A DNA stretch of 64,000 nucleotides from contig NW_024704743.1 of NCBI RefSeq assembly GCF_018977255.1, positions 18,974,001 to 19,038,000 of the forward strand, given 5' to 3'. Made by a program: the position numbers and the translations under genes. Shown here one piece after another: positions 1 through 64,000 of the stretch. Origin of the DNA: Callorhinchus milii. Its lineage: Eukaryota. Numbering within the stretch: the first letter of the stretch is position 1; every line of letters begins with the position of its first letter. The notes under the pieces are model-generated. The model was not told the origin of the DNA, did no database searches, and was given only the letters and a program-made list of their open reading frames with translations.

Positions 1-194
1 TTTGTTTGGGACACAACATGTGCCTGCGACTGCGAGGATGGTAGGAGGCGAACTGGATGGACCTTGGTCTTTTAAGAATTTATGCCATATATCAAAAAAT
101 ATTCAATCAAGGAAAAAAAATGAAAAACACACGACCGATCGTACACACACTGCAACAAAAACAACAAAACCTAATAAATGGCAGCTAACATATG

Positions 195-330
195 TTCAGA
201 CCAAACTTAACAACTTTTTTGAGGAGGTGACGTCCCAAATTGACTGTGGGAAGCCACGGATTTCCAAAGCTGTTTGACAAAATATCACATGTAATACTCT
301 TTCACAATCTGGGGTCCCAGAGTATTAAAG
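195..330 (+). mobile_element. CR1-like LINE RT fragment (degenerate)
   Basis: Translates to LNNFFEEVTSQIDCGKP then a frameshifted DF-K-FDK-like stretch, typical of CR1 ORF2. A similar piece lies at ~31640-31870. Confidence 0.7.
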
Positions 331-499
331 CAAGAGGCATACACAATTATAAACAGGAGAGAACATGATGCACCAATAATAAATAAATAGTCCTTGATAT
401 AGGCTTTATCATATCGTCAAACTCTTCACAGGATTTAACTATAGATTTGTAGGTATGTGGCAGGCAATTTGAGCACAACAATTTCCCAGCAGAATAAGG

Positions 500-725
500 G
501 TACACAGGTTTAAAAGGGGGATTTCACCACAAACATCAAGTATTTATTTGCTTAGAGGGTAATTAACAATTGGAACTGTTTATCGGGAAGGGTGGTTGAG
601 GCCAGGACTCTGGACGTCACTGGAGTCTGTGCTGTGCTGGAAAGACAGTAGGGTAGGTATTCTGGAAGGATGAGATCAAGTGGGCTGAAGGGAGTCCTTC
701 ATTTGAACCTTTCTGGTAACCTATG
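500..725 (+). mobile_element. CR1-like 3' end fragment
   Basis: ttatttgcttagagggtaattaacaattggaac...gtgggctgaagggagtccttc resembles the CR1 3' ORF/UTR. Confidence 0.55.
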
Positions 726-959
726 CCGGAGTGCTATATATTGAGCCAGGCTAACATGCATGATTTCATTGCAGCTGAACACGAATGTCACAATATAGTA
801 ACCTCTAAATACTGAGGTCTGATTTACTCTTTTCACTAAATCATTAATAGAATGGCATAAGACCAAGACTGTCACTGGAAGGTTAAGAGGAAGATATGTT
901 CAAGCAGTGGGTTATCAGAATATGGAATGCTTTGCCTCATGTGATTAATACAAAAATGA

Positions 960-1330
960 ACTTACATTTTTATAGTATTTTATAATGTGTTGGAAATGTT
1001 TCAGCATTTTACAGTATTTACTGTCAGTCTGGTGACTTTTGGTAGCCAAGGGCAGCAGTCAAATGTGCACATCAAGAGACTACAGAAACACCATGGGGTG
1101 AATACCTAATTAATCAGGAGGATTAATTATCTGGCCAAGGCACTGGGAGAAATTCCATTCTCTTTTTAAATAGCATCATAAGATCTTTAACATCCCCCTG
1201 AACAGGCAGACGGGAACTCAGTTTAATATCTCGTCTCGTGGATGGCATCTTTGACAATGTCCATTCTCCAGTATTTAAGTGACAATGAAGGCAATGAAGT
1301 GACAGCCTAGTCTATGAGTTCAAGTCCCAT
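960..1330 (-). mobile_element. SINE family B (SacSINE1/DeuSINE-like), degenerate
   Basis: Contains gatctttaacatccccctgaacaggcagacgggaactcagtttaa, shared with other B copies. Confidence 0.7.
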
Positions 1331-1473
1331 CTCAAGCATAGACCATTTCAAAAGAATTTACGGAATTGGAAAAATAACATTTGAATTGGATATAATTGAA
1401 TATAAAGGGGAATTTGGGAATAATGTGGATAAGCTAGTATGAGTGTAGTTGGTTGAATAGACCCTTCCTATGC

Positions 1474-1855
1474 TAATAATCCTTGCATTTGATACAGTGC
1501 TTATCATGTCAGTGAGCTGTTTCAAAGCACTTTGCAGTATTTCACTGTGACTTGTAGTGACTGTGCATTTTGTAGGCGATTGCGACAGACCGCACAAAAT
1601 GAATCATCAGAACACGGGGAGAAACTCCCTTTTCTTTTTGAGTAGTGCCATGGGAACTTTAATATCTATGTGAACAGTTAGATGGGACTTCAGTTTAAGA
1701 TCTCATCCAAGACAGCACCACCGACAATGCAACATTCTCCCAACACTACATTTGTGTGTCAGTCTGCACTGTGAATTCAAAGACTTGATACGGGGCTTGA
1801 ACCTACAACTTCCGACTCAGAGATGATAGTGCTATCAACTGAGTCAGGCTGACAC
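1474..1855 (-). mobile_element. SINE family B, near full length
   Basis: (TAA)n tail at ~1475, Deu-like core, reverse tRNA-like head (cttgaacctacaacttccgactcagag...gagtcaggctgac). Confidence 0.8.
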
Positions 1856-1927
1856 CTGGCAATCCCCATGGTAGTAAATAGCATTATACAAGCGTGACAA
1901 AAAGATCCCTAAGCAGTAAGTGAGACA

Positions 1928-2180
1928 CAACAACAACTTGCATTTATATAGGGCCAATCGTATGAGATAATGTCTTCGAGCACTTCAGAGTGGCAGGGTT
2001 GGACATCGTGCAAGAAGGAAGGGAAAGAGAGAGAGAGAGAGAGGTGATAATAGGTGAAGTCAAAGAAGTGGGTTTTAAGGTGGGATTTAAAATTGGACGA
2101 GATGGTGGGATAGAGACATGGAGTTCCAGAGGTTGGGGGTATAATAACTGAGGGCTTGACCACCAATGTTGTGTTGGATT
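1928..2180 (-). mobile_element. L2-like LINE 3' end
   Basis: (AAC)n-ttgcatttatata tail followed by a purine-rich reverse 3'UTR/ORF end. Confidence 0.6.
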
Positions 2181-2334
2181 TGGGTTTAGCTGCTGCTGCC
2201 GTCCTTGCTGTCCTCTCTCTCCCCTCCTCCTCACATTGCATCAGAAGCTTCGACATCAACTCTGACCGCATTAAAATTTTAACACAGCACATGGGTAACA
2301 CAATCTCATTAAAAGGACCGGCTCCATGTATACT

Positions 2335-2645
2335 GCTTGAAATTGAGTGTCAGCTCTGACACTCATACAGTCTAAGATGACACTTCAATTCAGTGCTGGG
2401 GCGTGCTTCATTGTTTGAGGTGCTGCTCTTCAGGTGAAACATTAAACCAAGGTCCCATTTGCTTGTTCAGGTGGATGTCAAAGATCCCACGGCCCTGTTT
2501 TAAAAGAGAAGAGAGTTTCTCCTAGTGGACTGGCCAACAATCCTCCAAATAAAATTGATCATTCATTTCATGGCTGTTATGGGATATTATTGTGTGGAGA
2601 GTGGCTGCTAAATTCACCCAAAAAACAGTCACTCCACTTTACAAT
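2335..2645 (+). mobile_element. SINE family B body, abutting a reverse SINE tail (2645-2755)
   Basis: ttaaaccaaggtcccatttgcttgttcaggtggatgtcaaagatccc core. Confidence 0.75.
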
Positions 2646-3008
2646 GATAATAATCTTTTATTTGATATAACTCCTTATCATGTCATTAAGACATCTTAAA
2701 AACACTTCACAGAATATATGGTAAAGTGGATTGACTATGTATTTCATGGGCAATAAACACAAAATGGGCTCCAAACACTTTTAAAGATTTTAAAAAATTT
2801 CTCTCACAGTCCCTTTGCCTTGCCTCATCTTCAAACACACTTTTGGTCTCCCTCCTACTACTACCTCTCAGTCCTCCACTCCTCCTGATCCCAATGCCCT
2901 GCTTGGGTCCAAATCTATGACTGTCCAGTGCCTTGGGAGGTCTTCCCGATGTGAAGGGTGCTTTACAAATATAATTTGTTTTGTTATTGTTGTTTTAGAA
3001 GATCCAGT

Positions 3009-3280
3009 GGAGTCCTGTAGCTTAGTGGTTAGAGCACTCGCTTCGCATGCCAGAGGACCTGGGTTTGATTCCTGGGCAGGGAAAAACATTGGGTGAGTTT
3101 CCTTTGTTTGCCTCTGTTTATCAGTAGTAAGAAGGAACCCGGTTGTTAGTTGATTAGCGGATAGCTTTTCCTGGGGTAATAATCCTTCAAAAAATAAATA
3201 ATTATAATAATTTGGTCACTCAATCCACGACTGTTAGTGGGACACTGCTGTACGCAATTGGCTGCCGCATTTCACCCACA
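3009..3280 (+). mobile_element. SINE family A (tRNA-Ala-like head), long subfamily, 3' truncated
   Basis: ggagtcctgtagcttagtggttagagcactcgc... A/B boxes followed by the family body. Confidence 0.85.
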
Positions 3281-5237
3281 TCTTTCTTACTCCTGCTCTT
3301 GGCTCTGGTCCAGGGCTTTGTACCCACTATTAGGAAACACATTTCAGACTCTGTGCAATGAAAAATGTGATATGTGGGGTAGGGTGTAATGTGTATTTGT
3401 GAAAAATTAGACATTTAAAAAGAGTGGTTTAATACAACACATCAGCTCTTGTGAAATATCACACTTTTCACCCTATGGCATGTTAATTATCGCACGGCTA
3501 AAAATTGCTGGTTAACCAGTCAGAATTACTCTCCTCCGGGGGGAGAAGTAAGTAGCAATGGAATATTGGAATCAAGTCAAAATCTGTTGTGATGGTGTCA
3601 GTAATCCTGCTCCTGAGCCAGATAGATGTGCAATATTCCAGGCCACTTCTGATGACAGTCCAGCCAGTCTGGCTCAGCGGGTGGACTTGGAAGGGAAATC
3701 ATTGACAGACATGGAAGGAGCCAAAGTGGCTGTCTTCTAGGTCATCAGATCGCTGTCTGCGTCACTTTTCACACACTGTGCTTCCACAGCATGCAAGATA
3801 TGACATTGGCAGATGCCTGCTTATCGGACATCTACCCTTTTGTCTTCTTCCACACCAACCGATGATTTAAAATAATAATATTCATGATAATAATCCTAGC
3901 CCATCAGGAAATAGGGAGTGGGGAAAGGGCAAGAAAATGGATTGCTTTTTAAATGAGCCAAAATATGGGCTGAATGACCTTCCTCTGTCCTTTAAATGTC
4001 TATGGTTTCTATGGGAGTTCATCTCAAAGAATTTCACAGGATCTTACTGTGTATTTTATAGGTGAATTCTGGATGCTCTAAAACGCTACATAAAAAGAAT
4101 AAATCTAAACACAGATAAAAATTTTCCCTTAAGCTTCTTTCCTTTCTTACTTTTGATTCCCTGTTTTTAACTTGTGCTCCCCTCAACCCATTTGAGCCTT
4201 GGCATATAAGTGTTGGCACGCCATTCATCATGCCTGTGCTGGCTCTTTTAAAAAGAGGCATCACAGCCAAGCTTGACCTCTCCTCACTTGGTGGCCATGT
4301 GTACACACTACCATCAGAGGGACCAGGAGCCAGAACCTTGGCTGGCATTCCCCTCCCTAACCTGGGAAGGGCAGGACCAACAACAATCTGCATTTATTTA
4401 GTCACCGTCCCCTGGGGTAGCTTCTCAGAGCTTGACGCTGAGCCGGTAGGAGAGGGGAGGTGACTGTAAGAACGTTCAAAGAGGAAGGCCTTCAGACGTG
4501 ATCCAATTTAGCTTCTCAATGCTGCCCCACCTGAGACCACTAACTTATCATGGACCTGGAGTTGAATTATCGAGCTGCTGGTTCTGTAAGCTGTAGCTCT
4601 ATCCACTGCATCATCAAGGCACCCAGTGGCTGTTTGAGCACCTTGGGACGTCCCCCTGACATGAAAGGCGCTATATAAATGCAATTTGTTGTTGTTGTCA
4701 TTGTTGTTGCGTGCCGCAGAACATGAAAATGGGAATTGTTGACATATGCGGGTTGCTCCACAAGCTATCATGTTTTTCTAATATATTCCTTGCATCCGAT
4801 ATAGCATCTTTCATGTGGGGAGGATACTCAAAGCGTTTTGCAGGACTTACTGTTAAAGTGTAGTGACTGGTATCTTGTAGGCGAACACAGCAGCAATGTC
4901 CCACAGGGAGTCATTGAAGTCAACGGCTGATTTTAATCAGTGGGGAGTTGTTGACCAGGACAAGAGGCACTTATTACGGGAAGAGCATCGCTGTGACACG
5001 AATGTGGTATTTTCACAGTTCTGGCAAGAGGAGAAGGTCAAGAGGATGCAGGTGGCAGCATCTTCATGTGTTGAATTAACACTTCAAAATAAAAACCCAG
5101 CATAATGAAAAGTATTTTAAGCAGTCCCACAGAGTGCTCGCGGATTAGTAATACCAACTGACTAAAAGATGTTAATTCATTCTCACTATAACATCCACAC
5201 TTCGCAATTTTTTGTCGAACGCTGGAATCCAGTGAAA

Positions 5238-5251
5238 GTTACCATGGAAAC
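5238..5251. promoter_or_regulatory. RFX X-box motif GTTACCATGGAAAC
   Basis: Near-palindromic match to the X-box consensus GTTRCCATGGYAAC, in unique sequence. Confidence 0.45.
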
Positions 5252-5699
5252 AAATGCTGTGCAATCGTCAAATGTATGTCCCTGGCATCTCTCTGTGCAG
5301 GAGAAGCTGCGCTGTGTTGATCTGGAATGAGGTGGTGATTTAGGCTTGCTTTCTTATGAGCCAAAAGACTGGTAGGTCGCTGACAATTTGACAACCTGTT
5401 TCTGATATTAAAAAAAATGGTATTTACGAGTAGTCGCTAGTGATGAATTTAGTTTGGGTTAGAGCATTTTAGCTGACGATGAAACCTCAGTACTTCAATT
5501 TCAGAAGTTCTTAACTGAAATGCCTAGATTTCTCTTGAACTTGTGCCAAATGCTGTCGTTTACGTGGGGGGAAGAGCAGAGTTAAGTAGATAATGGACTC
5601 AAGTAATTTTGACGACAGCTGGGGACACGGAGCCTATTTTTTTTAAAAATGTACTCAACCACCATATTCACAAGTTGCAAATTTTTACCCTCTCGAAAG

Positions 5700-6772
5700 C
5701 AAGATTTTTCTTCAGAAACGAACTGACCAGCCAGTTGCTGTTTTGCTTGAACATAGCCTGATCCAAAGTTGCGCTGAAGGGGAGCTAGGAGCTCGGAAAT
5801 GGTTCAGGCCAACCTGCTGATTGAGTAGGCAGAGATGCTTTCGCATAATCCGACTTCAATCAACCAACACTAATCACTACTGATAGTTGTAAAATTTAGC
5901 CTGGATCTGCTTAAGTAATCTGGACTGACGTGAGGTAGAGGCGGAGAGCGGAGAGAGAGAGAGAGAGAGAGAAGAGTGAGCGAGAGACAGAGAGAGAGGA
6001 GAGGCTACAGTCAGCTTTACAGGTGAATCTGCTTTGGTGTCATCAGTTCTGAGAGCCAATTGTTGCTGTTTGTCAGGTTATTTGACTCTAACTGCAGAGC
6101 TGTGTTCACACCAGGTGCACCGTGATACGTCTGCAACAGCCTGGAAGTAATGCTAGGTAGGAGCTGGCCTCCTCCGTACATGCATTATTAAGTGAACTGA
6201 AAAGCAACTGCTTGTATCATCCTGACAGAGGCACCGACAACTAGTGCTGAAGTTCAGCTCCGCCGCAGGAATCCGCAGGGAAAACTGAAATCACCGGCCC
6301 TTCAAGGTCTTCCCAATGCTAGTCCTTTTTGGTATTTATGTCTTAATGCTTTCTTAAGCCACCGTCTCAAAGACTTCATTGAGGCTTGGTGAGTGATTGG
6401 GCGCTGCTCTGTCTCAGCAGTGCCCCGGCGAGCCCAAAGGTATGAGGTTTCTTGTCTCCGCTCCGTGCTTGTGAAAATTCCAGCAAGATTTAAAAAAAAA
6501 GTCTGCCTTTCTGCCTGTCCTGGAGATAGAGGATTTATCTCTTAAATTGATTGACTGATATACATTTTTAAATGATATTTTGGGCACAGCCACTGTGTTT
6601 TGACATCTGGTGGGAAAGTGGACATGGATCAACTTTTCGGTATCTTTTTTAACGATAACTGTGCCTATATCAATCAGGCCAGGGAACTGTATAGGTTTGG
6701 GTGACCAAAACAGTCGGACCCTCCCCACCCAACCCCCACCCTCCCTCTATTACCTCCTCCATCGGGTTACCC
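5700..6772 (+). promoter_or_regulatory. Candidate promoter and long 5' leader of the first alternative exon
   Basis: About 2 kb free of interspersed repeats with more CpGs than the flanks, a CRE-like TGACGTGA (5926-5933), a GA tract and a reverse CCAAT (GATTGG, ~6395). Ends in a coding micro-exon. Confidence 0.5.
5937..6004. repeat. Imperfect (GA)n purine tract
   Basis: gagagcggagagagagagagagagagagaagagtgagcgagagacagagagagaggagagg. Confidence 0.9.
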
Positions 6773-6853
6773 ATGCTGGTGGGGCTGCTATTGGTCTTCA
6801 CAACGCCGAATGTTGCCATGCTCAAACCGCCTAAGGCCAAAAATGTCTCCTGG
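6773..6853 (+). CDS. CACNB2: Putative alternative first coding exon at the beta2a-like position (MLVGLLLVFTTPNVA-MLKPPKAKNVSW; second in-frame ATG at 6818)
   Basis: In-frame ATGs at 6773 and 6818 (GCCATG), phase-0 donor TGG|GTAAGT at 6853/6854. Basic peptide ending VSW versus recalled beta2a ..RRRVRVSY. Downstream of a promoter-like island. Confidence 0.55.
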
Positions 6854-9800
6854 GTAAGTGTTGTCTCATTAAAATAATAGCTCCGGGTTAGATGTGCGCT
6901 TGTTTGACAGTGATATAACTGTTTTTGCTGTGTACATACCTGTGAAGTTTGACCTGTTATTTTTACACATGTTGAAACTCAAAGCCACCTGTTAGTTTCC
7001 ACCGATGTTTTCGTACCTTGAGTTTTTCTGTAATAGCACTGATATCATCAAGTTTTTTTTTAAACTTGGACAGAGAGCAAACTTTCAGCAGGACAGTTCT
7101 CTTCTCAAGTTGATTTATTATTAATAACTATAATAATAATAACTTGCATTTATATAATGCCTTTCATGTCATTTTGAAAAGCGTTCTCAAAGCATTTCTG
7201 AAATATGAATCCTTATATTTGGAATAGCCCCTTTCACATCACATTGGGAGGACATCTTACAGCACTTCACAGGATATACTGTGGAGTGACTGTGTTATAT
7301 AGGCAACGTGACAACTAGTCTGCACCAACAGCGCTCTAAATAAAAATGAGATATGCAGCCAAGTATTTTGCATTTGGAGGTAAATTTGGATTAGGAGGGG
7401 AATATAAACCAAGATAACTGGGAGAAAGACTCCACGTTCCTTTGAAATCATAAGGGTTCCGTTACATCCACCTGAATCATTTATTATCTCATGGAAAAAT
7501 ATTGAGCCCATGAAAAAAATATTTTTGTTTGACAGACAACTTTGATTCTTTAAGCTGCAGAGAACAATTGACCAGAAGCGTGAGGTGTGACCAATATTAA
7601 TTGCAACACGGCATGAGAATGATTACAGAGTAATGGGAATCTGTCAAAACTGCTAGAATTAGAAGCATAGAAACCATTTAACCCATTATATTAGCCCCCC
7701 CGATTCAGCATCCACTCCTGTCACTGTAAAGTGCTCAGAAATAACCTTCTAGGTGAAGGGCATTGTATAAATATAAGTTGTTGGTGTTTTCCATTCCAGG
7801 AAAGCCTGCTATTTTATCGCCAATTTCCTACTCTTCCTCCGCATGTGCTTATCTGATTCCCTTTTCTTTGTCCTATCAAATCTATTCCGAGAACCATTCC
7901 TAGCAAATCATTTCATATTGTGATAACCCCTCGGGGAGAAAGAAAGCCTTCCAAACTTTCCCTTTAACACTGTAAGTTATAACCTTACATTCATGTGCTC
8001 TTTTCCTTTAATCACCTACCAGTGGAAATAGTTCCTCACCATTTATCCTCTCAGATCTTTTCATTGCAAACATTATGTTTACCTAGCAATAAGTAGGAAC
8101 CTGTTTTTTTAGACGATTGGTGGATTGCTTTCCAGGGTTATTTGCAAGGATGATTATTATTGTGTACCATAGCTCTATCATATCACAGCTCAACCTTCTC
8201 TGCTCCAACAGAGAATGTCCCAACCTCTCCAGCTTCCTCTCCTCATAGTTGTGTCATTGTAAAGCAAAGGCAGAGCAGCTACAGAGCTGGTCGGGCTCCC
8301 AGCAGATTAAAAACAATCCTACCAGTTGTACCACTGGTCGTCTTATCTGCCAAGCTCAAAGAGAAATGTGCCTCTGTTAGTAAGGATAGTATGGATTGAT
8401 CTGATGTGCAAGGACAATTTACCAAGCTGTTTGTCACAGTAATCCGGGCCTGATGAAAAGCACGACATGTTTTCAATGTGACTAAAAGGGGTGTTGCCAA
8501 TAAAAAGGGAGAGTGTTGAACACCTGAGCGTTCAAGCTGAGGCAACAAAAAACAAAAACAGATGGATGGTTTGTAAGAGATCAAAGGAGTTCAGATTATT
8601 CGGGCTGTGCAAACCCACACAACCCCTTTTCATTATTTACCTCCTCCTCCACACCCCTCTCGATCTCGATACATTTGTATTTGGGAAATTAGATACCAGG
8701 GTTTTGAACTTCTTGGTTTTGCATCTCATACGTGCAGTTTACAAAATGCAATCAGCTATAAATGAAGGCTGACTCTGCAATAGGGTCAAAAGCACGAAGA
8801 ACAGATGCCATTTGTGGTTAGAGATTAGTTTCTCTAATGTAAAGTGCTCTGCAGCCTAAATCCAAGCTAATTTGGTCCATCTTTGTGAGCCTGCTGTAAT
8901 GTTACTGTACATAGAAAATTCTGTGCTTCGGTCATATGTTGGAAGAGGGAATTGGTGAGGGGGGGGAAAGAGTCGTTCTCTCAATTTATAATACCGACCA
9001 CTATAATAATCTTTCTTTATTAACAAATTTACATTAAGAGTTAAGATTTAGTTTAGAAGTGATAAATGGTATTCAGTATGGAAATGTTATTGTGATAAAC
9101 AGGGAGCTGTAACACATTCTGTGTAACTTTGAATGAAAGGAAATTGAGTCAAAATAATAAACTAGTTATAGAGGACAAATTATGATTTCTAATACTTTGA
9201 ATTTAAAAACTGCTATCATCAAGATCCAGAAACAAGCTACCAAATAAAGGCCGAGTCAACCCTTGTCTTGTATGCATCAAAGGTTCATGTTAATGTTGAG
9301 CTCCATTTTATTTTTAAAATAAAATGAAAACACGTGAAGCTATTCTTGTAAACTAAGCATCATTGGAATGATCTCCATTACCATAAATCAGTATTCAGGC
9401 CATATTTTTAAAATAAGTGTCATTTGGGCATGGTGCCAAAATGCAGTTGCTCTGTGTTTTCTTTTCAACTTCTAGTATCATTTAATTATAGATGGCAATG
9501 CATATCTATTAATAACTACTTTTGCGACAAGAATAATAGAACTGGGAGGCTGTTGTTATAATTACGAGAAAAGGCACAGTGCCATGGAATAGTGGTCCAG
9601 GGTTCATACCTTTATTTCCCCCAAGGGCTTTGTTTATGGCTTCAGTTGGTGCTGCCCTGGGTAAATGTTGAGCAAAACAAAGTCATTTTCTCTCATGGAG
9701 AGAGAGTACCCTCATCTCATTTTGTGTGCTACCCAGCAGACAGATTTAAATCAACACTAGCGGATTTAAAGGGGTGCTTTTTTTCTTCACTTTCCTTCTT

Positions 9801-9919
9801 GGCTTTCGATGACACAAAGTAGGGAGGTAGGGGGGAGGAAAGAAGCAGCTGTACACCTCTCGGTCGGTAACCGAGTCACACAGAGATAGATTTGTGTTCA
9901 GATGTAGGTCTTTATTATC

Positions 9920-10222
9920 ACTGTATTGTCAGAGGTGCCGTCTTTCAGATGAGATGTTAAACTGAGGTCCCACCTGCCTGTTCAAGTGGCTGTTAAAGAT
10001 CTAACTTCTTGAGAAAAGAGAAAGGGTTTTCTACTGATGTCCTGGCCTACAATCCCCCAGATAAAATTGGTCATTCCCTTCATGGTTGTTGTTCATTGTT
10101 GTGCACAAATTAGCTGTCACATTTGCCTACAAAATATACAAAGTACATTTTACAGTAAACCCTGTGAAGCGCTTTGACATCCTTTTGATATGAAAGGTGT
10201 TATATCAAATGCAAGGATTATG
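9920..10222 (+). mobile_element. SINE family B (headless)
   Basis: gtcagaggtgccgtctttcagatgagatgttaaactgaggtccc core and aatgcaaggatta tail. Confidence 0.8.
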
Positions 10223-11687
10223 GGGGAGGGAGGGGAGAAGTGGATAAGGACTGGGTGTCATACAACTGACCTCAGTGCTCTGGTCTAGGAAACCGGAAAA
10301 TCAGTAAGGTTCCTGATCACTGATCTTTGGCCCATCTGGCAAGTACGTAGATGTGGATGGTATATTGGGTTGTGGGGTGCAATGGGTTTGACTAATGCCG
10401 CACTCACAACACAAAACTGCTTTAGGGTTAGCAGGGTGGTGGGATTGAATTGATCTCCTTGCTCCATGAGTCCTGAAGAGCAATGGTAGTTTCTAACTAC
10501 TCAGTATATTAGAATAGATTTCAACTGACTAAATAATATAAATTAGGTGTGGATTTGGCATTTGATTGTTCTTAGATACAGAATTTAGCAAAGAGAATCT
10601 TTGCATCTTAAAATACAATGAAACTGCCGGTGATATCAACTCATTTATAACAGAATACGAATAACTTTCAAGTTAATACTGACTGTTCAGTTGCCTCCAC
10701 TCTGTCCCTCCATATTTCCTAAGAACATTTGGTTTAGCAAAGGTTAAATTGAAAGAACTAGTGAACAGTTTCCAGGAACAATTTCTCTGTATGGTTGAAT
10801 CATTAACGCTAAGCCATGTTTGCCTCGTATCCAGCTCAGATTAAGATAAACAGGTGCAAAATCTTTGTTCAGTTGTTATTTGTGTTTTTATTTTGTGGCA
10901 ATTGTGGCTCCTTCTTTCTCTGCCTTTAGCGAGCTTCATCCTGTCAGCCCCGGTGATTTTATTTACAAGCATTATCTCAAATCATGTCACCCTCGTCTAC
11001 TGAATAATCGTTGCATTTAATATGGAGCCTTTCACGTCAGGAGGACCCTTTAAATCACATCGCAGGGTTTACAATAAAAGGGTAGTGTTTGTGTAATATA
11101 TAGGCCAATTTGTCACAGCATTGCCTTCAACCATAAAGTGAATGCCTAATTTTATCTATTCTGCATGTGATGCATACTGACGATACAGGATTGGGGAATT
11201 CCTACATTGTGCAATCATACAAATCTAGCAAGTCAAGTGAAAATGCAAAGATACCGGCATTTTTTTTTTTGCATTTTGTCAGCTTGCCTCACTGTGCATG
11301 ACTTATTTAACTTATGTTTTCTCAGCAGCACTTGTTACAATATATAAGTATTGAACATTCACCTGCTCTGCTACCATCCACAAAGTAATGGTATTTACTC
11401 AAACACTTGATTTCTGTACAATTTTTCCAAACGACAGCCTCACTGATGGGTGACGGCCAGAGAGAGTGACAGACCAGGGAGAGAGGGGAGTTCACAGATT
11501 AAATTAGTCTTTCCCGAAAGTGCCTAGGAAATTGAACAGTAATACATTTTGACAAAAGCATTAATTTATGTAGGTTTGATATTATTTAGTGGGAAAGGGG
11601 CATTCTGCTGTCCAGTGGAGTTGATGTCACAGCTGGACTCTGAACCTATCTTTGACTTTCCTGGGCCAATTCAGGTGTCTGCCTTGT

Positions 11688-12106
11688 TTGGTTAGTAATG
11701 CTCTCACTCGCACTCTCAGCATTAGAAGGGTGTGGTTTCAAGCACCATGTAGGGACTTTGAACTCATAGTTGAGGCTGAATCCCAATTCAGTGTTGTGGA
11801 GCATTGCATTGTTAGAGGGGTTTCTTCGGATGAGACGTTCAAACCGAGGCCTCTTCTGTCTGTTCAGGTGGGAGTTAAACATCCCTTGGCACTATTCAGA
11901 TAGTGAAGTAAGTTTGTCCTGGTCAACAATTCCCCAATAAAATTGGGTCATCCACTCCATTGCTGTTTGTGGGATATTGCAATGTGCAAATTAGCTGCTG
12001 ATTTGCCTACAAGAATATTTATCATGCTTCAGAACAAAATCATGTGACGTGATTTGAAATATCCTGATAATGTGGAAAGGTGTTATAACATATGCAAGTA
12101 TTATTA
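11688..12106 (+). mobile_element. SINE family B, full length
   Basis: Decayed head, ggatgagacgttcaaaccgaggcc core, gctgtttgtggga Deu-like block, (TTA)n tail. Confidence 0.8.
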
Positions 12107-13513
12107 CAAGAGATGTTGATGAACAAGACCTTTGGATCCATCTGATCCTTCCTTCACAAAAATACCAGATTTGATATTAAATGTAAGAATTTTTATTTAT
12201 TACTTATTTAAAAATTCCCAATGCTTACTCTGTTTAGGAAAGTAAACTGTCGTCACAGAGATTAATGACTGTAATTCCTTTTCTCAGACTTTACATCCAA
12301 CAATGTAATTAAAAGATCAGGAATTAAGGGATATTTGAATTATAGGATAAAACAAAACAAAATGGGAACAAAAGGTCTTCGTAGTTTATTTTAGAACTGA
12401 AAATTATGATTAAACTGATGTAGAGACCTCAGATGCAGGATTAAAGGCTTCTTTCCAAATGAAGAAAAAAATGTTCAGGAGAGAGCATGGGTGTAGTTGA
12501 GGCCTAGTTCAGCTTGTCTGATAAAGTCCGTGTTTCAGTGCACAATACAATATTACTAGATTACTTTCATTCCCAAGAAGGTTTTTTTNACAATTCAAGA
12601 GGAACATTAAGCAATCTTCATCACTTGGTGGCAAAGGTACAGCCTAGGCCAAGAGACAGAAAGATTTGAATCATAGGCCATGTTGAGTAACCTGATCTCA
12701 ACCGGGGCCATGTCATGGTTAGAGTTATAATTGGCCTCGGAACGCATGGGAGGCACGAGGGTGTTGATCCTGGGCAAGGACAGGATTCTGTTCAATTGTG
12801 CACACTCATCTCCAGCACAACTTGCATTTATATAGCTGACAACTACGTATGATTCATAACTACTTTGTGTTCAGAACTCTTGTGTCATTAATTTTCACAC
12901 AGTTGTTTCAGTGACAGGGAAGTGCAGCGATGGGGTTTTGTAGCATTTATCCGTATAAAACTGACATTGTCAAGTTTTAGAGCACTCTCGTTGCTGGCTG
13001 GATTGAAATAAGATATTCCAACGGAGGAGTCCATCACCAGCACAACGACAACTTGCATTTACATAGCGCCCCTCACGAAGGGTAGTGCCCCAGAGCGCTT
13101 GATAGTGGCAGAGAACTACCCGAGCAGAGGAGTTGGGAGGTGACCTTGGGCACAGTCGAAGAGGAATGCCTTCAGGCATGACCTGAAGGTGGAGAAGGAA
13201 GAGGCAAGGTGGGGGAATAGAGAACGAGTTTGGGAGGGTGTTTAAAAAAACAAACAGTTTTTGGAGGCACAAGAAACTTACAAAGTAGTATCTGAGTTTA
13301 AAACCTACCATTGCATGATGCATACAGGGCTGTGTCATAGGTTATGATTTAGCATAATATGCTAATAATGGTGACAAAATAGTGTCAGTATTTTACTGTT
13401 TCAAATCTGCAATGTAGATCAGAACTATTTTTTATGAAAGAAAATCTCTTTGTTGAAATTGGTCAGAAGTGAACTTGTTATGTAAAAAGTGCAGCAGGGA
13501 TTTTATTTTGGCA

Positions 13514-13775
13514 TCAGCCTCGCTCACTTAGTAGATCTCTCCCCCGAGTCAAAAGGTTGTGGGTTCAAACCAGTTAGGACTTGACTTCACAGTGCAGCGC
13601 TGTAGAGGGGGTGTTACAAATGTCATAACACTACTCAGAAAGAGTTGGGAGTTTCTCTTGGTGTCATGACTAACAGTCTTCCAGATTAATTGATCATCAA
13701 CTTCTTGGCTGTTTGTGGGACCTTGCTGTGTGCAAATGAGACCTGAGGACACACAACTCCATAAAACAGTCATAA
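13514..13775 (+). mobile_element. SINE family B, internally deleted
   Basis: gagtcaaaaggttgtgggttcaaa head and ggctgtttgtgggaccttgctgtgtgcaaat block. Confidence 0.7.
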
Positions 13776-14028
13776 AGAACTTTTTTTTTATCTCACTCAA
13801 TCATTTCAAAAACATCTCAAGGTTCTTCTACAGTAATTAATATCAAAGTTTAGTGACTTTTTTTTTAGGACAGAATATTCCACAAGCAATTTGCGGTGAA
13901 TAATAAATTAGGATTAAAGAAATTCATGGAGAAGTATGGTGAAGTCCTCTCTCTAACATTTCGTCTTGAGTAAAGGTATCTCCGACAATGTAGCACTACT
14001 ACAACCGTATTGAAGAATCAGTCTAGAC

Positions 14029-14168
14029 CAGTGGTGGCCAACCCATGGTCCACGGGGCCATCAGGAAGTAGCTACTGAGTGCGGATGCCCTTGGCACAGC
14101 CATCAATGAAGAAATATTCAATCAATAAAATATATTTAATTGGCCAATGAAAAAGGTTGGGTCATCTA
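14029..14168. mobile_element. Short hAT/Charlie-like MITE remnant
   Basis: Left end cagtggtggccaacc preceded by GTCTAGAC; degenerate right end aaaaaggttgggtcatct. Confidence 0.5.
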
Positions 14169-14433
14169 CGAGGTTATCTCTTATCATGAAGCTTGAACCC
14201 TCAACCATTTGAATTGGAGACGAGTGTACCATGCATCAATTGAATCTGACATCCAGTAAGTGCGGTAATAAGTCTAATTCTAACATCAGTCTTCCTATGT
14301 ATCTGCCTTTCTTTTGTTGTTGTTGTTGGTGTGATTACATCGTGCCCTGCACCACATTCCCGCAGAAGACGATCTTGTTTGTTGTGTTTTCTTAGGAAGC
14401 ACTTTGTCTTGCTGTTGTATTCATGATGAATGT

Positions 14434-14738
14434 GGAGTCCTGTAGCTCAGTGGTTAGAGCACTCGCCTTGCAAGCGAGACACCTGGGTTTAATTCCAGGT
14501 AGGGCGAAACCTTGGGCAAGTTTCCTTACTCCACACGCCTAATAATAATCCCTCCAAAACAATAATAAATTGGTCATTTTCAATCCACGACTGTTTGTGG
14601 GACACTGCTGTGTGCAATTGGCTGCTGTGTTTTGCCCACAAATATACAATCAATTCACTTTACAGTCTATTCTGTGAAGCGCTTTGAGACGTCGAGAAGA
14701 CGTGAAAAGCGCTATATCAAATGCAAAGATTATTATAA
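14434..14738 (+). mobile_element. SINE family A, short subfamily
   Basis: Full head to (TTA)n tail; lacks the ~60-bp internal block after ccacacgcct. Confidence 0.9.
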
Positions 14739-15734
14739 TTACAGCTTCCCCACTGGAACTCTGAGGTTTTGTTTGAACTATCATACATTTTAAGCATTTA
14801 CAGAAATGCGAGGCATCAGGCATTCCGCATGTGGTTTGAGAAATGTGGGATTGCCACATGGCAGTACTTATAAATGTATCAAGAATCCAAACATTATCTC
14901 AAACTCTCCGCTGATAATAACATTCTTCGTCTGATCAGTGATAACCATTTATGATCCTAAAGATGAAAGATCGCTTTCTATGGCTCTTTTTTATAAAAAA
15001 TCAATCTCGCAATATTTGAAACGAGACTGACAAAATTCCGCAGTTTTTATGGAGCTGAAATTCCGAGAAACCAAATATCGAGGGAGACATTGTCAAGCTG
15101 TTCGTAGTTCTTATTTGTTTTGGGAATGATCCATTCATGCAAATACATGCATAAAGTAAACTAGGAAACTTCTTTCCCCCAATTATTTCAGTAATCCTTC
15201 ACTAACCACAAGCTATTTTACATAATATGGTATTGCTTATACTTGTATTTGACTTCCTAGAAGATAGTTGTTTTTGTTTCATGGCAAACAAGCTTCAAGT
15301 GTGAGCAGGCAAGGCTCTTCACTCCAGAGGAATAGATATGTAGAACCAGTGCTGTCTGTTCATGGATGTTCCATATGACGGTTGAAAGTCTACCTGGTCT
15401 TAGGCTGCAAGAGGACAGTGTTTTGTCTTGAGATGTAAGGTTGTGCAGAATTGTGAAAAATTCTAAAATGTGTTCTTAAATTGGAAGTTGATTTTCCTTA
15501 GTTCTTATCAATACTGAATTTAAGGGTTTTCTACGATTCTGAGCAATCTGACATTTTAAGATTAAATGACCTTATACAACACAATACAATTTTCATTTAT
15601 GTAGTGCCTTTCACATTGGGAGGACATCTCAAAGTGCTTCACAGTGCTGGATGGGCATCTAAACTGGGGATGGGAGCCAAGGGAGTTGGGAATGGGATAG
15701 ATGACCAAAAACACATCAAAGAGATATATTTTGT

Positions 15735-16103
15735 GGAGTCCTGTAACATAGTGGTTAGAGTACTCACCTCGCAAGCGAGAGGACCTGGGTTTGATTCCCG
15801 AGCAGGGTGAAACGTTGGGCAAGTTTCCTTACTCCACACGCCTCTGTTTATCTAGCAGTAAGTAAGAACACGGTTTTAGTCGATTGGCAGATTGCTTTCC
15901 GGGGTTAATAATCCCTTCAAAAGAAAAATGCTACTAATTTGGTCACTGAATTCACGACTGTTTGTGGGACATTGCTGTGCACAATCAGCTGCCCTGTTTC
16001 GCCCACAAAATATACAATCAATTCACTTTACAGTATATTCTGTCTGTTACGTTTCAAAGACACGATAAGGCGCTACATTAAATGCAGGGATTATTATTAT
16101 TAT
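15735..16103 (+). mobile_element. SINE family A, long subfamily, full length
   Basis: tRNA-like head, ctctgtttatctagcagtaagtaagaac block, (TTA)n tail. Confidence 0.9.
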
Positions 16104-16179
16104 TTTCAGAAATTATAGACTAAGACTAGGTGAAACTTCAGGTCAATGATGTCAAAGGTGTCATTTTCTAGTATACATA

Positions 16180-16560
16180 ATCACATAGAATGTGCAGTGC
16201 CAAAACAGACCATTCTGCTAATTGGTCCATGCCTGTGTTCATACTCCATACATGCCTGCATCCACTCTAATACCCCATCTCTTAACCCTCGATTTCCTTC
16301 TCCCTCAGGTATTCATTGAGCTTTCTCATAAATGCATTGATGCTTTCTGCTCCAACCATAGCTTCTGGTAGTGAGTTCTCAGCACCCCCTCTGTGTTTGG
16401 AGTTTCTATTGAACTTTAGATCTTTGTGGCTATCTTATATTTATGTCCCATTGATATGGACACACAACCTCTTTATGTCCACCTTATCAAAACCTTACAT
16501 AATTTTAAACAGCTCACCCTTCTTCAAATGCCTCATCTCCAGAGAGAAAAAAAGTTCTAG
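16180..16560 (-). mobile_element. CR1-like 3' fragment
   Basis: acatagaatgtgcagtgccaaaacagaccattc... is the reverse of the CR1 3'UTR seen at 55850-55920. Confidence 0.55.
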
Positions 16561-16623
16561 TTCTTAAAAGACATTACAGAAAACAAGTTTCAAAATTCAG
16601 ACTACATACTACATACATGGACT

Positions 16624-16983
16624 ATAATAATCCTTGCATTTGATATAGCACCTTATCACGTCTCCGAGATGTCTCAAAGTGCTTCACAGAATATACTGTA
16701 AAGTGAATAGACTGTATATTTTGTGGGTGAAATGCGGCAACCAATTGCTCACAGCAGCCCCACAAACAGTCGTGGATTGAGTAAACAATTTATTATTAAT
16801 TTTTTTTGAAGGAATTATTCCATAAAAGCGATCTGCCAATCGATTAACAACTGGGTTCCTACTTTGCTAGGTAAACAGAGGCATGTGAATTAAAGAAACT
16901 TGCCCAACGTTTCGCCCTCCCAGGAATCAAAACCAGGTCTCTCGTTCTCGAGATGAGTGCTCTAACCACTGAGTTACATGACT
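16624..16983 (-). mobile_element. SINE family A, long subfamily, full length
   Basis: Reverse complement of the 15735-16103 type. Confidence 0.9.
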
Positions 16984-17520
16984 ATATACTGCTATGTGTC
17001 CCTGACCCCTCCAAACCACCTTCAACTAACGTCTGGAACATCCTGCCTCAATCCCTCCACTTCGCTTTCTCTTTATCTGTCTTTAATCTCACTTTAAGAG
17101 CTACCTCTTTGTTTGTGCCTTTTGATTGGTCACCTCTCCATCCTCCCTTACTCGGCATCCAAAGCCTCCCATTGTGCAGCTATTCTAAGTTAAGGCTGTT
17201 ATACAAACACAAGTTGTTGTTGCAACATTTAACAAATTCTGGAACTTCTTGAAGTGCTACATAAATAGAGTAAATCTAGACCCAGGTGGTATATCTTTCT
17301 GCTTTTAAATTTTAAGATAACACTGAATTGTTGAAAATTCTTAAATTCACTCTTAATTTGGAAGCCTTTTGTAAGAACTGCAGATAAATAAATGGCTTCT
17401 AAATGAAGACTGAATTTAAGAATTTTCCACAATTCTGCTCCATCTTAAAATTTAAGACAAAATGATCTCATGGGGCAAAGACTACACAGTATTTGAAATT
17501 TCAAGCATGCCACAAATATG

Positions 17521-17892
17521 TCAGTCTGGCTCAGTCGGTGGCACTCTTGCCTCTGAGTCAGAAGGTGTGGGTTCAACCCATATCAGGACTGGGAATTTAT
17601 AAAGGCTTAGTTCCAGTGCAGTGCTGGGAATATGTTGCATTGTAGGAGGTGCCGTTCTTTGGACAAGGATGTCTTCCTATTCAAATGAAGGTTAAAGATC
17701 ACACTATTTGAAAAGAGAAGAGTCCTGGCCAATAACCCCCTAAATAAAATAAGTCTCATCTCATGGCTGTTTGTGAGACATTGCTGTGTATAATTGGCTT
17801 CCATGTTCACCCACAAAACACAGTTGCACCCCTTTACAGTATATCCTCCTGACTTGAAAAGCAACAAATGTAAGGATGATTACTATTATTAT
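17521..17892 (+). mobile_element. SINE family B, full length
   Basis: tcagtctggctcagtcggtggcactcttgcctctgagtcagaaggtgtgggttcaa head (A and B boxes), core and tail. Confidence 0.85.
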
Positions 17893-18471
17893 TAATATTG
17901 GTTTTATTGCTATTATTCAATTTCAATGAAAACATATTTCACTTTGTGGCATGGCATTCAAAATGCTTCCCAGCACAGATAAAAATAATTCTATCAAATG
18001 TTCAGTGCCTCATCTGCATGTAGGTAGAAACGCGTGAAAAAATCATATAATATTAACAAAAAAAATCTCTCCAGTGTGTCTTGTAATCACTAGGCCATAC
18101 AAACTAGAAGGTTTAAATCAATCAGATTTGACTGCCAGCCTGGCTCGGTTGGTAGCACTGTCTTTCTGAATCAGAAGATTGTTGATCAAGCCCTACTCTG
18201 TCTATCGCTGACACTATGCTGGTAATGAGATGTCCTGCCAAGGTGAAAGACATGTATCAAACACAGGAATTATTTTATTATTTAATCGAATGAATGGCAC
18301 TCAGGTTAAGATTTGTAGGGTATTTTCATCCGGGGTATTTCTGGCAGCCATGAATACAGTAAGACGCAAGGCAAACAGCTGAAACGTAGATATGTGCCTA
18401 CGCTTATAAATATGGTACAGAAAACTGTCAGAGCTTGAAAGCGCTGCAATGATATCCAAAGCTACAGGGTC

Positions 18472-18562
18472 AAAATTGCGACATTCCTAAACCCATTCCT
18501 TTCCTTAAATTATCACTGAAGATAATTAAGGAATGGAATGTGTTTAGAAATACTGCAATTTT
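18472..18562. repeat. Imperfect palindrome (~42-bp arms, 6-nt loop)
   Basis: aaaattgcgacattcctaaacccattcctttccttaaattatc-actgaa-gataattaaggaatggaatgtgtttagaaatactgcaatttt. Confidence 0.85.
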
Positions 18563-19410
18563 CCATCCGTGTTTCTGTTTGTGCATCACTTCCCGGCAGA
18601 AACAAAGTTTATCCAGGAAGGATTGATTAGTTTTAAAGCTCTGGATCTTTGCATTTGGGAGTTTGATATTTCATTATTTACATTATTTGCAATGAAAACA
18701 TACCAGTGTGGGTGGTATTTTTGTATGTGAGGTTCTGTGGAAAGGGTCAAGGCTATGGTGCAATATAATACAAGGATTGACAGATAATAAAAAACAAGAT
18801 AGTCAAGAAGCGGTGATTATATTATAGGGGGAAGGGGAAACTGAGAGAGTGAAGGAGGTCCATAATCTTGAAGGTTTGGGAAATAAATAATGAAATAATA
18901 ATCCTTGTATTTGATACAGTGCCTTATATTATTGAGATGTCTCAAAGCACTTCACATGGTTTACTTTCAAGACTAGCAACTGTGTATTTTTATTTGAGCA
19001 GTAATGTTCCACATAACGTGAAGCGAATTACTATTTTTATCTGGAGTATTGGAGACAAAGCACTGTAAGTATTTATTATAACACCAAAGATGCCAAGAGG
19101 AGCACTAGCATGGAGCAGGTTAGAAGGAACAAAATTCAGCATAAAAATTAAAGCTAAAACCATGATAAATTTCAGAGCTCTGATTATAAGACAGACTAAG
19201 AGTCAGGGTCAATGACAAATAACAATCTATAGCACAATGTTGGTGAATCAGTAAAATGTGTCATCTTAGAGCAGTGGTTGTAGCACTCTAGCCTCTGAGT
19301 CAGTAAGTTGTGGGTTTATGTCCCTTGTCAAGACTTGGAATCATATTGTCTAAGATGACACTCATTTTAGTGCTGGTGGGGGTGTCGGAGGTGCTGTCAT
19401 TCGGATAAGA

Positions 19411-20680
19411 CAACAAAAGCAAATTACTTTGTATAGCGCCTTTCACATCAGGAGGACATTCCAAGGTGCTGGACAGTCAGGGATTTGGACCAAGCAGGGG
19501 GTTGGGATCGGGAGGATGAATGCCAGGGAGGATAAAGGTAGGATGGTGACCGAAAGTGCGGTCGAAGAGGACAGGTCGATATGGTGTTAGCAGGTTAAAC
19601 AGGTAGGAAGGAGCAAGGCCGTGGAGGTCTTTGAAGATGAGGGCAAGGATTTTGAACTCTATCCTCTGGAACTGTGTGAGGATGGTGCTGATAGGGTCAC
19701 AGAACCTGGTCAGGAGAGAACACAAACTGCAGAGTTCTGAATGATCTGCAGCTTGTAGAGTTGGGAAGAGCGACAAGCAGGATGTTAGCATAGTCGAGCC
19801 TATGTGTAACGAATGCATGGATGAGAGTCTCGGTGGCCTGAGGGGTGAGACAGTGGCGGAACCGGGCAATGTTGCAGAGCTGGGGGAAGGCAGAGTGGAT
19901 CATGGCATGGATGTGGGGTAGAAAGGACAGTTGAGGGTCAAACAGGATGCCAATGTTCCGGACTGGCTTAGCAAGGTGGAGTGTGCATCCCTGGATAATG
20001 ATGCTGTCAGTGCCTAAGGTATGGAGGCACTGACGGGAGCCCATCAGGAAAGCCTCGGGTCTTGTTTACATTTAAATGTAGAAAGTTAACTCTTATCCAG
20101 GACTTGATGTCTGACAGACATTCTGTCAGATCAGCAGTGGTCCTGAAGTTGAGGGTGGAGGCAGAGAGATAGAGTTTGGTGTCATCCTCATACATTTGGA
20201 AGTTGACTCCATGTCTGCGGATAGTATCGCTAAGTTGGAACATATACAAGATGAAGAGGAGGGGGCCAAGGACAGGGCCCCAGGGAACACCACATCAGAA
20301 GTTTGTGGAGACAAAGCAAAGACTGTGTGAGAAGTAGGATGTGAAGCATTCAAAGACAGAACCATGAAGGTTGAGGTGAGAGGAGAGGCGGTGGAGGAGG
20401 ATAGAATGGTCAACGGTGTCAAAGGAAGCAGAGCAGTGAGAGCCCTGGTCACAGATGGACAAAATGTCATTTGTCACTTTGATCAAGGCTGTTTCTGTGC
20501 TGTGGGTGGCACAGAAACCCGATTGGAGGAGTTTGTAGAGGGAATGGCGGGAGAGGAAGGAACGAAGCTGGGAAACAATGACTCATTCCAGGACCTTGGA
20601 AAGGGAGATTGGAAATGGGTGGTAGTTGGAGATCAGGGATGGGTCCAGTGAAGGTTTTGTGAGGAATGGAGTGATGACAG
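19411..20680 (-). mobile_element. L2-clade LINE, ~1.27 kb 3' portion with frameshifted RT
   Basis: Broken ORFs KVTNDIL, ASFDTVDHSILLHRL, RRHGVNFQMYEDDTKLYLS (YADD motif decayed), TLIHAFVTHRLDYAN, RIEFKILAL; 3' tail at ~19411-19480. Confidence 0.92.
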
Positions 20681-20684
20681 TTGT

Positions 20685-20972
20685 TTTTAAGACATTAAAC
20701 CAAGGTCCCGTCTGCCTGTTCAGTTGGATGTTAAAGATCGCATGGCACTATTTGAAAAGAAATGGGAGTTTCTCCCAGTTTCTTGCCCAACTTATCCCCC
20801 AAATAAAATTAAAAATGTTTGTGGGACATTTCTGTGCACAAACTGGCTGCCACGTTTCACCTGCAGAACACACAGTCAAAAACACTTTACAGTATAGCCT
20901 GTGTAGTGTTTTGAGATGGCTCAACAATGTGGTAAGACACTATATCAAATGCAAGGGTTATTTTATTATTTA
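20685..20972 (+). mobile_element. SINE family B (headless)
   Basis: ttaaaccaaggtcccgtctgcctgttcagttggatgttaaagatc core plus tail. Confidence 0.8.
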
Positions 20973-20975
20973 TAA

Positions 20976-21733
20976 TGTCTGCCTGGCCTCATTGGTAGCA
21001 CTCGGGCATCTTTGTCAGAAGGTTGTGAGTTCAAGCTCCAAGTCAGGACTTTGAAATTATAGTCGAGGCTGACGAAAACCAACTGCCATTTATCTGATAC
21101 AGCACTGGAGAAAAGCTGTTTGAGATGTTAAATTGACGTCCTATACAGGTGGACATTAAAAATCCCAAGGAACAAGAGAAGGAAGATTCTCCTGGTGTTT
21201 GGCCAACCATGTCCCAGATAAAATTGGTCATTCGAGTAGCTCAATGGTTAGAACGTTCACCTCGCAAGCAAGATCTAGGTTCGATTCCCGCCATTGCGAA
21301 ATGTTGGGCAAGTTTCCTTACTCAACACACCTCTGTTTAGCTAGCAGTAAGTAGGAACTCGATTGTTAGTCAATTGGCGGATCGCTTTTCCTGGAGAAAT
21401 AATTCCTTCAAAAATAAATAATAAATTGGTCACTGCAATCCACAACTGTTTGTGGGACACCTCTGTGCGCAATTGACTGCCGCGTTTCGTCCACAAAATA
21501 TACAGTCAATTCACTTTACAGTATATTCTGTGAAGCGCTTTGAGACGTCTCGAAGGCATGATGAGGAGCAATATCAAATGCAAGGATTATTATTATTCAC
21601 CATACGGCTTTTGGCTGCCAGGTATTTCTACAAATACACAATCACTTTGTTTTACAGTAAAATTCTGTGAAGCGCTTTGAGACATCTCGATTATGTGATG
21701 AAGTGCCATTATTAAATGCAAGGATGATTATTA
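20976..21733 (+). mobile_element. SINE family B interrupted by a family A copy
   Basis: B head/core 20976-21233; B 3' part and tail resume at 21599-21733. Confidence 0.75.
21234..21598 (+). mobile_element. SINE family A, long subfamily, nested in SINE B
   Basis: gtagctcaatggttagaac...ggttcgattccc head through aatgcaaggattattattatt tail. Confidence 0.9.
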
Positions 21734-22674
21734 TCATTGTGGCATGCTGAAACCTCATCTACAATATTCAGGAAAAATATTTTGATTCTCTTACACTAGA
21801 CGGGTTAACATTCCAAAAATCTCATTACTGGCTGTTGAGTGAAGGGAATTCAACAGACTGAAATGAGACCTGGTTTAAAAATGTAAGCTATTCATACCTC
21901 TCTTTAAAATTAACCGCAGCTCTGTGTACTAGAATGGGGTTGTGATTTGTTTCGCTGTTTTCCATCATTAATCACCCTCCTGACATTCTCCATATTGACA
22001 ACTCTGCTGGAACTGAGATATTTGTTCAAAGTTTCTATATGTATCTGGAACACAATTCGTCTGGAAAAGTTGCTAATTCACAAGACAGATAGACTACTTT
22101 ACTCCGTAAAAATGGGGTGCATAGCTGAGAGGACACATATTCCTGCAGAGCAATGGGATGGAGTGTTCAATCTGTGGTACAGAGACAACATGAACCACTG
22201 AAAGGAAAATAGGTGAAGTTCAGTGTTTTACTTACGAAAACTGTAATAATTATCAGGAATGCAGCCAATGAATATCATTTAAGCATCTGCAAATCATCAG
22301 CCTCTGAGCAATGTCCTAGTCTGATCCGTCAGGAAACATGTTTCAAATGACATACGTTATTGGTACATAAAACACAGTGATTTCTACACTTGATAAGTAA
22401 TCCTGTTGGGAATTCACGCCAGCCCATAAGAATATCAGAGTGGAGTTTGCCGATCAATTTGAAGCACTTTTCAGTGTCAGCCTGACTCAGTTGGTAGTGC
22501 TCTCGCCTCTGAACCAAAAGATTGATGTTCCACGTGGGGATCCCGAGCCACGGTGTAGACTGAAGCTACAACAGAGGAAGCCAGGCCTGTCGAAGCTAGA
22601 AGTCAAATCAGTGGCAACCTGATCTTCCAGAAGCGGGAAAGACAGCTGTTTTTTTTTCATGGACACATCATTAT

Positions 22675-23008
22675 AAATAATAATCCTTGCATTTGATATA
22701 ACGCCTTATCACATCTTTGAGACATCTCAAATCACAGAATATACTCTAAAGTATATTTTTTGGGGGGCGAAATGCGTCAGCCAATTGTGAACAGCAGTGT
22801 CCTACTAACAGTTGTGGCTTGAGTGACCAAATATATTTTTTGAAAGGTTTTTTACACCCGGAAAAGCAATCTGCCAATTGACAACCGGGTTCCTACTTAC
22901 TGCTAGGTAAATAGAGGCATGTGGAGTAAGGAAACTTGCCTAAGGTTTTGCCCTGCCTGGGAATTAAACCTGGGTCCTCCCGCTCTAACCAATACGTTAC
23001 AGTACTCC
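22675..23008 (-). mobile_element. SINE family A, long subfamily
   Basis: Reverse tail taataatccttgcatttgatata...gtggagtaaggaaacttgcc...gctctaacca. Confidence 0.85.
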
Positions 23009-23629
23009 ATTATAACACAGTCTAATTTTATGAACATTAAACAAGTTATAAATGGGATTGAGTTGTGTTGCTTGATTCTGTCCTCATGTTTGTAGCCAGA
23101 ACAATAGAATGTAGTTCAGTTGCAGCATCATAGTGATCTTGTGTTCTCCAGGCACAGTGGTTATTTACAAATTGTTCCTGGATGTGAAGTTGGTTTCAAA
23201 GTTAAATATTTGACTAATAATCCTGCAATCTGATTGAAAAGCTTTTAGTTTGTCATCATTGAGTAGTGCAGACTTCAATTATGACTTGCTCCTAATGTTT
23301 TTTCAGAACTGTTTATTATTCTGGCTTTTGATGTCAAGTCTACGTCACATATTTTGTAATGTTTGTGGTCAATCTTAATGATCTTGAAATTGCCAAATTT
23401 CTTTCTTTAAAGCCCAGGAAAAATTATTATCCAATAAATGTAACTGGTGACGGCTGCATTACATGGAGACTCGCGTGAGATTATAAACCTTGGCAAAAAC
23501 AAAAATACCTGGAGCCAAGTATATTTTCACTCAGCTCCTTCCTGGAAGCGCGTTAAGGTAAAATAAAGGCAAGCTCAGTCAGTCGGCAATCGTCAGCACA
23601 CAGCACTCTCTGCACATAGTGCTGCAGGC

Positions 23630-24035
23630 GAGCACTCCCTTGGTCCCAACCTTTTCAATATCTACATGCTCTCTTTTGGTAACATCATCCATAGACATGG
23701 GGTCAATTTCCACTCTGTGGATGACACCCAACTCTACCTCGCTGCCTCCACCCTCGACTCTAGGACCACTGCTGTCCTGACGGAAGACCAAGACTCTCAT
23801 GCTTGGCGCCCATCCGCACTTCCACACCTCAGGCATCACCTGCCTTACTAAGCCAGTCCAGAACCTTGGCGTCTTTTTTGACCCTCAACTATCGTTCCTA
23901 CCCCACATCCATACCATGACCCGCTCTGCCTTCCCCCCACCTCCGCAACATCACCCAGCTCCGCCATTACCTCACACTGCAGGCCGCCGAGACCCTCATA
24001 CAGGCATTCATAACTTCCAGGCTCGACTACGCAAA
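23630..24035 (+). mobile_element. L2 RT fragment
   Basis: IIHRHGVNFHSVDDTQLYL and VQNLGVFFDPQLSFLPHI, homologous to the 19.4-20.7 kb copy. Confidence 0.88.
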
Positions 24036-24044
24036 TTTCCTGAT

Positions 24045-24745
24045 CATGGGATATATGATAAAGTGGTGCGACTGTGTGGTTTTTGGGCAAATATGGCAGC
24101 CGGTTTAAACACAGCAGTGTCCCACAAACATGGAGCAAGTGACCAATTTAATTTGGGTCTTGTTAGCTAGGATCCTGAGAGAAATTCCCTGTTCGAACAG
24201 TGACATGGGATCTTTAACATTCACCTGGACAGGCAGATGGGACCTGGGTTTAACATCTCATCCAAAGGACAGCACCTCTGGCAATGCAACATACTCGATC
24301 TTGAATTTGTGATACTTTGACACACAGCAGCTATGTTATCAGCTTCATTTGTTGTCTCTGGATCAGAAAGCTGTGGTTTCTTTCCCCAATTTGGGACTTG
24401 ACCTCGCTGTTTGGGCTGACACTCTTGTGCAGTACTGGAAGACCTCTGTGTTGTCAGAGGATTTGTCCTTCGCATAAGACATTAAACTGAGATCTTGTCT
24501 GACTGCTCTGAAGTTAAATTTCCTATGAGACTATCCAAAAAGAGAATGGGGTTTCTCCTGGCGTCCTGGCCAACAATCCCCAGATTAATCAATGATTCAA
24601 TTCATAACCGTTTGTGGGATATTGATGTGTGCAAAATGGCTGTCGTGTTTGCCTTCAAAAAACAGTTGCTGCACTTGTTAGTAATTACTGTCAAACATTT
24701 TGAAATGTTTTGACATCTAAGGTGCTATAATAATATAAGTTCCTT
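24045..24745. mobile_element. Two divergent SINE B copies (- 24045-24290; + 24335-24745)
   Basis: Core motifs present in both orientations. Confidence 0.7.
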
Positions 24746-25469
24746 CCTAATACTCAATATCTCTCTAATTGTATTGAGATAAGTTAAACTATTAATCTAT
24801 TTTACTTTCATCTCTGGCTACACAGTTCTGCTTACTGTGGATCTCTGCCAATACCAAACCATTATCAAGGTTTTCTTTTCTCTCTTTCCCACAGGAAACA
24901 AAGTGAGAGACAGCAATAGAATTGCAGATATCCTAGCAAGCATAGAGGGAGGGAAATAGGTCCTAAACCTTTAGGGCCCTGTCATTTTAATAGGTCCCTT
25001 TTGCACCTCTAGTGATTCCTAGGATAGTTCTGGCGCCACACAGTATTCTTACTTCCTCTCTGTGAAGAACGATGGAGAGCTGTGAATTAGTTTCAGTCAC
25101 ACAGAGGTGTGAAAATGTGCTCCTGATAAGGGAGGAAGGGGAGATGGTGATCTCACACTTCTGATTCCCATGGAATGAGGCAGAATTGCAATTCATGTGA
25201 GCTGCAATGCAGAAGGAGAATATTGGGCAAAATGTAAGCCATCGCTTCTATTTGTTTCTAACGCTGAGTCAGAAAGTTTCCAGAAAGCGTTTTTGATTAA
25301 AACAACACTCCAGGGTGCATTTCAAAAAAATTAAACGCAACTTCCCAGTAATGCAACCAATTTTACTAAAGTCACTGATGTTTAATTTAAGGGGGAATTA
25401 AATGGAGGTTTTCAAAATTAAGAATGATTTGGAAAAAGTAAATGGAGAGATTATTTGCAGTGGTTGTGA

Positions 25470-25685
25470 ATTTTTCTCGGGTCAGCCGGGTGTCTGACAC
25501 ATGCAGAAATCCATCACCATGATTACGAGTATTGAAACCAAACTAAGAATTCCACGGATCCCAGCTACACATACAAATAAATCCCAGAGATAGATTGTTG
25601 CAATGCAATGTTCCACTCCCTACGCCTGGAGGGATGCAACCTGCTTACCTAATTCCCGAAAGTATTAGGTGCAGGTTGGCAGGTT
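25470..25685 (-). mobile_element. SINE-like family C, 5'-truncated, inside a CR1 remnant
   Basis: Colinear with 46495-46695 (gtgtctgacacatgcagaaatccatcaccatg...ggagggatgca...gaaagtattagg). Confidence 0.75.
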
Positions 25686-26317
25686 ATGAAGAGGATGACA
25701 TTGAAGATTAAGTAAGAGAAAAAATAATAATAATTCTTGCATTTGATATAGCGCCTTATCAAGTCTTTGAGACGTCTCAAAGCGCTTCACAGAATGTACT
25801 CTAAAGTGAACTGACTGTGTATTTTGTGGGATAAGCAGGTGCTTATTATTATAATACTAATAATAATCATCATCTTTGCATTGGTATAGTGTCTTTTATG
25901 TCAGGAGGTTGTCTCAAAGCTTCACAGGGCTGTGTGTTTTGTTGGAAGAAGCTTTTTATTCAGTTTGACTGTGGAGCATAGTGGCACAATTAACTATTGA
26001 AATAAAGTCCATTGAACCATTTAGAAGGAATTTGATAAATATTTGAGGAAAAGTAATATGAATGGATATTTGGAAAAAGCAGGGAATGCTAGCATTATCA
26101 CAGATGTGATGGTCTGAAAGGGCTCTTTCAATGCTGTAAATGTTCAGGGGTAACAGTGCAAAGTGTGATGTTATTACTGGTGATGTTTATCATATCGGTT
26201 AAAAATGTGAGACCAGCGTTAACTGCTTTTCACCAATTATTTGATCAATGTGACAATGTCTCTCTCTCTCTCTCTCTCTCTCTGTCCTTCTCTCTCTCAA
26301 TATTGGACTGAGACAAT

Positions 26318-26630
26318 ATAATAATACTCCTTGCATTTGATATAGTGCCCTATCACTCTGTTGAAATGTCGCAAGGGCTTTGCAGGATTTTATTGTAAAA
26401 CGTGTATTTGTAGGCAAAACACAGTTAATTTGCACACAGCAATGTCCCCAAAACAGCCATGAAATCAATGACCAATTTTGGGCGATTATTGGCAAGAACA
26501 CCAGGAGAAATTCCCTTCTCTTTTTGAATAGTTTTAGACTCTGAACTCAAAGTCACGCCATTGGGCTTTTAGACATATAACTTTCTGACTCAAAGATGAG
26601 AGTGCTACCAACACAGCGAGGCTGGCAGAG
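26318..26630 (-). mobile_element. SINE family B, internally deleted
   Basis: Reverse tail, cagcaatgtcccca block and ctttctgactcaaagatgagagtgctacc head. Confidence 0.7.
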
Positions 26631-27126
26631 TGTATGGCAGACACCCGGATGACCTGTGCCAATTGTACAGATTGGATTTTTTTTTTTTGAAGCACAAAAT
26701 TGGGAATTGAAATCCAGAAGTTGCATTTAACACAGTGGTTCCAGATTTCCATTGAGAGGATTGTCTGGCAAGCTTCCCATTGCAGATGGTGCAGCTAGCC
26801 TGCTCTACCTGTTAGGGCTTTGGCTTCGAGGGTTAACAGGAGCTGAGTAGAAAGAATCCCTACCCCTAGTCTGCCATCCATATCCCGTTGGTGAGCCAGG
26901 ATAGCTGGTCTGTCATCAGTGTCATCGGTGATGCCTTGGAGCACTGCCTGGCTCAGAAACCAGACTCCAAGGGTTGACTTGATTGTGACATTCCACTGCC
27001 TAACATGTCACATTGAAGCCAGTTCAGCCCTGAAGAGTTCCCGCTTACCTTCCTGCCCCCCCAAGTAGGAAGGATCAAATGCAAAGGGCCGAAAGGCCAC
27101 CTTCATCTGAGCTCTCTTGTGATCTT

Positions 27127-27460
27127 GGAGTCCTGTAGCATAGTGGTTAGAAAGCCGCCTCACAAGTGAGATCAACTGGGTTTGGTTCCTGAGCAGGGCG
27201 AAACATTAGGCAAGTTACCTGGTAGTAAATATAAACCTGGTTGTTAGTCGATTGCCAGATCACTTTTCTGGGGATAATAATTCCTTTTTTCACAAAAATT
27301 AAATTGGGTCACTCAATCCAGGATTCTGCACAATTGGCTGCTGCGTTTCACCCACAAAATATACAGTCAATCCACTTTGCAGTATATTCTGTGAAGTGGT
27401 TTGAGTCTCAAAAATGTCATAAGGAGCTATATCAAATATAAGGATTATTACTACTATTAT
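27127..27460 (+). mobile_element. SINE family A with deletions
   Basis: ggagtcctgtagcatagtggttag head to ggattattactactatt tail. Confidence 0.85.
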
Positions 27461-28332
27461 CTTGTTAAAATCACAGATTTGAAAAGTTCTGTTTTATCAT
27501 CACCCGACGTGAAAAGTGCTATACAAAATGTAATTTTGTATTGTATCATCATTTCCAATCTGCACAGTGAGGGGACAAACTAATAATATCACACACAGCT
27601 CAGAGCAAAATGTATTCTCATCCCAAAGATCTGATCAGTTCAGGTACAGTTGTATTAGAAGGTGGGGGCAGTGCTATTTAATGTAGATGCTTCTGGCAGT
27701 TCAATCTGGTTTTATTGTTTCTAAATGTGCTGGTCTGGTGTCAGTTACACACTGACATCACTCCACGACCAAAACTGTGCTGTGCTAGTGTGGGTATCAG
27801 GTGTATTTACTTTCACCGAGAACTAAAATTAAGCTGGTTGGTTTTTACATTATTAATTATCTTAGCATCAACACTGCAAACAGCTACTTTTTGCAGCCAA
27901 GTCAAAAAGCAAGCCTGATACCCTGGCAGTATACAGAGATCTTAAGCAACTCCAAGGCATCCATCCGTGTATAGTTTTAGAACTGTGGAGCCAGGTGCAG
28001 GTGCTGTGTGTGACATGTCCTGTGTACCATGTGGCTCCGTGTGATATTCAGTTCCAGCTGTTGGTTAATGGCTCATTCAGTATTGATGCGAAAGTGCATT
28101 GGAAATAAAAGCAGCTGCTCAGTGGGAAGCAGTCATTTTACATTTAAAAAAAGGCTCGTCGAGCTCACTAAGTAAAAGGGCAACTGCTCTCATTTCCCAT
28201 AGTCCTGTCCTTTTTTTAAATAATTAAGTGTGGTTCAAACTCAGAAGACCCTTCACCTCATTTGACCTTACTCTTCCAGAACACCCAGCCTACTATCTTT
28301 CCACGATACCGGGATCTGAAATAGGCCGCTTT

Positions 28333-28492
28333 CAAATGAAATTTCTTAATTAAGGAATCCGGAAGTGCCCCAAGTCATGCCAACTCTCTCCGAACCTTAT
28401 CTCCTTTTAGAGTGGAGTTATCGTACGTTGATGTGATACACGGCGATTGTAGGAGTTTGTGCTCAGATTCCTTAATCAAGGATTCCCATTTG
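28333..28492. mobile_element. MITE-like element with 27-bp terminal inverted repeats
   Basis: caaatgaaatttcttaattaaggaatc versus reverse complement of the right end caaatgggaatccttgattaaggaatc (22/27 match). Confidence 0.6.
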
Positions 28493-28507
28493 GCATTGTT
28501 GCATTTT

Positions 28508-29105
28508 ACAACAACATCCTTGTGAAAGCGCCTTTCACGGGAAGACATCACAAGGCGCTGAACAATCAGGGATCAGGATCCAAGCGTGGGGGGGCAGATT
28601 TGGGGTGAGCGAGGGCAGAGGGGGTAGGAGGATGGCCGAAGGCATGGTCAAAAAGGAGGGTCTTGAGTCGTGCCTTGAAGGAGGCAAGAGAGGGAGCAAG
28701 GCGAAGGGACTGTGGGATAGAGTTCCAAAGAGTGGGGGCAGAGAGGCTGAAAGCCCGGCCATTGATGGTAGGGTGGGTCGGGCAAGAGACCTGGAGCAGG
28801 CCGGACCCTGCTGAGCAGAGGATCGGACAGGTTGGCAGAGGGTCAGCAGGTCAGAGATGTAGAATTGGGCAAGGTTGTGGAGGGCCTTGAAATTGAGGAC
28901 AAGGATTTTGAATTCTACCTTCTGAGGGATGGGGAGCCAGCAGAGCCGGACGAGGGTGATAATAATAATAATAATCCGATGGGGTCACGGAGCCTGGTGC
29001 GGGAGAGGACACGAGCTGCAGAGTTCTGGATGATCTGCAGATTGTGGAGGAAAGAGGCCGACAAGAGGTGACTTCCATAGTCGAGCCTTAATGTGCTAAT
29101 GCGTG
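28508..29105 (-). mobile_element. L2 3' end (ORF2 C-terminus and tail)
   Basis: Reverse strand resembles LSSLLHNLQIIQNSAARVL and the VEFKILVL motif; PPLFGTLSHSPF..SFKARLKTLLF-type end; tail at ~28510-28560. Confidence 0.85.
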
Positions 29106-29667
29106 GTCTAAATGCAAATTTTAGACCCCATTACCCAACTATTGCTTACACGGATCCAGTGCCCTGGCCTCATCCACCCTTGCTGGTATATTATATATAA
29201 ACTATATATATTTATGTGGAGCTCAGTGACTGTTCATATAGACATTACCTCTTGTACTCCCAGAGAAAACCCGAAGGTCCAAATCCCTGACTGTCCAGCT
29301 ACTTTGGGACATCCTCCCTATGTGAAAGGCGTTATATAAATGTAATTTGTTGTTGTTTGTATATCCAAACAAGTCTAATGTTTGGGTTTGGATCCTTGCT
29401 ATACAGTACTTGAATTTCACTTTGTCACCTGTGATGTCATCTTGCTCTCCGGATTAGATTACGTTTTGCAATCTCTCTCGGGTAACTTTCATCTAAATTT
29501 GATATGGCACCAGTCTGGTTTTCAAATGTAAGAATTTTTTTTAAAGTAACAAACGTCGGCAATCAGTGTGCAAGTTATGTCAGTTCAACTTAAGCAGGGA
29601 ACGGAAGCTATTCAATAATAGTTTTGAGAAGCGCTTTGAAACTCTTTTAGATATCTCAACGATGTGA

Positions 29668-29965
29668 TAACAACAAAAACAACAAAATTTTCATGTCGGG
29701 AGGCCATCCCAAGGCACTGGAGAATCAGTGTTTCACTCCCAAGCTGAGGATTGGGAGGGTGGAGGGCAGGGGAGGGGAAGAAGGGTGATTGAAGGCATGG
29801 TCGAAGAGGAAGGTTTTGAGATGGGTCTTGAAGGAGGCAAGGGAGGGGGCGAGGTGGAGGGTCTACGGGATGGAGTTCCAGAGGTCGGGGAAGGTGTGGC
29901 TAAAGGCCTGCCCGCCAATGGTGGGTTGGGCGAGGTGGGGGATGTGAAGCAGGCCGGAGCCAGGG
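29668..29965 (-). mobile_element. L2 3' end
   Basis: (AAC)n tail and gaaggcatggtcgaagaggaaggttttgag block shared with other L2 ends. Confidence 0.8.
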
Positions 29966-29970
29966 CATAC

Positions 29971-30198
29971 GCTTTGAGACGCCTAGAAGGCGTGAAAAGC
30001 GCTAAATCAAAATGCAAAGATTATTATTTGCATTTTATATAGCGCCTTATCAAGCCTTCGAGACGTCTCAAAGCGCTTCACAGAATACACTGTTAAGTGA
30101 ATTGACTGCATATTTTGTGGGCGAAACATGGCAGCCAATTATGCACCGCAGTGTCCCACAAACAGTAGTGGATTGAGTGACCGAATTATTATTATTTT
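29971..30198. mobile_element. SINE tail (+) fused tail-to-tail with a 5'-truncated SINE A (-)
   Basis: Fold-back centred on gattatta at ~30019-30026. Confidence 0.8.
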
Positions 30199-31050
30199 TA
30201 TTAAGATAGCTTGGTTAGGCAAACTCATAGGTTGCCTCACCTGTCAAAAAGGTCACCAGCTGCCACTTGAAAAGCAAACGATATGAGGGAAAGAGCGTGG
30301 GAGTGGGACCAATTCAATAGGTCTTTCAAAGAGTCGGCACAGGCACAATGGGTCGAATGACCTCCTTCTATGCTGTAGAATTTTATGATTCACTGATGGA
30401 TCCTGTGCAAAGCCACAAGGTGCGCAGGGACTGTGAAAAGCACCCAAAGCCAAGGTCGAAGAGGTAAGTTTCTTAAGAATTTGCAGGTCGAAGAAAAAGG
30501 AAATCATGAGGACACTGGGAATGTTAATGCTGAGAGTGCAAGAGCGATTATGGCTGGGGTTTAGATGCAGTGAGTGTAGTGATAGATTTTTGTTCTCATT
30601 ATTTATTCAGTTTGGGTGTGTACGGAAAAAATGTGTGCAAATTGGTCCTGTGTATAGTCTCGTCCTTTTCTGATGTTAACCTCAGGAGCAGAGGGCAGGA
30701 GAAGAGAGGAGCAGGAGCTGATGTTATTGGTAGTGGCATACGGCAGTCTTAAATCCGTTCATTCCAGCAGTGGCTCATGGGCTCATGGCATGAGCAGACA
30801 CTGAGAATTGTCCTCACTACCCTATGTGCACGTATGGCAAAATAGTCCTCAACTCATTCTTTGCTTTGAGTGCCATTTGGCACTGTTCCCGCTGCAACCT
30901 TTGACAGATGGTGACACTGTTGCAGCTGTCAAAGGCAAAGTGACATTCCAGAATTGTAACGGCCTGTATTGGAAGAGATGAATTTTCTGTGAGTGTATAG
31001 TTTGGAGCATATGAAGCATAGTGGGGATTTGGGGGGGGAAACAAGGTCAC

Positions 31051-31474
31051 AAAATCACAAGGTTAGTTCAGATGAGAAGGTCCTTCGGCTTATCTGATCT
31101 CGTCCTTCCAGAATAGCCATCAAGCTACTTCTTAAATGAGTTCCAGTCCTGGCCTCAACCACCCTTCTTGGCAACCTGTCCCAGACTTGTTAATTGCCCT
31201 TTGGATAAAGAAAAACTTCCTGCTATCTGTCTTGACATTGCCCTTTGCAACTCAAAACCTATAAAATCACAAGGTTAGTTCAGATGAGAAGGTCCTTCGG
31301 CTTATCTGATCTCGTCCTTCCAAAATAGCCATCAAGCTACTTCTTAAATGAGTTCCAGTCCTGGCCTCAACCACCCTTCTTGGCAACCTGTCCCAGACTT
31401 GTTAATTGCCCTTTGGATAAAGAAAAACTTCCTGCTATCTGTCTTGACATTGCCCTTTGCAACTCAAAACCTAT
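31051..31474. repeat. Tandem duplication, 2 x 212 bp, of a CR1-like 3' fragment
   Basis: 31051-31262 matches 31263-31474; the only difference I see is G31111 versus A31323. Confidence 0.95.
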
Positions 31475-31869
31475 ATTTTCTTGTTCTACAATCTTGGGGC
31501 ATGTGAAAACACTTTCCTCACACAACCTTCTCCCCTCCAGGATAAAATATCAATGTAAACTGTGTGTTTCACTCACAAAATACACAATCAATAGATACAC
31601 TTTATAATATGTCCTGTGAAGCACTTTGAGACATCCTGAGGCACTTTGAGACATCCCAAATTGACTGTGGGGAAACATATAACATATTTCTAGACTACCA
31701 AACGCGGTTGACAAAGTACCAGATGAAAGAATCTTTCACAAAGTATCAAGGACAAGACAGGGTCATGGTACAAGATTAGGTGAAGGGAAACCAAGAGTTT
31801 TAGGGAAACTAGGTCTAACTGTGAGGATTGTATTGAGTCCCCTCCTGTTCCTTGTTTATATTAGTGACC

Positions 31870-32176
31870 CAGCCTATTCTAGCCTAACACTAGTGCAATG
31901 CTGCATTGTCAAAGGTGTTGCATTCTTTGAATCAGATGACAAACTGAGGTCCCATCTAACTCATCACATAACACTATTCAAAATGAAAAGGGAGTTTTTT
32001 CCAGCGTCCTAGCCAACAATCCCACAGATAAAATTAGCCATTCACTTCATGGCCTTTTGTAGGACTCTCTGCAAATTGGTTGCTGCATTTGCCCCAAAAC
32101 TAGTCATGACAGTAAATCCTGAGAAGTGCTTTGAGGTATCTCGACAACATAATAAGGTGGTATATCAATTATTATT
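31870..32176 (+). mobile_element. SINE family B (headless)
   Basis: Core and tail motifs. Confidence 0.7.
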
Positions 32177-33719
32177 TTGTTATACATGGGAGGGCTCTGT
32201 TTTTTTTCTTTGGTCCTTTACGTCTTTTTATCTTTTTCTCACTGTGGGGTAAAACGTGTGAGGGCTGACATGATAATTGCACGAGTAATCATCATCACTT
32301 GGTTGATAAACACAGCATTGGAAAGTCAACAATTAAAGACTGGTCGTGAGTATGAGACTTGAGTAGTGGTTTGTCTTAACTCTGAATTATTTTGTTGAGT
32401 TAAAACAGTAATCTGCAAATCAACACACAGCAACAACAATAACTTGCATTTATATAGCGTCCTTCTTGCAGGGTAGTATCTCGAAGCGTAGATCATAAAT
32501 CCCATGATCAAAGTGGTAACTCTGATGACAATTTCATTTTGGCTTTGAGCTCAATCATTGAAACCAAAATTTATGGGAGGGAAGGAATAATTGTCTCTTG
32601 ACCTAATTTATCAGCGATGTGATATGTCACATCACACCTGTAAATAAGTTTCCTCCTTCTCTTTTTCAATTGTTTTTTTCTTTCTCCAGTTTCTCTTTTT
32701 TGTTTTTCTTATCTCCAGGATCTCTACTGCAAGAAATTAAATTACATACACATTACACATGCTCACACAGCAAACTGGCCAGAAAGGTAGAATGTGGAAT
32801 TGCCTTGTGATTGACAGGATTCTAGATAGGGCCACCAATCTCTTTGCTCTGTCCCTGGTTCCAGCATATTAGGGTATAATAAATTTCCCCAGTGCAAAAC
32901 TGCGTCCCCATATGCACAGATTAGTTGTAAAAATGCTTAACATTTTCCTTGGAAATCCCTCGATTACACAGGCTAGGTAGGCTGATCCTATCATCACTGA
33001 GTACTCCACTCAGTTGGTATTCCCTGTTAGAAAGCAAATAACGCAAATGTGTTGGAAAAATTGAATCATTGCTCCCTTGTGCAACAATGGTTGCTGTAGA
33101 TAAACAGGCTTTTGACGAGCAACAACATGAACGAACCCACATGTTGTTTGCAGCAAAGTCTAAGTGACTTTTTGTTACTAACTTTGTTACTACGTAGCTT
33201 GGATTTCCAGCTCAAGGCATTAAAAATAGTGAATATGCTTTTACTGTTGTTTATTAATGGACTTAATGAATACATTTGTAACGGGAGGGGGTGGGGGGAA
33301 CACTTGCATTGCAGGTTATATCTATTGAGTAATTTCAAGATAACTCATTGTGCAGCGGGAATTCAGTCTGGCTTATTATTATAGATTTTTGTTCAAAGGG
33401 AGAGATTTTAATCCTCCTTATCTGATCTAAAATTCCACATCACTTTAAGGGGTGTAATATAATAACAATAATTATAACCTAATGCAACCCAACCAAAGCA
33501 CTGTATGACTTAGGCATGACTTCTAGGAATCTAAATTCAACCTATTTGGCAATGTAATGCAGCATCCCATTTGCATCCCTTTATTTTTTTCCAAGAATGT
33601 GGTTAGTGATAGTCAACAAACACCCCTAGGTCACTTTCATCTACCCACTTCATATGTTCTATCACATCCATAGGGTTCTAGTGTTTCCTATTTTCACTTT
33701 CCAAATATACTATCTTGCA

Positions 33720-34730
33720 TATCTTCTACCCCACATCCATTCCCTGACCAGGACCGCAATTTTCCACTTCCGTCACATTGCCCACCTCTTTCCGTACCTC
33801 ACAGCAAAAGCAGCCGAAACACTTGTTCATGCCTTCATCACTTCTCGGCTGGTCTATTCCAATGTCCTCCTGGCTGGTCTACCCAGCTCCACAATAAAAA
33901 TACAATTCATTCAGAACTCCGCAGCCCGGATTCTTACCCACACAAAGTAGAGTCCTGTAGCTCAGTGGTTAGAGCACTCGCTTTGCAAGTGAGAGACCTG
34001 AGTTCAATTCCAGGCAGGGCGAAACCTTGGGCAAGTTTCCTTACTCCACACGCCTAATAATAATCCCTCCAAAACTAAAAACAATAATTGAATTGGTCAT
34101 TTTCAATCTACGACTGTTTGTGGGACATTGCTGTGCGCAATTGGCTGCCGCGTTCGCCCACAAATATACAGTCAATTCACTTTACAGTGTGTTCTGTGAA
34201 GCACTTTGGGACGTCCTCCCGACGTGAAAAGCGCTATATCAAATGCAAGTATTATTATTATTATTATTATTATAAAACTCTGTACTCACCATCATACCAC
34301 AGTGCTTGCCAGGCTCCACTGGCTTCTAATTACTGAGTAGATCGATTATAAGATCCTCTTACTCGTTTTCAAATCCCTTCATGCCCTCGCACCTCCCAAC
34401 CTATCCGATTTGTTTTCCCCCCCACTCCCCCACCCGCTGCCTCTGCTCAGCTGGCTCCAGCCTTCTGTTCGTTCCTCGTCCCCTCTGCTCCACCATCATG
34501 ATTATGCCTTCAGCCACTATCCCCCCAAAACTCTGGAACTCTCTCCCTTAATCTCTCACCTTGCCCGCTCCCTCCCCACTTTCAAATCTTGCCTAAAGAC
34601 CTGCCTTTTTGATCATGCTTATAGTCCCCTCACCCGTCCCTCTCCCCCTGGATTGGGGTCAGATTCCGCCACTGTCAAGTGCTCCGGGACGCTACCCCGC
34701 GTGAAGAGTGCTATATAATGTTGTTGTTGC
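33720..34730 (+). mobile_element. L2 3' portion interrupted by SINE A
   Basis: HIHSLTRTAIFHFRHIA..AETLVHAFITSRLVYSNVLLAGLP..IQNSAARILT, resuming after 34275 (TFKSCLKTCLFD) and ending in (GTT)n. Confidence 0.9.
33950..34274 (+). mobile_element. SINE family A, young short subfamily
   Basis: Intact head with ctcgc-tttgcaa-gtgag anticodon-like arm and long (TTA)n tail; near-identical to 54694-55010. Confidence 0.95.
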
Positions 34731-36979
34731 ATTGAGTGATATTAAACTTGATTTGCCAATGATCAGCCCAGTTGCATATCCTACTGATCTCTTTTTGTAA
34801 GATCTTGGCTTGCTTCTCTGATTCCCCAGTTTTCCTCAGTAGGTTAAAGGGCTCGGTTCCCTTATTATCCTCAATCGGAATGAAGAAAAGAAAATAGTTT
34901 GAGATATCTACTAGATTTACTAGATTAGCGATGTGTTAAAAATATATAGTTTTGAATTCTTACCAACAAAATGCCACATTATCCTAATCCAACATAAGGT
35001 AGGTTGCATGGACTTCAAGGCTGGTTGCCCCTTCAGTTGAATAGAAATTTATTGGCAGCCTCTCAGCTGAATTAGCACTGACCTCCTCCAGAGTAACATA
35101 CCATCAACAGCAAATATTTCCACTGATGGGGAGGAGGAAATATGCTTATGTTAGCACATTGCAAAATTGCACAGATAATATAGATCATGGTGTGAATGTA
35201 ATTTCACGTAGCCACAAGGGAAATAAAATCTTGCTCTTAATGTTCCATATATTATTGCTAAACACATTTTCTGACATTTAAATAATGTTTTGTTCCTTTT
35301 GTGCCTTCGCCTCTAATCATTTTACAAGCGTAAATTGAAGCAAAGCAATTCTTACAGTGACAGATTGCTAATACGATACAATTTACGTTTATATAACGTC
35401 TTTCACATCAGGAGGACAAATCAAAGTGCTTAAACCCCAATGTAATATGCGACAATAAATAAGGTAATATCTTGGTTTATTTGTGGGAACAAGTGATTTG
35501 GACGTCTCTGAGTTGGCTCAGAGCAGCATTGGCAGAGGCCTGGGAAAGTCATCCATTTGCCTAATTGGAGCTAGTACCAATGGAAGAAACCAGTGTGAAA
35601 AAGGGGGTTCAGATCTTCCCCAAAGAAAACCATAGGTCAAGGTTCAAGATTATTACACTGCAATAAAAAAGTAAACTGCCAAATTTGTTTCTCCATGGGG
35701 TAATCAACATAGCTTTGCAATCTGAAAACATTTTCTAAATCCTTTTTCTGATGCATTTTAGCTCCACTATTTCCCTCATGGATTGTACTCAGAAAAAGCT
35801 TTGGAGACATAATAATTTTAACTCTTTCCCCTTTTCCTTTTTCCCAACAAACCTAAGGAAGTTCGTTTGATAAGGGTTCAAATGTAAGGGCCATTATTAT
35901 TTTTACCACAAACTAGACCCTGTTGTTATATTGATATTTTTACTCAATATACATAACATGAAGACTTTGACCATGCAGAAATTATAGGAACAAGGTAATT
36001 ATATTAACTGAGTTCTTTGGTAAGAAAGGTTTCTTTCTCTTGCTGTCATTACAAGTTGCAGCTTTACATTTTGTTTTTAAATTCCTGCTATCATCAGTTT
36101 ATGTAGGATCACAGAAAGCCTGGCTCTTTTGCTGACAGCCACGTATTAGCAACAACATCAGTATGTTGCTTCGGATACTTTTCCTGTTTATCAAGCAGTA
36201 AGTAGGAATTCGGTTGTTAGTCGATTGGTGGATCGCTTTCCTAACGTTCGCCCTTTTATTTGATGTTGCGCCTTTCTCATCAAGAGGACATCTCGATTAC
36301 ATTTAAGTAATTTGTGATTTGGTGATTCATCGTGAAGTTACAAATCTATGAATTTTAAGATTATTGAGAATTATTTTAGAAAATCAGTCATTAGTTGAAG
36401 ATGAACTTCAAAATGACAATTTTGTTCTTTAAAAAAATAGATATATGCTTAAAATGCTGCATCTGAATAAACGTCAGGGTTATAGCTGTATAATGTATCT
36501 AAAGTTTGTCTTTACTTTTGTTTATTTTAGATGTAACCTAAGACCATGTTTGAAGCAGCACCTCAGCTAATCCACTGTCTATCTAATTACTAATAATTGC
36601 GCTCCTAGGAACAGAAGATAGCATGAGGCCAGACAAGGGCGTTCAGTCCATCACTCCCATTCCTTCCGCAGGCCACCTGCAATCTCTACCTAAAATAAAC
36701 TATTGATTCATTTCAACTCTTGAACCCAAGCTAAGAGAGAGTTTAAATGGCGGGTGGGGCGGGGTGGGCAAGTGAGAGGGAACAAAACTCAGTCAGAGAT
36801 GTGGGTCTGCAGACAGGATTTGAATGCGGAGAAGGAAGGGGTGAGATGGAAGGATTTGGGGAGAGTTCCAGAGGAAAGGAGGTAAAGTATTGAAACTCAC
36901 TCACTCACAGTGGGGCAGAGTCAAAGGGAGCGTGGAGCGAGCTGGAGTGAGGGGCCGGGGAGTAAGATCAAAGGAAATC

Positions 36980-37386
36980 GTCGCACTTTCATCTCTGAGT
37001 CAGAAAGTTATGGGTTCAAGCCCCATGTCAGAATTTTGAACTCACCATCTAGGTTGACTCTCCAATACAGTGCTACGGGAGTACTCCATTATTGGAGATG
37101 CAGTCATCCAGATGTGATGTAAACGGAAGCCTATGTAGGTGGATTTTAAAGATCCCAATGTACGATTTTAAAAAGAGAAGGTAGTTTTCTCCCAGTGTCC
37201 TGGCCAGCAGTCCCCCAGATAAAATTCACTTCATGGCTGTTTGTGGGACATTGCTATGTACACATCAGTTGCCATGTTTGCTTACAAATACAAGTCACTA
37301 TATTTTACAGTAAAATCATGTGAAGTGCTTTGAGATACTCTCCTGATGTGAAGGGAGCTATATCAAATCCAAGGATTATTATTATT
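36980..37386 (+). mobile_element. SINE family B, full length
   Basis: ctctgagtcagaaagttatgggttcaagcccc head, core and tail. Confidence 0.85.
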
Positions 37387-37644
37387 TGTGAGCCTCGAGT
37401 ATATTGCCAAGCTATATTCTTCTTGTGGCACTCACATTTTTCAACAGCAATGTTGGGGTAACACATATTAAATGATTACAGATGATAACATACAGTTACA
37501 AGTTTGATTCCAAGTGTGTGCAGTCAACTCATTTCAGTAGATGCCATAATTTGAGCGCTACAAAACAACACCCCTGGGTTAGAAAAATAAGGACTAACTT
37601 GCTAGGGCTTTCTGTACGAGCTGCAAACTGGAGAAAGAGTGAGA

Positions 37645-37843
37645 GAAATAATTCCTTCAAAATAAATGAAAATTATTTGGTCACTCGTTCCACGACTGTT
37701 TGTGGGACACTGCCGTCCGCAATTGGCTGCCCAGTTGTGCCCACAGCATATACATTCAATTCACTTTACAATATATTCTGTGACATGCTTTGAGACATGT
37801 CGCAGATGTGTAAGATGCTATTTCAAAATGCAAGGATTATTAT
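37645..37843 (+). mobile_element. SINE family A 3' half
   Basis: ataattccttcaaaataa...ccacgactgtttgtgggacac...caaggattatt. Confidence 0.8.
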
Positions 37844-39139
37844 TTGTATAATGCTTTTCACGATGAGAGGAAGTCCCAAAGCACTGGACAGTCAAGGATG
37901 TGCACCCTATGTACATTGGAAGTGGAGCTTATTACTCCTTGACCACTGAAATCCATCTTCAAGTCTTAGAAAGTCACTGTGTTGTGCTACCTTTAAACAC
38001 AATTTGATTAAGACAGTTCATAATTTTCAACAAATCCTTACATTGGGTATGTCAGTCAAATATCAGTCTGCAGGTGGGAGACCTTTAGTTTTGGCCCTAG
38101 GCAAAACAAATCATTGGACAGATGACTGCTTTCTGCACACACCAGGGAAATCAGAAAGCACATTATTGAATTGAGAGAGGGGAGGTAACATTTTAATGAC
38201 TTCCATCTGTAAAAGAAGCATTCCAACTGTTGTCATTATTTTGCAATGCAGGAGGGGCGGTGAGAAAGCTGTTGTGGAGTAAGTACAATTGCTTTGATTG
38301 TATTAATAATGTGAATAAAACATGTGTTGCTCTGTAAGCAGATACCCCCAAAATAATGGTTAACAATTATTTTCTTTTGAATGCAAGTCGTGAAGGAACC
38401 CAAATTGCACTTCCAGCAATGCAGGAGACCTCTATCACTGCACTGTTAAAGTATATATTTGATAATTGTACAACATACTTTGAAAGCAGGTGGTTTTACA
38501 CCTTTCGTATGTAAGAGGAGAGCTTATTGAAGATACTAAATGGAAAAGAGAAAGTAAATTCAACAAATACTTTCGGATTTGCTAAGTGCTGGGACAAAAA
38601 GAATTTGGGTTGCATTGAGCAATTATAGACAGAAACCAGGAAGTATTTCTTTACACAGAGTAATTAACAGGATGCTGTCATTATCACAATAAGGGAACTC
38701 TGTTCAGAAAGGAGAGTGGTGTTGGAGCAGTTGAAATTCAACGGTCTTGTCGTCATCTATAACGTTCCTATGTAAAATGGAAGTGAAGCTTGTTATCCAT
38801 TGACCACCAAACAACATCTTTCTTCAGATCTTAGAAAGTGACTGCACTGTGATACCTGCAAACACATTTGGATTAAAGCTGCTCACACATTTTGAATGTC
38901 CTGACCCGAACTGAATATGATCTCTCCCGGGTTGTTAATACACCTGATATTTTAAATCACTGATGTTAGCCGGCTGAAGTTTTATTCTTGGAAGACTCTT
39001 TTGCCTGAAGAGATTAATATTCTCAGGTAATTCCTTACATTTTTAGTTTAATCCTTCACTTTTCATCTGCTTGTGACAGGAGAGCTGTTGGTATGAGTTG
39101 GTGTCTGAAATTTCTCTCCCTTGGTATTGTGGGGGAAAC

Positions 39140-39300
39140 GTAATGGCATTTCAAGACTGAGGTGGATAGTTATTTGTTAGGTCAGGGTATCAAGGGATAT
39201 GGGGCAGAGGTGAGTAATTGGACTTGAGGTATAGATCAGCTATGATCTTATAGAATGGCGGAACAGGCTCAAGGGGTGGAATGGCCTACTACTGTTTCTC
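39140..39300 (+). mobile_element. CR1-like 3' terminus
   Basis: ttcaagactgaggtggatag...gaatggcggaacaggctcaaggggtggaatggcctact. Confidence 0.7.
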
Positions 39301-39619
39301 TGACATCTTAGCACTTTGTGCCACAATGTGTCAAGTTCCCAAAAATTGCTCCGAAACAATCTTTACCTCTTCATAACGCAACATAGAAATCAATTATTTG
39401 CACAACTTGATCCTTGAAGCAGAGTTGAGAGCATTACAAAAATGTTCTATTTTAAGGCAATTTACAGCAGAGAAGGAGGCTTTTTGTGCCCATTGTATCC
39501 ATTCTGGTGGTTAGCACTCCCCACTAGGGCATTCCCATTGCTCTCCTCTGATCTTATTGCCCAGCTCTTTTGCTGTTGTAAACCTTCTATGATTCTAAAC
39601 TTCTGCATAAGAAAATTCT

Positions 39620-39930
39620 TCTAATCTCCTTTTTCACCTACGAATCACTCCCTGCCCAAGTATCTGCCTACCTCTCAAACCTGTTCACACCCGACCTCTT
39701 TAACCCTCTCCCCTGCCTCTGGCCTTATGCTCGTCCCCTCCGCTTCACCATTGGCGACCATGCTTTCAGCCACTGTGCCTCGAAACTTTGCAACTCCCTG
39801 CCTCAATCCCTCTGCCTTGCTCCCTCTTTGTCCATCTTCAGATCTCACCTGAAGACCTTTCTCTTTGATTATGTCTACGATCGCCTCCCCTTTGTTCCCG
39901 GCTCGGCGTCAAGCTCCACCATTGAGGCTC
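39620..39930 (+). mobile_element. L2 3' fragment
   Basis: catgctttcagccactgtgcctcgaaactttgcaactccctg...ctgaagacctttctctttg. Confidence 0.75.
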
Positions 39931-42214
39931 TCCCACTCATGAAGGGCAGATATGGTTTTTCAGAAATTTCTCTCTCTTCATCAAATATTTGAAAGAATGC
40001 ATTATGTGGAATAGCATCATTCTTCGAACAACCTCGGCAAGGCAGTTTTGCATGCTAAGAAGGGATGGCCTTTGCAAAGCTGGGATTGACCCAAACTGAC
40101 CAAATCTCCTTATAACAGAGAACAATCTTTTGGTTCCTCCATCAACACTCCCAATCTGACCAGGAAGCAAAGTGACCAAACATACAGCGTAGCGTGATCA
40201 GCAACCAATAAAATATTTAATGAACCATACGTTTTCAAAACACACTCAACGCAATTGTTTTCGCCAGTGACAGTTGTTTCTTTTCGGAAGCTTAACCTAT
40301 GGGTGTTAGCTGCAGACTAAAATAACTATAAGAGCACATAAGCTCACTAATGTACAGGGAGATTGTATCTGGGGCCATCCTAGGTTACACTGAGTATTCT
40401 TTCATGAGACAGAGAGGTCAGGGTCCTTGTTCTTCAACCAAACTACAGATATGTCATTTAACCAGATTGCAGGTTCAATCTGTGTGGGATTAGGAAATGG
40501 CTTGTTTTAAATGTATTAAAATATTGAATTTTCCTAAAAATCCCTTCACCTGGCTTCTTTTCCTGCCTTCAGGATCTTCTGCGAGAAGTTCATCCTAGGT
40601 GATTTAACTGGGGCCGGGGATTCTTTCCACTCAGCTCCTGTTAACCCTCCAAGCAAACTACACAGTTTCAGATGGTTAAACAACAGCAATATCTGCACAA
40701 CCTGCCTCATTGGCAGGATTTGGAGAGGCAGAGTAGGATCAGGAATTCTTCCCTCCTGTTAACTCTGGAAGCCAAATTCCAAATGGATACACATTAATAC
40801 GTATTTAAATGTCCCTGTGAACGTCCGGAGACAATGCCTCAACCATGTTAGGTAATGGTCACTGGAGCTTTCCCCAGGCCCGATGTCTCAATGTGGACAT
40901 GTGCCAACATTGTGATGCTGGCCTTTAAAATGATGCAAGGTCTATATACAAGCAACCTGTTTGGATTTGGACTGTGAGCCAGAAAAAGAGGCCGCAGGTT
41001 CAAAATTAACGAGCTTTGAGCAAGATTAGAGATAGGAAGGATATTGTTTCCCAGAGAGTAATAATAGTCCTTGCATTTGATAGTGCTTTGGTAGCCAATT
41101 GCATACACCAGTGTCCCACAAACAGTCCCGGATTATTATTAGTGTAGTGGATGTGTGGAATCAAATTCTGAAGAGAAAAAAAGAAAACACTGGAAATCTT
41201 AAATAGATTTAAGATACCAACTGAGCTCGGCTGCCACTTATTTTTATTTCAGACTCAGTGAAAGTGGTTGATGCTGTTTCAATTAGGAGCGAACACAACT
41301 GGAAAAGACAATTGTGATCCATCTGTCCAGACCTAAAGTAAAATATAAACAGTATAGGAGTGCGAATAAATCTACATGGGATACAAATTATAATACTATG
41401 TGAAGAGTTTTATTTTGCACCCGTTTTTATTCACACCGACGCTGAATTGGTTTGCACACGGCTGACGATTGCACTGTCAATTCGATTTTAATGACACTAG
41501 GATTTATTTATTTTTCATGGCACCTTTAATTTTGCACCCAAATTTCCAAGTGTGAATATAGTGAAAACATTTGCGCCTGTAATTAATACAGGTTATGTAG
41601 TATATATGAAGATTATTATTGGTAATGATTCTAACATTGCTGAATATTTGATCATCAATTTATTCCAGCTATGAATACTATCTCTCCAACATTATTTGGC
41701 TCAAAGCCTCTGATTGTTGCTGCCTGTCCTGTTTGAGTGTCACTGTACTGGATACTGGCTTAACCCAACCAGATTTACTCCGATATCATGTGCAGCAATA
41801 ACAACAGCAGTTAGTTAGAGGCTTCGGTTGGCTTCAAGCCAAACCATTGTGCAACATTGGGGGAGGGAAGTGTTAAAAGGCATTACTGGAACCAAAGCAT
41901 TAAATAAGTGTGTAGTCAATCCTAATCTTTTACGTTTTTGAGAATGTTTTGTTTGTACAAAAAGAAATAAGACTCCTTCTTTTGTATCACTTCCAGCAAA
42001 TTGATGGGAGCCAAGTCCACCGGCAAAATGAAATACTTAACTATATATAAAATCTGCAGGGAGAACATTTTTTTAATTACTTTTTCAACTGTAGTTGCAT
42101 TGACCATTTGAAACTTCTGCTTTAATTGCCATCAGGTATTGCGAAGCCCGTTAGTTGCCAATACCTGACAAGAACCTATTCCTATACGTCACTCTTATAG
42201 CATCCGTTTGATGT

Positions 42215-42540
42215 TAATAATAATAATTCTTCCATTTGAACTAGTGGCCTATCACATCTCAAGGAGCTTCACAGGAATTACTGTAAAGTGCTGTGTGTAT
42301 TTGTAGGCGAATGTGCAACCAATTTGGACACAGCAAATACTGTTTGCCTACAAATACCAACAGTCATGGTGTGAATAACCAAATTTTAATGGGAGGAATT
42401 GCTAGCCAGGACATCCAGAGAACCTCCCTTCTCTTTTCAAATACTGCCATGAGATCTTTAATGTCCACCTGAACAGGCAGACAGGAACTTGGTTTAACAT
42501 CTCATTCAAACGACAGTGCCTCTGACAATGCAACATCCCC
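42215..42540 (-). mobile_element. SINE family B (headless), followed by a SINE A tail (+, 42560-42663)
   Basis: gatctttaatgtccacctgaacaggcagacagg core. Confidence 0.8.
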
Positions 42541-43554
42541 TTGGTTGAGACGTTTCACCAACAAAATATACAGTCAATTCACTTTACAGTATATTCTGTG
42601 AATGCTTTGAGACGTCTTGAAGATGTGATAAGGTGCTATATCAAATGAAAAGATTATGATTATCATTTGTGGCGACTTTTGCCTGCCAGAAATAATAATA
42701 GACGAGTTCGACTCCATATTCTGCAATCTGTCCACCAGCATTAAAATAGCAGCCTCACATTTATTTTTTTTCCACGTGAGGGATCCTGGAACCTGCATCA
42801 GAAAACATGTGCGCAGGTCCACAAACATCAGACAGTCAGCCCACAGTAACAGAACTGTCAACACCAGCAAATTGCTAGCTGTGAAGCACAAAGCAGGACA
42901 AGAGAGCAAAGGTTCACGGTTGTGAAGGGTAATTTTAGGACAGACACAAAGAAGTATTTCCCTACAAAGATGGTGATCAACAGCTGCACCAGTATAGCGT
43001 GAAAAATGGAAGACACCAAGACATTGGATTAATTTAAGAAATAACTTGATTCTATAATGGAAACATGGTTATCAGCTGGAATTCCGATTGACACTGTGTG
43101 AAGTATCTCTGGTGTTGGTCGCCAATTAGATTTTCCTATTATAATCCCACATAGCAAAAGGTGCTACGTGTAACATCGGCTAGAACTACAGCCCATGTGT
43201 TGGTCTTCTGGGGGGATGATATCAAATAGACTGCAGTGACATCTTCAACCAAAATGTTCTTGTGATCACAAGGATGACATACGTTACATACTCATTTAAA
43301 CACATAGAGCCATGTTTATTATTTTAAAGAGATGTTCATTCAGATCGATTAATCTTTCAAAGCGAAATGAGCGATTCACTTCGATGGAATGGGTTTTTGA
43401 CCGCAGAACGTAACATTTTCCCTTTTGCTGCAATATACTCAACGTCTTGCTCTTTTAGAATCAATCAGAATTTCTGCTCTGTTGCAAAAATCACTCCTGT
43501 GGTACAGGACTAAACAATAGATGCCAATTTTCCAGTACAAACAATTCTCTTGGA

Positions 43555-43770
43555 TTGTCAAAAGGCATTTTGAGATCACTCATCATGCAAATGAGGTTAA
43601 AGATCATGACATCATGGCAAAATAGCAACTTTGATTAGAAACTGTCTTAAGAAAGTAGAAGGTGATGATAAATAGAAGTACTCTACTGGAATAGTGCCGG
43701 TGATGTTCCACAGGATTTATTATAGGGCCCCTGCAGTTCACATTATTCATAAATGATTTTGAAAAGAACA
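43555..43770 (+). mobile_element. CR1 RT fragment (highly decayed)
   Basis: gattgtcaaaaggcattt and gtgatgttccacagg...gggcccctgcagttcacattattcataaatgat (VPQG..GPL.F..FIND-like). Confidence 0.6.
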
Positions 43771-44574
43771 CTTGCAATAGCAAACATTTGTGGTTAATAC
43801 AAAAACAACTTGTATGCATACAGTGACCCTTAATTAAAAGGAATGTCTCGAAGGAAATAACAAATATAGTGGTGGACATTGAGCAAGGAAATAGAGATTG
43901 AATGACGTTGACCAAAGGCATGATTGAAGAAAGAGGTTTTTGTTCAGAGGACAGGAGAATGATGGCTGAAGACTTGGGAGCAAAGGTAATGGTGAACAAG
44001 CAATGTCCCAGATTGAGAAGCATGGAGGATAGAGGGTGGAATATATGGTTGGAGAGATTGCCTAAGTAAATTGGGATAAGAATATGGAAGGATTTGAAAA
44101 ATAGGATTTAAGGATTGTTAACTTGATCCCTGAAGTACTGGAAGCCAAAGCAGTTGAGGAGGTCAGGGGTAATGGATGTGCAAAGTTTTTTGTGGAAATT
44201 AATTTGGTTTCGAGAGATGGGACTCGATGGAATCCTATATATAATTGGATGAATAGGCAGGAATCTAGCCTGTGGCCTTGGGCCTAGGCTGCTGATTGAA
44301 TAAAGTGCTAAGATTTGGTTTGGGAGAATGTGAATTTCACCCACTCCTCAGCAGATTAAGCATAACACATAAATATTAAACACAAAAAATTAGAAGCTGT
44401 TGGCTGCCCTGTTTACCCACAAAACTCAGTCAATCCACTTCACAATACTTTACTGTGGAAGTGCTTCAAGATATCTCGACGAGTTTGGTTTGGATACTCT
44501 TAAGTGTTGTGATGGTTTTTCATATGTGTCAGACACCTGGTTAATGAAAAAATGTCATAGTTTACAGTGTATAG

Positions 44575-44815
44575 TGCCCCCAACCTCAAACTCCATCCCA
44601 CATTCCCTTCACCTCCTTCAAGGCATGCCTCAAGACCCTCCTCTTCGACCGTGCCTTCGACCAACCCTCCTACACCCCCCTCCACACCTCTACCCTCCCT
44701 GATCCCAACAGCCACCCCACCCCCCCTAGCTCGGGTCCTAGTCTCTGACTGTTCAGTATCTTGGGATGTCCTCCCGAAGTGAAAGGCGCTTTACAAATGT
44801 AATTTTGTATTGTAT
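44575..44815 (+). mobile_element. L2 3' end with TTGTA-type terminus
   Basis: cttcaaggcatgcctcaagaccctcctcttcgacc...gggatgtcctcccgaagtgaaaggcgct...aattttgtattgta. Confidence 0.8.
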
Positions 44816-45059
44816 CCTGTGAAGCGCTTTGAGACTTCCTCCTGATGTGAGAGGCGCCATACCAAATGCAAGGATTATTCTTATTATTGCATCAAATAAA
44901 ATAAAATATGGCAAACACTAGATCGCAAAATGGACAAAACACTTTTCTAAACAAAAAACCTCTAGGAGTGTTATACCGCCACCTAATGGACATTGATTTA
45001 AGGCTGGCAATAGTTTTGAAATTCCACAAACTTCAGCCTCATGTGGTGTTGCAACCGAA

Positions 45060-45355
45060 GCAACAACAAACAAATTGCATTTGTATAGTGTGAGGATGCC
45101 CTAAGACGCTGGACAGTCGAGGGTTTGCACCTGAGCTGGAGGTTGGATTTGGGAAGAGTGGAGGCAAGAGGGTTGGGAGCGGGAAGATGATCATAGGCAC
45201 GATCAAAGAGGAAGATCTTGAGATGGATTTTGAAGGAGGTGAGGGAAGGAGCGAGGCGGAGTGACTCCAGGATTGAGTTCCAGAGAATGAGGGCAGATAG
45301 ACTGAAGATCTGACCATTGATGGAGGACATGAAGTAGGCCAGTGCCTGCCAGACA
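45060..45355 (-). mobile_element. L2 3' end
   Basis: Reverse ORF LWNSILESLRLAPSLTSFKIHLKIFLFD and (AAC)n tail. Confidence 0.85.
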
Positions 45356-45784
45356 TAGAAAGAAACAAAACTTCACAGTTTTATGAACAATTACTCATCT
45401 GTTATGACTGAAGTATTGAGCACTGATTTGAGATTATCTCTAATGGGATCCCTGAATAGGAATCTGGAGGCACATGATTCTAACTCTCAAGAATGCCACT
45501 CTGACACAATCTACTTTTGGAACAAAATTCCCACACAAGACAAACTTCCAGTTTCTAGAAGGATTTGTAATAATAATCCTGTCATATGATATAGTACCCT
45601 TGTGACATTCATGAGATGCTTCAGATGGCTTCATAAGATTTTACTGTGAAAAGTGCAGTGACTATGTATTTGAAGGCAAACAACATAACATGTAGGCAAA
45701 TTCCTTATTAAGGAAATTTCCTGTTGGAAATCTGTGCATATTAGTCCTTCTTGTTTAATGAATTGCCTATCTCAGTGGCACTAT

Positions 45785-46225
45785 AATAATAAATATCCTT
45801 GCATTTGTTATAGTGCCTTATCACGTCGTTGAGACACTACAAAGTGCTTCTCAGGACATACTGTAAAATGGATTGTGTATTTTAGGGGCGAAACATGGCA
45901 GCCAATTAGTTCACAGCAGTGTCCCACAAACAGCCATGGAGTAGGTAACCAATTTTATTTGGGGCATTTATTAGCCAGGACACCAGGCGAAACTCACTTC
46001 TGTTTTTGAATAGTCCCGTGGGATCTTTGCTGTCCACCTGAACAGGCAGACAGGACATTGGTTTAACATCTCATCTGAAGGACTGTACCTACAACAATAG
46101 AACCCCCTCCCCCAGCACTTCATTGGAGTGTCAGCTTAGCCTATGTGCGTCCAAGTCCCACATGGGGCTTGAATGCACAACTTTCTGACTCAGAGGTGAG
46201 AGTGTTGCCTCTGAGCCAGGCTGAA
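45785..46225 (-). mobile_element. SINE family B, full length, well preserved
   Basis: Complete tail-core-head; head ctttctgactcagaggtgagagtgttgcctctgagccaggctga. Confidence 0.9.
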
Positions 46226-46489
46226 ACAGAGGTGAATGGGAGTGCTTTGATTGGATTCAGCATCTGATCCTCCTTTCAAGGTCTACTGTAGAAACCGGGG
46301 CTCAATCACCCCGGGGATGATTTATTAACCTGGCGTCCTGATGTGTGTAGAATGTGACCCGGCTACATGGCAGTCACATGAACCTGCACTTTGAAAAACG
46401 CTTCCAACATTCCCAACTCTCGGAACAAATGCGGGGTGATTTCCACGTATCGCCTTGAGGCAACTGGCAGCAAACTAAAAAAAAAAAAA

Positions 46490-46771
46490 CTTTTTTTTTG
46501 TTTAGCCGGATATGTGACACGTGCGGAAACCCATCACCATGCTTAACAGTATCCAAACCAAACTGAGAATTCCATGCATCGCAAGAACACACGGAAATAC
46601 CAGCGATAGATTGTTGGAATGGAATGCGCACTCTCTCCTTGGAGGGATGCATCCTGCTGACCTAATCCGGAAAGTATTAGGCGCAGGTTGGCAAGAGCCA
46701 AGGGTTGGCGACCCCAGAGTGTGCGTTGGGGAACTGCGTAGGGGCGTCTAACCAGCTAAAACCGCATAGCT
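46490..46771 (-). mobile_element. SINE-like family C, longest copy
   Basis: Reverse strand begins gctatgcggttttagctggttagacgcccc (A-box-like) and ends gggtttccgcacgtgtcacatatccggctaaac(A)n. Related pieces at 25470, 44480, 60405 and 63945. Confidence 0.7.
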
Positions 46772-46799
46772 TGCCATTGATATCGCTGTCTAAAAAAAC

Positions 46800-47372
46800 A
46801 CAAACCTAAAAGCAGCTTTTTTTTCTCACGTAAAAAAGCTTGCTGGCAGCCACACAGCTACAGTGTACTGCTAAACATCAATCACGATGGGCTAGTACAG
46901 TTCTGGTTGGCTGGACTAATTGTGTTCTCAGTAGATGTTTATTAAGGAGAGGTCAAAAGCTGGGGCTGTCATTTCCCCCTGTTCAGCATCTGCCTGCTCC
47001 GAGGCTTGGAACAGGGACTAATGAAATGTTCCTCTCCTCTGACGGCAGGCTACTGAGACTGCGAGGTGGACCCACGTCACTGTGACTGGAGTATGTTCCT
47101 CCCCATCTCTCTGCCTGTTAATTTATGTTGACAGGACTCTGGTTCCTGCGCTCCATCCTAAAGCAGGAGCTGGATGAAATCAACAACTGGGGCAGATCAG
47201 CACTGCGCTTCGCTGAGAAAGATCCAGCAGCAGGCCTGATCCTGCACAGCAAATAAGGGCCTTAAATTGGAGGTGTAACAAGCCTGCAGCACATAGTTTT
47301 GTTCCCTGCTGGTTGTGGTCTGATACGTACGTCCAGTGGCTGTTCCTGCAATACACTTGGACCTGGTCTGGT
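46800..47372 (+). promoter_or_regulatory. Candidate promoter/5'UTR of the beta2b-type exon
   Basis: Unique, relatively GC-rich sequence directly upstream of ATG 47373. The start site cannot be located from sequence. Confidence 0.5.
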
Positions 47373-47423
47373 ATGCTTGATCGACGTCTAATGACTCCTG
47401 GTCCTAAGCACCTTATTCCTGAG
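47373..47423 (+). CDS. CACNB2: Alternative first coding exon of a voltage-gated calcium channel beta subunit, beta2b-type N-terminus (MLDRRLMTPGPKHLIPE)
   Basis: ATG at 47373, 17 codons, phase-0 donor GAG|GTAAGT at 47423/47424. Same length as, and 10/17 identical to, the recalled human beta2b peptide MLDRRLIAPQTKYIIPG. Lies in a repeat-poor island. Confidence 0.88.
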
Positions 47424-49394
47424 GTAAGTGTATGATGCTACAGGCTAAGCATTGAATCAGGTCCCAGTGGAAAATGTGGTTGGCTTGCTCGCTCACTCAA
47501 TTTGACACCCATTTAATGACAGACTGACAGAATTACATTGCTCTGAAATCCCCCTTGGTATCCTGTTGTTTTATGCCTCCTGATAGTGCCAGCGACAATG
47601 TGACAAGATGCAACAGCAGTTAATAGAAGCTGAGCCTTTTTTTTGTGAAGAGTGCTTTTCTACAAATGACTGTCATTTTGCAAATTTGTGTTTGATCCAT
47701 TCGTGAACTGTTGATGTTAAGTTAGTCAGGAATAACTGTCTGCCTGTCAGAAACTCACCCATAAGAAACCATTGAGTAAATCAGAACAAGGCCCCCTTTA
47801 GTTTTTGTATTCTAAATGGTACCTTAAATAGCACTCGATGAGTGGTTCTAACTTGATGCATGTTCATTACCCAGTGGGTTAAACATCCCTTTGTAAAATG
47901 CCACGAAAGCTATGGTTTAGTTGTAATTTTTCCCTCCACACAGTTACAATGGTGACTATTTCACAGCCTCCCCTGTTCTTATTGTGAAGAAGCCACAATG
48001 CAGAGCCTTTTATTGTCTTAAAGATGCATTTAAAAGGGCATCATCTCTCTTCACGTTAAAGTGGCTGGCAAACCCAGTTTTGTTTTTAAAGACACAATGG
48101 TTTAGATGGTATCAGGGTTAGACATCACTTTGAACAAGATGACACCAAGCTTCTCCCTGACCATTCTTTTCCTTCATCGGCAAATGAATGTTTAACAAAT
48201 GATTTTTTTTCTTTAAAAGCACCACCTTTACCTACTAAGAAAAATCAAAATGTATTTTCGTTCATTTTAAACCGTTACATTCAAGTCAACAGAGGGAATC
48301 GCAGTGCAGCAGATACTCTGCGGCTCTCATTCTGTGCGCTCAAAACTATTTAGCAGGAAACAAACTGCGTTTTACATCTATGGAGTTTTTTTCAAAAAAC
48401 TTCAACTTTTTGAAACAAAAAGAGTTGCCTTCTCATAGTGAGAAAGGGTATATATTTTTGGACAAATTGTTAAACACCCAAGCTGTTCATTAATAATAGC
48501 AATAATATATCAATTCCTTAAGTTCTTCAAGACTTCAATAAACAACCCCAACCCTAAAAGTTATGCTTTCTCAATCTGATTCTTGGCACTTGAAGTTAAA
48601 AGCAGGAGACTAGTAGGAAGAAATCCTTGACTGTGAATCATGCCCCATATTTCAAGCATCTGACAGGAGACAGCCTGCTTGCTTGTCTACCACCTGTTCT
48701 TCACATTCTATGGCGTTACATGGTGAACTATTAAAGGGTGTGAAAGGACTTTACAGTGATCGGGAACTTCAAATTATGTTAGTGTTGCATTTTTTTAACT
48801 TTTCTGGGCTATTTATGCCAATTTAATATTTTTTTCCCTACTCTAAGCCAAACTTTTAAAAGGGACGTGCCCTCCGTGAGGGGTGCTGCAATAAATGCAA
48901 GTTGTTGTTGTCTCATCGCCTCCATGTTAATTTAAGGTGCTATCTACACTTGATTTTGTTAGTTTAAATATTCACACGTCATTTATATCGATATGAGTGG
49001 CATTGGAATGGTTTTTATTGGCTGATGTCAGAGGCTGAGCATCATTGGCATGTTCTCTGGAGGACAAGGGGAGAGAGAGGCCTGTTTTGTCTTAAGTACA
49101 TTTTCTGTCATCTCAATGCTCTGTGATTGTTCATGTCCTGCAGCACTTCCATCTGTAACTGACTGTTGCATCATTTCACCCAAAACATTTAAACTCAAGG
49201 TCTGAACCAGTTACGAGATACTCTCCGGTCACTCAAAACCATAGGAGCAGAAGTCTTGTGAGTACTTCAGAATGAAACACGTCCACATTTTGAACAGGAA
49301 TGGAATTCAACCTCAAAACGTGCTTGATCCAAGAATTGAGAATCAGCTGTTCGCTAAATGGTGATGTTCCCTCAATGGCGAAGTTCCCCGTGAG

Positions 49395-49860
49395 GAATGA
49401 GGTATCTTTCCTCTGAGTTAGAAGGTTGTAATCGAGGTTGACACTCAAAGCATAGCTGGGGTGTGTGTTGCAGTGTTTGAGTTGCTGCCCTTTAGGTCCC
49501 ATCAACTGTTCAGGGTGGATATTTAAGATCCCTCAGCACTATTCGAGAAGAGAATGGATTCTCTCTGGCATCCTGGTCAACAATCCTCCCAAATAAAATT
49601 GGATATTCACTTTATGGCTGTTTTGGGGCATTGCTGTGCACAAATTCAGTCAATTCACTTTACGGTATGTTCTTTGAAGTGCTTTGAGACGTCTCGAAGA
49701 CGTGATAAGGCAAGGAATGTTATTATTATTTATTATAAATTGGCTACTGCAGTTGTCTACAAATACAGTCATTGCAGTTTGCAGTAAAATCCTCTGAATT
49801 GCTTTGAGACGTCTTGATGACATGATAAAATGCTGTATCAAATATGAACATTATTACTTT
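49395..49860 (+). mobile_element. SINE B with a SINE A tail inserted (~49640-49732)
   Basis: Two successive tails within one B body. Confidence 0.7.
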
Positions 49861-50052
49861 TATAATATTGAGTAATAGAGCTTCTTTTTTTTTTCTCCTG
49901 TCAACTCTATACTGTGAAAGAGGCCAGTAACTATAGGAGCGACTTTAGTGGACTTTGATAACACATTCATTTACTGATGTGTGGCACCAAAGCTGTCAAT
50001 AATTGCCTAATTCTAAATAATTCTGACACTTTCAGTGAAACTACAAGATTAT

Positions 50053-50345
50053 TATAATAATAATCCTTGCATTTCATATAGCACCTTATCATGTTGTTGA
50101 GACGTCTCAAAGTGCTCCACAGGATATACTGTAAAGTGGATTGACTGTGTATTTTATGGGTAAAACATGGTAGCCAGTTGCACACAGAAATGTCCCACAA
50201 GCAACCATGGAATGAATGACCAATTTTATTTGGGGGATTGTTGACCAGGACCAGGAGAAACTCCCTTCACTTTTTGCAAAGTGCCATGGGATGTTTGACA
50301 TCCACCTGAACAGGCAGACGGGACCTCGGTTTAACGTTTCATGCG
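50053..50345 (-). mobile_element. SINE family B (headless)
   Basis: catccacctgaacaggcagacgggacctcggtttaacgt core. Confidence 0.85.
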
Positions 50346-50609
50346 AAGGAAGGCTTGCTAATGTTACACAGTTAGTTTATCAATGGTTTATAGCCACAAT
50401 TTACTGAGAATGATTTGTCAGAACTTTGACATAAATCAGAGCATGGTGGTTGTGCCAGATTTGTGGAGTGAGGCCCTATATAAAATATGTGATGAAGTAA
50501 AATCATAATCCTTACAGGGTTGAAAAAATCAGAGTAAAGCCAGTATCTCTCTAACTGGCAATCCAGCTGGTTGAGAAAGGGCGTCCAAGGAGAGGGACAT
50601 CCCCATTTT

Positions 50610-50764
50610 CAGGTCTTCTGCTGAAGACCTTTCTTTTCGACCGCACCTTTGGTTATCTTCTTCTCCCTCCCCCTGGCTCAGCCCCGGGATCCGTTACTGT
50701 AAAGCGCTCTGAGACGCCGTCCGGCTTGGAGGGCGCTATATAAATCCACGTTGTTGTTGTTGTT
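50610..50764 (+). mobile_element. L2 3' terminus with (GTT)n
   Basis: ctgaagacctttcttttcgacc...aaagcgctctgagacg...ggcgctatataaat...gttgttgttgttgtt. Confidence 0.8.
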
Positions 50765-51679
50765 CCTCTTGCAGCAAACCTAAGGTCAAGTTTATGTCTT
50801 AATTATCATTAGGTCGCATTTCAATGTGTGTATTAAAAAGCAGCATAGGTGTTGGTTAACATATCCCACCATTTTCCCTACTCTCTGAGCTAAAGTGGTA
50901 AATCATTTTCCCGCACCCCCTCAGTACCCACTCCTAGCTCAGGTGCCCAGACAACATTATCAAGTGTTCTGAGGCCTCCTCCAAACATAAAAGGTGCTAT
51001 ATCATTTGTATTGTTCGTGTCGTTCAAACCAATGATATGAATTACAGATAATGCCCCAAAAATCACACACACACTCTTCATCCTTTACAAATAACCAGGG
51101 GATCACCAAACACATTTCAAGCACCCCTTTAAGAAATTGCTTACACATTTCAAGACTCTAGTCCCTGCTAATTTCCTAAGTTTATTCAGTTACGCTATTT
51201 CTGAGCTCCAAGTGGATGCTTTATAGTGTGATTTGGTTGCTGTAACAAATATTCCCGTTTATCGACCCTCTTCTAAAGATGCTTGTTAATAATCAAGTCT
51301 GTATGATCTTGTGCTACCATCCAGAAGGTGACAAATCTCGTCACAGGTATTACTGCTCAAAAGCTTCCCTATTGTGGAGCCATTTTGACTTGCAAGATTT
51401 TAACTAAAAGCTCTTTATTTGGATCCCCCAACAATAATACCGCTCTGCAAACTGGTTCTGTGAGCCTTGGCTTGATAGCAGCTGACTGTTACCATAGCAA
51501 TTGGAAATTATTAGATGGACCTGCTGCTTATTCCCAGGGTAAAGCACTGTTGTGCATATAAATGGTTTAATTGCAACACAATGTGTTTTAACTACATCTC
51601 CCAGCATTCTTCACTCCATTAATGGTCTGTTTCCAAAATGTGAGTCCAAAATGACAGTACATTAATAAATAATAATCCT

Positions 51680-52082
51680 AAATAATCCTTGCAATTGAAG
51701 TAACACCTTTCATCTCAAAGTTCTTCACAGGATTTGTAAGTGGAGAGTTTGTAGGCAAATTATGGCAGCTCAATTGCACACGTCAATGTTCCACAAACAG
51801 TCATGAAGCAAATGATACTTTTATTTGGGGATTTGTTGGCTAGGACACTGGGAGAACTCCCTTCTCTTTTCAAATAGTGCCAAGGGATCCTGAACATCCA
51901 CCTGGACAGGCAGACAGGACCTCAGTTTAACATCTTACCCAAAAAATGGCACTGGCAAAAATACAACACATCCCCATCCCTGCACAGAAGTGTCAGCTGA
52001 GAGTCTATTGAATTCAAATCTCAACATGCAGCTTGAACTCACAACCTTCTGACTCAGAGGGGAGAGTCTACCAACTGACACA
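51680..52082 (-). mobile_element. SINE family B, full length
   Basis: Tail, core and head (cttgaactcacaaccttctgactcagagg). Confidence 0.85.
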
Positions 52083-52109
52083 CGTAAGATAGCTAGCAGT
52101 GGATCTAAT

Positions 52110-52330
52110 AGTCGGTTTCGAAATAACGGCTTCATTCAAAGGGTGGCGAGAATGTGGAATTCATTGCTGGAAGCAAAAAGCATCAATTTGTTTAAAAGAA
52201 AACTTGATGCATGGATGAATGGTATATGAGAGGAGAATAAAAGGGATGGAGCCTCATATAAACACTGGCACGGACTTGTTGGCCCAAATGACCTATGTTT
52301 GTATTGTATCACTCTATATGTGTAACTCTA
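52110..52330 (+). mobile_element. CR1-like 3' end
   Basis: ttcattcaaagggtggcgagaatgtggaattc...cactggcacggacttgttggcccaaatg. Confidence 0.7.
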
Positions 52331-54693
52331 TGTAAGAGAGTTGCCATTGAAATTCTAAAGTAAATTACAGAATTTCTGTTTTAATCAAACATTGAGACCT
52401 GATATTCAACATCTTCTTTATCCCTGGATGGCAATTACACGCTGCTAATTCAGAACTGACCGATTATACGGAAGGTATCAGTCAGTGTGACTTAGTCGGT
52501 AGAACTCTTGCCTCTGACTCACCAGGTTGAGGATTAGAAGCAGATTGTTAAAAACAGATATTTCCAGCACAGAAGGGAGGGATTTGGCCCCTCAAATATA
52601 CAGTCACTCCATTTTACAGTAAATCCAGTGAAGCACGTTGAGACGTCCTAACTACGTGAAAGGCGCTACATCAAATATAGGAATGGTCATAAATCCGTCA
52701 GAGGACTTGGACGTCTACCTAGAACATCAAGCTGGCAGGTACATCACAAATCCTCCTGTATTGCAGAATAGCAAAGGCAGATCTGTCAAATAGCTGATGA
52801 GGAAACACTGTGGCTTGGGCTAAGAGGAGTCCATGTCTGTGAGCACACATTAATTTATGCAGGGCTTGGTGCCTACTGTGATTAGTATTCTGAGAGGTGA
52901 GCAACTGCTGTTGAATCTCTGCTCCTCCAACTGGTGAGAAGACTGCTCAGTGGGCAGGGGGGTGTTCATATTATTAATAACATAAGATGTCTGGCAGGCT
53001 AAGTTGCATATTGTGTGATTTTGTGCAGACGTGCAGCAAAGCACAAAATTGTACAGAAATTCCTATTTGTGTGCAAAGAGCATAATTGAGTTAGTGCACA
53101 AAGCACTTATAAGAAAAAAAACTGCTCAGCTAGATTTAACAAAATCCTAGACACCATGGGAGTTCAAGATTCAAAAAATCACTGATGCTAGTAGTAATCT
53201 TCTACAAATATTAATGCAACATTTTTTGCAGATTGTTTTGGAACGGATTATGTTGCGATCATAGTGCTGGGAATGAATCTATCGGTTGTGGGATATCTAG
53301 GGATTACACAGTCACTACACTTTACAGTATATCTGTAAAACACTTTTGAGACATCCACCTTACGTGAAGTGGAAAGGTTATTATTACTAGTGGTAGGATC
53401 TCTCTCGGCAATACATTTATACATGGTGATAGATTTCCAGTACATGGTGATGGATTTCCATGCATAACAATACTATAATCCTTACATTTGATGTAGCATT
53501 TTATCATGTCATCGAAATATCTCAAAGTGCTTCACAGGATATACTGTAAAGTGGTATGACTGTATTTTGCGGGTGAACCTGAAAGCCAATTTGTGCACAA
53601 CAATTTCCAACAAATAGCTGTGAAGTGCAGTGCCTGTGTATTTTGTGGGTGAAATGTTGCACATAGCAATGCCCCACAACTAGCCATGAAGTGAATGACC
53701 AATGTTATTGAGGGATCATTAGCCATGATATTCCCTTCAACCCAGGGATCTTTAATGTACACCTAACTTATACATTTAATAACAATAATAATAATGCTTC
53801 TCTTTGATGTAGTGGGATAAACTAGTCAGGGAGCACTGGATAAGAACAGCAAACATTGACAGCAGGAGTGTAACCAGTGTGATGAATGAAGCAATCTGTG
53901 AGGCATCCTTCTTCATTGTACTCACACACACAGGCAGCACAGGACAACAGAATGTAGTAACAACTTGCACTTTGTAGTGCCTTTCACATATGATAACATC
54001 TCATAGAAACAGAGTTGGGAGCCCGAGCAGGGCAAGAGATAGTAGAGTAGAAGGGGAGATAACCAAAGGGATTTTTGAAGATATTTTAAGAGAACTGAGT
54101 CTTCCCAAAGAACCCTTGACTGTATCGAGCACAGTGAGTACAGTTTTATTTTCTGTCTGATTGCCAAGCCAGTAATTTTGACATAGAATCATGGAAAGTC
54201 TACAGCACAGAAAGAAGCGATTTGGCCAGTTCATACGTATATTGGTGCTAATTGCTCCCAACCCTCCACATTGTGCTCTCCGAATTCCAAAGAAACTCCA
54301 AAATAATCATCAATCTCCATTATTTAACCTTGGCCTCTTTCCTTACACACACAGAATTTCTCTTCCTCCAACCTCCCCTCAGCTCCTGTAGCTCATAAAT
54401 CATGTCCTATGGAGTATTTATTCAACTTAGGCAGACATTGAAGTAAAATGGCATTAGGTGATGTAGCCTCTGAAATGCCATTGTGTGTGGATCACTCTTA
54501 ATGTCACAGGCCTGTAGTTCTCGATGACACCATTGCAGATCTGTCCACTTGTGTGAATGTCTGGTTTCTTCCAGTGAGAACGTGAAAGGGACTTCAGAGC
54601 CTACAGTCATTTAAGCTGAAATAATGACATGTTTGAATATCGTAAAAATTTCCTTCTGAGATTGTATTGATAAAAATAATCCTTTTATACGAT

Positions 54694-55010
54694 ATAATAA
54701 TAATAATCCTTGTATTTGATATAGCGCTTTTCACGTCGGGAGGACGTCCCAAAGCGCTTCACAGAAGACACTGTAAAGTGAATTGACTGTATATTTGTGG
54801 GCGAACGCGGCAGCCAATTGCGCACAGCAATGTCCCACAAACAGTCGTAGATTGAAAATGACCAATTTATTATTGTTTTTGTTTTTTTGGAGGGATTATT
54901 ATTAGGCGTGTGGAGTAAGGAAACTTGCCCAAGTTTTCGCCCTGCCTGGAATTGAACTCAGGTCTCTCGCTTGCAAAGCGAGTGCTCTAACCACTGAGCT
55001 ACAGGACTCC
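54694..55010 (-). mobile_element. SINE family A, young short subfamily
   Basis: Near-exact reverse complement of 33950-34274 with CpGs retained. Confidence 0.95.
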
Positions 55011-55719
55011 ATAGGGCTTATGGTTACCTCCCCTTCCCATTCCCCTTTGCTCAGCACCACTGTGAAGCACTTTGAGACGTTATCCTACATAAGGATACTA
55101 TATAAATGCAAGTTGTTGATACAGCACCTTTCGCATCAGGAGGACGTCTCAAAGCACGTCACGGGATTTCATTATAAAACATAGTGACTGTGTATACGAT
55201 ATAAGGTGGATATGATATAAGGTAACCCTCAGTGAAGAGGAGCATTTACAAAACATTCATTCTAGTGAGTCATCCTGAATTGTCATTTTAATGAGAGTCC
55301 GAGGGGTGGATTAATGTTTAATTTATTTATGATTATTGAAAATTCTGCAAAGCATTATGTGAGACTTCAGCAGCACATTATTGCTAAGCAACTCAAATTC
55401 CATCCTGAATTTGCTGATACCATTTGTCTCTGCTACTTCGTTGGTTTTGAAAATAATGATAATCCTTGCACTTGATTGAGTGTCAATGCTCCAAGACGCT
55501 ATCCTGTGTGAGGGGCGCTGTATAAATGCAAGTTGTTGCCTTATCTATAAAATACGCAGTCACTCTAATGAATCCTGTGAAGTGATTTGAGGTATTCCAA
55601 CAACGTGAAAAGGTGCAATATCAAATGCAAGGATTATTATCATAATAATACAATAATATGTAACTCATTGGGAAAAGGAATCTAATTAAATTCTGTTCAA
55701 AGATTGTGTATGCTTACTT

Positions 55720-56020
55720 TATCTGTTGATGTGACAACAGAAAAAAAAGGCAGCATATATGGATACATTTAAGAGGAAGCTATATACACATGAGGGAGAA
55801 GAGAATAGAAGTGTATGGGAGCGAACAAGGAGTGGGTGGAAACTCAGGGGGAATATAAACACCGGCGCGGACTGGTTGGGCCAAGTGACCCGTTTCTGTG
55901 CTGTAAAATCTATGTAAATATAGAACCAGAAATAATCATACCTTTCAATTGAATTTTTTGCCAAATAGCTATCAAATTCCTTTTTCGATTTGCTGACACA
56001 ATCTGCCTCCACCGCCTCAT
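55720..56020. mobile_element. CR1 3' ends, tail-to-tail (+ 55720-55920; - 55920-56020)
   Basis: ataaacaccggcgcggactggttgggccaagtgacccgtttctgtgctgtaaa; reverse MEADCVSKSKKEFDSYL-like end. Confidence 0.65.
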
Positions 56021-56487
56021 TTGATATCGCGGCATGTCATCAAAATGTCTCTGAGACTTCACAGGATTTTATTATAAAGTATTGTGACTATTTGTAGGCA
56101 AAACCAAATCACACATAACATTGTACCATAAACAGTCATAGAGTGAATGTTCAATTTAATCAGAGGGATTGATTACTGACCAGGACACTGAAATAAATTC
56201 CCTTCTCTCGCATATAGATGAATCAAAGTTAGAAATTATGGGCAGAAATTGCCTAAGCAATGGATCTTGATATCCTTGTCCTGCAATTCAGTTTGAATTT
56301 GAGCTCCGAGACTTACCGGCCACTCCCTTCATGGCTTTTATGGGACATTGTTTACGTAAATCGCTCCATGTTCACCAACATATATGCAGTCACTACACTT
56401 TCCAATAATTAATATAAAGCACTTTGAGATGCTTTGAAATTGTGGTAAGGCTCTATATCAAATGCAAGGATTATTGTAATAATTATA

Positions 56488-56792
56488 TAATAATCCTTAC
56501 ATTTGAAATAGCCCCTTTCACCTTGGGTGGTTGTCTCAAAGTGCTTCACGGGATGCGCTGTAAAGTGGGCAAACACAACAGCCAATTTACATACAGCAAT
56601 GTCCCAAAAAAGTGATTAACTGATTTTATTGGGAATTGTTGGCCAGGAAACTCCCCCTTTCGAAATGTGCCTTCAGATCTTAAACATCCACCTGAACAAG
56701 CAGATGAGACCTCGATTTCATGTATCGTCCAAAGGACAGCACCTCCAACAATGGAGCACCCCCAGCACTGCATTTTAATGTCAGCCTAGACT
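56488..56792 (-). mobile_element. SINE family B
   Basis: ttaaacatccacctgaacaagcagatgagacctcg...aaggacagcacctcc. Confidence 0.8.
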
Positions 56793-57991
56793 ACCTGCTT
56801 ACTGCCACTTGTAGTGCTGGTAACATTAATGTAAATATATGGAGGTGAAATATGATCAAACATCAATGATACATTGTATTTTGCCACCAATTTCTAAAGA
56901 CACAGATGTCAAACTCCCTCTGTGTATTGTTCCTGCAAACTTTAAGCTGACTCTTCAGTACAGTACTAAGACAAGAGGTACCATCCTTTGGACAGGGCAT
57001 TAAACTGAAGTCCACTCTGCAATGATCAGGCAAGTGTTAAAGATCCCATGATATTATTCAAAACGAGAAAGAAGTTTCTCCAAAAATCCTCCACATAATT
57101 TCACTTCATACCTGTTTGTTTCCTCTTCCTTACATCCAGGAACCTCACTATCCGCAAATTTGCTGCCACTTTTACTTACTTTTACTTACTCAGTCACTAT
57201 ATTTGACAGCAATTATCTGTGAAGGATTTTGAGACTTTTGAATGACATGGATGCTACGTCAAATTCAAGCAATATTATTAAACCTTCGAGCTCACCGACG
57301 ATAGCGCAGTACTGCAATGTCCAGGTGATGAAATGTACCATTCAGGTCAAGGATACAATGTGGTTGGGTGGGAGTGGGATGGGCAGGTTGAATTACTATC
57401 TCTGTTTCTTTGAAAAAAAAGATCACAAGTGTCTGCCTTAAAGAAAATAATAATAATAGTAATCCTTGCGTTTGATATAGTGCTTCTAGGTGTCTCAAAG
57501 CGCTTCACAGAATATGCTGCAAAGTGAATTGACTGTATATTTTGTGGGCGAAAAGGGAAAGAATCTGGAGGGTATGTCAGTTCAGATTGCTCTAACACAT
57601 CTGCCAGCAGATAATAATAACAATACGTTGGGACATGTCTGGGACCAGGTTACCTGGGCGTCTCAGTTTGGGGGTTGCAAGAAAGTGCGCATCTGGGCAA
57701 TTTCCAATTTTGTCTCAGGCCTTGTCCCAACCTCAGTTTGCCAAAATTGTGGTCTTCTTTGGAGATCACGATTTCTATAAAGCTGCAGTCTTGAACCCGC
57801 AGTAATTTGAGAAGCGTACAGCTGCACAAGGCCACCTCTGTACCAGCTGTTAGTCCCTGTTTGCTTCACTGAGGCACACCTGATTACAAGAAGCATTTTT
57901 TTCAGCAGAACCTTTCAAACGCTCACTTATTTAAAGTGCGAGTATCGTGAGAATGAGCTTTGCAGAGGTTGTCTTTGCTACGCTATAAAAA

Positions 57992-58170
57992 TAGTAATCC
58001 TAGCATTTGCTATAGCGGCTTATCACGTCTCAAAGCGCTTCACAGAATATACTGTAAAGTGAATTGACTGTATATTTTGTGGGCGAAATTAAGGCAGCCA
58101 ATTGCACACAGAAGTGTCCCACAGTCGTGGAATGAGTGACCAAATTATTTTTACTTATTTGGAAGGATTT
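57992..58170 (-). mobile_element. SINE family A 3' half (further partial copies at 57447-57555 and 58423-58682)
   Basis: aagcgcttcacagaatatactgtaaagtgaattgactgtatattttgtgggcgaa. Confidence 0.85.
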
Positions 58171-58225
58171 ATTTCTCTCACTCTTTCTCCAGTTTGCAAC
58201 TCAAGCCCAATATAGCCCCAAACTT

Positions 58226-58239
58226 GTTACCATGGAAAC
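58226..58239. promoter_or_regulatory. RFX X-box motif GTTACCATGGAAAC
   Basis: Identical 14-mer to 5238-5251, in unique sequence between two SINEs. Confidence 0.45.
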
Positions 58240-58709
58240 TGAGCAGCAAAGACAGGAACAGCCTTACAGCACCCCGTTCAGGATATTTTTAAAAGAACAA
58301 CAGAGGAATTTATTTGATTGAACTTGATTTTTTTCTATTTTATCAAACAATTTCTCATTGATTTTCGCTCAGGTCTCCCGTTCCTGCAGTGTCTTTCCTC
58401 CTCTAGTTACAGTCACTAATAATATAATAATAATCCTTGCATTTGATATAGCACCTTGAGACGTCTCAAAGTGCTTCACAGAATATACTGTAAAGTGAAT
58501 TAACTGTATATTTTTGTGGGAGGAACGTGGCAGCCAATTGCCACAGTAGTGTCCCACAAACAGTCCTGGATTGAGTGAACAAATGTATTTTTAAATTAAT
58601 TAATTTTTTTGAAGGGATTATTACCACCTGAAAAACAATCTGTCAATCAATTAACAACCAGGTTCCTACTTACTGCTTGGTAAAATAGTTTTGGATTGTG
58701 ATATGGTGC

Positions 58710-59237
58710 CACATCACTTTGTCAAAGTATTTCAAAGCATTTGACAGATTTATTATAAAGTGTAGTGACTGTGTACTTGTAGGCAAATGTGGCAGCCAAT
58801 TTGTGCATGGCATGCCGCACAAACAACCACAGAATGAACGACTAATTTATGTAGAATATTGTTGGCCTGGACACTTCTTATAGGGAGGAACTCCTTTCTC
58901 TTATTGATATTGCTATGGGATCTTTAATATCCACCAGAACAGTCTGATGGGATCTCAGTATAATCTGTAGGAGGCATCTCTGACAATGAATCACTCCCAC
59001 AGAACTGCACAGTGTCAGTCTAGACTGTAGCTCCGAATCCTGAAGGGATGTTTGAACTCACAACAACAACAAGATTTCATTTATAGAGCGCCTTTCACAT
59101 CGGGAGGACATCCCAAGGCGCTGGACAGTTGGGTCGGGACCCGAGCAGGGGGGGAATGGTCAGAGTGAGGGGAGGGAAGGGAGGGAGCGAGGAGGGGGTA
59201 AAGAGTCGAGAGGGGAGCTGAAGGCACGGTCGAAGAG

Positions 59238-59268
<31 letters not shown>

Positions 59269-59286
59269 AACTGAGCCAGACTGACA
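58710..59286 (-). mobile_element. SINE B whose head is split by an L2 3' fragment (59061-59237)
   Basis: tttgaactcacaac|L2|aaccttctgactcagaggcaagagtgctacc. Confidence 0.8.
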
Positions 59287-60682
59287 CGTAGTAGCCAAGA
59301 AAGTGAATATCCTAGATTTGACCATGGGGAAGGAGGGGTGGAAGAGGTCAGCAAGGTCTAGCTCGATTTCCCATTATATATATCTGATTAATTTTTAGAT
59401 ATCGGTATATTTAGAGTTCTGCTGCCAGCTCACTTGTGAGATAGACATATCCTTACTAGTTCCCTGCACTTATGCACTTTTACTCTTGAATTGTGAGAGT
59501 ATGTGACACCCCTTAATTCCTATAAATGACTGGCTGGTTATAGTTTGAGAGTGACAGTTTTGAGGTGTGACGTATCACGTCATTGAAAATTACCGTCAAT
59601 TTTCATTTATGGGTTCACTCCTTTCTCCTTTCCTCCCCAACTTTTACACTACACTTCACAATAAATCCTGTGGAGCGCCTTTGGAAATCCTCCTGACGTG
59701 AAAATCACTGTACTAAATGTAAAGATTATCATTATTATTTATTATTATCTTTAAATCCTTCCTTAATACTCTGACCACATCTATGGTTACCTGCCCCTTC
59801 CACCCCCACCCCTTCACCTACACTCACCCAGCTCGGTATTGAACAGCGCTCTGAGACGCTTTCCTGTGTGAAAGCCGTTATATAAAAACGAGTTATTATT
59901 GTTGCTGTTGTCTAGGTCCAGTCTTCTGTTAGTGGTTGGAGGCGAGAAGGAAACGTGATTTAAATGAGTATGTTGGGAGGGTCATTGACTTTGGTAATTG
60001 TTTAAATGTTTAAATACTTTTTTCCCCAAAATGTTTCAGTTCTTTCCTAAAACTGATTTATTTCTGTTGGAGAATTGTGTTTGTTAAATGAAAATTGAAT
60101 TGTGTGCTATAAATACTGTCAGGATGACTTCACGAGTCTGTGCCAAAGTTAATAATAATCGTTGCATTTGACATAGCGCCTTTCACATAGGGAAGACATC
60201 TTGAAATGCTTCACAGAATTTACTGTGAACTGACTGTATTTATTAGGTAAACACAGCAACAAATTTGCACACAATAATGTTCCTGTTTGGATTGGATGCT
60301 GCATTTGCCTACAAATACAGCAACAACACTTTGCAATAAATCTGGTGAAGTGCTTTGATGACACAATAAGATGTTATATCAAATGCAAGTATTATTTTAT
60401 ATTATTAAACACGGTGATGGGTTTCCGCAAGTGTTGAACGCCTGGCTCACCGAAAAGAGTAAAACATTGAATTAGTTCCTGATAGAAGTTCCTGAAGTTA
60501 GGCCATGGAAAAGATATTGAACCCTGATTCTGCTTGGATCATCCTGGACATGGCTTGTCCGTCATTTGGTTTTTCTCTAACGCCTGGTGGAGTGTGTTTA
60601 AAACAAGTAGGAGAGAGGGCTTAACAGAGAGCTTCACAATGAGAGAGGGAAGCTACTGTCTTAGTGTAGGGTCTGGGTAAAA

Positions 60683-60955
60683 TAATAATAATAATCTTTG
60701 CAATTTGTAGAGCCCATTATCACCTTTTTGAGACTTCTTGAAGCACTTTGCAGGATATATTGTAAAGTGTGACTGTGTATTTTGTGGTTTGCGCACAGCA
60801 GAGTTCCATAAACAGCCATGGAGTGAATGACCAATTTTATTTGGGGTATTGTTGGCCAGGACACTGGGAGAAACTCACTTCTCTTTTCGAATAATGCCAT
60901 TGGGATCTTTAACATCCACCTGAACAGGGCCTCGGTTTAATATCACATCTGACAT
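60683..60955 (-). mobile_element. SINE family B (headless)
   Basis: aaacagccatggagtgaatgaccaattttatttggg...ggatctttaacatccacctgaacagg. Confidence 0.85.
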
Positions 60956-60999
60956 TAAAAGCAGCCAGGTAGCAACTAGAATAAATGCAATTCTGCGGT

Positions 61000-61576
61000 G
61001 ATACTTTTGCGTTATTCTGATGAACGGAAGCCTTTTGCTGGTTGTGTCCAGCAATGGAGCTCTGTTTGTTTTTTAACACAAGGCATTTCATCCCCATTCC
61101 CCTCACTAGGGGAAGTCAGCAGCATCACTAAATCCACAGCTGGGCACTGGAAGCTTTGCTCATTCTCCTCTCCTGACAGCCAGTCATCTGCCTGAATCAG
61201 AGCATGTGATGGTGAACGTTTAACTAAGACTTGAATGAAGTTGTCTCTCCTCCTCCCCCCACCTCTCCACAGAAAGCTGCTTCGAGCTATGCACTTACTC
61301 ACTTCCACCACAGCAGCCATTCCCAAATTCTGGAATTTTCAGACAGCCGCTGCTTGCCAAGCATTAAGCTTCAGCTGTTGACTAATAGGGAAGTTATTTT
61401 GCATCTGAACGCACTGGAGCAGGCTTTTAACCGTGGGAAATAGGCAGCACAGCACTTTTAATAGAGCGGAGCGAAGATTTCAGGGAAAAGAAGAGACGCT
61501 TTGGTTTGAATCAGCCTGTTGCTTCCCACTTGATGGAAGTGACTGCTAGTCGGGACGACATTCTTGGTGCGTGGAC
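61000..61576 (+). promoter_or_regulatory. Candidate promoter/5'UTR of the beta3/beta4a-like exon
   Basis: Repeat-free island with a C-rich box (~61247-61270), E-box CAGCTG (~61372) and several CpGs just before ATG 61577. Confidence 0.45.
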
Positions 61577-61609
61577 ATGTACCTCTACGGCCGGGAGGAG
61601 ACTGAGGTG
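61577..61609 (+). CDS. CACNB2: Putative alternative first coding exon, beta3/beta4a-like N-terminus (MYLYGREETEV)
   Basis: gacATG at 61577 with an upstream in-frame TAG, 11 codons, phase-0 donor GTG|GTAAGT. Aligns to the end of the recalled beta4a peptide MYDNLYLHGIEDSEA (Y, L, G, E, E identical). Repeat-free context. Confidence 0.7.
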
Positions 61610-63749
61610 GTAAGTAAGATAAAGTGAAGGAGACAACTTGTGTAAGAAGGGCCGCAGTTGTGTGGAGAGATAGTGGAATGTCTTCTTCCCCTTAACAATG
61701 GATAACGGAGAGAGATGGCTGAAGCATTGCTAGCTTTGCTTTACTACAAACTTAAAGCACCGTCTTAGTAACCTCTTAGTTGCCAGTCCACTGGTCACTA
61801 CATGTTAATCAATCAGGTAGTCGGTACGAATTAATTTATACTTCTAGTGCTCATTGAAATGAGTGCAATGTGAGCAGAATTATTTAAACAATGACATTCG
61901 TCACTTGACATAATTTAGTTACAGTTTGGAAAGATGCCTTCCCCTGGACAGTATTGCAATTAATATTCAAAGCCATTATTTAAAGTGCTGTAATAATTCA
62001 ACAATATTTGATAAGTTATTCGAATATCATCATTTAATCAGGGACAAGTTTAAATATCTTAAAGACTTGAAGCCTAGATGTAAATTGAGATATCAATGAC
62101 AAAGATTTCCATTTACAGCACCTTTTACGTTGGGAGGATATCTGAAAGGGCTTCACATGCCTGAAGGGGAACGGGGGGTTAGTAGCTGAAGAGGTGTTGG
62201 GGCGGAGGGGTGGAGGAGCGTGAATAGAAGACTAATCAATGAAGATTTTAAAGCTGAGGAGGGAGGAGGTGAGACAGAGTAATTCTGGGATGGAGTTCCA
62301 GAGAGTATGGGAAGAACTTTTTCAATTGGTTTGCTTGTTTGTGTTATCAAAGCAAAGGGGGCTTGTGTTGTGTTCACCTTTCAATGGTACACCATTAATT
62401 TACAGCTTGAGTCCAGCCCCTTTTGTATTGGAACTCAAGGCTGAGATTGGTGACATTTTTGCCACCACAAAGTGCTATTTCATAGGGCACTGAGTTAGGG
62501 CCGTTATCTATGACACAATACTGAAATTCCTTGGTTTTAAACAACAATGGTGGTGGGTACAGGCTTCAGGATAAAGTACTGTGTCAAAATTGTGTGTGTG
62601 TGTGGGGTGGGGGGTAGGGTGGCGGTGGGAGGGTGGTGGTTACACCTACAACCAGTCAATAATTATTGAGGTAAAAAAGGTAACCTTTCGTAAAAGATTT
62701 TTCTGACAGGCAATCGGTCACAACAGCACTGATCCTGAAATTGAGGGTAGAGGCAGAGATAGAGATATGCCTGGGGAGATAGTGGAGAGGAAGGAATGGT
62801 CGACAGTGTTGAAGGCGGCAGAGAACTCGAGGAGGATAAGGCGGCAAAGGAAACTGGGGTTGCCGATCAAGAGAACATTGTATACAACAACAAATTACAC
62901 TGATATAGAACCTTTGATGTAGGAGGATGTCTCAAAGTACTTTACAAGGGTGTCTGAGATGGGAAACGGGGAGGAGGAATTAGATTGATAGAGTGTATAG
63001 AGTATTGGTCAGACTTCTTTTGAGGTATTGTGTAGTGTTTTGGGTGCCTAACCTTAGGAAAATTATACTAACTTTCAAAATTCAAATACTCAACCCCAGT
63101 ATTGTTATAGGACATTGCTGCTGCAGATCTATTGGCCGTGTTTGTGTAACAAACTCCACTTCATTTCTAATTGATTATGTTTTCTGAAGCACTTTGAGGT
63201 GTCTATTTTGACATACAGGAGCTATATCAATACAAGTTACTATTATTATTACACTGGAAGGCGTCCAGTGATGATTCACTAGATTAATTCCAGGGCGGAA
63301 GGTGCTGAGCTAATAACCTCCCTACCCTTATCCACTCTTGATCTGTATTTACTTCCTATCTAACAACCTACCCTTTTAAACCACACCTATGGCCACCTCT
63401 CCTCCCTTGCTGTGCGTCTGACCCTGTCTTTGTGAAACACTCTAAGAAGCAGTATATATATGATGATGAGAGGTTTTGTAGACTGGGGTTGTATTCCTTA
63501 CGGCAGAGGAGGTTAAGGAAGGATTTGATTGAGTTATGAAATTAAAAAAAGGATTGACAGGTTAGATCAGTGGCATTATGCCACAAATCAAGAAATATCC
63601 ACGGAAAACTGAAAACACACAACTGATCGAACACGGACTTATCTAGACTTGTGCGATTGTTCGAGGGTTGCTTCTTGATGGCCCCGGGGGCCACAGTTTA
63701 GCCTGACTGGAATAGATATTGGAACCACTCTAGCCTTTGGTAGAAGGAA

Positions 63750-63930
63750 CCATTACAAGGGAGCATAATTTTAAATCAGAGTCAAATAATTTAGGACTGA
63801 GGTCAGGAAGCATTCCTTCACACAGCGGGTTGTGAATAAGTGGAATGCCCTACCCCAGAATGCTGTAGCGGCGGAATCAATAGGAATCTTTAAAATAGGG
63901 TTAGTAGAGATATAAAGGCATTTGACCAAA
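63750..63930 (+). mobile_element. CR1 ORF2 C-terminal fragment (other pieces at 62990-63570)
   Basis: aggactgaggtcaggaagcattccttcacacagcgggttgtgaataagtggaatgccctacc (RTEVRKHSFTQRVVNKWNALP). Confidence 0.85.
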
Positions 63931-64000
63931 GGGTGGGACAAATATTTTTTCAGCAGTAGGGTGTCTGACACATAAGAAACACATCATCATGCTTAAGAGC

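Follow-up and report, generated by a model that had tools for sequence, protein, structure and literature searches.

A putative acidic alternative first exon of CACNB2 in Callorhinchus milii and its apparent counterparts in the other CACNB genes

A stretch of 64,000 nucleotides of the Callorhinchus milii genome (contig NW_024704743.1, positions 18,974,001 to 19,038,000; hereafter the window, numbered from its first letter) contains a short open frame resembling the N-terminus of beta3 and beta4a at what seems to be the locus of another paralogue, CACNB2. This raises the question of whether the frame is a genuine start exon of CACNB2 and whether an exon of this type was present before the vertebrate CACNB duplications. 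The analysis described below makes it very probable, as a whole, that the window carries an acidic CACNB2 start exon inherited from before the duplications, which likely has a promoter of its own and is likely joined in phase 0 to the GSADS exon.

The frame is opened by the ATG at 61577-61579 on the forward strand, encodes the 11 residues MYLYGREETEV up to position 61609 and is followed directly by the phase-0 donor GTAAGT at 61610-61615, where contigs of probable RNA runs break. The letters thus agree with the first-pass annotation, and they give a short ATG-bearing exon with a phase-0 donor, the layout of a CACNB2 alternative first exon. An in-frame stop is located 10 codons 5' of the ATG, and G occupies the -3 position. 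The repeat-free setting about 14 kb 3' of a beta2b-type exon on the same strand, which had also been claimed, was confirmed: according to the self-similarity repeat map of the window, the exon lies in an island at 60953-62104, one of 10 stretches of at least 1 kb free of self-similar repeats, while repeats occupy 20,566 of the 64,000 bases. The CpG value near the exon (0.49-0.54 against a window median of 0.37) is barely raised and uninformative. Elsewhere, at 31051-31475, the window contains a tandem pair of 212 bases each, 99% identical, which reflects either recent duplication or an artefact of the assembly.

The exon layout is in itself common, as the window yields 18 rows of ATG...GTRAGT phase-0 frames when both strands and nested ATGs are counted. 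The peptide is much less so. Of the 71,291 11-codon stretches of the window without a stop, and of the 3,855 among them that end before GT, MYLYGREETEV ranked first, both against a profile of beta4a first exons alone and against one of beta1 and beta4a exons together. The scores of the peptide and the runner-up were 31.0 and 26.7 for beta4a alone and 33.2 and 21.2 for the combined profile; the beta4a-only score is the fairer one, since the beta1 share of the other came from a search seeded with the orthologous exon. The likeness to the beta3/beta4a type in the register of the splice junction is therefore above chance, and the description of the frame as a first exon of this type holds.

The identity of the locus was approached through its other start exons. 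The beta2b-type alternative first exon MLDRRLMTPGPKHLIPE is found at 47373-47423 on the forward strand, 14.2 kb upstream of the acidic exon, with a GTAAGT donor at 47424; it is identical at 10 of 17 positions to four mammalian beta2b records and at 7 of 17 to two others, and is covered by contigs of the probable RNA runs X1 and X2. A third, putative alternative first exon (6773-6853, forward strand) encodes a 12-residue basic form, MLKPPKAKNVSW, from the ATG at 6818, and the ATG at 6773 adds 15 residues in frame. The resulting 27-residue form is identical at 17 of 27 positions to toad and at 19 of 27 to dunnart CACNB2 isoforms. Each of the three start exons has its own repeat-free island, and together these account for three of the 10 islands of at least 1 kb. 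No GSADS, SH3 or GK motif was found within the 64-kb window. Among the 467 proteins retrieved, NVSW-type exons (4/4) and beta2b-type exons (8/8) were always joined to a beta2-type exon 3, in a set skewed to beta2 by the queries and with a rough sorter that assigned one or more cyprinid beta2 proteins to beta1.

The acidic exon thus sits among beta2-specific first exons, the beta2b-type and the 6773-6853 exon, and the sequence evidence identifies the locus as CACNB2, because these two exons occur only on beta2 proteins in the set retrieved. This supports the first-pass assignment, together with its claim that one gene retains acidic and beta2b-type exons side by side (61577-61609 and 47373-47423, same strand). 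The opposite possibility is that the window belongs to CACNB1 or another paralogue, in which the acidic exon would be ordinary and the beta2b exon the oddity. The peptide alone does not fix the paralogue, since it is also identical at 7 of 11 positions to shark CACNB1 exons, and the window has no core exon that could be placed in a tree. Against this, the identity to ray CACNB2 is 9/11, including G-R-E-E, and the two other start exons were seen only on beta2 proteins; we therefore consider a CACNB1 locus extremely improbable.

Several observations concern the basic start exons. The 15-residue extension from the ATG at 6773 is hydrophobic (mean hydropathy 1.83), and the 27-residue N-terminus looks, from its sequence, like a membrane anchor or a signal-type start on a cytosolic subunit. 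Teleost records carry the 12-residue form. The exon may correspond to exon 2 of zebrafish beta2.2, which the text of Ebert et al. 2008 (PMC2365960) likewise takes to be restricted to fish. One marsupial CACNB2 model (P0428) has yet another short basic start peptide, of eight residues, on GSADS.

The use of the acidic exon was assessed with assembled contigs of runs X1-X4, all from one study and only guessed to be RNA, over the region 46694-62104 (15.4 kb). Thirteen runs were listed, of which eight contain the stretch; none is recorded as RNA, and X9-X13, from two other studies, have almost none of its words. Among the 32 pieces listed, out of more than 112,000, contigs of X1, X3 and X4 span the leader and the acidic exon, match the genome to 61610 and then continue with 28, 221 and 323 unlike letters, respectively, while a contig of X2 ends exactly at 61610. 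The matching letter at 61610 is the donor G, which is also the first letter of a next exon beginning in G. Between the bin before the donor and the next bin past it, depth changes from 25.5 to 1.46 in X1, from 29 to 0.25 in X2, from 9 to 1.47 in X3 and from 1.18 to 0.11 in X4. One X3 contig, of depth 2.7, passes through the donor into the intron. At the beta2b-type exon, contigs of X1 and X2 depart from the genome after 47424, and one X4 contig is unspliced there. In X1, the acidic-exon contig and the beta2b-exon contig each end in 28 loose letters, as would be expected with 31-letter words if two exons ending in the same base were both spliced to a single downstream exon. The first-pass annotation had proposed a search for junctions at this donor, and contigs break at 61609/61610 in all four runs examined, which points to its use in transcripts. 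This evidence consists of break positions, as repeats crowd out the acceptor letters, and for this species we infer the join to GSADS.

The contigs also outline the likely 5' untranslated part of the exon (61218-61576, forward strand). Their 5' ends lie at 61218, 61268, 61321 and 61484, and all are continuous up to the donor; the transcription start is not fixed by these ends. An out-of-frame upstream ATG with a weak -3 context opens a frame at 61533-61609 that overlaps the start at 61577. The leader ATGs at 61235 and 61289 are in frame with 61577, but a stop closes both before it.

These upstream ATGs bear on the possibility that C. milii retains the exon only as a decaying relic or as a non-coding start, with transcription and splicing but little translation, for example because an upstream ATG captures ribosomes. 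The ATG at 61533 overlapping the start and two more ATGs further 5' would fit such a relic, as would the fact that a protein record of this isoform from C. milii was not among the matches retrieved. The ATG is, however, intact with G at -3, the frame is open, the donor is of consensus type and used in contigs, and the peptide is identical at 9 of 11 positions to that of rays. A relic accordingly receives very little credence from us, and we continue to regard the exon as a coding start.

Orthologous exons were sought in the CACNB2 of other vertebrates with two queries. The first, a fish CACNB exon, came from a metagenome scan; five of the best 120 of its 3,559 matches start with an acidic exon of 11 residues on GSADS, and cluster look-ups added CACNB2 isoforms of platypus (MYLYGTEDTDG, UniRef A0A6I8PH12), toad, possum (MYLYGHEDSEA, XP_036615108.1) and koala (XP_020822558.1). 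The second query consisted of residues 1-40 of the platypus protein, and the best 120 of its 2,745 matches added CACNB2 isoforms of sawfish, skate, paddlefish, teleosts, frogs, newt, skink, rattlesnake and turtle. The peptide of sawfish (CACNB2 X3, XP_051871813.1) and skate (XP_078272568.1), MYLYGREEPEE, is identical to that of the window at 9 of 11 positions, a closeness in keeping with a cartilaginous fish. The identity is 7/11 for platypus, marsupials, paddlefish and mudminnow and 5/11 for the carp/zebrafish type, the teleost beta2 copies going down to 3-5/11, while six other beta2 first exons reach only 0-1/11. Like the window, the annotated isoforms of non-placental vertebrates thus have an orthologous exon (7-9/11 identical) joined to GSADS; unlike a characterised protein, they are automatic database models without functional study. 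PDB searches with bare 20-residue window peptides gave chance matches only, these queries being very short, and a 42-residue query including the beta2b exon, too short to be weighed, gave no match at E<=10.

The metagenome scan also yielded four loci (L028, L070, L054 and L065) in which the CACNB frame is open for 416-612 codons on long contigs (149 kb for L028, 55 kb for L070); these are invertebrate-type CACNB genes with few or no introns.

An isoform of this kind has already been cloned. Ebert et al. 2008 (PMC2365960) obtained zebrafish beta2.1_tv1, and the deposited starts are MYLSTSEESDL for zebrafish (ABY19301.1) and MYHSCSEESDL for Tetraodon tv3 (DAA64789.1). As tv1 and tv2 start with the acidic peptide and tv5/6/7 with the beta2e type, tv1 would be the variant using the exon that these authors call exon 1. 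The zebrafish isoform (beta2.1, cacnb2a) resembles that of the window in belonging to the same gene and in having an acidic first exon of 11 residues joined to GSADS; it differs in sequence, with 5/11 identity (scored on the identical carp peptide). The shared length, acidic character and junction register, with intermediates linking the two, identify the window exon at the sequence level as an orthologue of zebrafish beta2.1 exon 1. Ebert et al. did not find exon 1 in mammals, Xenopus or chick and considered it perhaps teleost-specific, and the passages of text covered draw no link to beta3 or beta4a (PMC2365960).

The claims that the isoform is possibly undescribed and peculiar to this lineage were consequently abandoned, as it is cloned in zebrafish, deposited for Tetraodon and annotated widely, in rays, amphibians, reptiles, platypus and marsupials; existing annotation was what the first-pass annotation itself had named as removing the novelty. 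The exon is real and conserved, the isoform is known, and the chimaera-type copy is new.

The distribution among mammals and birds was examined in CACNB2 records with the junction. The acidic exon was present in two of six marsupial records and in none of 25 placental and none of three bird records, after four placental and five bird records were dropped for a missing junction, the bird CACNB2 records being mostly partial. The earlier statement that mammalian CACNB2 has no such peptide therefore applies at most to placentals and fails for platypus and marsupials. The text of Ebert et al. (PMC2365960) gives five human beta2 N-termini, a to e. The exon was probably lost from placental CACNB2, although 0/25 is a weak test because the representative search did not return the marsupial copies, which surfaced only as cluster members.

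Related acidic exons were also detected outside CACNB2. The best 120 of the 2,745 matches include CACNB1 isoforms of sharks (MEMYLYGLDDSEV), sturgeon, eel, arowana, caecilian and turtles, as well as beta4a of many species. The 50%-representative search and the look-ups of teleost beta3 clusters returned no canonical beta3 first exon; the beta3 start was supplied by PDB 7mix_C, and the acidic-exon profile extends into it. The N-termini of beta4a and beta3 (PDB 2d46_A and 7mix_C) share with the window the junction-anchored pattern Y-x-x-G-x-E-[DE]-[ST]-E, the window peptide being identical to beta4a at 5/11 and, by eye, to beta3 at 4/11 positions. They belong to different genes and differ in having 15 residues instead of 11: the window has no 15-residue M-Y-D start, and the codon four positions upstream is TGG. 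Compared by eye with the last 11 residues of each, the possum peptide agrees with beta4a at eight positions and with beta3 at seven. According to these comparisons, which rest on 11-15 residues, the acidic exon type is present in all four CACNB paralogues.

Phylogenetic analysis of the SH3-GK core placed the carriers in separate clades, with support of 98/96 for beta2, 100/99 for beta4 and 100/100 for beta3, the beta1 rows being split off with 100/99; another core tree agrees (beta2 93/87), and the ray orthologues fall with beta2 in both. Three teleost beta3 cores were placed beside beta4, and the beta3 and beta4 clade is supported by 97/98. One row with a long branch (P0411) distorts the drawn root and was kept in. 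Some records are misleadingly named: many of the UniRef records P0159-P0213 called 'beta-3' have a beta4a sequence, P0190 among them grouping with beta4 in the tree, and a Salminus record named 'beta-4-like' groups with beta2. Seven CACNB1 records of sharks, ray-finned fishes, caecilian and turtles (P0155, P0157, P0217, P0223, P0229, P0237 and P0242) have an acidic short first exon, in contrast to the description of beta1 as using exons 1 and 2.

These comparisons give good support to the view that the exon was already present in one CACNB gene before the duplications and passed from it to all four paralogues, and the original proposal of a pre-duplication exon repertoire was strengthened by the CACNB1 carriers, which it had not known. 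Alternatively, the exons of beta1/beta2 and of beta3/beta4 could be separate in origin or later moved, their likeness being due to convergence on an acidic Tyr/Gly/Glu peptide or to gene conversion. Such an origin would agree with the 11-15 comparable residues, with the mostly 11-residue form of beta1/beta2 and the 15-residue form of beta3/beta4, with the beta3 and beta4 clade and with the 3-5/11 identity of teleost beta2 copies to the window. Position, phase and junction-anchored register are nevertheless identical in all four genes, the marsupial beta2 exon is 8/11 identical to beta4a, and the starts of cyprinid beta2 and sawshark beta1 lie four codons further 5', which puts them in register with the 15-residue beta3/beta4a forms, so that we regard separate origins as very unlikely and retain common inheritance. 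No cyclostome or invertebrate chordate copy was found among the matches retrieved. The last two in-frame codons before the window ATG (within 61565-61576, forward strand) encode V-D, as in the 15-residue cyprinid beta2 and sawshark beta1 forms; they are possibly, judging by this likeness, a relic of a longer ancestral start.

The isoform starting at 61577-61609 would have a promoter of its own, located in the repeat-free island, and would be joined in phase 0 to the common GSADS exon past the end of the window; the product would be a Cav-beta2 whose N-terminus resembles those of beta3 and beta4a. Own promoters have been reported for mouse Cacnb1 exon 2B/1b (PMC12963491; bioRxiv 10.1101/2025.06.10.658789) and proposed for fish beta2 first exons (PMC2365960). 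The anchor of beta2a is a palmitoyl group and that of beta2e a basic patch, and both isoforms slow inactivation (PMC4672716). MYLYGREETEV has no cysteine, one basic and three acidic residues and a net charge of -2, and so differs from both in having neither the cysteine pair nor the basic patch. As the two slowing isoforms depend on palmitoylation or on a basic patch, this one is predicted to reside in the cytosol and to leave inactivation unslowed. Its main role is likely to be that of one more separately regulated promoter, and it may also have a partner-binding patch like that of beta3 and beta4a.

The candidate partner is synaptotagmin I, reported to bind beta3 and beta4a and not beta4b (review PMC4672716 citing Vendel 2006). 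Since beta3 and beta4a share the acidic exon type, the acidic forms of beta2 and beta1 might, speculatively and by analogy, bind it too. That one ancestral acidic exon, surviving in all four paralogues, is the determinant of this binding seems to us rather doubtful. Zebrafish beta2.1_tv1 is reported in adult heart and not in brain, with tv6 in brain (PMC2365960), which is a poor fit with a purely presynaptic or neuronal role. If the idea were true, some beta1 and beta2 isoforms of non-placental vertebrates would have partners like those of beta3 and beta4a, and the paralogue-specific presynaptic coupling of rodents and humans would be a late result of the placental loss of the beta2 exon.

With regard to earlier work, the text of Dawson et al. 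2014 (PMC3972191) states that alternative use of exons 1a/1b or of a short exon 2 predates the vertebrate duplications. It differs from our reading in grouping the 'B' N-termini of beta2a, 2b, 2e, beta3 and beta4a by position only and in treating beta1 as having exons 1a/1b only, and one sequence-homologous exon in all four paralogues is not reported in the sections covered. In the literature covered, which was mostly open-access with few subscription papers, no report of four-paralogue exon homology or of placental loss was found. A four-paralogue origin with probable placental loss is thus a sound reading that we did not find in print, and the gain is one of evolutionary interpretation, the molecule itself being already in databases.

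The acidic exon is distributed in beta2 from chimaeras to marsupials and in beta1 from sharks to turtles. An exon described as possibly teleost-specific would then be at least as old as the jawed vertebrates and common to the other three beta genes, and the textbook division, in which beta3 and beta4a are acidic, beta2 has forms a to e and beta1 is long, would fit placental mammals and not vertebrates as a whole. The marsupial, reptile and shark isoforms are natural chimaeras that combine a beta4a-like N-terminus with the body of beta1 or beta2, and they would allow testing of whether the acidic peptide is enough by itself to determine partner binding, localisation or gating.
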